A stretch of 64,000 nucleotides of DNA from Eledone cirrhosa (lineage: Eukaryota), in the NCBI GenBank assembly GCA_964016885.1, contig OZ024760.1, positions 29,388,001-29,452,000 of the forward strand. Direction: 5' to 3'. Position 1 is the stretch's first letter; the number at the start of each line of letters is the position of its first letter. The notes under the pieces are model-generated. The model saw nothing but the letters and a program-made list of their open reading frames with translations, had not been told where the DNA came from and made no database searches. Shown here one piece after another: positions 1 through 64,000 of this stretch. The position numbers were made by a program, and so were the translations under genes.

Positions 1-245
1 GACAAATATTTACCTTAACTCCGCCTTTTCTCCTTCCTCTCTTTGCTCTCCTTTTATCCTTGCTCTCCTTGTTCTCCTTGCTCTCCATTTCTCCTTACTC
101 TCCATTTCTCCTTACTCTCCTTTTATCCTTGCTCTCCTTTCCTCTTTGCTCTCCCTTTCACCTTGTATCTATGTACTTGTTTATATACAAATGCAATGAG
201 AAAAGGGGAGCAAGGAGAAATATAAAGCAAGGTTACTAAGGTAAG

Positions 246-286
<41 letters not shown>

Positions 287-556
287 ATATATATATATTT
301 TACTCAATACCAAATACTCATTTCTCTCAGCTGTCAACCACATACAGATATATGTATATTAGGGTGGCCCTTAGCAATAGGTAATTTTCCAAAAGTTAAA
401 TTTTTGCTGCTCCCACAGTGAAAAATAGGTGTTTGCCCTATACCTGTGCTCTGTCCCCTCTTTGCAAGTTGCCTTCCCCATTATATTTATTGTCACTTAT
501 CCTTCTAAGACCAAGAATCATTCTGAACAAGTTTTTAATTCAAGAGAAAATTACAT

Positions 557-604
557 AGCTGTACTGATGAAGGGTGATACCCAGAAACATTAGTGTCTGC
601 AGTT
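557..604 (+). ncRNA. Type I hammerhead ribozyme motif, intact core
   Basis: AGCTGTA-CTGATGA-AGGGTgatACCCA-GAAA-CATTAGTG-TC^-TGCAGTT. Stems I and II pair, stem III is near-palindromic, GUC cleavage triplet. Confidence 0.8.
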
Positions 605-789
605 CTGTTCATATGCCAACACAAGAGCAAGAATGAAGTGTTCAATCTACTGACATGGCTATAAAATTGAGGCTTGTTTGCATAATTGCAAATGAATCGA
701 ATGTTATTAATATTCGAAAAACTCAGATTATATTTATTGTATTCAGCCATGTAGAGCGAAATTTTCTTTTTTATATATATATATGTGCG

Positions 790-1135
790 TCTATGATATT
801 AACCCTTTCATTACCATATTTCTAATGAAAGACACTGTCTATGATATTAACCCTTTCATTACCATATTTCTAATGAAAGACACTGTCTATGATATTAATC
901 CTTTCATTACCATATTTCTAATGAAAGACAGTCTATGATATTAACCCTTTCATTACCATATTTCTAATGAAAGACACTGTCTTTGTCATTAACCCTTTCA
1001 TGACCATATTTTTAATGAAATACACTGTCTATGTCATTAACCATTTCATTACCATATTTCTAATGAAATACACTGTCTATGCCATTAACTCTTTCATGAC
1101 CATATTTATAATGAAAGACACTGTCTATGATATTC
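790..1135 (+). repeat. 48-bp minisatellite (~7 copies) containing a TTAA-CCCTTT MITE terminus
   Basis: Unit TCTATGATATTAACCCTTTCATTACCATATTTCTAATGAAAGACACTG; a degenerate inverse terminus GGTATGAAAAGAGTT lies near 1520-1535. Confidence 0.85.
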
Positions 1136-1662
1136 AAATAATTTTGAAAATAATCAATAATTTAGAAGGATTTAATAATATAACTAATTTTATCATTATT
1201 GAGCTGGTGTTTGGAACATAACTTAACAAATGTTCTTACATAAAATTATAATGGAGGGTTTCTAGATAAATACAAACACTTTAACAGTTTCATTACCATA
1301 TTTCGAAAACAAAAAAAAGGGCACTGCTTACATATTTCAAAATATTTTTTAATTAATCAAGAATTTAAAAAGATTTAATGATATAACATTATGGATGTTT
1401 TGAAAATAACTTAACAAAGGTTCTTACATAAACTTTTGATGGAAAGTTTTTAGACAAATATAAATACTTTTAAACAAACAGCTTAATATCCTAGAACCAG
1501 GGGTGTTCTTAAGTATTTTGGTATGAAAAGAGTTTGAGAAATATAAGTTGTTTTCCATGACTCATTAATCATGTTTTGTTAACACATAATTAATATAATT
1601 AAGCACTAAACAATCCTGTCACATTTATCACCAATTACATGTTGTTTAATTGTATGTAGAGA

Positions 1663-2270
1663 TGTTTTACTGAGGTCCCTGTTTTACTGAGGTCCCTGTT
1701 CTACTGAGGTCCCGGTTCTACTGAGGTCTCTGTTCTACTGAGGTCCCTGTTTTACAGAGGTCATCCCTGTTTTACTGAGGTCCCTGTTTTACTGAGGTCC
1801 CTGTTCTACTGACCTCCCTGTTCTACTGAGGTCCCTGATTTACTGAGGTCCTCCTTGTTTTACTGAGGTCCTCCCTGTTTTACTGAGCTCCCTGTTCTAC
1901 TGAGCTTCCCTGTTCTACTGACCTCCCTGTTCTACCGACCTCCCTGTTTTACTGACCTCCCTGTTTTACTGACCTCCCTGTTTTACTGACCTCCCTGTTC
2001 TACTGAGCTCCCTGTTTTACTGAGCTCCCTGTTCTACTGAGCTTCCCTGTTCTACTGACCTCCCTGTTTTACTGACCTCCCTGTTCTACTGAGCTTCCCT
2101 GTTTTACTGAGCTCCCTGTTCTACTGAGCTTCCCTGTTCTGCTGACCTCCCTGTTCTACTGACCTCCCTGTTCTGCTGACCTCCCTGTTTTACTGAGCTC
2201 CCTGTTCTACTGACCTCCCTGTTCTGCTGACCTCCCTGTTTTACTGAGCTCCCTGTTCTACTGAGCTCCC
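1663..2270. repeat. ~17-bp minisatellite
   Basis: Unit TGTTTTACTGAGGTCCC and variants. Confidence 0.9.
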
Positions 2271-2869
2271 TTGGAGTATGAAAGGAGGTAAAGTTATCCA
2301 AAAAGGGTTTTGAAGTTAGAGAGAGCCAGAACCAATACTCAGCAGTGTATTTTGTTTCACGACCTAACCCTAACCTACCCTACCCTAACCTAACCCTAAC
2401 CCCCCCTGCCAATTTATCACCTTCTATATATATCTTGAGAAGTAGGCGCCATTGAACCTAGCACTGATTCTTGATGAATATTGGAACTGAGCGAACACCT
2501 AGGGAAACCTTCACGCTGGGGATTGTCTACAGATGTTTAATACAGAACATTCACCATTAAAATACCATTTCACTTATTGTATGATGGGCAGAGAGGGGGG
2601 GGAGAAAGAAGAGAAAGAGAAGGAGGTAGGGAGAGAGAGAGAAAGTTAGACACTAACTGAATGTGAAGAGAGAAAAATGTAGAAATATATATATTGAGAG
2701 AGAGAGATAAGGGGGAGGGAGAGAGAAAGAGAGAGATGAGATGAGTGAAAGAGAGAGATGAGAGAAAGAGAGAGATATGAGAGAGAGTGATGAGGGAGAA
2801 CAAAGAAGGAATATGAAAATTAGATAAATAAATAAAATTCCAAAGAAAGAAATAAAGAAAAACTGTGGA

Positions 2870-3480
2870 TTAGTAGTTTTAATTAGTAGTGTTGCTAGTG
2901 GAGTCTTAATTAGTATTGTCGCTAGTGGAGTCTTAATTAGTAGTGTTGCTAGTGGAGTCTTAATTAGTAGTGTTGCTAGTGGAGTCTTAATTAGTAGTGT
3001 TGCTAGTGGAGTCTTAATTAGTATTGTCTCTAGTGGCGTCTATATTAGTATTGTCTCTAGTATAGTCTTAATTAGTATTGAATCTAGTGGAGTCTTAATT
3101 AGTATTGTTGATAATGGAGTCTTAATTAGTATTGTCTCTAGTGGAGTCTTAATTAGTATTGTCTCTAGTGGAGTCTTAATTAGCATTGTCTCTAGTGGAA
3201 TCTTAATTAGAATTGAATCTAGTGGAGTCTTAATTAGTATTGTTGCTAATGGAATCTTAATTAGTATTGTCTCTAGTGGAGTCTTAATTAGTATTGTCTC
3301 TAGTGGAGTCTTAATTAGTATTGTTGCTAATGGAATCTTAATTAGTATTGTCTCTAGTGGAGTCTTAATTAGTATTGTCTCTAGTGGAGTCTATATTAGT
3401 ATTGTCACTAGTGGAATCTTAATTAGTATTGTTGCTAATGGAGTCTTAATTAGTATTGTCTCTAGTGGAGTCTTAATTAA
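2870..3480. repeat. 27-bp minisatellite
   Basis: Unit TTAATTAGTATTGTCTCTAGTGGAGTC. Confidence 0.9.
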
Positions 3481-3549
3481 CGATGTTTCCTAATCAGGCT
3501 TCTTTTGCCACACATACTCAAATATCTTCTTGTACACTATCTATCTGTC

Positions 3550-3790
3550 TATATAGAATAATGTAAATGTTACATGAGGTAAAGCCTTTACTGTGAAAAT
3601 ACAATAGTATATTACAATAGTATATATATAGAGTAATGTAAATGTTATGTGAGATATGTGAGGTAAAGCCTTTACTGTGAAAATACAATAGTATATATAT
3701 AGAGTAATGTAAATGTTTTTTGAGATATTATGTGAGGTAAAGTCTTTATTGTGAAAATACAATAGTATAATGTAAATGCTAAAAGATTAA
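3550..3790 (-). repeat. Short degenerate array of the 72-bp MITE-derived satellite, with MITE terminus
   Basis: Reverse complement of the 13.7 kb/55.2 kb unit; ends TGTAAATGCTAAAAGATTAA, an inverse of the TIR. Confidence 0.75.
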
Positions 3791-3859
3791 ACAATTAAAT
3801 TTGGTAATTTGAACTAATGATTTTTAATGTTTGTGTGTTTTTTTATATTTTCTTTGCAG

Positions 3860-4056
3860 AAAAGCTTCAAAACAAATATATCGATTTAACAGGAGAAATA
3901 TTCCTTGTGGATTTGAACCGAGGCAACAATGGTTTAGGTATTAGTCTAGCAGGCAATAAGGACCGAAGTACAATGAGTGTTTATGTTGCTGGTGTCCAGC
4001 CTGGAAGTGCTGCCTTCAACGATGGACGAATACGTGTCGGAGATGAGCTCTTAGAG
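3860..4056 (+). CDS. MPDZ: Internal exon of a multi-PDZ scaffold protein (MPDZ/MUPP1-PATJ family), N-terminal two thirds of a PDZ domain
   Basis: Acceptor tttctttgcag at 3849-3859 and donor GAG|gtgagt. Translation KLQNKYIDLTGEIFLVDLNRGNNGLGISLAGNKDRSTMSVYVAGVQPGSAAFNDGRIRVGDELLE has the GLGI carboxylate loop and the SLAGNKDRS motif I recall from vertebrate MPDZ PDZ8/PATJ PDZ7. Confidence 0.9.
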
Positions 4057-4389
4057 GTGAGTGACTTGTGATTTATCCTGGGATTTGTGTTCTCTTTATT
4101 CACAAGACTTTCAGTAGTCTTTCTATCGATGTCTTTATCTAGATTTGTCTGTCTGTCCAGCTGTCTGTCCATTTATCTAGATAGTTAACCCTCTCTCTCT
4201 ATCTGTCTGTCCAGCTGCCTGTTTGTCCATCAATCTAGTGAGTTAGCTATCTATCTATCTATTTATCCAACTGTTCTATATGATTTTATTGGCAACATAA
4301 CCCTCCCAAAGTATAATAATATTTGTTTCATCACATGATTTCACATCAAAAATCTAGCAAAACAAATTCCAGAATGAAATATATGTGTG

Positions 4390-5415
4390 TCTGTAAAGTG
4401 GCCATGTAGGTGTCACGACAAGAAGCACCCAGTCCACACTGTAAAGTGGACATGTAGGTGTCACAACAAAAGGCACCCAGTCCACACTGTAACGTGGACA
4501 TGTAGGTGTCACGACAAAAGGCACCCAGTTACACTGTAAAGTGGACATGTAGGTGTCATGACAAAAAGCACCCAGTCCACACTGTAAAGTGGTCATGTAG
4601 GTGTCACGACAAAAAGCACCCAGTTCACACTGTAAAGTGGTCATGTAGGTGTCACGACAAGAAGCACCCAGTCCACACTGTAACGTGGACATGTAGGTGT
4701 CACGACAAAAAGCACCCAGTTACACTGTAAAGTGGACATGTAGGTGTCACGACAAAAAGCACCCAGTCCACACTGTAAAGTGGTCGTGTAGGTGTCACGA
4801 CAAAAAGCACCCAGTCCACATTGTAAAGTGGACATGTAGGTGTCATGACAAAAAGCACCCAGTCCTCTCTGTAAAGTGGTTGTGTAGGTGTCACGACAAA
4901 AAGCACCCAGTCCACACTGTAAAGTGGTCGTGTAGGTGTCATGACAAAAAGCACCCAGTCCACACTGTAAAGTGGACATGTAGGTGTCACGACAAAAAGC
5001 ACCCAGTCCACATTGTAAAGTGGTCATGTAGGTGTCACGACAAAAAGCACCCAGTCCACACTGTAAAGTGGACATGTAGGTGTCACGACAAAAAGCACCC
5101 AGTCCACATTGTAAAGTGGTCATGTAGGTGTCATGACAAAAAGCACCCAGTCCTCTCTGTAAAGTGGTTGTGTAGGTGTCACGACAAAAAGCACCCAGTT
5201 ACACTGTAAAGTGGACATGTAGGTGTCACAACAAAAAGCACCCAGTCCTCTCTGTAAAGTGGTTGACATTAGGAAGAGCATCCAGCTGTAGAAACCAAGC
5301 CAGAAACAGTTCTGTTTGAGCAAGTCACAGTCATCTGACCCAACTTGCCTCAAATGGGACAACCCGTCTAACCCATGCTAGCATGGAAAAATGGCGTTAG
5401 ACGATGATGATGATA
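4390..5415 (+). repeat. 48-bp minisatellite expanded from an RTE/SINE 3' region, followed by the element 3' end with (GAT)n tail
   Basis: Unit GTAGGTGTCACGACAAAAAGCACCCAGTCCACACTGTAAAGTGGACAT, then AGGAAGAGCATCCAGCTGTAGAAA ... CCCATGCTAGCATGGAAAA ... GATGATGAT. Confidence 0.85.
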
Positions 5416-5508
5416 TACATATATATATTCAAATAAAAGGTAGTTAGATACTCATATTAATACCTTGTAATCAATAAACTCTAAGTATAAATACTGACCA
5501 TTTTATAA

Positions 5509-5772
5509 TATATGTAGAAATAAACACAGTAAATTGTGTGATTAAAATTACAAGGGCTGAAAGAGCACGTTGGTTTGACGAAAACTATGTAACAAACAGA
5601 AAATACAAGATAAAAGGTACTATCAGTTTCAATAACTATTAATCTCCTGGACAGATTAGAGATTTAACCTGTTTCCATTTGTTACATAGTTTATATTCGT
5701 CAAACCAACGTGGTCTTTAAGCCCTTGTAATTTTAAACACACAATTTACTGTGTTTATTTCTACATATATAT
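5509..5772. repeat. Fold-back (inverted repeat) element flanked by TA repeats
   Basis: Arm TGTAGAAATAAACACAGTAAATTGTGTG...TGACGAAAACTATGTAACAAA is mirrored by TTTGTTACATAGTTT...CACACAATTTACTGTGTTTATTTCTACA. Confidence 0.8.
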
Positions 5773-6117
5773 GGAGGCGCATGGCTTAGTGGTTAGAGCA
5801 TTGGCCTTGCAATCGAAAGGTTGTGAGTTCAATTCTCAGACAGGTGATGTGTTGTTTCCTTGAGCAAGACACTTTATTTCACATTGCTCCAGTTTACTCA
5901 GCTGTAGAAATGAGATGATAGGACTGGGATCCCTATCATTCCACTGTAAAGTGGTCTTGGAGGTGCCACGGCATAAAAGCACCCAGCCCACACTGTAAAT
6001 GAGGTTGGTGTTAGGAAGGGCATCCAGCTGTAGAAATCGAGCCAGAATCAGTTCCCGTCCCACCCTTGCAAGCAGGGAAATGCGGACGTAAAATGAAATG
6101 ATGAAATGATGATGATG
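5773..6117 (+). mobile_element. tRNA-derived CORE-like SINE with RTE-type 3' end
   Basis: A box TGGCTTAGTGG, B box GAGTTCAATTC, CORE-like CCTTGAGCAAGACACTT...GCTGTAGAAATGAG, 3' tail shared with the RTE copies, (GAT)n end. Confidence 0.8.
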
Positions 6118-6122
6118 AAATT

Positions 6123-6230
6123 GTTTTCCGAAGATCCGATCGAGCTAACATCGTATTTAAACATTGAGTGGCACTGCTTCTAGTGTTCAGCAATTTTTAG
6201 ACAACTTTATCAGTGAAACAATTGTTAGAC
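6123..6230 (+). ncRNA. Degenerate hammerhead motif (CCGAAGA core), long-stem-II CAATTG family
   Basis: CCGAAGA...80 nt...GAAA-CAATTG-TT-AGAC. Downstream flank is homologous to the copies at 28129 and 59742. Stem I is weak. Confidence 0.5.
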
Positions 6231-6852
6231 TGTAAATAAATCCCCTTTTTTGTACTGTTGACCATGTTATTCTCCACTTTTTCAATTTTATTACTCCAAG
6301 ATAAAAACTTACATAGGAATACAAGTGAAATCATAAACTCGCCACCTACGTAAACCTCTTGTTTAGTCAAGCAACGCCATATGCTAAAACTATCCATAAT
6401 AAGAAGTATTCACAACCTCTAACTGGATAACCTCTAACGATATTTTGTTATCCCTTATATATATATATAACAAAAGTAACGAAGATCACTGGTATAAATA
6501 CAACGTCGTTCGGCCATCGTCTATCTCACGCAATGAATCTGGCAGCTGCAGTCTACTGTTCAGAGTGGCACACATTTAGTTGGCTGTGTATAGATTGGTG
6601 TAAATATCTCCTCTCTCTCTCTCTCATATATATCATCATCATCATCATCATCAATTAACGTCTATCTTCCATGCTAATGGGTTAGACAGGTTTGTCCCAT
6701 TTAGAGGGCAGTTGGGTCGGGTGACCGTGTCTCGCTCATATAGGAGAGATTCTGGCTTGATTTCTACAGCTGGATGCCCTTCCTAATGCCAACCTCATTT
6801 ACAGTGAGTGCTGGGTGCTTTTTTGCCGTGGCACCTACACGATATATATATA

Positions 6853-7245
6853 TCATCATCATCATCACCGTTTTACATCCGTTCTTCCACACTGGCATGG
6901 GTTAGACGGGTTGTCCTGTTGTGGGCAGTGTCCGGTCAGCTGACCTTGTCTTGCTCATACGGGAACTGATTCTGGCTTGATTTCTACAGCTGGATGCCCT
7001 TCCTAAGACCAACCTCATTTACAGTGAGTGCTGGGTGCTTTGTTGCCGTGGTACCTCCACGACCACTTTGCAGTGGAATGATAAGGACCCCAGTCCCTAT
7101 CATCTCATTTCTACAGCTGAGTAAACTGGAGCAATGTGAAATAAAGTGTCTTGCTCAAGGAAACAACACATCACCCGGTCTGAGAATTGAACTAACAACC
7201 TTTCGATTGCAAGCCCAATGCTCTAACCACTAAGCCATGCGCCTT
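6853..7245 (-). mobile_element. CORE-like SINE copy, inverted relative to 5773-6117
   Basis: Reverse complement of the same head and core; (ATC)n tail at the left end. Confidence 0.8.
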
Positions 7246-7313
7246 CACACACACACACACACACACATATAGATAGTCCTATACGAGCGAGACACGGTCA
7301 CCCGACCAACCTT

Positions 7314-7640
7314 GCCTCAAGTGGGACAACTCCCGTCTAACCCATGCTAGCGTGGAAGATGGACGTTAAACGAAGATGATGATGATGATGCTGCTATATA
7401 TACAGAGAGAGAGAGAGTGTGTGGGCCTCAAGTTGGACAACTCCCGTCTAACCCATGCTAGCGTGGAAGATGGACGTTAAACGAAGATGATGATGATGCT
7501 GCTATATATACAGAGAGAGAGAGAGCGTGTGGGCCTCAAGTGGGACAACTCTCGTCTAACCCATGCTAGCGTGGAAGATGGACGTTAAACGAAGATGATG
7601 ATGATGCTGCTATATATACAGAGAGAGAGAGAGTGTGTGG
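7314..7640 (+). repeat. Triplicated ~108-bp SINE/LINE 3' end including its flanking microsatellite
   Basis: GCCTCAAGTGGGACAACTCCCGTCTAACCCATGCTAGCGTGGAAG...GATGATGCTGCTATATATACAGAGAG x3. Confidence 0.85.
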
Positions 7641-7877
7641 GGGGTGTACAAGTGAGAGACTGGCTGCAGTATAGTTATTAGAACTTACACACTAGGACAT
7701 TGTGTCAGTGGCTACAAGTTTGTGGGAATCTGTGAGATGCCAATGACAGACTATATTATAAAGTAAACTGTTTCTCACTGATAAAAGCCGACAGGATTAA
7801 AATTCTTTTGATGCCAGCCACAACATGTAGCTTTTACTTGTATTTCAAATAGAGTTTTCACTAAATTTGGGAATATA

Positions 7878-9082
7878 CATGTATGTGTCTGTATATGAGA
7901 GTCTATGTATTTATGTATATGTGTGTATGTGTGTATGTGTGTGTATATGAGAGGCAGTGTATATATGTGTATGTGTCTGTATTTGAGAGGCTGTGTATTT
8001 ATGTATATATGTGTATGTGATTGTATATGAGAGTCTGTGTATTTATGTATATATGTGTATGTATATGATATGATAGGCTGTGTATTTATGTATATACATG
8101 TATGTGTCTGTATATGAGAGTCTATGTATTTATGTATATGTGTGTATGTGTCTGTATATGAGAGGCAGTGTATATATGTATGTGTCTGTATATGAGAGGC
8201 TGTGTATTTATGTGTATGTGTGTATGTGTCTGTATATGAGAGGCAGTGTATATATGTGTATGTGTCTGTATATGAGAGGCTGTGTATTTATGTATATATG
8301 TATATGTGTGTGTCTATATGAGAGTCTATGTATTTATGTATATGTGTGTATGTGTCTGTATGTGAGAGGCAGTGTATACATGTGTATGTGTCTGTATATG
8401 AGAGGCAGTGTATATATGTGTATGTGTCTGTATATGAGAGTCTATGTATATGTGTGTATGTGACTGTATGTGAGAGGCAGTGTATATATGTGTATGTGTC
8501 TGTATATGAGAGGCTGTGTATTTATGTGTATATATGTGTATGTGTCTGTATGTGAGAGGTAGTGTATATATGTGTATGTGTCTGTATATGAGAGGCTGTG
8601 TATTTATGTGTATATATGTGTACGTGTCTGTATATGAGAGGCAGTGTATATATGTGTATGTGTCTGTATATGAGAGGCTGTGTATTTATGTATATATGTG
8701 TATGTGTGTGTATATGAGAGGCTGTGTATTTATGTATATATGTGTATGTGTGTGTATATGAGAGGCAGTGTAGTTATGTATATATGTCTGTGTGTATGTG
8801 TATATGTGTGTGTGTGTATGTATATGTGTGTGTGTGTGTGTATGTGTGCGTGTGTGTATATGTGTCTGTGTGTATGTGTGTGTATATGAGAGGCAGTGTA
8901 TATATGTGTAAGTGTGTATGCGTCTGTATATGAGAGGCTGTGTATTTATGTATATTGTATGTGTGTATGTGTGTATTTATGTATATTGTATGTGTGTGTG
9001 TGTATGTATATGTGTGTGTGTGTGTATGTATATGTATGTGTGTGTATGTATATGTATGTGTGTGTGTGAGTGTATGTGTATT
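7878..9082. repeat. Compound (TG/TA) minisatellite with GAGAGGC anchors
   Basis: Recurrent GTATATGAGAGGCAGTGTATATATGTGTATGTGTCT; source of the spurious CVYM ORFs. Confidence 0.9.
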
Positions 9083-9245
9083 TGCATTATAACATGTTAT
9101 TCGCGCAAAGTGAATATTTAATAATATTTTTTCAAGAAGCATTAAAGGGAATTCGCGTACTTCAAGTTCGCGTAAAAAGTGAACAGCCTGTATATATATG
9201 TGTATATATATATATAGTTATGTGATAAACAACATAAGGCAATTA

Positions 9246-9306
9246 TTTCATTTACCACTGGTTTCTTAAAAGCAAACAAATTTTGCTTTCAATCATCAGA
9301 ATGAAA
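9246..9306 (-). ncRNA. Type I hammerhead ribozyme motif, intact (left arm of fold-back)
   Basis: Minus strand TTTCATT-CTGATGA-TTGAAAGCAAA atttg TTTGCTTTTAA-GAAA-CCAGTGG-TA^-AATGAAA. Confidence 0.8.
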
Positions 9307-9370
9307 AAATCCTGGTGTATTTATTGGCATTGGTTTTTAAAATCCAAAGTCAATAAATACACCAGGATTT

Positions 9371-9431
9371 TTTCATTCTGATGATTGAAAGCAAAATTTG
9401 TTTGTTTTTAAGAAACCAGTGGTAAATGAAA
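9371..9431 (+). ncRNA. Type I hammerhead ribozyme motif, intact (right arm of fold-back)
   Basis: TTTCATT-CTGATGA-stem II-GAAA-CCAGTGG-TA^-AATGAAA, with a perfect 7-bp stem I. Confidence 0.8.
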
Positions 9432-9532
9432 TGATTGCCTTATGTTGTTTATCACATAACTATTAAGCTCTGTTACCTACATAGAGCACTCTTTTTTCCT
9501 GGACCTTTCCAACGGAATTAATTCATTCATAC

Positions 9533-9565
<33 letters not shown>

Positions 9566-9706
9566 TAGAGAATTAGTATATCTACCAACATATGCGTACA
9601 TATGTACACTAATGCTAGCAAATACATAAGTTATGTCATAGTACCTAGGTGGTTCAATGCAAGGGGATGCAGAACAATTATATGAAAGACGTTCTTATTT
9701 TCCGTC

Positions 9707-9744
<38 letters not shown>

Positions 9745-10305
9745 TCATCATCATCATCATTTTACCTCTGCTTTTCCCTGCTTGCAAGGGTGGGACGGGT
9801 CCTATTCAGCACAGTCATAGCAAAACAGGATTTGAAGTCAAAGCACAAAGAGCTGGACAAAATACTGCAGAGGAATGCCTCAAATTGTCTGTCTAAAGAA
9901 ACGTGTCTTGAGCCCGGGGGTTCATAAGGCCGGTGTTTATCCTGGTTTTGGTGGCGTGAAGCGACTGAGAGTAGCAGACTTGCCCCTGGATAGGATGTCA
10001 GTCCATCACAGGGTTAAAGTCTGTCTCAGCCCTAGTGACACATCAGGTTGCTGCTTATCCCAGTTTCCATGGTGTGAATTGACTGAGAGTACAAGACTCT
10101 CCCTTGAACTCAGAATACTGACAGCTGGAACAAATACCACAAGGTACTTTCCCTAACACGCTAATGACTCAATCTCTTCACTTCCTTGGGCTGGTTTTAT
10201 TGACCTTGAAAGGGTAAAAGGCAGAGTTGACCTCTGTGAGATTTGAACTCTGAGTACAGATAGCTAAAACTAATACCACAAGGTACTTTGTCCAATATTC
10301 TAATC

Positions 10306-11182
10306 CAGGCATGGGCAACCTTTTTCGAGAAGCAGGCCGCATGAGATATGGCTCATCATCAGGAGGGCCACATGAGATAATGCTCATCATCAGGAGGGCT
10401 GCAAGCGCTAATTTACATCGTGCCCACATTAAAAACAAGGGCGGTAACTCAGGTTGTTTTGATTTGTTTCTTCAGAATTCGTACATGTTGTTTGCCTTGA
10501 TCGTAAAAATGATAGAAAGATAAATTATGACTGAAAAGTTGGGGTAAAAAGAATCAGAAAGATTTCACTTGGGTGAGTTGGGTGAGCCATTGAGAAAGAT
10601 TTCACTTGGGTGACTTGGGGGAGCCATTGAGAAAGATTTCACTTGGGTGACTTGGGGGAGCCATTGAGAAAGATTTCACTTGGGTGACTTAGGCGAGCCA
10701 TTGAGAAAGATTTCACTTGGGTGACTTAGGCGAGCCATTGAGAAAGATTTCACTTGGGTGACTTAGGCGAGCCATTGAGAAAGATTTCACTTGGGTGACT
10801 TGGGTGAGCCATTGAGAAAGATTTCACTTGGGTGACTTAGGCGAGCCATTGAGAAAGATTTCACTTGGGTGACTTGGGTGAGCCATTGAGAAAGATTTCA
10901 CTTGGGTGACTTGGGTGAGCCATTGAGAAAGATTTCACTTGGGTGACTTGGGTGAGCCATTGAGAAAGATTTCACTTGGGTGACTTGGGTGAGCCATTGA
11001 GAAAGATTTCACTTGGGTGACTTAGTAGAGCCATTGAGAAAGATTTCACTTGGGTGACTTAGTAGAGCCATTGAGAAAGATTTCACTTGGGTGACTTAGT
11101 AGAGCCATTGAGAAAGATTTCACTTGGGTGACTTGGGTGAGCCATTGAGAAAGCTTCACAGACCGTAGGTTGCCCATGACTG
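10306..11182. mobile_element. hAT-like MITE carrying an internal 37-bp tandem array
   Basis: TIRs CAGGCATGGGCAACC / GGTTGCCCATGACTG. Array GAGAAAGATTTCACTTGGGTGACTTGGGTGAGCCATT at ~10555-11152. Inserted into a minus-strand SINE; the 8-bp TSD is degenerate. Confidence 0.75.
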
Positions 11183-11499
11183 GACTAGCCACTCCACCAA
11201 TTCACCACCTTTGATTTGCTATAGATTTCTGGAAGATAGTCAAATATGTGAATCTAACACTCCTATCAAGATTCTAATTAATGAGAGATGTCAATCATAA
11301 TTTTTTTAACGAGTTGTTTGTATTAAGTTGGAAAGTTTTTTGGATTTTCTTTTAGTTTTTTTTTTTAGTTAATTTTAAACTAGTTTCACACAACCAAAAT
11401 ATTTGCCAGGCTTCTAACTCACATTCTGACATATCTTCCAAATTACCAATATTTCATTAGTTTCATTGGTGTTGTTGTTGTTGTTGTTTGTTAACTGCA

Positions 11500-11930
11500 G
11501 TCATCATCATCATCACCATCACCACCATCATCATCATCATCACCACCATCATCATCATCATCATCATCAGCATCATCACAATCATCATTATCACCATCAT
11601 CACCACCATCACCATTATCATCATCACAATCATCATCACCACCATCACCACCACCATCATCACCACCAACATCATCACCACCACCAACACCATCACCACC
11701 GTCACCATCACCACCACCAACATCATCATCACCACCATCACCATTATCACCATCACCACCAAACCACCACCACCATCACCACCACCAACATCACCATCAC
11801 CACCATCACCACCACCAACATCACCATCACCACCACCACCATCACCACCATCACCATCACCACCATCATCATCACCACCATCACCACCACCAACATCACC
11901 ATCACCACCACCACCACCACTGCCATCATA
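11500..11930. repeat. (CAT/CAC)n trinucleotide microsatellite
   Basis: Direct reading. Confidence 0.95.
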
Positions 11931-12019
11931 ATTAAATCAACATAAACGTTTAACATTAGTTGATTTTGTTTTTTTTGTTTTTTGAGGGGTTTTTTTGTTG
12001 TTGCAGCTTTTTTTTTGGA

Positions 12020-13562
12020 GGCACACTTGAGTGGGGAGTATTGGCACACTTGAGTGGGGAGTAGTGGTATACTTGATTGGAGGATAGTGGCACACTTGAG
12101 TGGGGAGTAATGGCACACTAGAGTGGGGAGTATTGGCACACTTGAGTGGGGAGTGGACGCAGACTTGAGTGGGGAGTAGTGGCACACTTGAGTGGGGAGT
12201 GGAGGTACACTTGAGTGGCGAGTAGTGGCACACTTGAGTGGGGAGTAATGGCACACTAGAGTGGGGAGTATTGGCACACTTGAGTGGGGAGTAGTGACAC
12301 ACTTGATTGGAGGATAGTGGCACACTTGAGTGGGGAGTAATGGCACACTAGAGTGGGGAGTATTGGCACACTTGAGTGGGGAGTGGACGCAGACTTGAGT
12401 GGGGAGTGGAGGTACACTTGAGTGGCGAGTAGTGGCACACTTGAGTGGGGAGTAATGGCACACTAGAGTGGGGAGTGGAGGCACACTTGAGTGGGGAGTG
12501 GAGGCACACTTGAGCGGGGAGTGTAGACACACTTGAGTGGGGAGTAGTTGCACACTTGAGTGGGGAGTAGTGGCACACTTGATTGGAGGATAGTGGCACA
12601 CTTGAGTGGGGAGTAATGGCACACTAGAGTGGGGAGTATTGGCACACTTGAGTGGGGAGTAGTAGCACACTTGATTGGGGGTAGTAGCACACTTGAGTGG
12701 GGAGTAGTGGCACACTTGAGTGGGGAGTATTGGCACACTTGAGTGGGGAGTAGTAGCACACTTGATTGGGGGGTAGTGGCACACTTGAGTGGGGAGTAAT
12801 GGCACACTAGAGTGGGGAGTATTGGCACGCTTGAGTGGGGAGTAGTAGCACGCTTGAGTGGGGAGTAGTAGCACACTTGATTGGGAGGTAGTGGAACACT
12901 TGAGTGGGGAGTAGTGGCACACTTGAGTGGGGAGTATTAGCACACTTGAGTGGGGAGTATTAGCACACTTGAGTGGGGAGTAGTGGACACTTGATTGGGG
13001 GGTAGTGGCACACTTGAGTGGGGAGTGGAGGCACACTTGAGTGGGGAGTATTAGCACACTTGAGTGGGGAGTAGTGGCACACTTGAGTGGGGAGTAGTGG
13101 CACTCTTGAGTGCGGAGTAGTGGCACACTTGAGTGGGAAGTATTGCGACACTTGAGTGGGGGAGTGTAGGCACACTTAAGTGGGGAGTAGTACACACTTG
13201 AGTGGGGAGTGGAGGCACACTTGAGTGGGGAGTAGAGGCACACTTGAGTGGGGGGTAGTGACACACTTGAGTGGGAGTAGTGACACACTTGAGTGGGGAG
13301 TAGTGGCACACTTGAGGGAGGAGTATTGGTACACTTGAGTGGGGAGTGGACGCACACTTGAGTGGGGAGTAGTGGCACACTTGAGTGAGGAGTGGAGGCA
13401 CACTTGAGTGGGGAGTGGAGGCACACTTGAGTGGGGAGTAGTGGCACACTTGAGTGGGGAGTAATGGCACACTTGAGTGGGGAGTGGAGGCACACTTGAA
13501 TGAGGAGTAGTGGCACACTTGAGTGGGGAGTGGAGGCACACTTGAGTGGGGAGTTGAGGCAC
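12020..13562. repeat. 23-bp G-rich minisatellite
   Basis: Unit GCACACTTGAGTGGGGAGTAGTG; explains the 603-aa ORF. Confidence 0.95.
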
Positions 13563-13685
13563 ATCTATAAAATTATGTTGGAAGATATTAATTCAAATAG
13601 GAACCCTTTAAAATTTGTGGTTTTACTTCATAAAACCAGAGGTGGTTTTGACTGGGTTGGTATCAGAAGAATTGAATAGAAATCT

Positions 13686-15373
13686 TTAACCCTTTAGCAG
13701 TCATATTACTCTATATATACTATTGTATTTTCACAGTAAAGTCTATACCTCACATAATATCTCACATAACATTTACATTACTTTATATTTACTATTGTAT
13801 TTTCACAGTAAAGGCTTTACCTCACATAATATCTCACATAACATTTACATTACTCTATATATACTATTGTATTTTCACAGTAAAGGCTTTACCTCACGTA
13901 ATATCTCACATAACATTTCCATTACTCTATATATACTATTGTATTTTCACAGTAAAGTCTATACCTCACATAATATCTCACATAACATTTACATTACTTT
14001 ATATTTACTATTGTATTTTCACAGTAAAGACTTTACCTCACATAATATCTCACATAACATTTACATTACTTTATATTTACTATTGTATTTTCACAGTAAA
14101 GACTTTACCTCACATAATATCTCACATAACATTTACATTACTTTATATTTACTATTGTATTTTCACAGTAAAGACTTTACCTCACATAATATCTCACATA
14201 ACATTTACATTACTCTATATTTACTATTATATTTTCACAGTAAAGGCTTTACCTCACATAATATCTCACATAACATTTACATTACTATATATATACTATT
14301 GTATTTTCACAGTAAAGTCTATATCTCACATAACATTTACATTACTTTATATTTACTATTGTATTTTCACAGTAAAGGCTTTACCTCACATAATATCTCA
14401 CATAACATTTACATTACTCTATATATACTATTGTATTTTCACAGTAAAGGCTTTACCTTACATAATATCTCACATAACATTTACATTATTCTATATATAC
14501 TATTGTATTTTCACAGTAAAGGCTTTACCTCACATAATATCTCACAAAACATTTTCACAGTAAAGGCTTTACCTCACATAATATCTCACAAAACATTTAC
14601 ATTACTCTATATATACTATTGTATTTTCACAGTAAAGGCTTTACCTCACATAATATCTCACATAACATTTACATTACTCTATATTTACTATTGTATTTTC
14701 ACAGTAAAGTCTTTACCTCACATAATATCTCACATAACATTTACATTACTCTATATATACTATTGTATTTTCACAGTAAAGGCTTTACCTCACATAATAT
14801 CTCACATAACATTTACATTACTCTATATATACTATTGTATTTTCACAGTAAAGTCTTTACCTCACATAATATCTCACATAACATTTACATTACTCTATAT
14901 ATACTATTGTATTTTCACAGTAAAGGCTTTACCTCACATAATATCTTACGTAACATTTACATTACTCTATATTTACTATTATATTTTCACAGTAAAGGCT
15001 TTACCTCACATAATACCTCACATAACATTTACATTACTCTATATATACTATTGTATTGTCACAGTAAAGTCTTTACCTCACATAATATCTCACATAACAT
15101 TTACAGTACTCTATATATACTATTGTATTTTCACAGTAAAGGTTTTACCTCACATAATATCTCACATAACATTTACATTACTCTATATATACTATTGTAT
15201 TTTCACAGTAAAGGCTTTACCTCACGTAATATCTCACATAATATCGAATCTATGAGATTGTGAAAGTATTTATGTGAGAACAATACCTTAACATCAGTTT
15301 GAGTGACCAGTTACAGCCAGTTTCAACAGAAAAAGGTAGAGAATTCTGGCCGGTTTGAACATTAACGGGTTAA
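13686..15373 (+). mobile_element. TTAA-flanked (piggyBac-like) MITE with internal 72-bp satellite expansion
   Basis: Starts TTAACCCTTTAGCA and ends ...CGGGTTAA. Internal unit TATTGTATTTTCACAGTAAAGGCTTTACCTCACATAATATCTCACATAACATTTACATTACTCTATATATAC, about 21 copies. Confidence 0.8.
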
Positions 15374-15629
15374 AATGGGGGGGGGGTGTTCATAAATATC
15401 AGAAGAGGTGTGAGGTGAGTTGGTACTGAAAGGTTTACATAGGAACCCTTTAAAATGGGAGCTTTTGTTTCATAGACTTAGAGCCTGTTTTACCTGGGTT
15501 CATATCAAAAAGGTTTAGTTAGAACCCTTTAAAATGGGGTGGGATTTGTTTCGTAGAACAAGAGACAATTTGTTAGATTGGTATCAAAAGGGTTAAGCAT
15601 CATCAACAACAACTACAGCTAAGATGACC

Positions 15630-17042
15630 ATTACTACTACCACTACCACCACCACTACTACTACACCACTACTACTAATACTACTACTACTATCACCACC
15701 AACACTACTACCACCACCACCACTACTAGTACTATCACCACTATACCACCACCACCACCACTATACTACTACCACCACCACCACTATACCACCACCACCA
15801 CCATTCCACCACCACCACTACCATTATATCACTACCACCACCACTACCACTATACCACCACTACCACTATACCACTACCTCCACCACTACTATTCCACCA
15901 CCACCACTATACCACCACCACCACTACCACTATACCACCACCACCACCACCATACCACCACCACACCACCACCACTATACCACCACCACCACTATACCAC
16001 CACCACCACACCACCACCATACCACCACTACCACTATACCACTACCACCACCACTACCACCACTATTCCACCACCACCACCACTATTCCACTACCACCAC
16101 CACTATACCTCCACCACCACTACTATCACCACCACCACCACTATACCACCACCACACCACCACACAACCACCACAACACCACTATACCTCCACCACCATA
16201 CCACCACCACACCACCACCATACCACCACTTCCACTATACCACTATACCACTACCACCACCACCACCACTATTCCACCACCACCACCACTATACCACCAC
16301 CACCACACCACCACCACTATACCACCACTACCACCATACCACCACTATACCACCACCACCACCACCACCACACCACCACCACCACCACTATACCACCACC
16401 ACCATACCACCACCACACCACCACCACACCACCACACCACTATACCACCACCACCACCACTACCACTATACCACTACCACCACCACCACCACTATTCCAC
16501 CACCACCACCACCATTCCACCACCACCACCACCACTATACCACCACCACCACACCACCACCACCACCACCACACCACCACCACCACACCACCACTATACC
16601 ACCACCACCACCACTATACCACCACCACCACCACTATACCACCACCACCACCACTATACCACCACCACCACCACTATACCACCACCACACCACCACAATA
16701 CCACCACCACCACCACTATACCACCACCACACCACCACAATACCACCATACCACCACAATACCACCACCACCACCACTATACCACCACTATACCACCACC
16801 ACCACCATACCACCACTATACCACCACCACCACCACACCACCACCATACCACCACCACTATACCACCACCACCACCACACCACCACCACCATACCACCAC
16901 TATACCACCACCACCACCATACCACCACTATACCACCACCACCACCACACCACCATCATCACCACCACCACCACCACCACCACTATACCACCATACCACC
17001 ACCACCACCATACCACCACTATACCACCACCACCACTACTAC
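15630..17042. repeat. (CAC/TAC)n compound microsatellite
   Basis: Direct reading. Confidence 0.95.
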
Positions 17043-17209
17043 AAGTAGAGCAGCAGTCCTTATAAGAAGTATTAATAGTTGACATCAGATCAACTCCACT
17101 TAACCAAGTCTCTTCATGTCACTTCAGACATTGTCATATATCCAACACTTGTGACAGCTGGAGAGGAAGACAACACTCAGGAAACCACTAGAAGGACTCG
17201 GCTGTTATC

Positions 17210-17710
17210 ATTATTAGAGTGGATTGCCAGTATCAGTAGAGGGTCGGCCGCCATGCTTTGCAGCATGGAGTTACGGCCCTTTATTATCTGAGTTCAAATG
17301 CTGCTGAGGTTAACTTTGCCTTTCATCCTTACGGGGTCTATAAAATAAAGTACCAGTAATGTACTGGAGTAATTGCTGGCCTTGTGCCAAAAGTGGAAAC
17401 AATTATTATTGGTTTACAGCATGGAGTTATGGCCCTTTAGGTTTTGAGTTGAAATCCCGCTGAGGTTAACTTTGCCTTCTTATGGGGTCGATAAAATAAA
17501 GTACCAGTAATGTACTGGAGTAATTGCTGGCCTTGTGCCAAAAGTGGAAACAATTATTATTGGTTTACAGCATGGAGTTATGGCCCTTTAGGTTTTGAGT
17601 TGAAATCCCGCTGAGGTTAACTTTGCCTTCTTATGGGGTCGATAAAATAAAGTACCAGTAATACACTGGTGTATTTGCTGGCCTTGTGCCTAAAATAGAA
17701 ACAATTATTC
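17210..17710 (+). mobile_element. tRNA-derived SINE (second family) with tandemly triplicated body
   Basis: GAGTTCAAATCCCGCTGAGGTTAACTTTGCCTTTCATCCTTACGGGGTCGATAAAATAAAGTACCAG...GCCTTGTGCCAAAAGTGGAAACAATTATT x3. Other copies near 10170 (-), 20050 (+), 38840 (-), 43920 (+) and 44103 (-). Confidence 0.75.
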
Positions 17711-18089
17711 TTATTCAGCATATTGGCAGTATTGGTAGAGCATCTGACAATATGCTTCGTGGTGTCGAGTTCCAAGTTGGACTCAGCCCTCGTAAACTAC
17801 ACTCTAAAAACTGAGCTGAGTTGTAAATATTTCAGCTTCTAACTATGGAGTAATAATTACAGTTTAATTAGAACTAAACTAATTATATTTGCTGCAACAG
17901 TAATTAATTGTGTGGATCTGTTACGATGTCATAGCTTCTAGCTTGGTACAGAGATGTTAGAAAGTGCATTGTTGTTCTTTTGTTTTTTTATATTTTCCAT
18001 CCTTTACGTGATGGGGGTGGACAGGACGGTGTAGCGGGCTGCTCTAGTTTTTGTTTTTGTTGTATTTTCACTCTTTAATTATTATTTCT

Positions 18090-19890
18090 GATGGTGGTGG
18101 TGGTGATGGTGGTGGTGACAATGATGAAAGTAGTAGTAGAGGGGGGTGGGGGTGACAATGATGAAAGTAGTAGTAGAGGGGGGGGTGATGGTGGTGGTGG
18201 TTGTGAGGATGGTAGTGGTGTTGGTGATGATGATTCTAGTGGTGTTGGTGTTGGTGATGGTGGTAGTGGTGTTGGTGATGATGGTAGTGGTGTTGGTGAT
18301 GGTGGTAGAGGTGTTGGTGATGATGGTAGTGGTGATGGTGATGATGGTAGTGGTGTTGGTGATGGTGGTAGTGGTGGTGGTGATGATGGTAGTGGTGTTG
18401 GTGATGGTGGTAGTGGTGTTGGTGATGATGGTAGTGGTGTTGGTGGTAGTGGTGTTGGTGATGGTGGTAGTGGTGATGGTGATGATGGTAGTGGTGTTGG
18501 TGATGATGGTAGTGGTGTTGGTGGAGATGGTAGTGGTGTTGGTGGTAGTGGTGATGGTAGTGGTGTTGGTGATGATGGTAGTGGTGTTGGTGATGATGGT
18601 AGTGGTGATGGTGATGATGGTAGTGGTGTTGGTGATGATGGTAGTGGTGTTGGTGATGATGGTAGTGGTGTTGGTGATGGTGGTAGTGGTGTTGGTGATG
18701 GTGGTAGTGGTGTTGGTGATGATGGTAGTGGTGATGGTGGAGATGGTGATGGTGGTAGTGGTGATGGTAGTGGTGTTGGTGATGATGGTAGTGGTGATGG
18801 TGATGATGGTAGTGGTGTTGGTGATGATGGTAGTGGTGTTGGTGGTAGTGGTGGTGGTGATGGTGGTAGTGGTGTTGGTGATGGTGGTAGTGGTGCTGGT
18901 GATGATGGTAGTGGTGTTGGTGATGGTGGTAGTGGTGCTGGTGATGGTGGTGATGGTGTTGGTGATAATGATAATGATGATGATGGGCAAGCCTAGTCAA
19001 TGCTATACAGTTTCTATTGTGCTATTATTTGCTATATTTGGCACTGCGGTGTGGTAGAGTCATGTCAACCAACACACTATACTACAACTTAAACTAGGAA
19101 GTTAAAATCTATAACTCCCCTCTAGAAATGTACCGTGTTTCCGGGTAACGTAGGCACTTGGTCCTCGGGGACCCTGCTTAGTTTTGACAAACATTTGAAA
19201 CTAAATAATTGTTTCTACTTTTGGCCTCCAGGACACGGGAAATACTGTATACAGTAGTAGCGGTGGTTGTAGTGGTAGTGGTAGGGGTGGTTGTGGTAGT
19301 AGTAGGGTGGTAATAGTGGTAGTAGGGGTAGGGGTGGTGGTGGTGGTGGTGGTAGTAGTAGGGGTGGTAGTGGTATTGGTGGTAGTAGTAGGGGTGGTGG
19401 GGGTAGTGGTAGTAGTGGTAGTAGGAGTGGTGGTGGTAGTGGTAGTAGTAGGGATGGTAGTAGTGGTAGTGGTGGTAGTATTAGGTTTGGTAGTAGTGGT
19501 GGTGTTAGGGGTGATAGTAGTGGTGGTGGTAGTAGTAGTGGTGGTGGTGGTGGTAGTAGTTGTGGTGGTAGTGGTGGTGGTGGTGGTGGGAGTAGTAGTG
19601 GTGGTAGTGGTAGTAGTAGTGGGGTGGTAGTGGTGGTAGTAGTAGTAGTGTTGGTGGTGGTAGTAGTAGTGTTAGTGGTAGTGGTGATGGTAGTAGTAGT
19701 GGTAGTAGTAGTAGTGGTGGTGGTGGTAGTAGTAGTGGTGATGGTAGTAGTAGTAGTAGCAGTGGTAGTGGTAGTAGTACTGGTGGTGGTGGTGGTAGTA
19801 GTAGTAGCAGTAGTAATAGTAGTATCAGTTGCAGTAGTAGTAGTGGTGGTAGTAGTAGTAGTAGCAATAGTACTAGTAGTAGTAGTAGTG

Positions 19891-19925
<35 letters not shown>

Positions 19926-20020
19926 AGTGGTAGTAGTAGGAGCAGTAATAGTAGTAGTTATAGTAGTAGTAGTTATAGTAGTAGTACTACTACTACTGCT
20001 GCTGCTGCTACTACTATCTA
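18090..20020. repeat. (GGT/GAT/AGT)n compound microsatellites (18090-18985 and 19250-20020)
   Basis: Direct reading; poly-V/G/T ORFs are artefacts. Confidence 0.95.
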
Positions 20021-20687
20021 CTGATCGTCAGACATGCTTAGTAACATAGAGTTACGGCCCTTTACGTTCTGAGTTCAAATCCCGCCGAGGTTAACTTTAC
20101 CTTTCACCCTTACGGGGTCAATAAAACAAAGTACCAGTAATACACTGGGGTAATTGCTGGCCTTGTGCCTCAAGTAGAAACAATTATTATTACCAATTGT
20201 CATTTGGAGATTTTGTTTCATTTTGTAAGGAGGGGGTGTGGTGATGTGGGGTGGGGGCTGTGATGATGAGAGTGTGGGGGTCGTGATGGGGAGGGGTGAT
20301 GATGAGCGGTGGGGGTTGCCGTGATGAGAGGGTGGGGGCTGTGGTGCTGGGGGGATGTGATGATGAGGGGTGGGTGGGGGTTGTGGTGATGAGGGGGAGG
20401 GTTGTGTTGATTGGGGGGGGGGGGGGGGGGGAAACAGATCATTTCCACTATTTCATCTCCTGCTAGTTTGTTTATCAATAATTTCTCCTGCCAGGCAGAA
20501 GAAAGCACACACGGTGTGTGTATATATATATTTATATAAGCACACACGGTGTGTGTACATATATATATATATTTATATATGTGTGTGTTTGTACATATGT
20601 ATATGTATGCGTGTGTGTATATATATATATATATATATGAGTTTGCATGTGCAGATATATATATATACAAACACTCACAGACATATG

Positions 20688-20727
<40 letters not shown>

Positions 20728-21069
20728 TGTATATATATATACACACACACAGACATATGTATATATATATACACACACACACATACACATATATACATAC
20801 ACACAGACATATGTATATATATATATACACACACACACACAGACACACACACATATGCACACAGACTCACCATTAATGTCTGGTATATTTCAATGTTGAT
20901 GTCTAAGAAGCTATTCCACTCTTTGTAATTCTGGCAAATGTAAAGATTTCTCTCTCTGATTCCCTGGGGGTGAGCTATCTCTTGGTAAACGCAGTTGTAT
21001 GTATATATGTGCACATGTATGTGTTTTTGTTAGTGGTTGTTTGTATGTGTGTATATATATATATATATA

Positions 21070-21265
21070 TACAGGTGTAGTAAAGAACCAGATAGCCCAT
21101 AACGCACCAGAGTACTCAATACTTGGGGAAGTAGAGTGGGTAATAGGAAAAAGTTTAAACCCAACGGCAGAACTCAAGCCGTTTCGACGGCTATTTCTGG
21201 ACTGAATTTAGTCCAGAAATAGCCGTCGAAACGGCTTGAACTCTGCCGTTGGGGTTAAACTTTTT

Positions 21266-21270
<5 letters not shown>
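21070..21270 (-). mobile_element. Fold-back element in (TA)n, family A (other copies ~24405-24560 and ~62860-63065)
   Basis: Perfect-looking hairpin centred near 21205 (AAGCCGTTTCGACGGCTATTTCTGGACT / AGTCCAGAAATAGCCGTCGAAACGGCTT). Shared tail GAGTACTCAATACTT..GTAGAGTGGGTAATAGGAA. Confidence 0.8.
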
Positions 21271-21304
<34 letters not shown>

Positions 21305-21320
21305 TAAAATAACAGATTAA

Positions 21321-21433
21321 AGTTTAAGCAAAGAATCGGTGCTTTCACCCTTAACGGGATCTTCTGAAACTCAGAAACTCAGAGTTTCAGAAGATCCCGT
21401 TAAGGGTGAAAGCAGCGATTCTTTGCTTAAACT
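21321..21433. ncRNA. Inverted pair of hammerhead-like motifs with variant core CAGAAGA (21321-21371 minus, 21383-21433 plus)
   Basis: AGTTT-CAGAAGA-TCCCgttaaGGGT-GAAA-GCA..TGC-TT-AAACT in both arms. Confidence 0.55.
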
Positions 21434-21523
21434 TTAATCTGTTATTTTAATAAATATTTGCTCTACGGTTCTTATATATTTGATATATATTTATCCTTAT
21501 CGAGCCCTCTTTGGATTTTAGTC

Positions 21524-23286
21524 ATCATCATCATCATCATCATCACCGTTTTACGTCCGTTCTTCCACGCTAGCATGGGTTAGACGGGTTGTCCTGTTGT
21601 GGGCAGTGTCTGGTCGGCTGACCATGCCTTGCTCATACAGGAACTGATCTGGCTTGATTTCTACAGCTGGATGCCCTTCCTAACACCAACCTCATTTACA
21701 GTGAGTGCTGGGTGCTTTTTCGTGGCGCCTACACGTCCACTTTACAGTGTGGGCTGGGTGCTTTTTTGCCGTGGCACCTCCACGACCACCTTGCGGTGGG
21801 GGGGGGGGGGCATATTGTTTATATGCTTCAGCATGTACCCATGGGAGGTCGGGTACCCTGTATTACTGCGTGACGCCAGAAGTCACGGTCGTGTGTCATT
21901 GACTTTGAGAGGTGTAGTTGGGTAAGGTCGGCTTTTATCACCTCATCCCAAGTCATCTTGGGTCTCCCCACTCCGCGGTTTCCATCAACTTCTAGTGCTC
22001 TGCACCTTTTTATGCAGCTGTCATCCTTCATACGCATCACATGTCCATACCAGCGTAACCGCCTCTCCTGCACGCAGCATTTGATTCCTCTTATGCTCAG
22101 TCTCTCTCTCAATTCATTTATGCTTTGTCGTTCACGTATATTACTGTTACACATCCATCGGAGCATGCAGGCTTCGTTTCTCTCTAATCTACGTAAGTCT
22201 TCCACCTTCAGCGCCCAGGTCTCACTACCATGCAACATCGCTGTTCGGATACACGCATCATACAGTCTGCCTTTCATTCTGAGGGAGAAGCCTTTTGCAG
22301 CTAGCAGTGGTAGTAGTTCCCTAAACTTCTTCCATCCCGTTCTTACCCTAGTTATTGTACTTTCTGAGCACCCACCTCCGTTGCTAATTCGGTCACCTAG
22401 GTAGCAGAAGCTGTCTACTGTTTCTACAGGGCCCTCCCAGAGATTGGTGGTACTTGTTTCCTGTGGCTGTTTGCTTGCTGTTTCAGCACAGCTGCTGCAT
22501 GTGAATCCTACATTCTTAATTAAGCTTCCTGAGATCCCGCTACATCTCTTGTGTACCCATTGTTTGCATTTGGGGCAAAGAATGGAGTTCCTACCTACAC
22601 CTTTCCTACATACTGAGCAAGGCCATTTCCCTGAGGGGATCTGGGTTCTGTTTTCTCGTCTACTTATAAGGACCTTAGTCTTTGTCATGTTGACTTTGAG
22701 GCCCTTTCTCTCTAGTCCCTGCTTCCAGGTTTGGAATTTATTCTCTAGTTCTACCATAGATTCAGCTATGAGTGCGAGGTCATCAGCATACAGGAGTTCC
22801 CATGGGCATCCGGTCTTAAACTCCTCCGTTATTGCCTGCAGGACTATGATGAACAGGAGAGGGCTAAGAACAGAGCCCTGGTGGACCCCAACCTGTACGC
22901 TAAATTCCTCGCTATACTCATTGCCAATCCTAACTTTGCTGACTGCTCCCCTATACATGGCTTGTACCGCTTTCACAAGCCATTCATCTACTCCTAGTTT
23001 TCTAAGAGCCCACCAGATTACTGCACGTGGAACTCTGTCAAAGGCTTTCTCAAGGTCGACAAATGCCAAGTAGAGTGGCTTACTTTTAGCTAGGTACTTT
23101 TCCTGTAATTGCCTCACAAGGAAGAGCGCATCAGTGGTGCCTTTCCCTGGAACAAACCCAAATTGCATCTCGTCTATATTCACCCGGTCCCTAATCAGCT
23201 GTGCTATAACTCTTTCTGTTACTTTCATGACCTGGTCCATCAACTTTATACCTCTATAGTTTCCTCTATCTATAGTTTCCTCTCTA
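21524..23286 (-). mobile_element. 5'-truncated RTE-clade LINE; intact 471-aa RT ORF (21828-23243); 7-bp TSD TTTAGTC
   Basis: QFGF, AFVDLEKAFDRV, GVHQGSVLSP, LLYADD, FCYLG, RLRWYGHV and GRPKMTW motifs. (GAT)n tail; TSD at 21517-21523 and 23287-23293. Confidence 0.95.
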
Positions 23287-23310
23287 TTTAGTCTTCAAAT
23301 TTATTATTAT

Positions 23311-23375
<65 letters not shown>

Positions 23376-23448
23376 GATAAGCAGAACAAGTAAAATTCAA
23401 TCAATTTTTTAAAATACATTAAAAAATATAATATAAATATTTACCTCT

Positions 23449-23553
23449 CCTAGTGGCCCTTACTGATCAGTTTCGCTTTGTAAAACCTCATAAATCCGAT
23501 GGATTTATGATGGAAAACCAAAGCTCATCAGAGAAGCATTTTCCCTTCCTAGG
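23449..23553 (-). ncRNA. Type I hammerhead ribozyme motif, intact core, 50-nt stem II
   Basis: Minus strand CCTAG..GCTTCT-CTGATGA-GCTTTG[TCATAAATCC atc GGATTTATGA]CAAAGC-GAAA-CTGATCAG-TA^-AGGGC.CTAGG. Confidence 0.8.
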
Positions 23554-23914
23554 GCTAAACGTCCCAGGAACGACAAAATATATAACCTCCTGCCAGCAAA
23601 TAAAGGTCTGAAAGGTCGTAAAAGTGACCCGTATGTAAACTGGACCGAAGTAAAAGCGGGAAAATCAAAGACTTGCTGTCTACAATTACTACTAAAAAAA
23701 TAGCAGCTAAATAGAACAGCAGAATTGTTCTCAACAGACGGAGAAAGAGATTGAAGTTAATATGTCCAGAAATACATAGGTTGTCTATGATTCAAGGTTG
23801 TTCAATGGTATTAATTTGATACACCAGAACTTTAATATTAAGATAAGCAGAACAAGTAAAATTCAATCAATTTTTTAAAATACATTAAAAAATATAATAT
23901 AAATATTTACCTCT

Positions 23915-24019
23915 CCTAGTGGCCCTTACTGATCAGTTTCGCTTTGTAAAACCTCATAAATCCGATGGATTTATGATGGAAAACCAAAGCTCATCAGAGA
24001 AGCATTTTCCCTTCCTAGG
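23915..24019 (-). ncRNA. Second copy of the same hammerhead, 466 bp away
   Basis: Same sequence as 23449-23553. Confidence 0.8.
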
Positions 24020-24094
24020 GATAAACGTCCCAGGAACGACAAAATATATAACCTCCTACCAGCAAATAAAGGTCTGAAAGGTCGTAAAAGGTCA

Positions 24095-24125
<31 letters not shown>

Positions 24126-24226
24126 TGTTTTGTGTAATTTTTTCCATAGAAAAGGTAAAGGAAAGAAGAGTGCTCTATATATAGTACAGAGCTATTTAAT
24201 TATGTAATAAACAACACAAAATAATT

Positions 24227-24298
24227 ATTCCATTACCAAAGGTTTCAGGAAACTAGATGATCTCAACAGAAATTTCCAGTACACTCATCAGATGAAAT
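24227..24298 (-). ncRNA. Type I hammerhead motif in a fold-back element related to the 9.2-kb element
   Basis: ATTTCAT-CTGATGA-stem II (ACTGG/CTAGT)-GAAA-CCTTTGG-TA^-ATGGAAT. Downstream AGCTCTGT..ATAGAGCACTCTT is shared with 9466-9495. Confidence 0.7.
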
Positions 24299-24650
24299 AT
24301 TTACGTTCATAAATAAGATCGTCTAGTCTCCTGAAACCTTTGGTAATGGAATAATTATATTGAGTTGTTTATTATGTAATCAAATATATATATATATGTA
24401 TATATACTGGTTAGACCATTATTCACAAGAGTACTCAATACTTGAGGTGGAGTATGGTTATATGAATGAGTCAGGACCCCGATGGCTGAGCTCTTGCTGT
24501 TTCAATAGCTAGTAGCTTTTGAAACAGCAAGAACTCAGTTATCGGGGTCTGACTCATTTATATATATATATATCCGGGAGCTTCCAACAGTAATGGTCGC
24601 ATTCTTTAAGGGTGTGTCAATATTTATTTATAAAACTGATCTATATTATA

Positions 24651-24711
24651 TTTTATCTGATGAAAGCACACTATAATTTAACTTGGTGTCCTTGAAATAT
24701 GTATAATGAAA
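24651..24711 (+). ncRNA. Type I hammerhead motif (TATATA stem III family)
   Basis: TTTTAT-CTGATGA-AAG...CTT-GAAA-TATGTA-TA^-ATGAAA. Confidence 0.7.
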
Positions 24712-25229
24712 TCAATATGGTTTTATAAATATAGTTTCCATTTGTTAATATATCGTATATATACATATATATATAAATGAAAGGTATAGAAAGTATTGTA
24801 GCAAGAAGCCAACAGTATTCCATAATATATATATACATATATATATCTATAGAGAGAGAGAGACAGAGATTGGAAATAGCACGGAAAATATATTTTAGGG
24901 TCTGGGTTTTTTTCCCATTCTTTGATTCATCAAAGTGACATTATTGAAAAAATGAAAGGGACAATTCTTTAAAAAAAAGTTTTATAAAGTATATAAAGTG
25001 TTACCGGCTTTGATGTATTAGTAATATATAAAAGTATCCTACTTTATTTTTTCCTGTGTGAAGTAATGACGTTAGGGAGACAAAGGTGTACAAAGTGAAG
25101 TTGGCAACATTCATGCACATGCTTGACTTTTGGCATGCTCTCTGGATGTGTTACTCACTGTCAGACAGCCACCATGTGAGGTGTGTGCTACTTATTCATC
25201 ACATTCTCATTTCACCTGAAACTGTCAAC

Positions 25230-26265
25230 AAGTATCCTGAGTTCCTGAATACTGTGATAACTGGAGGTGAGTGTATGGGTAGAAACCAGACACCTAACAT
25301 CTGTCATTACTGTAGTAATATCTAATGGTACCCCCACAACCCCCCAAAATATGTCAGGTGTGGAGCAAAAAACAAGGTGATACTGTTTTCTTTGACTACC
25401 AAGTCATTGTGTATCACAAATACAACATACACCTGATGGACAAACATTTATAAAGGGTTGCTATAAGGGAGTTTTCTGGTGTTTTGTGATGTCAGTTGGT
25501 GTGAGAGGCTGGGTCTGTGGGTCTTGTAAAACTGGCAGCTGCATCGTGACAATATCCACAGCTCATTTGTCATAGCTGCATCGTGACAATACCCACAGCT
25601 CATTTGTCACAGCTGCATCGTGACAATATCCACAGCTCATTTGTCACAGCTGCATCGTGACAATATCCACAGCTGCATCGTGACAATACCCACAGCTCAT
25701 TTGTCACAGTTGCATCGTGACATTATCCACAGCTCATTTGTCACAGCTTCTTCAAGGTTTTTGGCAAAGAAAGGTAAATTCATTCATTTTCCAGGCTTTT
25801 TATTCTCCAAACATGGCTGCTTCTGACTCCTGGTTGTTCCCAAAACTGAAAGTCTCTGATTTTGAGAGTCAAGAGGACAACATAAAGACTGCGATGGCAG
25901 AGATGAAAGCTATTTCGGAAGATCTATTCCAAATATGGCTGCTTCTGACTCCTGGTTGTTCCCAAAACTGAAAGTCTCTGACTCGGAGAGTTAAGAGGAC
26001 ATCATACGCAATGCTAGATTAACCATTGTTCTTCGGTGTGATTAAGTACAGGTCTCCGCCGTTGGCAGTGGGGGGGGGGGGCATCTTTCTACCAGAAAAT
26101 ATTTTTTACAATGAATTTTTCAAATGCTTGGATCCTCGTAACTAGAACAGGGTTTCATTTGTCCTAAATCCAGCGCTGTTCCTAAGGACTGCGATGACAG
26201 AGAGGACAGCTATCTTGGAAGATCCATTCTAAATATGGCTCCTTCTTACTTCTGGTTGTTCCCAT
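25230..26265 (+). pseudogene. Degraded mariner (Tc1/mariner) transposase relic with internal tandem duplications
   Basis: Fragments FLNTVITGGE, TVFFDYQVIVYH, WQLHRDN..AH (amplified as a 37-bp array at 25536-25747) and YSPNMAASDSWLFPKLK. These correspond to mariner TGDETW, LHHDNA and YSPDLAP-DF-LF motifs. Confidence 0.75.
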
Positions 26266-26443
26266 ACTTGTGTGTGTGTATTTGCATTGGTGTGTGTTTG
26301 TATGTTCATATGTATGTGTGTGTGTGTTGCATTATTGGGTCTTTGATTGTTCATATGTATATGTGTATACATACATATATATATGTGTGTGTGAGAGAGA
26401 GAGAGAGAACAGCTGTGTGTATGAGAGAGCAGCTGTTTATATG

Positions 26444-26475
<32 letters not shown>

Positions 26476-28128
26476 AGTGAGAGAGGGCATTTGTTTGTAT
26501 GTGAATATATATATATTCACACGTGTGTGTGTGTGTGTGCATGTTATCAGTGTATAAATAAATGACTTATTTGAAATTGTATCCATGCAATCACGACACA
26601 CACATACACACAGAGACACATACACTTACATATACATACACACAGAGACACATACACTTACATACACATGCTTGCAGATATTGTAATTGTGAGGCTAATA
26701 TTTGAAAGAACTGGCTATTCCATTCTTTACTTCACCACAACTACAACCACCACCACCACCAACACCACCATCACCACCACCAACACCACCACCACCACCA
26801 CCACCACCACCACTATCACCACCACAACCAACACCACCACCACCACCAACACCACCACCACTACAACCACCACCAACACCACCACCACCAACACCACCAC
26901 CACTACAACCACCACCAACACCACCACCACCACTATCACCACCACAACCAACACCACCACCACCACCACACAACCATTATATCCAATTCCTTCTGTCTGT
27001 GAAGTGGAAATAAAAAGTTGGTTTCGTGTTTCAGTTTATTTTTTCGAAATTTTATTTTTATTTTTATTTTTCGATTTATTTAGAATTTAGTTTTTCTGAG
27101 TCTTTGGTGCAGAGAATGTCTGTTGGGGAAAAGGAGAGAATAGTGGGATGGAAGAATAACAGAATAAGTTAGTTGGAGAAGAACATAAGAATAAGAAGAA
27201 CATAAGGATAAAAGAATAACAAAAGAGATTAATTCTTTAATCTTTTTTCAAACTGTAGAGAGACGGTGAGAGTGGGGCGAGTAGTGAGAGAGGGAGAGAG
27301 ACAGGTAGAGAGGGGGAGAGAGACAGATAGAGAGGGGAAGAGATAGGCAGGGAGAGGGATTGAGAAAGAGAAAAATGAATGAGAGGCTGAGTGTGAGAAG
27401 AGAGAGAGAGAAATTACAAAGATATTCTTAACTGTGGTTTGTTTGTCTCTCTGTCTGTCTGTCTGTCTGTCTGTCTGTTTACCTCTCTCTGTCAATATGT
27501 GTGTCTGTCTCTCTCTGTCTCTCTCCCTCTCTCTGTGTCAGTATGTCTGCTTCTCTCTCACTCTCGCTCTCTCTGTCACTGTGTCTTGTTAGCCAGCCCC
27601 TACAACCCCAGGGTGGCATAGTAGTACTGTTGGTAGGTGTTGAAACTGCCAAAGTCCATCTCAACAGCTGGACACATGGGAGTCCTCTCTCCTTCATTTC
27701 TCTATTTTCAAAAGAAATGTTTTAAGGTTTCTCCTTTAAACCATTGTTTTTTTCCATTCTTCCTTCTTTGCCTTCTCTTTTCCCTTATCCTAATTTTATT
27801 AAGTGTATATTTGTATATATATATATATATATATATATATACGGGGTAACAAATAATAGTTATATGCAATCCACTTAGGTGTAGTCCAGTTATGGTACTC
27901 CGGGTAGTGGATGATATCAACTTTATACTTCTGCTTCATGTCAGCTAGTTTTACACGCCAAAATCTTAGATACACTATACCCCCCACCTAATGTAATGTC
28001 AGGGTCTCCTCAAATAATTTATTACTAGCATTGTTGTAATTGTTGTTATCGTTCTAACTGAATGCCATTACTACTTCATATAGTAGCCTGTATATTCCTT
28101 TCATGCCTGTATATCCTCTTCATTCTCG

Positions 28129-28241
28129 CATGCTCCGAAGAACTGACTGGTTATAATTTTGTAATGGCGATCGAGTAATGTGAAAACAAGCGAATAGCAA
28201 TCTCTAGACCTACCAGTTCAGAGAAACAATTGTCAGCTATG
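28129..28241 (+). ncRNA. Hammerhead-like motif (CCGAAGA core), 81-nt stem II, CAATTG family
   Basis: CATGCT-CCGAAGA-ACTGACTGG...CCAGTTCAGA-GAAA-CAATTG-TC^-AGCtATG. Confidence 0.6.
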
Positions 28242-28293
28242 AGATTAAAAACCTTTTTTGTATAGCAAACCATGTCAATCTTCTTTCCTGATT

Positions 28294-28324
<31 letters not shown>

Positions 28325-28361
28325 GTATATGTATATATATGTATATATATGTATATATATG

Positions 28362-28397
<36 letters not shown>

Positions 28398-28463
28398 TGT
28401 ATATATATGTATGTATATATATGTATATATATATATGTATATATATGTATATGTATATATATG

Positions 28464-28494
<31 letters not shown>

Positions 28495-28557
28495 GTATAT
28501 ATATGTATATATATATATATATGTATATATATGTATATGTATATGTATATATATGCA

Positions 28558-28592
<35 letters not shown>

Positions 28593-28684
28593 GTATATAT
28601 ATGTATATATATATAAATCAAGGTTTAGCAAATAAGAAAAAGTTTTAAAATAAATTTCAAAAAATTCACTGTACTTACTATGGT

Positions 28685-28772
28685 AACCTTTACCGAACGG
28701 TTTCGAGTCTCAAAAATAAATGGAAAGTCCTTGCGGGCCTCCATTGAAATGATAAACTCTCATCAGAAGGTT
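28685..28772 (-). ncRNA. Type I hammerhead ribozyme motif, intact, 55-nt stem II
   Basis: AACCTT-CTGATGA-GAGT...ACTC-GAAA-CCGTTCGG-TA^-AAGGTT. Confidence 0.85.
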
Positions 28773-29278
28773 CTTTTCACTCGGAGAATATAAAATTCCC
28801 AAGTTCGAATTACGAACCTGCGCTATTCAAAATTGTTCCCGAGATGAGAATGAATGATGTGGAAGCAATTCTGTCCAGTGCCGTGTGCAAAGATAGAAGG
28901 CAGAGGCAGGGAGGTCAATCTATGGCATATGGTTGGATAATACATGTGTCCCTATATGTTTTATGCGTGTAGGGATATATAATTTATCATCATCACCATC
29001 ATCACCGTTTTACGTCCGTTCTTCCACGCTAGCATGGGTTAGACGGGTTGTCCTGTTGTGGGCAGCGTCTGGTCGGCTGACCATGCCTTGCTCATACAGG
29101 AATTGATTTGGCTTGATTTCTACAGCTGGATTCCCTTCCTAACACCAACCTCATTTACAGTGAGTGCTAGATGCTTTTTCGTCCACTTTACAGTGTGGGC
29201 TGGGTGCATTTTTGCCGTGGCACCTATATATATACAATATATTAATAAATGGAAACTATATTTATAAAACCATATTTA

Positions 29279-29340
29279 TTTTATTATATATATTTCAAGG
29301 GCAACCAAGGCAAATTATGGTGTGCTTTCATCAGATAAAA
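29279..29340 (-). ncRNA. Type I hammerhead motif, paralogue of 24651
   Basis: TTTTAT-CTGATGA-AAG...CTT-GAAA-TATATA-TA^-ATAAAA. The host element has an inverted terminal duplication at ~29412-29450. Confidence 0.75.
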
Positions 29341-29538
29341 TACAGATTTGTTTTATAAATAAATATTGACATACCCGGAAAAAAGACAACCTTAACGGTT
29401 GGAGCTTCCTATTTTATAAATATAGTTTCCATTTATTAATATATTGTGTATTTACTCCACATACTGTTGAGTGCTTTATATCAGTTATAAAAATGTTTAA
29501 GCTTGTTGAATCCCAACAAATTAAATATAACCTCTGCG

Positions 29539-29647
<109 letters not shown>

Positions 29648-29671
29648 GTATTTGTATATATATATATATAT

Positions 29672-29709
<38 letters not shown>

Positions 29710-29884
29710 TATATGTATATGTGTTTATATATATGTATATATATATTATATATATACACATATACACACACACATATATATATTTCCTCTCCCTAAAAAT
29801 AATTTTGTTCTATGAAAAGACACAACTACCACCACCACCACCACTACTGCTACTACCACCACCACCACTACTACTACTACTACC

Positions 29885-29930
<46 letters not shown>

Positions 29931-30227
29931 TCTATATATAAGGTTCCATTTTAGACCCAGTCTTCTTCTCAACAAGAAAGATGAACAGACCTTCTTTAAA
30001 ACTCAATTTTAAATGTTTAATTTTTAAATCTTTTTAATTATAATGTTCAACATTTGATAAGATGGATTACACTGATATATTGAAACTGGTTATATTTTAT
30101 ATACAATATAAAAGTCCTTTTTTAAATAAAATTGTTCCTCTCAATTTTTCAATGTCACTTTGACGGATCAAAGAAGAAAAATGAAATAGATTCTTTAAAT
30201 ATATTTTCCATGTTATTTCCAATTCCA

Positions 30228-30349
<122 letters not shown>

Positions 30350-30484
30350 TGTAATAATAATAAATTTGAAGACTAAAATCCAAAGAGGGCTCAATAAGGA
30401 TAAATATATATCAAATATATAAGAACCGTAGAGCAAATATATGATTTCTAAAGAATGAAACAGTTCTAGTCCTGTAGAATCTCA

Positions 30485-30537
<53 letters not shown>

Positions 30538-30540
30538 GTA

Positions 30541-30573
<33 letters not shown>

Positions 30574-30648
30574 CATATATGTGTAATATATATGTATATA
30601 CATTATATATATATATATTATATATATATATATATACATATATATATA

Positions 30649-30697
<49 letters not shown>

Positions 30698-31177
30698 ATA
30701 TATATATATTTATATATAATCTATATATATAAAACTGTAGTTGTCTGTGTGTCTGTGTGTGTGTCCTCATTTTTGCAAAGTCTATACAAATCCACATTTC
30801 AACTCCCATTGACTTCAAACTTACATTTATATATTCCTTGCGGTCTAAAGATATTAACTGCAGCTTTTATTTTTCAATTTTCTGTTGTTAAAGGGGTGTT
30901 AGGCACTGGTTATCCATCTCCGTAGCGCTCTTATAATATCTGTCTGTGTGCCTGGCTGTCAACATTCTGACCAACACGTTATTGCTGACGTATTATCTTC
31001 GCCACATTCACACACACATATATATACATATACATATATACACACATATATACACATATATACACATATACATACATATGTGCAGCTTCATATGCAAATG
31101 AGATTAATCACCTCTTTTACACAAACGAGAAAAGTATATATTCTCAGCTGTTTTCTAGTCCAGCAGTCGCAAGCGGT

Positions 31178-31236
31178 GGGAGGGACCGTCCTGACGAAGT
31201 CCAGTTAAGCCTGTAATGCATAGACGGTTGTCTCCC
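31178..31236 (+). ncRNA. Degenerate hammerhead motif (GAAA changed to GTAA)
   Basis: GGGAG..ACCGTC-CTGACGA-AG...CT-GTAA-TGCA-TA-GACGGT..CTCCC. Confidence 0.5.
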
Positions 31237-31429
31237 TTGCTTCTGTTGGACATCACCAGAGGGCATTAGCCCGCCGGTTTTTGCATAGTTACGGCTTCCT
31301 AAAACCATATTTCTTTGGAAATACAAAATGATTATACATATTGTATAAAGCTATGCTTGAAGCGAAATCCTATTTCTTTTATATATATATATATGTATAT
31401 ATACATACATATACAAACACATACACACT

Positions 31430-31905
31430 GCTCTCAAGGAATATGAAGCAGTGACAGGAGCAAAGTTAAACCAGGAAAAGTTGGTGGGCTTGGAGCTCGG
31501 CACCTGGAGAGGCAAGTCCATGCTGCCCGACAGTGTCGTGGGGTGCTGGACGGAAGGACCGGTTAAATTGCTCGGGGTCTGGTTCGGTCTGGACCTCTAG
31601 ATGGAGAAAAACTGGAGCGAGGTGACAAACAGGGTGGCCTCTCTCACCCAGAAATGGGCCAAGAAGAAGCTGTCCCTGAAAGGTCGGGCAGAGGTGGTGA
31701 ATGCGTTCATCGCAGCCGTCATCTGCTACCGCCTAACCATTGTGCCTTGCCCCGGCCCAACTCTGACAAAAATGGAGCGCCTTCTCTTCCGCTTTTTATG
31801 GAAGCGATGTGCTCCCATGGTCAGACAATCCATCTGCTGTCAACACCCGTGGCTGATCATGTGCAAACACACGTTGAGGCTGCAACATCTCTGGTGCTTC
31901 CTTGA
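31430..31905 (+). pseudogene. L1/Tx1-clade LINE ORF2 fragment (RT domains 6-7 and downstream)
   Basis: YEAVTGAKLNQEK...VKLLGVWFG..*MEKNW...KLSLKGRAEVVNAF...FRFLW, with an in-frame stop. Confidence 0.85.
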
Positions 31906-32059
31906 TGAGTGCAAAAATGAGGGGACACACACACACACAGACAATTTCACTTTTATATGTATGTATAGATATACATACATATACAAAAACATATGCACAT
32001 ATATATATACACATATACATATATATAAATATACACATAAAAATCTATCTATCTATCTA

Positions 32060-32240
32060 GAGCGGGTAAAATTCCCGAGATCCATGGACGAGTTCTCTCC
32101 AGCGGTCCCTGTCCCTCATTATTGCTGCCATGTCCTGCGTCTCCAACAGACCAGTGTCTGTCCTTAGGGCATCAACATATGTCAACCTCGGTCTTCCTCT
32201 TCCAGTGTGTCCATGCAGTGTCAACTCTGGATGTCGGTGA
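32060..32240 (-). pseudogene. C-terminal fragment of another RTE-type LINE
   Basis: GRGRPRLTYVDALRTDTG...MRDRDRWRELV. Confidence 0.65.
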
Positions 32241-32475
32241 GCATGTCCAGTTCGTGAGTTTTTAACAGGCACTCACAAATAAACATTTCTCATTGGAGGT
32301 GCTATTACCAATTTTCTTACCCGTGCAATGCCGGGATACACTGCTAGTGTATATACGATATTAAACAAATGGAAACTATATTTATAAAACCATATTTATT
32401 TCATTATACATATTTCAGGGATACCATATTAAAAATACATAAAACTTCATCATATATAAATATATATATATATAT

Positions 32476-33246
32476 ATCATCATCATCATCATCATCATCA
32501 GGTTTAGCGTCCGTGTTCCACGCTTGCATGGGTTTGGACGGGGGTTTTCCCACTTGAGGCAAGAGTGGTTGTCTTGCTCGCATAGGACTGTCTGGCGGGT
32601 TTTCTACAGTCGGATGCCCTTCCTAACACCAACCACATTTACAGTGTGGGGCTGGGAGGTTTTTACCGTGTTGCCTACACGGCCACATTTACAGCGTGGA
32701 CTGTCTGGCGGGTTTTCTACAGCTGGATGCCCTTCCTAACACCAACCACATTTACAGTGTGGGGCTGGGAGGTTTTTACCGTGTTGCCTACACGGCCACA
32801 TTTACAGCGTGGACTGTGTGTTTTTTGTCGTGACACCTACACGATCTCATTTGTTTCGGCCTGGATGTTGTGGGACCAACATAACTTTACATTGAAAGGG
32901 GCGGTGTGGGTGGGGTGGAGGTGGTGGGACGGGGGTGTGTTTTGATAGAGATGCCTACTGACTGTAGTAGGTTTTTACTTTGTATTTAGGTAAGGCGGGT
33001 CTTCTCTATTACTGAGTACCGCCAAAGGTCTCGGTCCAGTGACATTGTCTTGGAGAGGTGTAAGCGTGTGAGGTCGGAATTTATCAGCTCGTCCCATGTT
33101 TTTCTGGGTCTGCCTACTCCGTGGCTACCGTCTATCTTTATTGCCCTGCACTTTGTTATACAGCTGTCGTCTTTCATGCGCATCACGTGACCGTACCAAC
33201 GTAGCCTTCTCTCGAGTAAACAACATCTGATCCCTCTTATTTCTAA
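32476..33246 (-). mobile_element. 5'-truncated RTE LINE 3' fragment, ending 140 bp upstream of exon 2
   Basis: RLRWYGHVMRMKDDSC...GRPRKTWDE; the 3' UTR has an internal duplication; (GAT)n tail. Confidence 0.9.
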
Positions 33247-33386
33247 TTTTTTTATATATATATGGGATTAGGGTCCTCTCATCAGCTTATATCATCATCA
33301 TCATCATCATCATCATTTTACGTCCGCTTTTCCCTGCTATATATATATTATATATATTATATGTTGTCATTTTGTTCTCTTACCAG

Positions 33387-33481
33387 GTGAATGGACAAGT
33401 TCTGTATGGCAGGAGTCACCTAAATGCTTCAGCTATCATCAAAGGGTTAACCCAACCAGTATTGAAAGTAGTCTTATTAAG
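33387..33481 (+). CDS. MPDZ: Next exon of the multi-PDZ gene, C-terminal part of the same PDZ domain
   Basis: ttctcttaccag|GTG acceptor in phase 0, matching the previous exon. Encodes VNGQVLYGRSHLNASAIIKGLTQPVLKVVLL(R); donor AG|gtatgt in phase 2. Too short for the ORF track. Confidence 0.9.
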
Positions 33482-33639
33482 GTATGTTACTTTTTCTATA
33501 ATTCCTCGGCTCCTTTGTTCAAGTGCAATACATCATTGGTAACGACAGTCTTGTAATTAAATTGGCTTTTAAGTGTTTCAGTGTGAAGGTGAATGGAAGG
33601 GGGGAACAGAGTTAATAAATTGACTAATAGTTGTCAGTT

Positions 33640-34650
33640 AGATGGTGGTGGTGGGGGTGGGGTGGGGTGGTGACGTTAGATGGTGGTGGGTGGTGACGTT
33701 AGATGGTGGGGTGGGTGGTGACGTTAGATGGTGGTGGGGTGGTGTTAGATGGTGGGGGTGGCGTTAGATGGCTGTGGTGGTGGGGTGGTGACGTTAGATG
33801 GTGGTGGAGTGGTGTTAGATGGTGGTGGTGGTGGGGTGGTGGGGTGGTGTTAGATGGTGGTGGGGTGGTGACGTTAGAGGGTGGTGGGGTGGTGTTAGAT
33901 GGTGGTGGGGTGGTGACGTTAGATGGTGGTGGAGTGGTGTTAGATGGTGGTGGGGTGGTGACGTTAGATGGTGGGGTGGTGACGTTAGATGGTGGTGGTG
34001 GGGTGGTGTTAGGAAGCTACCTGAGAGTTTGGTAAGAATTTCCAGACAGTTTTTCTGGTTTCAGTGGTGGGGTGGGGGATGCAGGACTGTGACACAACTC
34101 CAGTTATAGTGAGATGTGTCACAACAGGTGGTGATGATGTTTGTGGTGGTAGTGGTAGTGGTGGTAGTGGTAGTAGTGGTGGTTTTGGAAGTAGTAGTGG
34201 TAGTGGTGGTGGTGCTGGTGGCTGTGGTAGTAGTAGTAGTAGTAGTGGTGGTGGTGGTAGTAGTGGTAGTAGTATTAGTGGTGGCTGTGGTAGTAGTAGT
34301 AGTGGTGGTAGTGGTAGTAGTAGTAGTGGTGGTGGTGCTAGTAGTAGTAATGGTGGTAGTGGTGGTGGTGGTGGTGATGGTAGTAGTAGTGTTGGTGGTG
34401 GTGGTAGTAGCAGTAGTTGTAGTGGTGGTGGTAGTAGTAGTAGAAGTGGTGGTGGTAGTAGTATTGGTGGTGGTGGTGGTGGTAGTAGTACTACTACTAC
34501 CACTACTACTAGTAGTAGTATTAGTAGTAGAAGTGATGGTGGAGGTAGTAGTAGTGGTGGTGGTAGTAGTGGTGGTGGTGGTGGTAGTAGTAGTGGTGGT
34601 GGTAGTAGTAGTATTACTACCACTACTACTACTAGTAGTAGTGATGGGGG
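33640..34650. repeat. GGT-rich mini- and microsatellites
   Basis: GGTGGTGACGTTAGATGGT units, then (GGT/AGT)n. Confidence 0.9.
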
Positions 34651-34726
34651 TGTGGTGGAGGTGGAATTATAAAGTAGAAGTTGTCTTTGATTCACAGCTC
34701 TGTTATTTCAAGTCAGTTGTTGTTGT

Positions 34727-34764
<38 letters not shown>

Positions 34765-34939
34765 TAAGAATGAGAGGGGGTTGAGTGTCTACAATCAGTT
34801 CAGTCCAGCTGTAGGAAGTTATCCAGAATAAATGGCTTTCATCCATCTCTGACTAAATAGTCTCTTGTTTTACTTTATCTCAATTGACACAACACCTGAC
34901 TATAGCTATACATACTGCATATACATATATATATATATA

Positions 34940-37900
34940 ATCATCATCACCATCATCATCATCGTTTAACGTCCATCTTCCACGTTAGCAAGGGTTTGGA
35001 CGGTAATTTTCCCACTTGAGGCAAGATTGGTTGTCTTGCTCGTATAGGACTGTTTGGCGGGTTTTCTACGGCTGGATGCCCTTCCTAACACCAACCACAT
35101 TTACAGTGTGGACTGGGAGGTTTTTACCATGTTACCTACACGGCCACATTACAGCGTCGACTGTGTATTTTTTTGTTGTGACATCTACACGACCTCATTT
35201 ATTTTGGACTGGATGTTGTGGTACCAACATAACTTTACATCGAAAGGGGTGGTTTGGATGGGGTGGGGGTAGTGGGACAGGGGTGTATATTTGGTTAAGA
35301 GGTGCCTACTGACTGTAGGTTTCGCTTTGTACTTAGGCAAGGCGGGTCTTCTGTAATACTGCGTATATCCTCTGCACACAATGCCCAGGTCTCACTGCCA
35401 TGCAACATTGCTGTTCGTATGCAGGCATCATACAGCCTGCCTTTCATTTTTAGGGAGAACCCTTTAGCAGCTAATAGTGGTATAAGCTCTCTGAACTTTT
35501 TCCATCCAGTTCTGACTCTAGCTACTGTACTTTCAGAGCACCCTCCCCCACTGCTGATTTTGTCACTCAGGTAACGGAAGCTGTCCACTATTTCTATAGA
35601 ACCATCTGTGCAATGGAATGAGCTAGTATTCTGTGGGCACTTGCTGCTACTTATTGCACCTGAGCACCGGCCACATATAAAATCTATATTCTTAGTTAGC
35701 TTACTTGTGATCCCACTACATCTTTTATGCACCCATACTTTGTATTTGGGACATAAAATGGAGTTTCTGCCTACTCCTTTCCTACACACTGAGCATGGTC
35801 ATTTCCCAGATGGGACGGTGCCCTATTTTCCTTTCTACAAACTAGTACTTTAGTCTTAGGTTAATTTTAAAGCCTTTTGATTCTAGGCCATGCTTCCATG
35901 TTTGTTATTTCATCTCTAGTTCAGCCATTGATTCAGCTATGAGCGTTACATCATCTGCATATAGGAGTTCCCATGGGCAGCCGGTCTTGAACTCCTCTGT
36001 TATAACCTGAAGGGCAATAATAAATAGGAGGAGGCTAAGGACGGAGCCCTGATGAACACCAACTTTTACGCTAAACTCTTCACTATATTTGTTGTTAATT
36101 CTAACCTTGCTGACTGTTTCTTTATACATGGCTTGTATAGCTCTCACAAGCCATTCATCAACACCTAGTTTTCTGAGAGCCCACCAGATAATGGGGCGTG
36201 GGACTCTGTCAACGGCTTTCTCCAAGTCAACAAAAGCTAAGTATAGGGGTTTACTTTTAGCTAGGTACTTCTCCTGTAGTTGTCGTACAATGAAAAGAGC
36301 GTATGTGGTACTTTTACCTGACACAAACCCAAACTGCATTTCATCGAGATCAATTCGCTCTCTGATTAGTTGCGCTATTACTTTTTCTGTGACCTTCATG
36401 ACCTGGTCAATTAATTTAATGCCTCTATAGTTTCCCCTATCTAGGGCATCTCCTTTACCCTTGTAGCAGTTAATGATGATGCTGCTACGCCAGTCCTTCG
36501 GTACGACCCAATTCTGTATGACTTGGTTTACTATCCGGGTGACCATAGTGTGTCCCACCGTTCCAAATGCTTTCAGCATTTCAGTAACTATTTCCGAAGG
36601 CCCAGCCGCCTTACCCGTCTTCATATCTTTGATTGCCTTACTTATTATACTACCTTCAACTTGCACTGCTGGTCCCTCTATTGGATCGATGTGGGGGAGA
36701 CTGTCTTTCTCCCATTTATTCTCTTCATTTAGTAGCCTTTCGTAGTGACACTTCCAAGCTACCTTCTTATCAGCATCAGTGATGGCAAGTACACCATCAT
36801 CATTAAGGACACACTTTTCCCCGACAATATCACGGTTTTCCTTGACACATTGCCTAGCAATCCTGAACACCTCACGTTTTTGGTCCTTGCGTTGTAGAAC
36901 ATGCTTGAACTTTCTTTCCTCTGCTTCCCTTCTTGCGAAGTACACTTGTCTTCTAGCTTCCTTCCTGGCCACTTGATAGTCTTCTCTACTTCCCCCATCC
37001 CGCCATACTTTCCAAGCCTGCTTTTTGGCCTTGATCGACTCCTCCACCTTACTGTTGCACCACCAAGTTACTCTCCTCCTGCCTATAGGTCTGCTCCTGC
37101 CACAGATTTCATCTGTTGCCCTCAGCAGGTTAGCTTTCAGGAATTCCCACTGTTCCTCTATATTGTACGACTCTAATTGCTCTTCATTACTGTCGAAAGC
37201 ATCAAGTAATATGCTTTTAAATTTATTACTGGCTGTGGGGTCCTTTAGCTTCCATATTCTTCTCCTAAGGATAGTCCTCCTCTGTTGTCGAGTACGTTTC
37301 GTCCTGACTATGAGGTCGCTAACTATGAGTTTATGTTGGGAGGTGCATTCTTCATGGAGGAGTGATTTAGTGTTTACAACAGACACTCTGTCACATCTTC
37401 TGGTAAGGATATAATCTATCTGACTGGCGTGTTCCCCTGATCTATAGGTGATCAAGTGATTGTCTCGTTTTTTTTAAGTTAGTGTTACAGATAGTTAGGT
37501 TATTTGCGTCACAGAATTCCAGGATTCTGGAGCCTTCCTCATTTCTACTACCAAACCCATAGCCTCCATGGATTCCGTCATAGCCGTCACAATGTTGTCC
37601 AACGTAACCATTTAGGTCGCCTGCGATAATTATGTAGTCAATGTCGGTTATTTGGGAGGTAGTGAGCATTAATGACTCATAGAATCTGTCTTTTATAACG
37701 CCAGGCAGTCCGGATTGGGGTGCATACGCAGATATTACTGTCACAGTAGTTCTATTTAGGACAAGTCTTATTTTAATTATTCACTCTATTTACGTCTATT
37801 ATCTTATCTGCACATTTTTCTGCTAGCATGATTCCTACTCCACCCAGCCCATTGTCATTTCCCACCCAGAAAAGCTTATAGCATCGTTTTTTACCCACAA

Positions 37901-38817
37901 TGAATCTAGCAGACCCACCCCTCCACCTGGTCTCTTGGATACAGCAAACATCAACCTCCTTACGTTCAAGCATTTCTACAACCTCGTTAGAGCGACCTTT
38001 TAAGGTGCCTACATTCATGGTACCAACTCTGAAGTTTTGGATTGCGTTTGGTGGGTGGGAACGGTGGGGCGCAGGGAGGGGTGAGGGAGATGGGGTTATG
38101 TTAGCCATCCGCGGCCGAAATAAAGAGGAGTCCTTGCATTCTCATCCGGCAGCATGAGGTGAATTTGTCTTTATCTTTGGCATTCTCACTGAGTGTCCAG
38201 ATTTTTCAGACTCTCCAGAATTCCGTAGTCCATCCATCACATTGAAAGGCAACCAGGTCTAAACTTAAGAAGTGATAGCATAGGCCGCTGATTTATGATT
38301 GGTCCAAGTAATAATGGTGGCGAGTGGGGGCGAGTGGGAGGATATGGGGTAGTTAGCGAGAAGGTTTAAATAAAATCCTCGAATTTTGGGCATAATTGAA
38401 CAAGCATATCACAGTAATACGAGAAGAATTATGGAATTTTGAAATACAAGAAGATTATTTTGAACAATCAGACAGAATTATCGAATAGCATTGAAAAAGC
38501 AAAGATTGGATTCTGGACGATATGATACAAATAGATGAATGGACCAGGGAAGATGAAGGGAAGACAAAAAAAATAGCATTTGTAGATTACATTTCACAGA
38601 AGAGCGAGCGGTCTAACCAAGAATAAGGGATTGACAAATTCTGAGTTTCCTACTTGCAACAGGTTTATTTTATATTTGGAGAGAGAGGAAGGGATTGAGA
38701 GAGAACCAGCAGGCGTGTATACGATATTTAGGGGAGGGGTGAAGAATAGGAGGGAGCAGGAAGGTTATTTTATAAAATCCTAGAATTTCGGCCATAATTA
38801 AATGAACGATATCATCA
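34940..38817 (-). mobile_element. Near full-length, frameshifted RTE LINE (APE endonuclease + RT + PHD-like finger)
   Basis: APE: VGTMNVGTL, CIQETRW, SAYAPQ, AGDLNG, IDYIL, SQHKL (ORFs 37773-38108, 37442-37744, 35905-37455). RT: NYRGIKL, QFGF, LLYADD. (GAT)n tail. The 5' boundary is approximate. Confidence 0.92.
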
Positions 38818-40232
38818 TATATATATATATATATATATAATTGTTTCTACATTTGGCACAAGACCAGCAATTACCCAGTACATTACTGGTACTTTATTTT
38901 ATCGACCCCGTAAGGATGAAAGGCAAAGTTAACCTCGGCGGGATTTGAACTGAGTCCGTAAAGGGACGTAACTATGCTGGAAAGCATGGCGTCCGACGCT
39001 CTACCAATACTGCCAATTCACCATATATATAATAGCTAGAATGTTGAGAAGTGACAGACAACTTGATATATATTAGGAAAATAAGAAAAACAGTAGAAAA
39101 TGCTAATGGGATTTTCTCATAGAATAACAACAGAACATTTATTTGAAAAAAAGAAAATTAATTGTACAGGTTTCAGCCAAAAGTTGTTTAGGTTTCTTCC
39201 TGCTACAGGAAATAGGGTTAAAAAGTGTGTGATAGAATTATATACTTCAGGATGTCAATAGTTAATCCTTTTGTTACCATATTTCTAATTAGAGACATTC
39301 TTTTCTGTTTTATTTGTTCTAGTCAGTAGACTGTGGCCATGCTGGGGCATCGCCTTGGTTTAGTTGATAATTTATTCCTCTCCGCCTTCCTCTCATCTCA
39401 CTTTTGAGCCGCTGTGCCTCTTCCCCAGGACTTAGTGGCTCTTTTGAGTCCTTCAGTTTGAGGTCCCTACTATAGAGTATAATATATATATATATAAATG
39501 GTGTAAATAAAAACTGACTTATTTTTCTCACCTCTCCAGTTTCACAAAACTATGAACTCTTTTTTTATGTTTTGAATTTGCTTTTATTGGGGATTGGGGG
39601 AGGGGTCTGTTTTTGTTGTTTTTCTTGTTCAGTATTTCAAGCGTTGGTTCTATGCACAAACAAGTTCTGCCTTCTGTATATACACACCTATTGTTTACAT
39701 TGGTAAATTCTTATTGACAGAACGAGACTACTTGTGTATGAAACGAGCTTTGATGAGAACAGATAGTTGAGTGATAGCAGTGGCAGGAATTTGGAGAGAA
39801 AACAAGAGATAGATATAATATAAAAATATATATATATATATATATATTATATTATATATATATAATATAAAAATATATATATATATAAAATATATATTAT
39901 ATATAAAATATATATTATATATATATTATATATAATATAAAAATATATATATATAGATATATATAAAATATATATATTTATATATATAAAATATATATAT
40001 ATGCATGTATGTATATGTGGGGGGGAGTGTATGTAGGCATGTGTGTGTGTATAGATATGTGTGTATGTATATATATATACATATATATATATATACACAT
40101 ATATATATATGTATATGTTGGGGTGTATGTAGGCATGTGTGTGTGTATAGATATATGTGTATGTATATATATACATATATATATATGTATGTAGGTGTGT
40201 GTGTGTGTGTGTGTATATATAGACATGTGTGT

Positions 40233-40290
<58 letters not shown>

Positions 40291-40809
40291 ATGTATATGT
40301 AAATAAATACACACACACACTAGATGCGTGCCATGTAAAAACTACTGGAATATGCAAATGGAATGTTGTGTATGAGACAGTGACCTCACATAGTGGTAGC
40401 TCCTCTTGCAAAGAGAATGTTGTGTATATATGGTGAAAGGAAGGGCATCCAGCTGTAGAGAACCTGGCAAGCTAAGGGTGAGGAGGACTCTCCTGATGTG
40501 TCCAATATATGACAACCTTTGTACTGCTGAAGCCATGATAACATGCTCTAAGTAGAGCATAGCAAGACAAGTCAGGTACAAGCCCCTGGCCTGTCTCAGA
40601 AGTTGGTAGAGTGAGGTACAGTATGTATGTGTGATGCAGGCCCACAGCCTGTTTAAGGGGTCAGTAACCCTTTCAAATAAGGATGCGGTCTTCAACAATC
40701 CATCTAACCCATGCTAACAGGGAAAACATATATTAAATGATGATTATATAAAGTTATGTTGGTGTCACAAAAAAACATCCAGTCCACACTGTAAGGTGGT
40801 CGTGTAGAC

Positions 40810-41040
40810 CAGGCATGTCAAACTGAGAGTCCCCCAAGGGCCACATGGGTGACATGTGTCGTCTGAGGGCCACATGGGTCACATATGTGTCGTCTGAGGG
40901 CCACACATGACAACTAATTGCGCACATGACAACTAGATTTTTTTCATTTTACATTACAAAGATAAAACGTGCTCGCACTGTAAAAATGTTTGTGCAGGCT
41001 GCAGGTGTGCTTGTAAAAGGCCACATGTTTGACATGCCTG
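40810..41040. mobile_element. hAT (Charlie-like) MITE
   Basis: Perfect 14-bp TIRs CAGGCATGTCAAAC / GTTTGACATGCCTG; 8-bp flanks GTGTAGAC / GTGTAGGT. Confidence 0.85.
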
Positions 41041-42430
41041 GTGTAGGTGACATGACAAAAAACACTCAGCCCACACTGTAAGGTGGTTGTGTAGGTGACA
41101 TGACAAAAAACACCCAGTCCACACTGTAAGGTGGTTGTATAGGTGACATGACAAAAAACACTCAGCCCACACTGTAAGGTGGTTGTGTAGGTGGCATGAC
41201 AAAAAGCACCCAGTCCACACTGTAAGGTGGTTGTGTAGGTGACATGACAAAAAATACTCAGCCCACACTGTAAGGTGGTTGTGTAGGTGACATGACAAAA
41301 AACACTCAGCCCACACTGTAAGGTGGTTGTGTAGGTGACATGACAAAAAATACTCAGCCCACACTGTAAGGTGGTTGTATAGGTGACATGACAAAAAACA
41401 CTCAGCCCACGCTGTAAGGTGGTTGTGTAGGTGACATGACAAAAAGCAGCCAGTCCACACTGTAAAGTGGTCGTGTAGGTGACATGACAAAAAACACTCA
41501 ACCCACACTGTAAGGTGGTTGTGTAGGTGACATGACAAAAAGCAGCCAGTCCACACTGTAAAGTGGTTGTGTAGGTGACATGACAAAAAACACTCAGCCC
41601 ACACTGTAAGGTGGTTGTGTAGGTGACATGACAAAAAATACTCAGCCCACACTGCAAGGTGGTTGTGTAGGTGACATGACAAAAAACACTCAGCCCACAC
41701 TGTAAGGTGGTTGTGTAGGTGACATGACAAAAAGCAGCCAGTCCACACTGTAAAGTGGTTGTGTAGGTGACATGACAAAAAACACTCAGCCCACACTGTA
41801 AGGTGGTTGTGTAGGTGACATGACAAAAAACACTCAGCCCACACTGTAAGGTGGTTGTGTAGGTGGCATGACAAAAAACACTCAGCCCACACTGTAAGGT
41901 GGTTGTGTAGGTGACATGACAAAAAGCAGCCAGTCCACACTGTAAAGTGGTCGTGTAGGTGACATGACAAAAAACACTCGGCCCACACTGTAAGGTGGTT
42001 GTGTAGGTGACATGACAAAAAATACTCAGCCCACACTGTAAGGTGGTTGTGTAGGTGACATGACAAAAAGCAGCCAGTCCAAACTGTAAAGTCCTATTGT
42101 AGGAATCTGACAAGAAAACATCCAGCACACACTGTAAGGTGGTTGTGTAGGTGACATGACAAGAAACACTCAGCCCACACTGTAAAGTGGTTGTGTAGGT
42201 GACATGACAAGAAACACTCAGTCCACACTGTAAGGTGGTTGTGTAGGTGACGTGAAATAAAACACTCAGCCCACACTGTAAAGTGGTTGTGTAGGAGACA
42301 TGACGAGAAACACTCAGTCCACACTGTAAAGTGGTTGTGTAGGTGACATGACAAGAAACACTCAGTCCACACTGTAAAGTGCTATTGTAGGAATCTGACA
42401 AGAAAACATCTAGCACACACTGTAAATGTG
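41041..42430 (+). repeat. 48-bp minisatellite from the RTE/SINE 3' region (sister of 4390-5265)
   Basis: Unit GTGTAGGTGACATGACAAAAAACACTCAGCCCACACTGTAAGGTGGTT, followed by TAGGAAGGGCATTCAGCC. Confidence 0.9.
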
Positions 42431-42489
42431 GTTGGCACTAGGAAGGGCATTCAGCCATAGAAACTGACTGTAGATGACTTTCTGTCATT

Positions 42490-43720
42490 CTTACCTCGTC
42501 CACATAACTTACCTTGTCCACATAACTTACCTCGTCCTCCTAATTTACCTCGTCCACATAACTTACCTCGTCCACATAACTTACCTCGTCCACCTAATTT
42601 ACCTCATCCACATAACTTACCTCATCCACATAACTTACCTCATCCACCTAACTTACCTCATCCACCTAACTTACCTCATCCACATAACTTACCTCATCCA
42701 CATAACTTACCTTGTCCACCTAACTTACCTCATCCACCTAACTTACCTCATCCACATAACTTACCTCGTCCACATAACTTACCTCATCCACCTAACTTAC
42801 CCTGTCCACCTAACTTACCTCGTCCACATAACTTACCTCATCCACCTAACTTACCCTGTCCACCTAACTTACCTCGTCCACATAACTTACCTCATCCACC
42901 TAACTTACCCTGTCCACCTAACTTACCTCATCCACATAACTTACCTCATCCACATAACTTACCTCATCCACATAACTTACCTCGTCCATATAACTTACCT
43001 CATCCACATAACTAACCTCATCCACCTAACTTACCTCGTCCACATAACTTACCTCATCCACATAACTTACCTTGTCCACATAACTTACCTTGTCCACATA
43101 ACTTACCTCATCCACATAACTTACCCTGTCCACCTAACTTACCTTGTCCACATAACTTACCTCTTCCACATAACTTACCTCTTCCACATAACTTACCCTG
43201 TCCACCTAACTTACCTCATCCACCTAACTTACCCTGTCCACCTAACTTACCCTGTCCACCTAACTTACCTCATCCACCTAACTTACCCTGTCCACCTAAC
43301 TTACCTCATCCACATAACTAACCTCATCCACCTAACTTACCTCGTCCACATAACTTACCTCTTCCACATAACTTACCCTGTCCACCTAACTTACCCTGTC
43401 CACCTAACTTACCTCATCCACCTAACTTACCTCGTCCACATAACTTACCTCATCCACATAACTTACCTCATCCACATAACTTACCTCGTCCATATAACTT
43501 ACCTCGTCCACATAACTTACCTCGTACACATAACTTACCTCGTCCACATAACTTACCTCGTACACATAACTTACCTTGTCCACATAACTTACCTCATCCA
43601 CCTAACTTACCTCGTCCACCTAACTTACCTTGTCCACATAACTTACCTCTTCCACATAACTTACCTTGTCCACCTAACTTACCTCATCCACATAACTTAC
43701 CTCGTCCACCTAACTTACCT
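42490..43720. repeat. 18-bp minisatellite abutting the exon 3 acceptor
   Basis: Unit ACTTACCTCRTCCACMTA. Confidence 0.95.
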
Positions 43721-43758
43721 GTAGTTTTAACAGTTATTGTTTCTCTATTTTGTTCCAG

Positions 43759-43825
43759 ATATGAGAACTATCTTGACCATATGGCTGTTAAACCGTTGAA
43801 ACTTTTACCCAGTACAACAGAAGAT
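43759..43825 (+). CDS. MPDZ: Third exon of the multi-PDZ gene (post-PDZ linker)
   Basis: ttttgttccag|A completes the AG+A Arg codon (phase 2). Encodes YENYLDHMAVKPLKLLPSTTED, resembling MPDZ 'RNKDAVNQMAVCP' from recall; donor GAT|gtaagt. Confidence 0.85.
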
Positions 43826-43919
43826 GTAAGTTGTTTAGTTGTTCCTGTTGTTGTTGTTCCTGTTGTTGTTGTTTGTGTTGTTATTGTTGTTGCTTTCATA
43901 AAGTCAGTTCAATATTAGT

Positions 43920-44322
43920 AGGGCGGTGGTCTGGCGGAATCGGTAGAGTGTCGGACAACATGCTTTGTAAGTATTTAGTTACGTCCCTTTACGTTCTGAG
44001 TTCAAATCCCGCTGAGGTTAACTTTGCCTTTCATCCTTACGGGGTTGATAAAATAAAGTACCAGTAATTCACTGGGGTAATTGCTTTTGATTTTGTCAAT
44101 TAATAATTGTTTCTAGATTTGGCACAAGACCAGCAATTTGGGGGGAAGGGGAAAAGTCAATGAAATCAACCCCAGTGAATTACTGGTACTTTATTTTATC
44201 AACCCTGTAAGGATGAAAAGCAAAGTTAACCTCAGCGGGATTTGAACTCAGATCGTAAAGGGACGTAACTAAATACTTACAAAGCATGTTCTCCGACACT
44301 CTACCGATTCTGCCAATCTACC
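43920..44322. mobile_element. Tail-to-tail inverted pair of tRNA-derived SINEs
   Basis: 43920-44082 (+) and 44103-44322 (-) are near reverse complements. Confidence 0.85.
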
Positions 44323-44651
44323 AATAATAACAATTATAACAATAATAATAATAAGGATGAAGCTGTGTGGTTTTTATTTCGGTGTAAAATATGTAGTTAG
44401 AAGTGGCGACATGTTAACATATGGCTTCCTGGAACCATGCTACGATGAAAGGCTGTATTGATCGCTCTACAAACTACAATGTTTCCCAATAAAAAAGAAA
44501 AGTCCCAATATACATTACATTGGAAAGGAGATCAATATATGTGATTCTTTGACCACTTCAGAGTGTTGTAAACAGGAGAAGGAGAGAAACACTATTACGA
44601 GAGGTGGCGGGTGTTGTCTGGACACCCTGGCATTGTGGAGCTACTGGTAAG

Positions 44652-47600
44652 CAAATGTTGGTTTTAACACGACATAGATTCTCATGTGACTGTGGCCATG
44701 CTGTAGCACCAAATGTTGGTTTTAACACGACATAGATTCTCATGTGACTGTGGCCATGCTGTAGCACCAAATGTTGGTTTTAACACGACATAGATTCTCA
44801 TGTGACTGTGGCCATGCTGTAGCACCAAATGTTGGTTTTAACACGACGTAGATTCTCATGTAACTGTGGCCATGCTGTAGCACCAAATGTTGGTTTTAAC
44901 ACGACATAGATTCTCATGTGACTGTGGCCATGCTGCAGCACCAAATGTTGGTTTTAACACGACATAGATTCTCATGTAACTGTGGCCATGCTGTAGCACC
45001 AAATGTTGGTTTTAACACGACATAGATTCTCATGTGACTGAGGCCATGCTGCAGCACCAAATGTTGGTTTTAACACGACATAGATTCTCATGTAACTGTG
45101 GCCATGCTGCAGCACCAAATGTTGGTTTTAACACGACATAGATTCTCATGTAACTGTGGCCATGCTGCAGCACCAAATGTTGGTTTTAACACGACATAGA
45201 TTCTCATGTAACTGTGGCCATGCTGCAGCACCAAATGTTGGTTTTAACACGACATAGATTCTCATGTGACTGTGGCCATGCTGTAGCACCAAATGTTGGT
45301 TTTAACACGACGTAGATTCTCATGTAACTGTGGCCATGCTGTAGCACCAAATGTTGGTTTTAACACGACATAGATTCTCATGTGACTGTGGCCATGCTGT
45401 AGCACCAAATGTTGGTTTTAACACGACGTAGATTCTCATGTAACTGTGGCCATGCTGTAGCACCAAATGTTGGTTTTAACACGACATAATTTCTCATGTG
45501 ACTGTGGCCATGCTGCAGCACCAAATGTTGGTTTTAACACGACATAGATTCTCATGTAACTGTGGCCATGCTGCAGCACCAAATGTTGGTTTTAACACGA
45601 CATAGATTCTCATGTAACTGTGGCCATGCTGCAGCACCAAATGTTGGTTTTAACACGACATAGATTCTCATGTAACTGTGGCCATGCTGCAGCACCAAAT
45701 GTTGGTTTTAACACGACATAGATTCTCATGTAACTGTGGCCATGCTGCAGCACCAAATGTTGGTTTTAACACGACATAGATTCTCATGTAACTGTGGCCA
45801 TGCTGCAGCACCAAATGTTGGTTTTAACACGACATAGATTCTCATGTAACTGTGGCCATGCTGCAGCACCAAAACGTTGGTTTTTAACACGACGTAGATT
45901 CTCATGTAACTGTGGCCATGCTGCAGCACCAAAACGTTGGTTTTAACATGACATAGATTCTCACGTGACTGTGGCCATGCTGCAGCACCAAATGTTGGTT
46001 TTAACACGACATAGATTCTCATGTAACTGTGGCCATGCTGCAGCACCAAATGTTGGTTTTTAACACAACATAGATTCTCATGTGACTGTGGCCATGCTGC
46101 AGCACCAAATGTTGGTTTTTAACACAACATAGATTCTCATGTAACTGTGGCCATGCTGCAGCACCAAATGTTGGTTTTTAACACAACATAGATTCTCATG
46201 TGACTGTGGCCATGCTGCAGCACCAAATGTTGGTTTTAACACGACATAGATTCTCATGTAACTGTGGCCATGCTGCAGCACCAAATGTTGGTTTTTAACA
46301 CAACATAGATTCTCATGTGACTGTGGCCATGCTGCAGCACCAAATGTTGGTTTTAACACGACATAGATTCTCATGTAACTGTGGCCATGCTGCAGCACCA
46401 AATGTTGGTTTTAACACGACATAGATTCTCATGTGACTGTGGCCATGCTGCAGCACCAAATGTTGGTTTTAACACCACATAGATTCTCATGTAACTGTGG
46501 CCATGCTGCAGCACCAAATGTTGGTTTTAACACGACATAGATTCTCATGTGACTGTGGCCATGCTGCAGCACCAAATGTTGGTTTTAACACGACATAGAT
46601 TCTCATGTGACTGTGGCCATGCTGCAGCACCAAATGTTGGTTTTAACACGACATAGATTCTCATGTGACTGTGGCCATGCTGCAGCACCAAATGTTGGTT
46701 TTAACACGACATAGATTCTCATGTGACTGTGGCCATGCTGCAGCACCAAATGTTGGTTTTAACACGACATAGATTCTCATGTGACTGTGGCCATGCTGCA
46801 GCACCAAATGTTGGTTTTAACACGACATAGATTCTCATGTAACTGTGGCCATGCTGTTGCACCAAATGTTGGTTTTAACACGACATACATTCTCATGTAA
46901 CTGTGGCCATGCTGCAGCACCAAATGTTGGTTTTAACACGACATAGATTCTCATGTAACTGTGGCCATGCTGCAGCACCAAATGTTGGTTTTAACACGAC
47001 ATAGATTCTCATGTAACTGTGGCCATGCTGCAGCACCAAATGTTGGTTTTAACACGACATAGATTCTCATGTAACTGTGGCCATGCTGCAGCACCAAATG
47101 TTGGTTTTAACACGACATAGATTCTCATGTAACTGTGGCCATGCTGCAGCACCAAATGTTGGTTTTAACACGACATAGATTCTCATGTGACTGTGGCCAT
47201 GCTGCAGCACCAAATGTTGGTTTTAACACGACATAGATTCTCATGTAACTGTGGCCATGCTGCAGCACCAAATGTTGGTTTTAACACGACGTAGATTCTC
47301 ATGTAACTGTGGCCATGCTGTAGCACCAAATGTTGGTTTTAACACGACATAGATTCTCATGTAACTGTGGCCATGCTGCAGCACCAAATGTTGGTTTTAA
47401 CACGACATAGATTCTCATGTGACTGTGGCCATGCTGCAGCACCAAATGTTGGTTTTAACACGACATAGATTCTCATGTAACTGTGGCCATGCTGCAGCAC
47501 CAAATGTTGGTTTTAACACGACATAGATTCTCATGTAACTGTGGCCATGCTGCAGCACCAAATGTTGGTTTTAACACGACATAGATTCTCATGTAACTGT

Positions 47601-50600
47601 GGCCATGCTGCAGCACCAAATGTTGGTTTTAACACGACATAGATTCTCATGTAACTGTGGCCATGCTGCAGCACCAAATGTTGGTTTTAACACGACATAG
47701 ATTCTCATGTAACTGTGGCCATGCTGCAGCACCAAATGTTGGTTTTAACACGACATAGATTCTCATGTAACTGTGGCCATGCTGCAGCACCAAATGTTGG
47801 TTTTAACACGACGTAGATTCTCATGTAACTGTGGCCATGCTGTAGCACCAAATGTTGGTTTTAACACGACATAGATTCTCATGTAACTGTGGCCATGCTG
47901 CAGCACCAAATGTTGGTTTTAACACGACATAGATTCTCATGTAACTGTGGCCATGCTGCAGCACCAAATGTTGGTTTTAACACGACATAGATTCTCATGT
48001 AACTGTGGCCATGCTGCAGCACCAAATGTTGGTTTTAACACAACATAGATTCTCATGTGACTGTGGCCATGCTGCAGCACCAAATGTTGGTTTTAACACA
48101 ACATAGATTCTCATGTAACTGTGGCCATGCTGCAGCACCAAATGTTGGTTTTAACACAAAATAGATTCTCATGTAACTGTGGCCATGCTACAGCACCAAA
48201 TGTTGGTTTTAACACGACATACATTCTCATGTAACTGTGGCCATGCTGCAGCACCAAAACGTTGGTTTTAACACGACATACATTCTCATGTAACTGTGGC
48301 CATGCTGCAGCACCAAAACGTTGGTTTTATCACGACATACATTCTCATGTAACTGTGGCCATGCTGCAGCACCAAATGTTGGTTTTAACATGACATAGAT
48401 TCTCATGTAACTGTGGCCATGCTGCAGCACCAAATGTTGGTTTTAACATGACATAGATTCTCATGTAACTGTGGTCATGCTGCAGCACCAAAACGTTGGT
48501 TTTAACACGACATACATTCTCATGTAACTGTGGCCATGCTGCAGCACCAAAACGTTGGTTTTAACACGACATACATTCTCATGTAACTGTGGCCATGCTG
48601 CAGCACCAAAACGTTGGTTTTAACACGACATACATTCTCATGTAACTGTGGCCATGCTGCAGCACCAAATGTTGGTTTTAACATGACATAGATTCTCATG
48701 TAACTGTGGCCATGCTGCAGCACCAAATGTTGGTTTTAACACGACATAGATTCTCATGTAACTGTGGCCATGCTGTAGCACCAAATGTTGGTTTTAACAC
48801 GACATAGATTCTCATGTAACTGTGGCCATGCTGTAGCACCAAATGTTGGTTTTAACACGACATAGATTCTCATGTAACTGTGGCCATGCTGCAGCACCAA
48901 ATGTTGGTTTTAACATGACATAGATTCTCATGTAACTGTGGCCATGCTGTAGCACCAAATGTTGGTTTTAACACGACATAGATTCTCATGTAACTGTGGC
49001 CATGCTGCAGCACCAAATGTTGGTTTTAACACGACATAGATTCTCATGTAACTGTGGCCATGCTGTAGCACCAAATGTTGGTTTTAACACGACATAGATT
49101 CTCATGTAACTGTGGCCATGCTGCAGCACCAAATGTTGGTTTTAACACGACATAGATTCTCATGTAACTGTGGCCATGCTGTAGCACCAAATCTTGGTTT
49201 TAACACGATGTAGATTCTCATGTAACTGTGGCCATGCTGTAGCACCAAATCTTGGTTTTAACACGACGTAGATTCTCATGTAACTGTGGCCATGCTGTAG
49301 CACCAAATGTTGGTTTTAACACGACATAGATTCTCATGTGACCGTGGCCATGCTGCAGCACCAAATGTTGGTTTTAACACGACATAGATTCTCATGTAAC
49401 TGTGGCCATTCTGTAGCACCAAATGTTGGTTTTAACACGACATAGATTCTCATGTGACTGTGGCCATGCTGCAGCACCAAATGTTGGTTTTAACACAACA
49501 TAGATTCTCATGTAACTGTGGCCATGCTGTAGCACCAAATGTTAGTTTTAACACGACATAGATTCTCATGTAACTGTGGCCATACTGCAGCACCAAATGT
49601 TGGTTTTAACACGACATAGATTCTCATGTAACTGTGGCCATGCTGCAGCACCAAATGTTGGTTTTAACACGACATAGATTCTCATGTAACTGTGGCCATT
49701 CTGCAGCACCAAATGTTGGTTTTAACACGACATAGATTCTCATGTAACTGTGGCCATGCTGTAGCACCAAATGTTGGTTTTAACACGACATAGATTCTCA
49801 TGTAACTGTGGCCATGCTGCAGCACCAAATGTTGGTTTTAACACGACATAGATTCTCATGTAACTGTGGCCATGCTGCAGCACCAAATGTTGGTTTTAAC
49901 ACGACATAGATTCTCATGTAACTGTGGCCATTCTGCAGCACCAAATGTTGGTTTTAACACAACATAGATTCTCATGTAACTGTGGCCATGCTGTAGCACC
50001 AAATGTTGGTTTTAACACGACATAGATTCTCATGTAACTGTGGCCATGCTGCAGCACCAAATGTTGGTTTTAACACAACATAGATTCTCATGTAACTGTG
50101 GCCATGCTGCAGCACCAAATGTTGGTTTTAACACGACATAGATTCTCATGTAACTGTGGCCATTCTGCAGCACCAAATGTTGGTTTTAACACGACATAGA
50201 TTCTCATGTAACTGTGGCCATGCTGTAGCACCAAATGTTGGTTTTAACACGACATAGATTCTCATGTAACTGTGGCCATTCTGCAGCACCAAATGTTGGT
50301 TTTAACACGACATAGATTCTCATGTAACTGTGGCCATGCTGCAGCACCAAATGTTGGTTTTAACACAACGTAGATTCTCATGTAACTGTGGCCATGCTGC
50401 AGCATCAAATGTTGGTTTTAACACGACATAGATTCTCATGTGACCGTGGCCATGCTGCAGCACCAAATGTTGGTTTTAACACGGCATAGATTCTCATGTA
50501 ACTGTGGCCATTCTGCAGCACCAAATGTTGGTTTTAACACGACATAGATTCTCATGTAACTGTGGCCATGCTGCAGCACCAAATGTTGGTTTTAACACAA

Positions 50601-53600
50601 CGTAGATTCTCATGTAACTGTGGCCATGCTGCAGCACCAAATGTTGGTTTTAACACGACATAGATTCTCATGTGACCGTGACCATGCTGCAGCACCAAAA
50701 CGTTGGTTTTAACACGACGTAGATTCTCATGTAACTGTGGCCATGCTGTAGCACCAAATCTTGGTTTTAACACGACGTAGATTCTCATGTAACTGTGGCC
50801 ATGCTGTAGCACCAAATGTTGTTTTTAACACGACATAGATTCTCATGTGACTGTGGCCATGCTGCAGCACCAAATGTTGGTTTTAACACGACATAAATTC
50901 TCATGTAACTGTGGCCATGCTGTAGCACCAAATGTTGGTTTTAACACGACATAGATTCTCATGTAACTGTGGCCATGCTGCAGCACCAAATGTTGGTTTT
51001 AACATGATATAGATTCTCATGTAACTGTGGCCATGCTGTAGCACCAAATCTTGGTTTTAACACGACGTAGATTCTCATGTAACTGTGGCCATGCTGTAGC
51101 ACCAAATGTTGGTTTTAACACGACGTAGATTCTCATGTAACTGTGGCCATGCTGTAGCACCAAATCTTGGTTTTAACACGACGTAGATTCTCATGTAACT
51201 GTGGCCATGCTGTAGCACCAAATCTTGGTTTTAACACGATGTAGATTCTCATGTGACCGTGGCCATGCTGCAGCACCAAATGTTGGTTTTAACACGACAT
51301 AGATTCTCATGTAACTGTGGCCATGCTGCAGCACCAAATGTTGGTTTTAACACGACATAGATTCTCATGTAACTCTGGCCATGCTGCAGCACCAAATGTT
51401 GGTTTTAAACATGACATAGATTGTCATGTAATTGTGGCCATGCTGCAGCACCAAATGTTGGTTTTAACACGACATAGATTCTCATGTAACTGTGGCCATG
51501 CTGCAGCACCAAAACGTTGGTTTTAACACGACATAGATTCTCATGTAACTGTGGCCATGCTGCAGCACCAAATGTTGGTTTTAACACGACATAGATTCTC
51601 ATGTAACTGTGGCCATGCTGCAGCACCAAATGTTGGTTTTAACACGACATAGATTTTCATGTAACTGTGGCCATGCTGCAGCACCAAATGTTGGTTTTAA
51701 CACAACATAGATTCTCATGTGACTGTGGCCATGCTGCAGCACCAAATATTTGTTTTTAACATGACATAGATTCTCATGTAACTGTGGCCATGGTGCAGCA
51801 CCAAATGTTGGTTTTAACACGATGTAGATTCTCATGTGACTGTGGCCATGCTGCAGCACCAAATGTTGGTTTTAACACGATGTAGATTCTCATGTAACTG
51901 TGGCCATGCTGCAGCACCAAATATTGGTTTTAACACGACGTAGATTCTCATGTAACTGTGGCCATCCTGCAGCACCAAAACGTTGGTTTTAACACGACAT
52001 ACATTCTCATGTAACTGTGGCCATGCTGCAGCACCAAATGTTGGTTTTTAACACGACGTAGATTCTCATGTAACTGTGGCCATGCTGCAGCACCAAAACG
52101 TTGGTTTTAACACAACATAGATTCTCATGTAACTGTGGCCATGCTGTAGCACCAAATGTTGGTTTTAACACGACATAGATTCTCATGTAACTGTGGCCAT
52201 GCTGCAGCACCAAATGTTGGTTTTAACACGATGTAGATTCTCATGTAACTGTGGCCATGCTGCAGCACCAAATGTTGGTTTTAACACGACATAGATTCTC
52301 ATGTAACTGTGGCCATGCTGCAGCACCAAATATTTGTTTTTAACATGACATAGATTCTCATGTAACTGTGGCCATGGTGCAGCACCAAATGTTGGTTTTA
52401 ACACGATGTAGATTCTCATGTGACTGTGGCCATGCTGCAGCACCAAATGTTGGTTTTAACACGATGTAGATTCTCATGTAACTGTGGCCATGCTGCAGCA
52501 CCAAATATTGGTTTTAACACGACGTAGATTCTCATGTAACTGTGGCCATCCTGCAGCACCAAAACGTTGGTTTTAACACGACATACATTCTCATGTAACT
52601 GTGGCCATGCTGCAGCACCAAATGTTGGTTTTTAACACGACGTAGATTCTCATGTAACTGTGGCCATGCTGCAGCACCAAAACGTTGGTTTTAACACAAC
52701 GTAGATTCTCATGTAACTGTGGCCATGCTGTAGCACCAAATGTTGGTTTTAACACGACATAGATTCTCATGTAACTGTGGCCATTCTGCAGCACCAAATG
52801 TTGGTTTTAACACGACATAGATTCTCATGTAACTGTGGCCATGCTGCAGCACCAAATGTTGGTTTTAACACAACGTAGATTCTCATGTAACTGTGGCCAT
52901 GCTGCAGCACCAAATGTTGGTTTTAACACGACATAGATTCTCATGTAACTGTGGCCATGCTGCAGCACCAAATGTTGGTTTTAAACATGACATAGATTGT
53001 CATGTAATTGTGGCCATGCCGCAGCACCAAATGTTGGTTTTAACACGACATAGATTCTCATGTAACTGTGGCCATGCTGTAGCACCAAATGTTGGTTTTA
53101 ACACGACATAGATTCTCATGTGACCGTGGCCATGCTGCAGCACCAAAACGTTGGTTTTAACACGACATAGATTCTCATGTAACTGTGGCCATGCTGCAGC
53201 ACCAAATGTTGGTTTTAACACGACATAGATTCTCATGTAACTGTGGCCATGCTGCAGCACCAAATGTTGGTTTTAACACGACATAGATTTTCATGTAACT
53301 ATGGCCATGCTGCAGCACCAAATGTTGGTTTTAACACGACATAGATTTTCATGTAACTGTGGCCATGCTGCAGCACCAAATGTTGGTTTTAACACGACAT
53401 AGATTCTCATGTAACTGTGGCCATTCTGCAGCACCAAATGTTGGTTTTAACACGACATAGATTCTCATGTAACTCTGGTCATGCTGCAGCACCAAATATT
53501 TGTTTTCAACATGACATAGATTCTCATGTAACTGTGGCCATGCTGCAGCACCAAATGTTGGTTTTAACACGATGTAGATTCTCATGTAACTGTGACCATG

Positions 53601-53852
53601 CTGCAGCACCAAATGTTGGTTTTAACACGATGTAGATTCTCATGTAACTGTGGCCATGCTGCAGCACCAAATGTTGGTTTTAACACAACATAGATTCTCA
53701 TGTAACTGTGGCCATGCTGCAGCACCAAACGTTGGTTTTAACACGACATAGATTCTCATGTAACTGTGGTCATGCTGCAGCACCAAACGTTGGTTTTAAC
53801 ATGACAGATTACTGTTTTAAGAATCTCGCGTGACTGTGGCCATGCTGGAGCA
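44652..53852. repeat. 9.2-kb, 58-bp satellite array (~158 copies)
   Basis: Unit CAAATGTTGGTTTTAACACGACATAGATTCTCATGTAACTGTGGCCATGCTGCAGCAC. Confidence 0.97.
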
Positions 53853-54108
53853 CTTGATCATATATTGATGTCTGATTTTTATTATTTTATTGATCTCTTT
53901 TTGTTGAATGGGACATAAATAAATACAGATATAGACACACATACATGCACTCACATACATACACACACTCACACACTCACACACACACATTCACACATAT
54001 ACACACTCACACATTCACACACTCACATATTCACATACACACACTCAGACATTCACACTCAAACACTCACATACACACTCACTAACTTACACAAACACAC
54101 ACAAAGCA

Positions 54109-54139
<31 letters not shown>

Positions 54140-54145
54140 GATGAG

Positions 54146-54437
54146 ATCATTTTATGTCCGCTTTTCCCTGCTTGCAAGGGTGGGATGGCAACTGATTCTG
54201 GCTTGATTTCTACAGCTGGATGCCCTTCCTAACAGCAACCTCATTTACAGTGAGTGCTGGGTGCTTTTTTGTCATGGCACCTCCACGACCACTTTGCAGT
54301 GGAATGATAGGGACCTCAGTCCTATCATCTCATTTCTACAGCTGAGTAAACTGGAGCAATGTGAAATAAAGTGTCTTGCTCAAGGAAACAACACATCACC
54401 CAGTCTGAGAATTGAACTCACAACCTTTCGATTGCAA
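54146..54437 (-). mobile_element. CORE-like SINE copy
   Basis: Nearly identical to 6960-7215. Confidence 0.8.
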
Positions 54438-54803
54438 TATATATATATATATTTACTCATTCCAAACCAGGCAATAAAGCCACTAAAATGCGAGGGGTTA
54501 GGGTTAGGTTTACTGAGAAAGGAAAAGAACAAGATAGTGAGAAGGTAATTCAAGGAGAAATATGATGATTGATGTTGTTTTTGAATTGTAAATGGTGAGG
54601 AAAACAAGAAACTAGGAGGGAATTCCAGAGAAGAGATGTGTGAGGGAAGAAACTATCAGAATAGAATTTGTGATTACATTTAGGAACATAAACTGTAAAT
54701 AGATGAGACCAAGCCACAAATTTAATGCTTCATTTGAAATACATGGCAACTAACCATATGTTTTCATCGGTACTCAAAGTTTCATGATGATATTTTATCT
54801 AAA

Positions 54804-54973
54804 TACCATATTTCCCGGTGTCGAAGATGCTACTTTTTTCCTAAAATAAGTCTCAAACATCTACCATGCGTCCTGGAGTTCGAAGGTTGTTTATTAAATT
54901 CTTTTCAAAGTTTTGGTTGTCCAAATTAGGGTGGGTCCTCGAGTACGAAGCGTCTTCCGCGCTTGGAAATACA
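54804..54973. mobile_element. Possible old pogo/Tigger-like MITE
   Basis: Imperfect TIRs TATTTCCCGGTGTCGAAGATGC / GCGTCTTCCGCGCTTGGAAATA. Confidence 0.4.
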
Positions 54974-55236
54974 ATAACCTGTTGACAGCCATGTATATTT
55001 TACACAGTTGCTGTGCCGGGTTTTTTTTTTTGGGGGGGGGGGGGGGGGTCAGTAAAATTACTATTTTGTTTGACAAATGTCACATCAATAAACTAGTAAC
55101 CCCATCTAGCTTTGATGTTATGAATTGTTGGAAAGGAGTTCAAACGTGTTTGGCGTCCTGTCCAGGGGAGTCTTGTACTCTCAGTCCCTTCATGCCATGA
55201 AACTGGGATAGGAACCGGCCTAACGAGCCTTCAAGC

Positions 55237-57111
55237 TTAACCCATTTACATTACTCTATATATACTATTGTATTTTCACAGTAAAGGCTTTATACCTCAC
55301 ATAATATCTTACATAACATTTACATTACTCTATATATACTATTGTATATTCACAGTAAAGTCTATACCTCACATAATATCTCACATAACATTTACATTAC
55401 TCTATATATACTATTGTATTTTCACAGTAAAGGCTTTACCTCACATAATATCTTACATAACATTTACATTACTCTATATATACTATTGTATTTTCACAGT
55501 AAAGGCTTTACCTCACATAATATCTCACATAACATTTACATTACTCTATATATACTATTGTATTTTCACAGTAAAAGCTTTACCTCACATAATATCTCAC
55601 ATAACATTTACATTACTCTATATATACTATTGTGTTTTCACAGTAAAGGCTTTACCTCACATAATATCTTACATAACATTTACATTACTCTATATATACT
55701 ATTGTATTGTCACAGTAAAGGCTTTACCTCACATAATATCTCACATAACATTTACATTACTCTATATATACTATTGTATTTTCACAGTAAAGGCTTTACC
55801 TCACATAATATCTCACATAACATTTACATTACTCTATATATACTATTGTATTTTCACAATAAAGGCTTTACCTCACATAATATCTCACATAACATTTACA
55901 TTACTCTATATTTACTATTGTATTTCCCCAGTAAAGGCTTTACCTCACATATCTCACATAACATTTATATTACTCTATATATAGTATTGTATTTCCCCAG
56001 TAAAGGCTTTACCTCACATAATATCTCACATAACATTTACATTACTCTATATATACTATCGTATTTTCACAGTAAAGGCTTTACCTCACATAATATCTCA
56101 CATAACATTTACATTACTCTATATATACTATTGTATTTTCACAATAAAGGCTTTACCTCACATAATATCTCACATAACATTTACATTACTCTATATTTAC
56201 TATTGTATTTCCCCAGTAAAGGCTTTACCTCACATATCTCACATAACATTTATATTACTCTATATATAGTATTGTATTTCCCCAGTAAAGGCTTTACCTC
56301 ACATAATATCTCACATAACATTTACATTACTCTATATATACTATCGTATTTTCACAGTAAAGGCTTTACCTCACATAATATCTCACATAACATTTACATT
56401 ACTTTATATATACTATTGTATGTTCACAGTATAGGCTTTACCTCACATAATATCTCACATAACATTTACATTACTCTATATATACTATTGTATTTTCACA
56501 GTAAAGGCTTTACCTCACATAATATCTCACATACCATTTACATTACTCTATATATACTATTGTATTTTCACAGTAAAGGCTTTACCTCACATAATATCTC
56601 ACATAATATTTATATTACTCTATATATACTATTGTATTTTCACAGTAAAGGCTTTACCTCACATAATATCTCACATAACATTTACATTACTCTATATATA
56701 CTATTGTATTTTCACAGTAAAGGCTTTACCTCACATAATATCTCACATACCATTTACATTACTCTATATATACTATTGTATTTTCACAGTAAAGGCTTTA
56801 CCTCACATAATATCTCACATAACATTTATATTACTCTATATATACTATTGTATTTTCACAGTAAAGGCTTTACCTCACATAATATCTCACATAACATTTA
56901 CATTACTCTATATATACTATTGTATTTTCACAGTATAGGCTTTATCTTACATAATTATCTCACATAATATCAAATCTACGAGATGTTGATGATGTTATTA
57001 TTTATTTTGAGAACAAAATATAAGTATGAGCAGCCAGTTACAGCCGGTTTGAACAGAAAGAGGTGAGAGAGTTCTGGCCGGATATGTCCAGTTTAAATGC
57101 TGAAGGGTTAA
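55237..57111 (+). mobile_element. Second TTAA MITE with 72-bp satellite expansion
   Basis: TTAACCC start, the same 72-bp unit (~24 copies), end TAAATGCTGAAGGGTTAA. Confidence 0.8.
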
Positions 57112-58313
57112 GATAGACTTTAGACATCTGCCTTAAGTACCACACAGAGGGTTTGAACTGAAAGCCATGTGGTTTCAAGATGTGCTCCTTAACACAGCCA
57201 TCTAGTTACATATGTAAATTCCACCATTCACAATCTCCGTATAGTAGAATGTTTTCCACAGAATTTGATGCCAAATATTTTGGAATTTTCCCAACATTTT
57301 TTATTAGTAGTTACTTATTTGTTGTTGTTGTTAGTGGTGGTGGTGGTGTTGCTGCTGTTGTTGATGTTGGTGGTGGTGTTGCTGCTGTTGTTGATGGTGG
57401 TAGTGTTGTTGTTGTTGATGGTGGTGTTGGTGTTGTTGATGGTGGTGTTGTTGTAGTTGGTAGTGGTGGTGATGGTGGTGGTGTTTGTGTTGTTGCTGTT
57501 GCTGTTGGTGGTGGTGTTGCTGCTGTTGTTGATGGTGGTGGTGGTGTTGTTGTTGATGGTGGTGTTGTTGATGGTGGTGTTGTTGTAGTTGGTAGTGGTG
57601 GTGATGGTGGTGGTGTTTGTGTTGTTGTTATTGTTGTTGTTGTTAGTGGTTGTGGTGGTGTTGCTGCTGTTGTTGATGGTGGTGGTGTTGCTGCTGTTGT
57701 TGATGGTGGTGTTGTTGTAGTTGGTAGTGGTGGTGATGGTGGTGGTGTTTGTGTTGTTGTTATTGTTGTTGTTGTTAGTGGTGGTGGTGGTGTTGCTGCT
57801 GTAGTTGATGGTGGTGGTGGTGTTGTTGATGGTGGTGTTGGTGTTGTTGATGGTGGTGTTGTTGTAGTTGGTAGTGGTGGTGATGGTGGTGGTGTTTGTG
57901 TTGTTGCTGCTGCTGTTGGTGGTGGTGGTGGTTTATTGTTATTTTAGTTGGTGGTGATGGTGGTGATGGTGGAGGTGTTGTTGTTGTAGATGGTGGTAGT
58001 GGTACTGGTGGTGTTTGTGTTGTTGTAATTGGTGGTAGTGGTGGTGGTGTTGTAGGTAGTGGTAGTGGTGTTGTTTGTGTTGCAGTTTTACTCCTCTTAA
58101 TAACTCCTATATGATAACCGAGCTATACTGCTCAAATGAAAACAGATGCTTTGAATCAACAACATAGTTAACTACAAGAATAAAGAAGTGAAAATGTCGA
58201 ACAATGTTTATATTTTGGTATCGTGAAGTGGCAGATCTGATAAAAGTATTCTGCAGAAGTTAGTGTCAGATCTTTATATTCTGCGTTCAAATTCTGCCAT
58301 AAAACATAAAACT

Positions 58314-58485
58314 TTAACCCTTTAGCATTTACATTACTCCACTTTTGTATTTTTGTGGTGAAGGCTTTATCTCGCATAATTATCTCACATAATGTTGGTA
58401 TAAGCAGCCAGTTATGGCTGGTTTGAATAGAAAGAGGTGAGAGAATTCTGTCTGGATACAGCCAGTTTAATTGCTAAAGAGTTAA
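58314..58485 (+). mobile_element. Unexpanded monomer of the TTAA MITE
   Basis: TTAACCCTTTAGCATTTACATTACTC...one unit...GAAAGAGGTGAGAGAATTCTG...TTGCTAAAGAGTTAA. Confidence 0.75.
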
Positions 58486-59532
58486 ACCATCAAGGTAGTA
58501 AATTCATGGAACTATTAGCACATTGAAAATTACTCTACAGGATTTAGTTTAGGATCTTTATACTCTGAGTTAAAATCCCGGCATATAACATGCTTATGAT
58601 TCAATTACTGTTTATACTCAAGTATAAACTGATACAAATATAAGCAGATTTCTCTATTTTATGTCTAAGAAATGGGAAATATTCAAACCTCTTATTTACG
58701 TATTTTGAAGTTGGTGAAAATCGACTTATTTTTTGGGTCACACACTCCTCAACTTGTATTCAATTATATATGGGAATTTTGGAAATATTCTAGAATTTAG
58801 AGGGATTTAATTAACTTTCTCATAATTAAGCTGGTGGTTAGGGCAGTAAGTCAACAGAATTGGTAAGAGGAAGCAATATTTTATTAAAGTCCAACAAGTT
58901 TTTTTAGGTATAAATTCCTTTGCTTTCTTTCTAAAGTAGGTTAAGCTTCATTAGGTGTGTATAAACTAGGTAATTATTGTGAGAATAAGGACTTCTAATC
59001 TTGGCACAAGGCCAGCAATTTGGGGCAGAAGAGAAAATCAATTACTGTATACACTTGTATATAAGTCCAGAAATATGTGATGAAAAGTTCGATATCATCA
59101 TCATCGTTTAATGTCCACCTTCCACGATAACATGGGTTAGACGGGTTTGTCCCATTTAGAGGCAAGTTGGGTCGGGTGACCGTGTCTTGCTCATACAGGA
59201 CAGTTTCTGGCTGGTTTTCTACTGCTGGATGCCCTTCCTAGCACCAACCACATTTACAGTGAGTGGCTGGGTGGTTTTTTTTTTGTGACACCTACACGAC
59301 CACTTTACAGTATGAGCTGGATGTTTTGTGGTACCAACATAACATATACATATATATATATATATATATACACATATATATCATGATAATGGTGTGTATA
59401 TGTATATATAGGTGTTAAGGTGCAAGTTGTGTCCATAGGTGGTATGGCAAATGAGCACTCGATGCTCTTGGGGAGCAGAGTATCAATGGTATTAATATAT
59501 AACGGAACTCAGACGTGAGTCTACATGTTAAA

Positions 59533-59624
59533 ACATATCTGAGGAGCTTTCAATTCCAGAGTCAGGTTCGATCATTAATAGATCATTCCTCGAGCTGATC
59601 GACAGTGAAACATATGTAATATGT
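59533..59624 (+). ncRNA. Type I hammerhead motif, intact, 61-nt stem II
   Basis: ACATAT-CTGAGGA-GCT...AGT-GAAA-CATATG-TA^-ATATGT. Confidence 0.75.
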
Positions 59625-59741
59625 AATTAAATATGTATATGCTGTAACACTGGTTCTTTGTTCCCTTATATATTAATACTATATATAGTGAAAGAATGAA
59701 GAGTAACATGGTTGGCTGTACAACAAGGGGCTTTATTTCAG

Positions 59742-59852
59742 GTATTAACAATTGTTTCGTTGATCAGGTGAGTCTAGAGGTCGCTAATCGCTTGAAGTTG
59801 CGTCACTCGATCTCCAATACATTGTTTACCTCTGACCAAATCCTCAGAATAC
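59742..59852 (-). ncRNA. Type I hammerhead motif, intact, 82-nt stem II, CAATTG family
   Basis: GTATT-CTGAGGA-TTTGGTCAG...CTGATCAAC-GAAA-CAATTG-TT^-AATAC. Confidence 0.8.
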
Positions 59853-60083
59853 AAATAATTCATACAAGGCAAGATATATATAGAGAAATAGCGTATAATT
59901 AAAACAATAACAGCAATAATAAAATATATATGATAAATAGGTAGAGAAGTTACAGATGTAAAAAGTAAAAAATAAGAAAAAAGATACAGTAAAAAAATAA
60001 GAAAATGGAAAATTAATAAAAATATAAAGAAATAAGGATAAGTGAGAGCATATAAGTACAGAATATGATAGTGGTGGTGGTGA

Positions 60084-60141
<58 letters not shown>

Positions 60142-60291
60142 ATGTTTCTCAAGACATTAAAGGTAGTCATTGAGGAAGATACAGAATTATCCGGTGAAGA
60201 ACTAAGACAGTTAATATTGGATTGTGTGAGATGGAAGGGTTTTATCATGTCACCAGGAAGAAGTGGATGAATTTAGTAGTTGTTGTAGCAC

Positions 60292-60344
<53 letters not shown>

Positions 60345-60694
60345 CCTCCTCCCCTCTACCAAATCTATAAGGAGTATAATGACATGTCTCTAACAAAACT
60401 AACTAACATCTGTAGGGGCATTGTTATAGTAATGGAGTCTGTTGTTAACTGGTTAGAGACATGGTAATGTTGGGGGGGTGGTTAAATATGGTGGTGTTGG
60501 AGGGGGGAGGTGTGTTGGTGGCAGCAGTGGCGGAGAGAAGATGGTGATAATGGGAAAGTAAATAAATATATATGTGTGTGTGTGTAAGATGGGAGAAGAG
60601 TATGTAGGTGTTATCTCCAAGACATCAATACCTTGATAAGAACATGTATGTACATGTATGTGTCTATATGTATGTGTGTGAGTGTAGGTACATG

Positions 60695-60731
<37 letters not shown>

Positions 60732-60872
60732 CCAAAGATTAATATGGTTCATTGATTACTCAATGAATATAGTTTTACAATAGATTAAAAGCACTCTACA
60801 ATGAAGTTTTCTGGAGTTATTAATATTATTCAAAATATTAATAAATGAAGACATTCACATCATCAAAATATG

Positions 60873-60934
60873 TTTTATTATATACATTTCAGAGGTACTG
60901 TGTTGTTTTTTCAGTACGTCCTCGTCAGATAAAA
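60873..60934 (-). ncRNA. Type I hammerhead motif, intact (left arm of the ~60830-61155 fold-back)
   Basis: TTTTAT-CTGACGA-GGACGTACTG..CAGTACCTCT-GAAA-TGTATA-TA^-ATAAAA. The right-arm twin at 61047-61108 (+) has CTGCCGA and GCAA. Confidence 0.75.
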
Positions 60935-61215
60935 TACATGAATTGATGTATGACATACCTCAACTGTCTTGATGGTTCAATTCCATTGCCAAAAGTGGAA
61001 TTGAACCTTCAAGTCCATTAAGGTATGTCATACATCAATTCATGTATTTTATCTGCCGAGGACGTTCTGAAAAAACAGCACAGTACCTTCGCAATATATA
61101 TAATAAAACATATATTTTGATTATGTGAATGTCTTTATTTATTAATATTTTGATTAATATATATATACATATATATATATATATAAGTAGTAACACAACA
61201 GTTAGTTCACCAAAG

Positions 61216-61254
61216 CGAGAACAATTGTTTCACCTTATGCAGATCTTCAGCTCG
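61216..61254 (-). ncRNA. Minimal type I hammerhead motif
   Basis: CGAG-CTGAAGA-TCTgcataAGGT-GAAA-CAATTG-TT^-CTCG. Confidence 0.7.
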
Positions 61255-61461
61255 GACTGGTTATGGTTATACGGAACAGGAAGAACAACCGTATGTATAT
61301 ATATATATATATAATAAGGGTTGACGGACCCAGCATATTTATCAATGCCAGTACCGGTTGTATCTCAGCGTACTCAATAGGCAATGTAAGATACATTACC
61401 AGAGTATACACATAGTTATTCACTTCAACACAACACACGTAAAACGGGTGCCTATAAGGTT

Positions 61462-61571
61462 CCCGGACTCGAGTTTCTGCCGCACTAATAGAGCAGTAAG
61501 GTGCACTGCACCATCTGTCTGCATATATTATGCAACAATGCACAATCGGCTAATGCGGCTTCATCAGCGGG
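61462..61571 (-). ncRNA. Type I hammerhead ribozyme motif, intact, 83-nt stem II
   Basis: CCCG-CTGATGA-A-GCCGCATTAG...TTAGTGCGGC-A-GAAA-CTCGAG-TC^-CGGG. Confidence 0.85.
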
Positions 61572-61854
61572 TATCGCCTAATCAATAACCAATCGATCGA
61601 CAGAATCCAAATACCGGCCCGTGCCGGTCAAGACTGTTTGTGACAACCAACACGGTAAAGCGATTAACTGGCAACCTATAGGACTCTATCTCTCAACTAG
61701 CCCCTGATTTACACATTTTACCTGGGGACAGGCAGCTAAAGAGAATCAATCTTTTAGTTCCTGTCAGAAGTTCTCAGCCAACGTCTCACACACAAATTAT
61801 CAAGGGGTGAAAAGATGGCTATTAGAAATAGCAGTTCACATTGATATAAAATAG

Positions 61855-61896
<42 letters not shown>

Positions 61897-62030
61897 TAGG
61901 AGAGGAGTATGTAGGTGTTGTTATCTCCAAGACATCAATACCTTGATAGCAAAATGTATGTATGTGTATGTGTCTATATATATATGTGTCTATATATGTG
62001 TGTGTGTGTGTGTGTGAGTTTGTGTGTGTG

Positions 62031-62113
<83 letters not shown>

Positions 62114-62225
62114 TGGGAGAGGAGTATGTAGGCGTTGTTATATCCAAGACATCAATACCTTGATAGCAAAATGTATTTTAGTGTATGTGTCTATATATAT
62201 GTGTGTGTGTGTGTATGTGAGTTTA

Positions 62226-62290
<65 letters not shown>

Positions 62291-63061
62291 ATATATATAT
62301 ATGTGTGTGTATGTGTATATGAAATATGTAGGTGTCATTGTGCACAAGAGATCAATACCTTCATTGGAACAACAGCCACAATCTATCAGGTGACTAAATG
62401 ATTAGGGATTGAGAAATTGGTTTTAAATAGTTGTTGTGTCGTTGTTGTTGCTGTTGTGTTGTTGCCATTGTTGTTGTGTTGTTGTCATTGTTGTTGTTGG
62501 TGGTGGTGTTGTTTCCATTGTTGTTGTTGGTGTTGTTGTTAGTGTTGTTTGTTATGGAGTTTATTGATTATTAGAGCAGAATTTGATGTAGTAATGAGAG
62601 AGGGAGAGAGAGAGAGCAAGGGGGGGGATGGACATTTATCCTATTATGTCCATTAAATAGAATTAAACATTCTAATCCCTTTAGCATAATCATCATCATC
62701 ATCATCATCATCGTCATCTTTCTCCTCCCTCCCTCTCCACCCCACTCGCCACCCTCTCTCTACTCTCCCTCCCTCCCTCCTACCCTCTCACCCTCCCTCT
62801 CCCCTACCTCCATATATACCATATATATACCATATATACCATCTATATATATATATATATATAACAAAGGAAATGTGGTAAGGAACCATAACGCACCAAA
62901 GTACTCAATACTTAGGGTAGTAGAGTGGGTAATAGGAACGAGTAGGACCCCGACGGCTGAGCTCAAGCCGTTTCGACGGCTAATTCTGGACTAAAAAACA
63001 TTTTTAGTCCAGAATTAGCCGTCGAAACGGCTTGAGCTCAACTGTCGGGGTCCTACTCGTT

Positions 63062-63097
<36 letters not shown>

Positions 63098-63455
63098 AAT
63101 ATGTATACGTACATACATATATGTATACAGACGTACAGTAGTATGTACATATATACATACATGCACACATATATATATGTACGTATGGGTTTAACGAACA
63201 TTTATCATAATGCTTGGTTTGTTTGTAAACAAACATCCCGAATTAAGCCGTACAGTGTTCGGCAACCATCGTTGCCTTTTTGTTCAACACTGACAAATGA
63301 AATAAAATGAAATTTCATTTCATTCTTTTCCATTTGTCGTTTTCGGTATGCTCGGCCGACTAACTCCCTTGATATGCAAATTAAGCCGCTCAGCCGTTAA
63401 TATGCATAAGGAAAGTATATACTTTCAAACGTTCAATCACCTGACAGGAAGGTAT

Positions 63456-63498
63456 ACGATGCTGACGATAGCTAATAAGCTTGAAACTAGTTCATTGT
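63456..63498 (+). ncRNA. Minimal type I hammerhead motif inside the ~63100-63705 fold-back element
   Basis: ACGATG-CTGACGA-TAGCTaataAGCTT-GAAA-CTAG-TT^-CATTGT. Confidence 0.8.
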
Positions 63499-63952
63499 TC
63501 CTTTGTCAGTGTTGAACAAAAGGGCAACGATGGTTGCCGAACACTGTACGGCTTAATTCGGGCTGTTTGTTTACAAACAAGGCGAACATTATGATAAATG
63601 TTCGGTAAACCCACACGTACATATATATATATGTGTGCATGTATGTATATATATACATACCACTGTACATCTGTATACATATATGTATGTACGTATACAT
63701 ACTTATATTTAAGTATCAGCCGTACTAAGAGTGAGAAATGAAATTTCATTTCATTCTTTTCCATATATATATATATATCATCATCATCATTTTATGTCCG
63801 CTTTTCCCTGCTTGCAAGGGTGGGACGGGAACTGATTCTGGCTTGATTTCTACAGCTGGATGCTCTTCCTAACACCAACCTCATTTGCAGTGAGTGGTGG
63901 GTGCTTTTTTTCTGTGGCACCTCCACGACCATTATATATATATATATATATA

Positions 63953-63993
<41 letters not shown>

Positions 63994-64000
63994 AGCAAAT

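Follow-up and report, generated by a model that had tools for sequence, protein, structure and literature searches.

The window, by which we mean the whole stretch of 64,000 nucleotides of Eledone cirrhosa DNA analysed here (GCA_964016885.1, contig OZ024760.1, positions 29,388,001 to 29,452,000 of the forward strand), contains at positions 23371-24090 what we believe, with reasonable confidence, to be a young insertion of one and a half units of a protein-free non-LTR retrozyme, a repeat that the reverse transcriptase and endonuclease of a Penelope-type element likely insert into TA microsatellites, probably with a circular RNA as template. The retrozyme class is already known, and the E. cirrhosa family adds to it a member that behaves like a non-autonomous Penelope element.

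The insertion lies on the minus strand as a 1.5-mer of a non-coding hammerhead repeat whose unit measures 485 bp, and it is truncated at its 5′ end at unit position 254. It consists of a complete unit of 466 bp (23371-23836), which corresponds to the 485 bp of the family minus a private 19-bp deletion, and of a partial second unit (23837-24090, unit positions 1-254) that holds a complete second hammerhead. The original prediction of two 254-bp direct repeats lying 466 bp apart and differing at about two positions is borne out by the exact coordinates, since the repeats at 23371-23624 and 23837-24090 measure 254 bp each (256 if two shared TA bases are included), with a spacing of 466 and differences at 23555/24021 and 23592/24058. 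It had also placed an intact minus-strand hammerhead with a palindromic stem III in each repeat and the whole element within (TA)n, and both points hold. The left flank is a (TA)29 microsatellite (23314-23372), situated at the 3′ terminus of the element's RNA strand, and the right flank is (AT)14 (24095-24122), with four additional bases (GTCA, 24091-24094) at the 5′ junction that are the reverse complement of the next four bases of the unit. No open reading frame for a reverse transcriptase and GIY-YIG domain is present in the unit, and the longest ATG frame on its circularised form encodes 34 amino acids.

The 3′ end of the insertion (23371-23372, minus strand) is a fixed end that we call site 1, a putative start of reverse transcription that is common to 53 of the 75 insertion arms examined. 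Between it and the hammerhead cut site there is an AU-rich hairpin (23373-23455), in a segment common to sister families. From the same site, at the unit junction 23836/23837, a region that we call the tail extends to a second site, site 2, near unit position 380 (at 23750), so that the tail occupies 23750-23836 and measures 87 nt in this copy and ~106 nt in the family. It includes a first hairpin (23800-23830) that is nearly invariant across sister families and whose motif has 1777 occurrences genome-wide, as well as the remnant of a second one (23760-23785; GUAC-NNN-GURY in the family), in which the private deletion falls.

Within the 3.0-Gb assembly, a 26-nt hammerhead motif across the cut site has 586 exact matches and its reversed control has none, so the paralogues whose survey had been suggested do exist genome-wide. 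The first 100 matches listed correspond to 59 sites, from which we extrapolate a family of roughly 350 sites. Copies on many chromosomes match the window unit at 92-96% as 485-bp units, and they occur as dispersed monomers, dimers and multimers of up to 20 units. Outside the subfamily markers, divergence is only ~0.5%, in support of the youth originally attributed to the element. The predicted 466-nt unit, on the other hand, stood as the spacing at this locus but not as the unit of the family: the family monomer is 485 nt, and the shorter spacing arises because 19 bp of the family sequence (positions 396-414) are missing from the window copy, deleted near 23766-23769, together with most of the conserved second tail hairpin. 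The deletion junction occurs a single time in the genome, in the window copy itself; the 466-nt form has not spread, and no daughter of it is left in the assembly. Contigs from four unlabelled runs cover the unit, and none of the listed pieces bridges the private deletion. Their summed depth was higher over the first 90 bases of the unit, which served as a lead to the sister families.

These sister families have units of ~459, 470-480 and 525 bp that are ~70-90% alike, and the 3′-end motif that they share with the window family has 1316 matches in the genome. For instance, retrozymes at loci L139 (6010-6919), L123, L164 and L173, with units of ~459, 525, 471-481 and 468 bp, have the tail hairpins in common and show the two-end pattern, and paired ends at sites 1 and 2 were also seen in several sister-family loci. 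Among 16 of the 17 tails listed, the first hairpin is nearly invariant and hence hardly informative on covariation, and two-sided changes are seen at four pairs of the second. Two candidates that emerged around these families were rejected: a spacing of 2781 bp between end motifs, taken for a full Penelope element, turned out to be two short copies in TA-rich DNA, and a repeat downstream of a Penelope open reading frame at L139, taken for a terminal repeat, is the sister retrozyme of that locus in the adjoining (TA)n.

Both hammerheads of the window copy are of type I and lie on the minus strand. Hammerhead 1 spans 23456-23537, with CUGAUGA at 23531-23525, stem II at 23524-23475 and the palindromic stem III at 23471-23462, and its predicted cut falls between 23461 and 23460; hammerhead 2 is identical to it and spans 23922-24003, with a predicted cut between 23927 and 23926. 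Each comprises CUGAUGA, a 50-nt stem II with a G-C pair at its base, GAAA, stem III (ACUGAUCAGU), the GUA triplet and a short stem I. Rfam returned no hammerhead family match for them, whether the gathering threshold was applied or E values up to 10 were allowed, probably because of the long stem II. Cleavage at both predicted sites would yield a monomer of 466 nt (23461-23926, minus strand). Thus, having two complete hammerheads, the window copy could release a monomer, although according to the model its product would be defective in the tail.

The fold of this motif can be followed across sister families, from which we aligned 17 of the 32 distinct variants collected. The collecting pattern required the catalytic core and the outer bases of stem III, which is why the core is invariant in the alignment, but it did not require complementarity. 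In the 17 rows, 90.6% of the cells pair, against 34-44% when the partners are slid, a figure that is favoured by the fact that the structure scored was drawn from the same sequences. Two-sided changes are found at 12 of the 27 pairs, and the basal pair of stem II is standard in just 8 of the 17 rows. Such compensatory changes, by which the fold is preserved in sister families, support the idea that it is under selection. Stem III is self-complementary in all 17 rows, by way of UGAUCA, UGUACA or CGAUCG, with an odd-length form in four of them. Since the palindrome is kept while its innermost pairs are impossible within one strand, the selection would be for an intermolecular helix, which points to a hammerhead that would act as a dimer. 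The dimer type assigned to it in the original prediction thus gains support from the compensatory changes that preserve the palindrome.

Folding predictions give a stem III duplex of -13.6 kcal/mol compared with +2.7 kcal/mol for a stem III hairpin. Other predictions speak against the model: the active monomeric fold of the window hammerhead comes out 7.5 kcal/mol less stable than a misfold that pairs the core with stem III, and in the full transcript the pair probabilities of stems I and III do not exceed 0.02, with a value of only 0.15 for pairing of the palindrome between the two hammerheads. The circular monomer folds with a z-score of -5.9 (466 nt) or -6.9 (485 nt) relative to 25 shuffled versions, at a GC content of 34-36%. 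Metazoan hammerheads have been described as dimeric (PMC4209133), and, according to a preprint (bioRxiv 10.64898/2026.07.22.740005), eight of nine predicted Xenopus dimers failed to cleave in vitro and one cleaved.

The ends of the insertions provide a second line of evidence. We surveyed all 59 sites behind the first 100 listed motif matches, which were not chosen by their ends but, as they must span the cut site, include no very short insertions. In hammerhead sense, the 3′ ends of the 75 arms at these sites fall at site 1 (unit position 1) in 53 cases, at site 2 (around position 380) in 18 and elsewhere in four. The two sites are ~106 nt apart, ~90 and ~196 nt downstream of the cut rather than at it, and both are located in predicted single-stranded linkers beside the two tail hairpins; (TA)n abuts 62 of the 71 fixed ends. 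Sixteen insertions are head-to-head, and 12 of these have one arm ending at each site, one has both arms at site 1 and three are irregular. It had been suggested that paralogues be surveyed for circularly permuted start points, and what we observe is a different pattern, neither random nor centred on the GUA: the 3′ ends sit at two fixed points, and the 5′ ends are scattered.

Arms cross the cut site with no scar and no pile-up of ends, and 5′ ends lie within 5 nt of the cut in 2 of 71 cases, against 1.8 expected. The template was therefore not a cleaved linear monomer read once. Run-off at the cut was also considered as genomic evidence of cleavage and was discarded, given that the three insertions with a cut-site 5′ end joined to (TA)n were accompanied by three and zero at two control positions.

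Two fixed ends, one per inverted arm, match the "tail" signature left by internal priming on both strands in Penelope elements. Frangieh et al. (PMC11167929) showed that AT-rich DNA is cut on both strands by the protein of Poseidon, a Penelope element from Anolis, which then extends each of them; reverse transcription begins at two positions inside the RNA, downstream of the hammerhead, and the interval between these is the genomic tail. In the account of Craig et al. (PMC8557442), Penelope elements show partial tandems, inverted truncated copies, tails and a bias towards (TA)n. As the retrozyme displays partial tandems, a two-site tail, inverted arms and a (TA)n target, the relatedness to Penelope elements claimed in the original prediction is supported, and it is likely that a Penelope-type enzyme mobilises this family.

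Candidates for such an enzyme are present in the genome. There are 10,596 candidate GIY-YIG matches, of which 150 were scored; 18 loci were fetched for long frames, and of three that were scanned, two contain both the reverse transcriptase and the GIY-YIG domain and one the reverse transcriptase alone. The nearest named relative of one of the E. cirrhosa Penelope proteins comes from Octopus bimaculoides, with 75% identity, and from a cysteine linker and the descriptions in PMC8557442 the Penelope proteins of this genome may be labelled Neptune-type. Two E. cirrhosa Penelope families carry a hammerhead whose stem III is palindromic, and they have two fixed 3′ ends, inverted arms that end at different sites and (TA)n flanks; the retrozyme bears the same footprint as these presumed helpers. 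A search for terminal repeats homologous to the unit in 48 Penelope loci, drawn from the 150 scored of 10,596 candidates, found none by BLAST or profile (the best profile match had an E value of 2.3), and a search for a hammerhead with a short stem II and the same stem III, as a partner might carry, gave 0 matches. Penelope fragments occur near family copies at no fixed position. A young Penelope family was observed at loci L138, L139, L143, L146, L147 and L152, with frames of up to 938 amino acids and copies that are 91-98% alike, and its hammerhead has the core UUGAAAA, like the U3-A8 variant described in PMC4209133.

We can propose a cycle that would join these elements. A tandem copy would be transcribed on the hammerhead strand, after which two hammerheads would pair through the 10-nt palindrome of stem III and cut, and a host ligase would close the monomer. 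A Penelope-type protein would then recognise the hairpins of the ~106-nt tail, nick (TA)n, and prime at site 1 or 2 inside the RNA, using a single DNA end or both, and copying would continue past the cut site over a variable length, frequently exceeding one lap. On balance we lean towards the circular intermediate that this cycle implies. The more complete statement, that the insertion ends are an in vivo record of a Penelope-type enzyme copying a hammerhead-made circle from both nicked strands, at two internal sites set by the two conserved hairpins of the tail, is one that we make tentatively and rate slightly below even chances. If it is true, dimer-only cleavage and circularisation would make up for the sequence lost through internal priming; it would also be known by which enzyme and which cis-signal animal retrozymes are mobilised, and the hammerheads of Penelope elements would be given a function.

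The uniformity of units within sites is an observation in favour of a circle. Among 28 multi-unit sites, taken from 46 mostly best-scoring sites, units of the same site disagree at subfamily markers in 5 of 245 comparisons, against 94 ± 15 for units of other sites. When 86 sites are pooled, 10 of the 54 that hold several units have site-private substitutions occurring in every overlapping unit, 14 in total, of which two are shared across inverted arms (L048 and L207), and 93 private variants are confined to one unit. This uniformity agrees with a single monomer being traversed again and again, as would be expected from a circle, and together with the arms that cross the cut it upholds the earlier proposal that the element was copied from a circular or tandem RNA template. 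Nevertheless, uniform units could also have been inherited from uniform tandem donors.

A serious, if unlikely, alternative is that the family derives from Penelope elements as a non-autonomous form whose templates are linear tandem transcripts left uncleaved, in which the hammerhead is slow, assisted by protein or has some other role, and in which multi-unit copies come from template jumping and DNA duplication. Hammerhead cleavage is dispensable for Penelope insertion in vitro, where hammerhead mutants had no effect (PMC11167929), and non-autonomous head-to-tail Penelope derivatives are known in a clade described as mostly lacking hammerheads (PMC8557442); the predicted misfold of the hammerhead would also agree with a linear template. 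Arrays of 4-20 units (L227-L228, L032, L031 and L197) contain repeated blocks of private variants, which denote later growth at the DNA level, towards satellite DNA, and these higher-order blocks both favour the linear alternative and rule out long arrays as proof of rolling-circle copying. The lack of enrichment of 5′ ends at the cut site would be expected from a linear template, but fits a circle equally well. Against a linear template stands the fact that compensatory changes conserve stem II and the dimer palindrome among families that are ~70-90% alike, as well as the uniformity of units within sites, site-private variants included. Furthermore, internal priming on a linear transcript would always shorten the daughter (on that of the window copy, it would yield at most ~250-340 nt, less than one unit), yet 39 of the 75 arms exceed one unit and seven exceed two; a circle would explain why multi-unit copies continue to be made. 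Finally, circles, which are predicted here, have been shown for the retrozymes of coral, mussel and axolotl (PMC7229834).

It is quite improbable, in our opinion, that the family is instead SINE-like or a satellite, either mobilised by a LINE or spread solely by DNA duplication, and that its likeness to Penelope elements is incidental. A 488-amino-acid LINE-type reverse transcriptase frame does lie directly past the left (TA)n (21828-23294, minus strand, 5′-truncated), and long arrays do grow at the DNA level. However, this LINE has an (ATC)n tail (near 21525) and occupies a different repeat, apparently a palindromic, TA-flanked one that borders the (TA)n target at its end; the two internal fixed ends, one per inverted arm, the overlapping content of the arms and the (TA)n target are Penelope-like and not LINE-like, and the sites are dispersed over many chromosomes. 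As for an assembly error behind the duplication in the window, the position of the locus between microsatellites in very repetitive DNA would make one conceivable, but we consider it extremely improbable, given that the repeat copies differ at two positions, that the junction between them is the native junction of the family and that 16 of the 59 surveyed sites hold at least two complete same-strand hammerheads by a strict pattern.

With metazoan non-LTR retrozymes, as described in PMC7229834 and bioRxiv 10.64898/2026.07.22.740005, this family shares a protein-free tandem organisation with one type I hammerhead per unit and a weak palindromic helix III, a low GC content, a strongly self-paired monomer, dispersed monomers to multimers and co-occurrence with Penelope elements. 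Its unit of 485 nt is longer than the 170-400 nt given in PMC7229834 and falls within the 51-972 bp of the preprint. In contrast to those descriptions, stem II is here 50 nt long with an inner hairpin and (TA)n targeting is strict, while two fixed ends and twin-armed inversions are absent from the retrozyme descriptions consulted. The mobilising enzyme of retrozymes has been sought among LINEs or Penelope elements, both of which are named as candidates in PMC7229834, and the preprint favours Penelope on the grounds of co-occurrence and of homology between terminal repeats. To these arguments the present family adds mechanistic footprints, namely two fixed starts, twin arms and a conserved tail, and the window copy, being a natural deletion of a tail hairpin, makes for a simple in vitro test. 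In the literature that we searched, mostly the main texts of freely available papers, we found no report on cephalopod retrozymes or on a tail footprint in retrozymes.

The likeness to Penelope elements themselves (Poseidon, PMC11167929; Neptune and Naiad, PMC8557442) extends to partial tandems, 5′ truncation, inverted copies, a tail between two reverse transcription starts downstream of the hammerhead and an AT-rich or (TA)n target, with the differences that the retrozyme has no open reading frame, that its tail of ~106 nt compares with 30-40 nt in the elements as described and that terminal-repeat homology was lacking in the 48 loci. Penelope hammerheads predicted to be dimeric (PMC4209133) similarly have a short helix I, an enlarged helix II and a small palindromic helix III, but their helix II is reported to be of 6-8 bp compared with the 50 nt found here, where, moreover, the motif is in a unit devoid of open reading frames. 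The non-autonomous elements of Chlamys, such as MRC1 (PMC8557442), also form multi-copy head-to-tail insertions with a bias towards microsatellites, although, as described there, they generally resemble an autonomous family at their 3′ end and belong to the clade that mostly lacks hammerheads. Plant LTR retrozymes are characterised by a type III hammerhead within LTRs and 4-bp target duplications, whereas we find a type I hammerhead, tandem units and (TA)n flanks.

The window is rich in other hammerhead-like elements. An inverted pair of motifs with a long stem II and the stem III ACCAGTGGT lies at 9299 (minus) and 9378 (plus), in a palindromic TA-flanked repeat, and further motifs from other families are located at 24190-24390 (minus), 24657 (plus), 28766 (minus), 29334 (minus), 59539 (plus) and 60928 (minus). 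Several of these have a palindromic stem III, and two are within 600 bp of the insertion at 23371-24090. Near-perfect long hairpins with (TA)n flanks at 21143-21270, 21297-21457 and 24459-24564 may be inverted termini belonging to further elements of the Penelope type or non-autonomous ones. Tandem arrays are also numerous, one of them being a 58-bp minisatellite with 157 copies at 44652-53806.

Follow-up and report, generated by a model that had tools for sequence, protein, structure and literature searches.

The hammerhead motif on the minus strand of the window (the whole 64,000-nt stretch of DNA analysed here) belongs to an 839-bp repeat that is probably a non-autonomous Penelope-like element (PLE), i.e., a non-LTR retrozyme, an already described class. 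What appears to be new is the predicted branched stem II of 83 to 84 nt in a PLE-type hammerhead. The analysis supports the note's identification of a genuine type I hammerhead whose stem II is long and structured; this stem is predicted to form a three-way junction kept across three subfamilies of the repeat, with some compensatory changes. The high-copy Penelope-like unit, the predicted three-way junction and the copy-specific nature of the 10-bp helix that closes stem II in the window were all missing from the earlier note on this DNA.

Anatomy of the motif and of the repeat that carries it

In minus-strand order, the motif starts with CCCG of stem I (61571-61568), followed by a CUGAUGA box, the 83-nt stem II, a GAAA box, a palindromic CUCGAG and GUC, and finishes with CGGG of stem I′ (61465-61462) (Table 1). 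The hallmarks of a type I hammerhead, i.e., CUGANGA and GAAA boxes, an NUH cleavage site, three helices and an open stem I, are all present. The palindromic CTCGAG stem III and the GUC site described in the earlier note are both there, and five TGCA palindromes were counted in stem II, in line with its description of the insert. Its "perfect core" needs qualification, as the base of stem II has an additional A on either side. Instead of the G10.1-C11.1 pair expected directly adjoining the core, subfamily A has A.A at 10.1/11.1, and subfamilies B and C have A/C. The 83-nt stem II and the 10-bp closing helix both exist in this copy, the latter with two G.U pairs, but the 10-bp length is private to it, because 47 of 50 unselected subfamily A copies (four duplicates removed beforehand) have A where the window copy has T, and none has T; the family helix measures 7 bp. 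In addition, a private change of two bases disrupts P2b, the second inner hairpin, at its base. Rfam gave no match at gathering score across the 64-kb window, and no hammerhead family was among its four matches at E ≤ 5 in 61250-61900. The window copy is most likely an inert insertion, solo and decayed.

Table 1. Features of the hammerhead locus, in window positions
Feature	Position	Strand	Remark
Hammerhead motif, type I, stem I to stem I′	61462-61571	-	Predicted cut after 61466, between 61466 and 61465
CUGAUGA core box	61561-61567	-	0/11 differences between A and B majorities in stem I plus core (partly by search-pattern construction)
83-nt stem II, predicted three-way junction closed by helix P2 (61559-61553 paired to 61485-61479), with an A.A mismatch at the base	61478-61560	-	
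Inner hairpin P2a, 8 bp, 4-nt loop	61527-61546	-	96.5% of cells paired; G.U/A-U switch
Inner long hairpin P2b	61488-61524	-	Base damaged by two private changes; register ambiguous
GAAA box, palindromic stem III, GUC triplet	61466-61477	-	8-nt palindrome can pair intermolecularly, -10.7 kcal/mol
33-nt block, same in A, B and C majorities	61575-61607	-	Hairpin of 7 bp predicted immediately 5′ to stem I
Predicted hairpin, 5′ end of would-be 3′ cleavage product	61445-61465	-	Competes with stem I; similar one predicted in B and C
144-nt tail to the fixed 3′ end of the family	61318-61461	-	85/89 loci end at unit 832-839
Short TTA tract, then (TA)n target microsatellite	61296-61317	-	
5′-truncated copy, unit 300-839 of 839-bp repeat, subfamily A	61318-61855	-	94% to full unit in L022

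The motif had been called unrelated, which holds with respect to the other hammerheads of the window; it is nevertheless a member of a large genome-wide family. This family is a repeat of ~840 bases; judging from its tandem copies, the unit is 839 bp long, its core lies at position 590 and the cut would follow position 691. The exact core-to-core pattern has 728 matches in the genome, a lower bound on the number of copies, compared with 0 for the reversed control, and the 5′-flank motif has 895; in a DNA search, the best 40 of 2,598 candidates were full-length matches at 94-100%. Among 89 loci selected by the tail motif alone, nearly all share the 3′ end given in Table 1, typically followed by TTA repeats and (TA)n. 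Their 5′ ends fall anywhere along the unit, with 60 of the 89 loci starting upstream of the cut site. Some copies are partial head-to-tail tandems, and one inverted pair occurs at L261; two exact cores in tandem were found in 1 of the 89 loci only, which counts against the model proposed below. Six-frame translation of the unit revealed no reverse transcriptase (RT)/endonuclease (EN) ORF, and no frame is conserved among the copies; three duplicate places were dropped from the set of best hits. Three contig sets from one study, of unspecified kind, contained family variants only, one of which pointed to subfamily C.

Partial tandems, a fixed 3′ end, 5′ truncation and microsatellite targets together make up the anatomy of a non-autonomous PLE or non-LTR retrozyme, PMC8557442 having described it for PLEs. 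Retrozymes of 51-972 bp are treated as non-autonomous PLEs in a recent preprint (Li, Clavereau and Pollet 2026, bioRxiv 10.64898/2026.07.22.740005). As described there and in Cervera and de la Pena 2020 (PMC7229834), animal non-LTR retrozymes share with our repeat the lack of a conserved ORF, a type I hammerhead and head-to-tail repeats; the 839-bp unit falls inside the 51-972 bp range, and PLEs are present in the same genome. Unlike those retrozymes, the family consists mostly of dispersed 5′-truncated monomers rather than arrays, its hammerhead is non-canonical, with a 4-bp stem I and the branched stem II of 83-84 nt, and no PLE with a homologous end was found here. The canonical retrozyme hammerhead has a helix I of ~6 bp, a helix II of ~4 bp and a loop 1-loop 2 contact, which the 4-bp stem I and 83-nt stem II of the window copy do not match.

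Introns occur in PLE ends. Splice-like signals are found at unit ~33-125 (for example in L022, L168 and L181), in a part missing from the truncated window copy; a donor-like GAGAGTAAG is followed there by a tract rich in pyrimidines and by AAG as a putative acceptor; the GAGAGTAAG signals are kept in subfamilies A, B and C.

Subfamilies and the predicted fold of stem II

The family comprises three subfamilies, A, B and C, up to ~30% apart. Subfamily B emerged from the core pattern search, and subfamily C, with a GUA cleavage site and 132 exact matches, has full-length copies at 67-69% to the A unit. Between A and B, divergence amounts to 17-20% upstream, 5% in the 5′ flank, 9.6% (8/83) in stem II and 9.2% in the tail, and none of the 27 positions of stem I and the core boxes differs, partly by construction of the search pattern. 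The difference between stem II and the upstream region is supported by a Fisher test (p=0.04); that stem II is no better conserved than the tail counts against the model. The core boxes and the palindrome are unchanged in A, B and C, again partly through pattern selection, and the core is intact in 34 of 50 unselected A copies. Thirty further loci were chosen by the 5′ flank alone, three of which were unscorable. Stem II measures 82-84 nt in 23 of the 27 scorable loci, and the base at the cut site is C, U or A, never G, in all 27, which corresponds to about two subfamily-level changes.

Stem II of all three subfamily majorities is predicted to fold as a three-way junction (z -4.6 to -6.4), in which helix P2 leads to the hairpins P2a and P2b, and the majorities have 26 of their 30-31 predicted pairs in common; nine unclassified copies were left out of these majorities, and the "C" majority mixes two variants in distal P2b. 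Two-sided switches between G-C and A-U in P2 and between U.U and G-C in distal P2b distinguish the majorities, as does a G.U/A-U switch in P2a. When the same substitutions were placed at random, an equally stable fold was obtained in a fraction of 0-0.039 of 2000 trials, depending on which of five directions was considered. In 32 real copies, 90.4% of cells pair, compared with 27-52% in slid controls, and 23 cells are changed on both sides, a number reached by 0 of 500 shuffles. The count of pairs changed on both sides is less telling, with 7 against 4.8 in shuffled data (52/500 shuffles), and counts against the model. At the third pair of P2, the 50 unselected A copies have C-G in 31 cases, A-U in 8, C.U in 4 and other combinations in 7. 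The C.U-mismatch variant of P2 has spread, since it occurs in these 4 of 50 copies and a U is found, by eye, in ~24 of the best 61 hits. The base of P2b is without any two-sided change, and RNAalifold retains P2 and P2a and places the second arm in a different register. Few independent events underlie the covariation, which counts against the model.

Predicted hairpins at 61445-61465 and 61575-61607 flank the ribozyme in all three subfamilies, and the 3′ one would cap the cleavage product.

The hammerhead is closest in type to those of PLEs. Like the metazoan PLE hammerheads of Cervera and de la Pena 2014 (PMC4209133), it is of type I, with a helix I of 4-5 bp, a 7-bp base of helix II, an extra base between 9 and 10.1, and a palindromic helix III that implies dimer cleavage. 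It departs from them by its 69-nt two-hairpin domain, by the extra base also on the 3′ side, and by the absence of an RT/EN ORF. Hydra-clade and PLE-X hammerheads, as presented in Craig et al. 2021 (PMC8557442), likewise have (TA)n targets, a palindromic stem III and a frequent one-by-one base mismatch. By our own count from that source, stem II is already long, at 54 nt, in PLE-X1_sMoe of Selaginella; in the animal rows of its File S2, unlike here, it is at most ~26 nt, and none of those rows that we counted is drawn branched. The same paper reports eight Naiads, one of them from Octopus, with core halves 35-50 nt apart. Our literature search, whose coverage was partial, yielded no report of a PLE hammerhead with a naturally branched stem II. 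The core search in PMC8557442 used spacers of 7-17 nt. As short-spacer descriptors and Rfam miss motifs of the present kind, hammerheads in these genomes are probably undercounted.

Predicted activity, proposed mobilisation and competing explanations

The predicted folding of the ribozyme depends on its context. In a minimal construct, stem I forms with a probability of 0.7-0.97; with 45-nt flanks, this probability falls to 0.001-0.002 in the monomer. The active fold then lies 6.8-7.6 kcal/mol above the minimum, versus 2-3 kcal/mol with 8-nt flanks, and the larger gap holds for the window copy and all three majorities. The flanks are thus predicted to outcompete stem I by ~7 kcal/mol, which argues against activity. 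Dominance of an alternative fold, which the earlier note had named as evidence against the motif, is in this sense partly borne out in silico. Stem III has 1-2 bp in the monomer; between two RNAs the palindrome forms an 8-bp duplex. The short palindromic stem III is therefore predicted to be able to pair between two copies, as in the dimer-type PLE hammerheads with palindromic stem III (PMC4209133; PMC6765202). The 10.1/11.1 pair is the most conserved after A15.1-U16.1, and U.U is its best tolerated mismatch (PMC3088659). No cleavage footprint was detected among the 5′ ends, 2 of 89 lying within 5 nt of the cut site compared with ~2.2 expected from local density.

A comparable case is the Poseidon element PAc of Anolis (PMC11167929), which has a fixed 3′ end downstream of its hammerhead, AT-rich targets and no ends at the cut site, as does our repeat. 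PAc differs in being autonomous, in having an ordinary stem II and in initiating in an AC-rich stem-loop, whereas the present family ends at a UUA tract. According to the same study, PAc RNA was cleaved only with the protein of the element, insertion in vitro did not require this cleavage, uncut RNA served as the principal template, and reverse transcription starts internally. The predicted weak activity and the absence of a 5′-end footprint match the PAc pattern. The role of PLE hammerheads is called unclear in PMC8557442.

We infer that the helper is a Penelope-like enzyme. Elements with a GIY-YIG endonuclease are plentiful in the genome (best 150 of 10,597 candidates scored), and a young Hydra-like family is represented by copies at 98-100% identity among the best 150 of 62,526 candidates. 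The labels "Hydra-like" and "Neptune-like" were given by eye, because Pfam returned no family for two Hydra-like ORF pieces. Some Hydra-like copies end in a TTA tract followed by (TA)n, as the 839-bp unit does. BLAST of the unit gave no match in 50 GIY-YIG loci, and none in 30 loci of the Hydra-like family, which is thereby set apart from the unit in the sample compared. Across these 80 PLE loci, a sample of over 10,000 candidates, no homology to the pLTR of an autonomous PLE was detected, and long-ORF loci yielded no autonomous parent either. In a scan of 120 endonuclease C-termini with a descriptor that misses 13-nt Neptune-type motifs, this hammerhead followed three of them (L273, and L228 and L039, which are one place), with intervening (TA)n runs; two Hydra-like C-termini of the 120 were followed by motifs with a 36-nt stem II without intervening (TA)n. 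Where checked, PLE fragments near family copies were separated from them by (TA)n or lay on the opposite strand.

Other PLEs of this genome carry hammerhead-like motifs of their own. The very abundant, young Hydra-like element at loci L319-L348, with open frames of up to ~713-726 aa, has a 3′ hammerhead-like motif with a variant CAGAAGA box that is unscored by the descriptor. Neptune-like elements (L299, L300, L304, L308, L310, L316 and L081-L108) have U3-A8-type cores (UUGAAAA/UUGAUAA; UUGANAA) with a stem II of 13-14 nt.

We consider it likely that the repeat is a retrozyme mobilised in trans by PLEs, that its 3′ ~295 nt form a selected RNA domain containing a gated ribozyme, and that the branched arm probably acts as a handle, either for structure or for binding. 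The fixed 3′ end, ragged 5′ ends, partial head-to-tail tandems and (TA)n targets of the family would fit the following sequence of events. A source copy in partial tandem would be transcribed, and a borrowed reverse transcriptase/GIY-YIG enzyme would nick AT-rich (TA)n DNA. Reverse transcription would begin internally, at the UUA tract that lies ~148 nt beyond the cut site, and then run 5′ through the ribozyme to stop at random. An internal start and copying through the ribozyme would imply a template that is uncut, or re-ligated as a circle. The ribozyme would normally be off or slow, owing to its 1-2-bp monomer stem III, the mismatch at the stem II base and the sequestration of stem I by the flanks, and it might cut only as a palindrome dimer and/or with the help of a protein. 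The last ~295 nt of the unit, comprising the 5′ hairpin, the core, the branched stem II and the tail, have changed less than the rest between subfamilies, and the predicted fold survives the changes in stem II, as may be expected of a selected domain. The least secure part of the proposal is that the branched arm would be a folding or protein-binding handle and not a catalytic part. A more specific version, which we consider less likely than not, is that the branched stem II replaces the loop-loop contact and serves to capture the Penelope enzyme, the flanking hairpins keeping the ribozyme off until a protein or a dimer intervenes. If this were true, oversized hammerheads would represent a widespread class missed by short-stem-II descriptors and Rfam.

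Two of the alternatives concern what stem II and the ribozyme are worth to the element. The 69-nt insert might simply be tolerated: it would fold by itself, have entered once, and have persisted by descent and by the need not to disturb the core, with only the base of stem II required. We regard this as rather unlikely. The lack of two-sided changes at the base of P2b and its ambiguous register, the propagation of the mismatch variant, and a stem II that diverges as much as the tail would all suit such a passenger, as would the continuum of 13-82 nt across unrelated families, which suggests that length is loosely constrained. Against it, the length of stem II has stayed at 83-84 nt while upstream DNA diverged by 20-30%, the distal arm was rewritten in subfamily C and still pairs, and random placement of the substitutions rarely gives so stable a fold (fractions ≤0.039). 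It is very unlikely that the ribozyme of subfamily A is catalytically dead, the motif being a recognition structure or a relic, even though A.A at 10.1/11.1 (PMC3088659), an active monomer fold ~7 kcal/mol above the minimum with flanks, the absence of a pile-up of 5′ ends at the cut site, and the dispensability of cleavage for PAc insertion in vitro all speak in its favour. Such one-by-one mismatches at the base of stem II are common in Hydra-clade hammerheads (File S2 of PMC8557442), the core boxes and the palindrome are constant across A, B and C within the limits of pattern selection, and G is absent from the cut site in the 27 scorable flank-selected loci, a weak argument given the ~two changes involved.

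Less probable still is a coding origin, in which the long conserved stem II would derive from the ORF start of a parent element, with the AUG in the core as in PAc, whose ORF begins at stem II. The subfamily A majority does have a frame of ~90 codons starting at the core AUG, and in 21 of 42 A copies this region stays open for 82 codons. However, A is frameshifted relative to B and C after codon 26, and of 47 codons compared between B and C, 14 carry non-synonymous changes and 2 synonymous ones, so that a coding explanation for stem II is largely refuted. The three dated subfamilies and their natural compensatory pairs are ready-made constructs for asking if this large domain contributes to catalysis, helps to recruit the enzyme or has no function.

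Long stems II in the window and the genome

Long stems II recur in several families above chance. A strict descriptor gave 8 hits in 59 × 10 kb and 0 in 10 local dinucleotide shuffles, and a relaxed descriptor gave 59 hits in 79 × 10 kb and 3 in 10 shuffles; long-stem-II hits are therefore not at the level of shuffled sequence, the comparison by which the earlier note had proposed to judge them. In the relaxed sample, drawn from a 3.0-Gb genome and including 15 short-stem hits from a single tandem array (L130), stem II is ≤25 nt in 25 motifs, 26-44 nt in 28, 45-69 nt in 5 and 82 nt in 1. Thus 34 of the 59 motifs reach at least 26 nt, and lengths run continuously from 13 to 82 nt over unrelated families. 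Extended stems II are accordingly frequent in this genome, with 83 nt at the upper limit of the range.

Within the window, stems II of 50 nt (23461 and 23927), 55 nt (28691) and 82 nt (59747, CAATTG) are predicted to fold as closed single hairpins. The earlier claim that long stems II occur in several families here stands for these sites; it is weak for the 61-nt site (59539-59618, plus strand), which has a 3-bp closure that the minimum-energy fold leaves unclosed (z -0.4). The absence of similarity to the CAATTG family was confirmed, since BLAST matched the element nowhere else in the window, not even at the CAATTG copy (59747-59847). In that family (59747-59847, minus strand; L119:914), the 82-nt stem II has a base mismatch and is predicted to form one long bulged hairpin, and these two copies differ at many positions.

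Several other arrangements were observed. Two identical hammerheads with a 50-nt stem II lie 466 bp apart on the minus strand (23461-23531 and 23927-23997), likely as a tandem retrozyme-type unit. Near-identical hammerheads with a 27-nt stem II stand back to back in inverted orientation at 9253-9299 (minus strand) and 9378-9424 (plus strand), and similar inverted pairs occur in L117, L115, L143, L388, L390 and L395. The tandem array in L130 repeats a ~420-bp unit, and its 10 kb contain at least 15 short-stem hammerheads. Elsewhere in the window, open frames at 21828-23294 and 35295-38141 (minus strand) contain, by eye, pieces of RTE/LINE-type reverse transcriptase and endonuclease, and 44652-53806 is occupied by a 58-bp satellite of ~157 copies at 95% identity.
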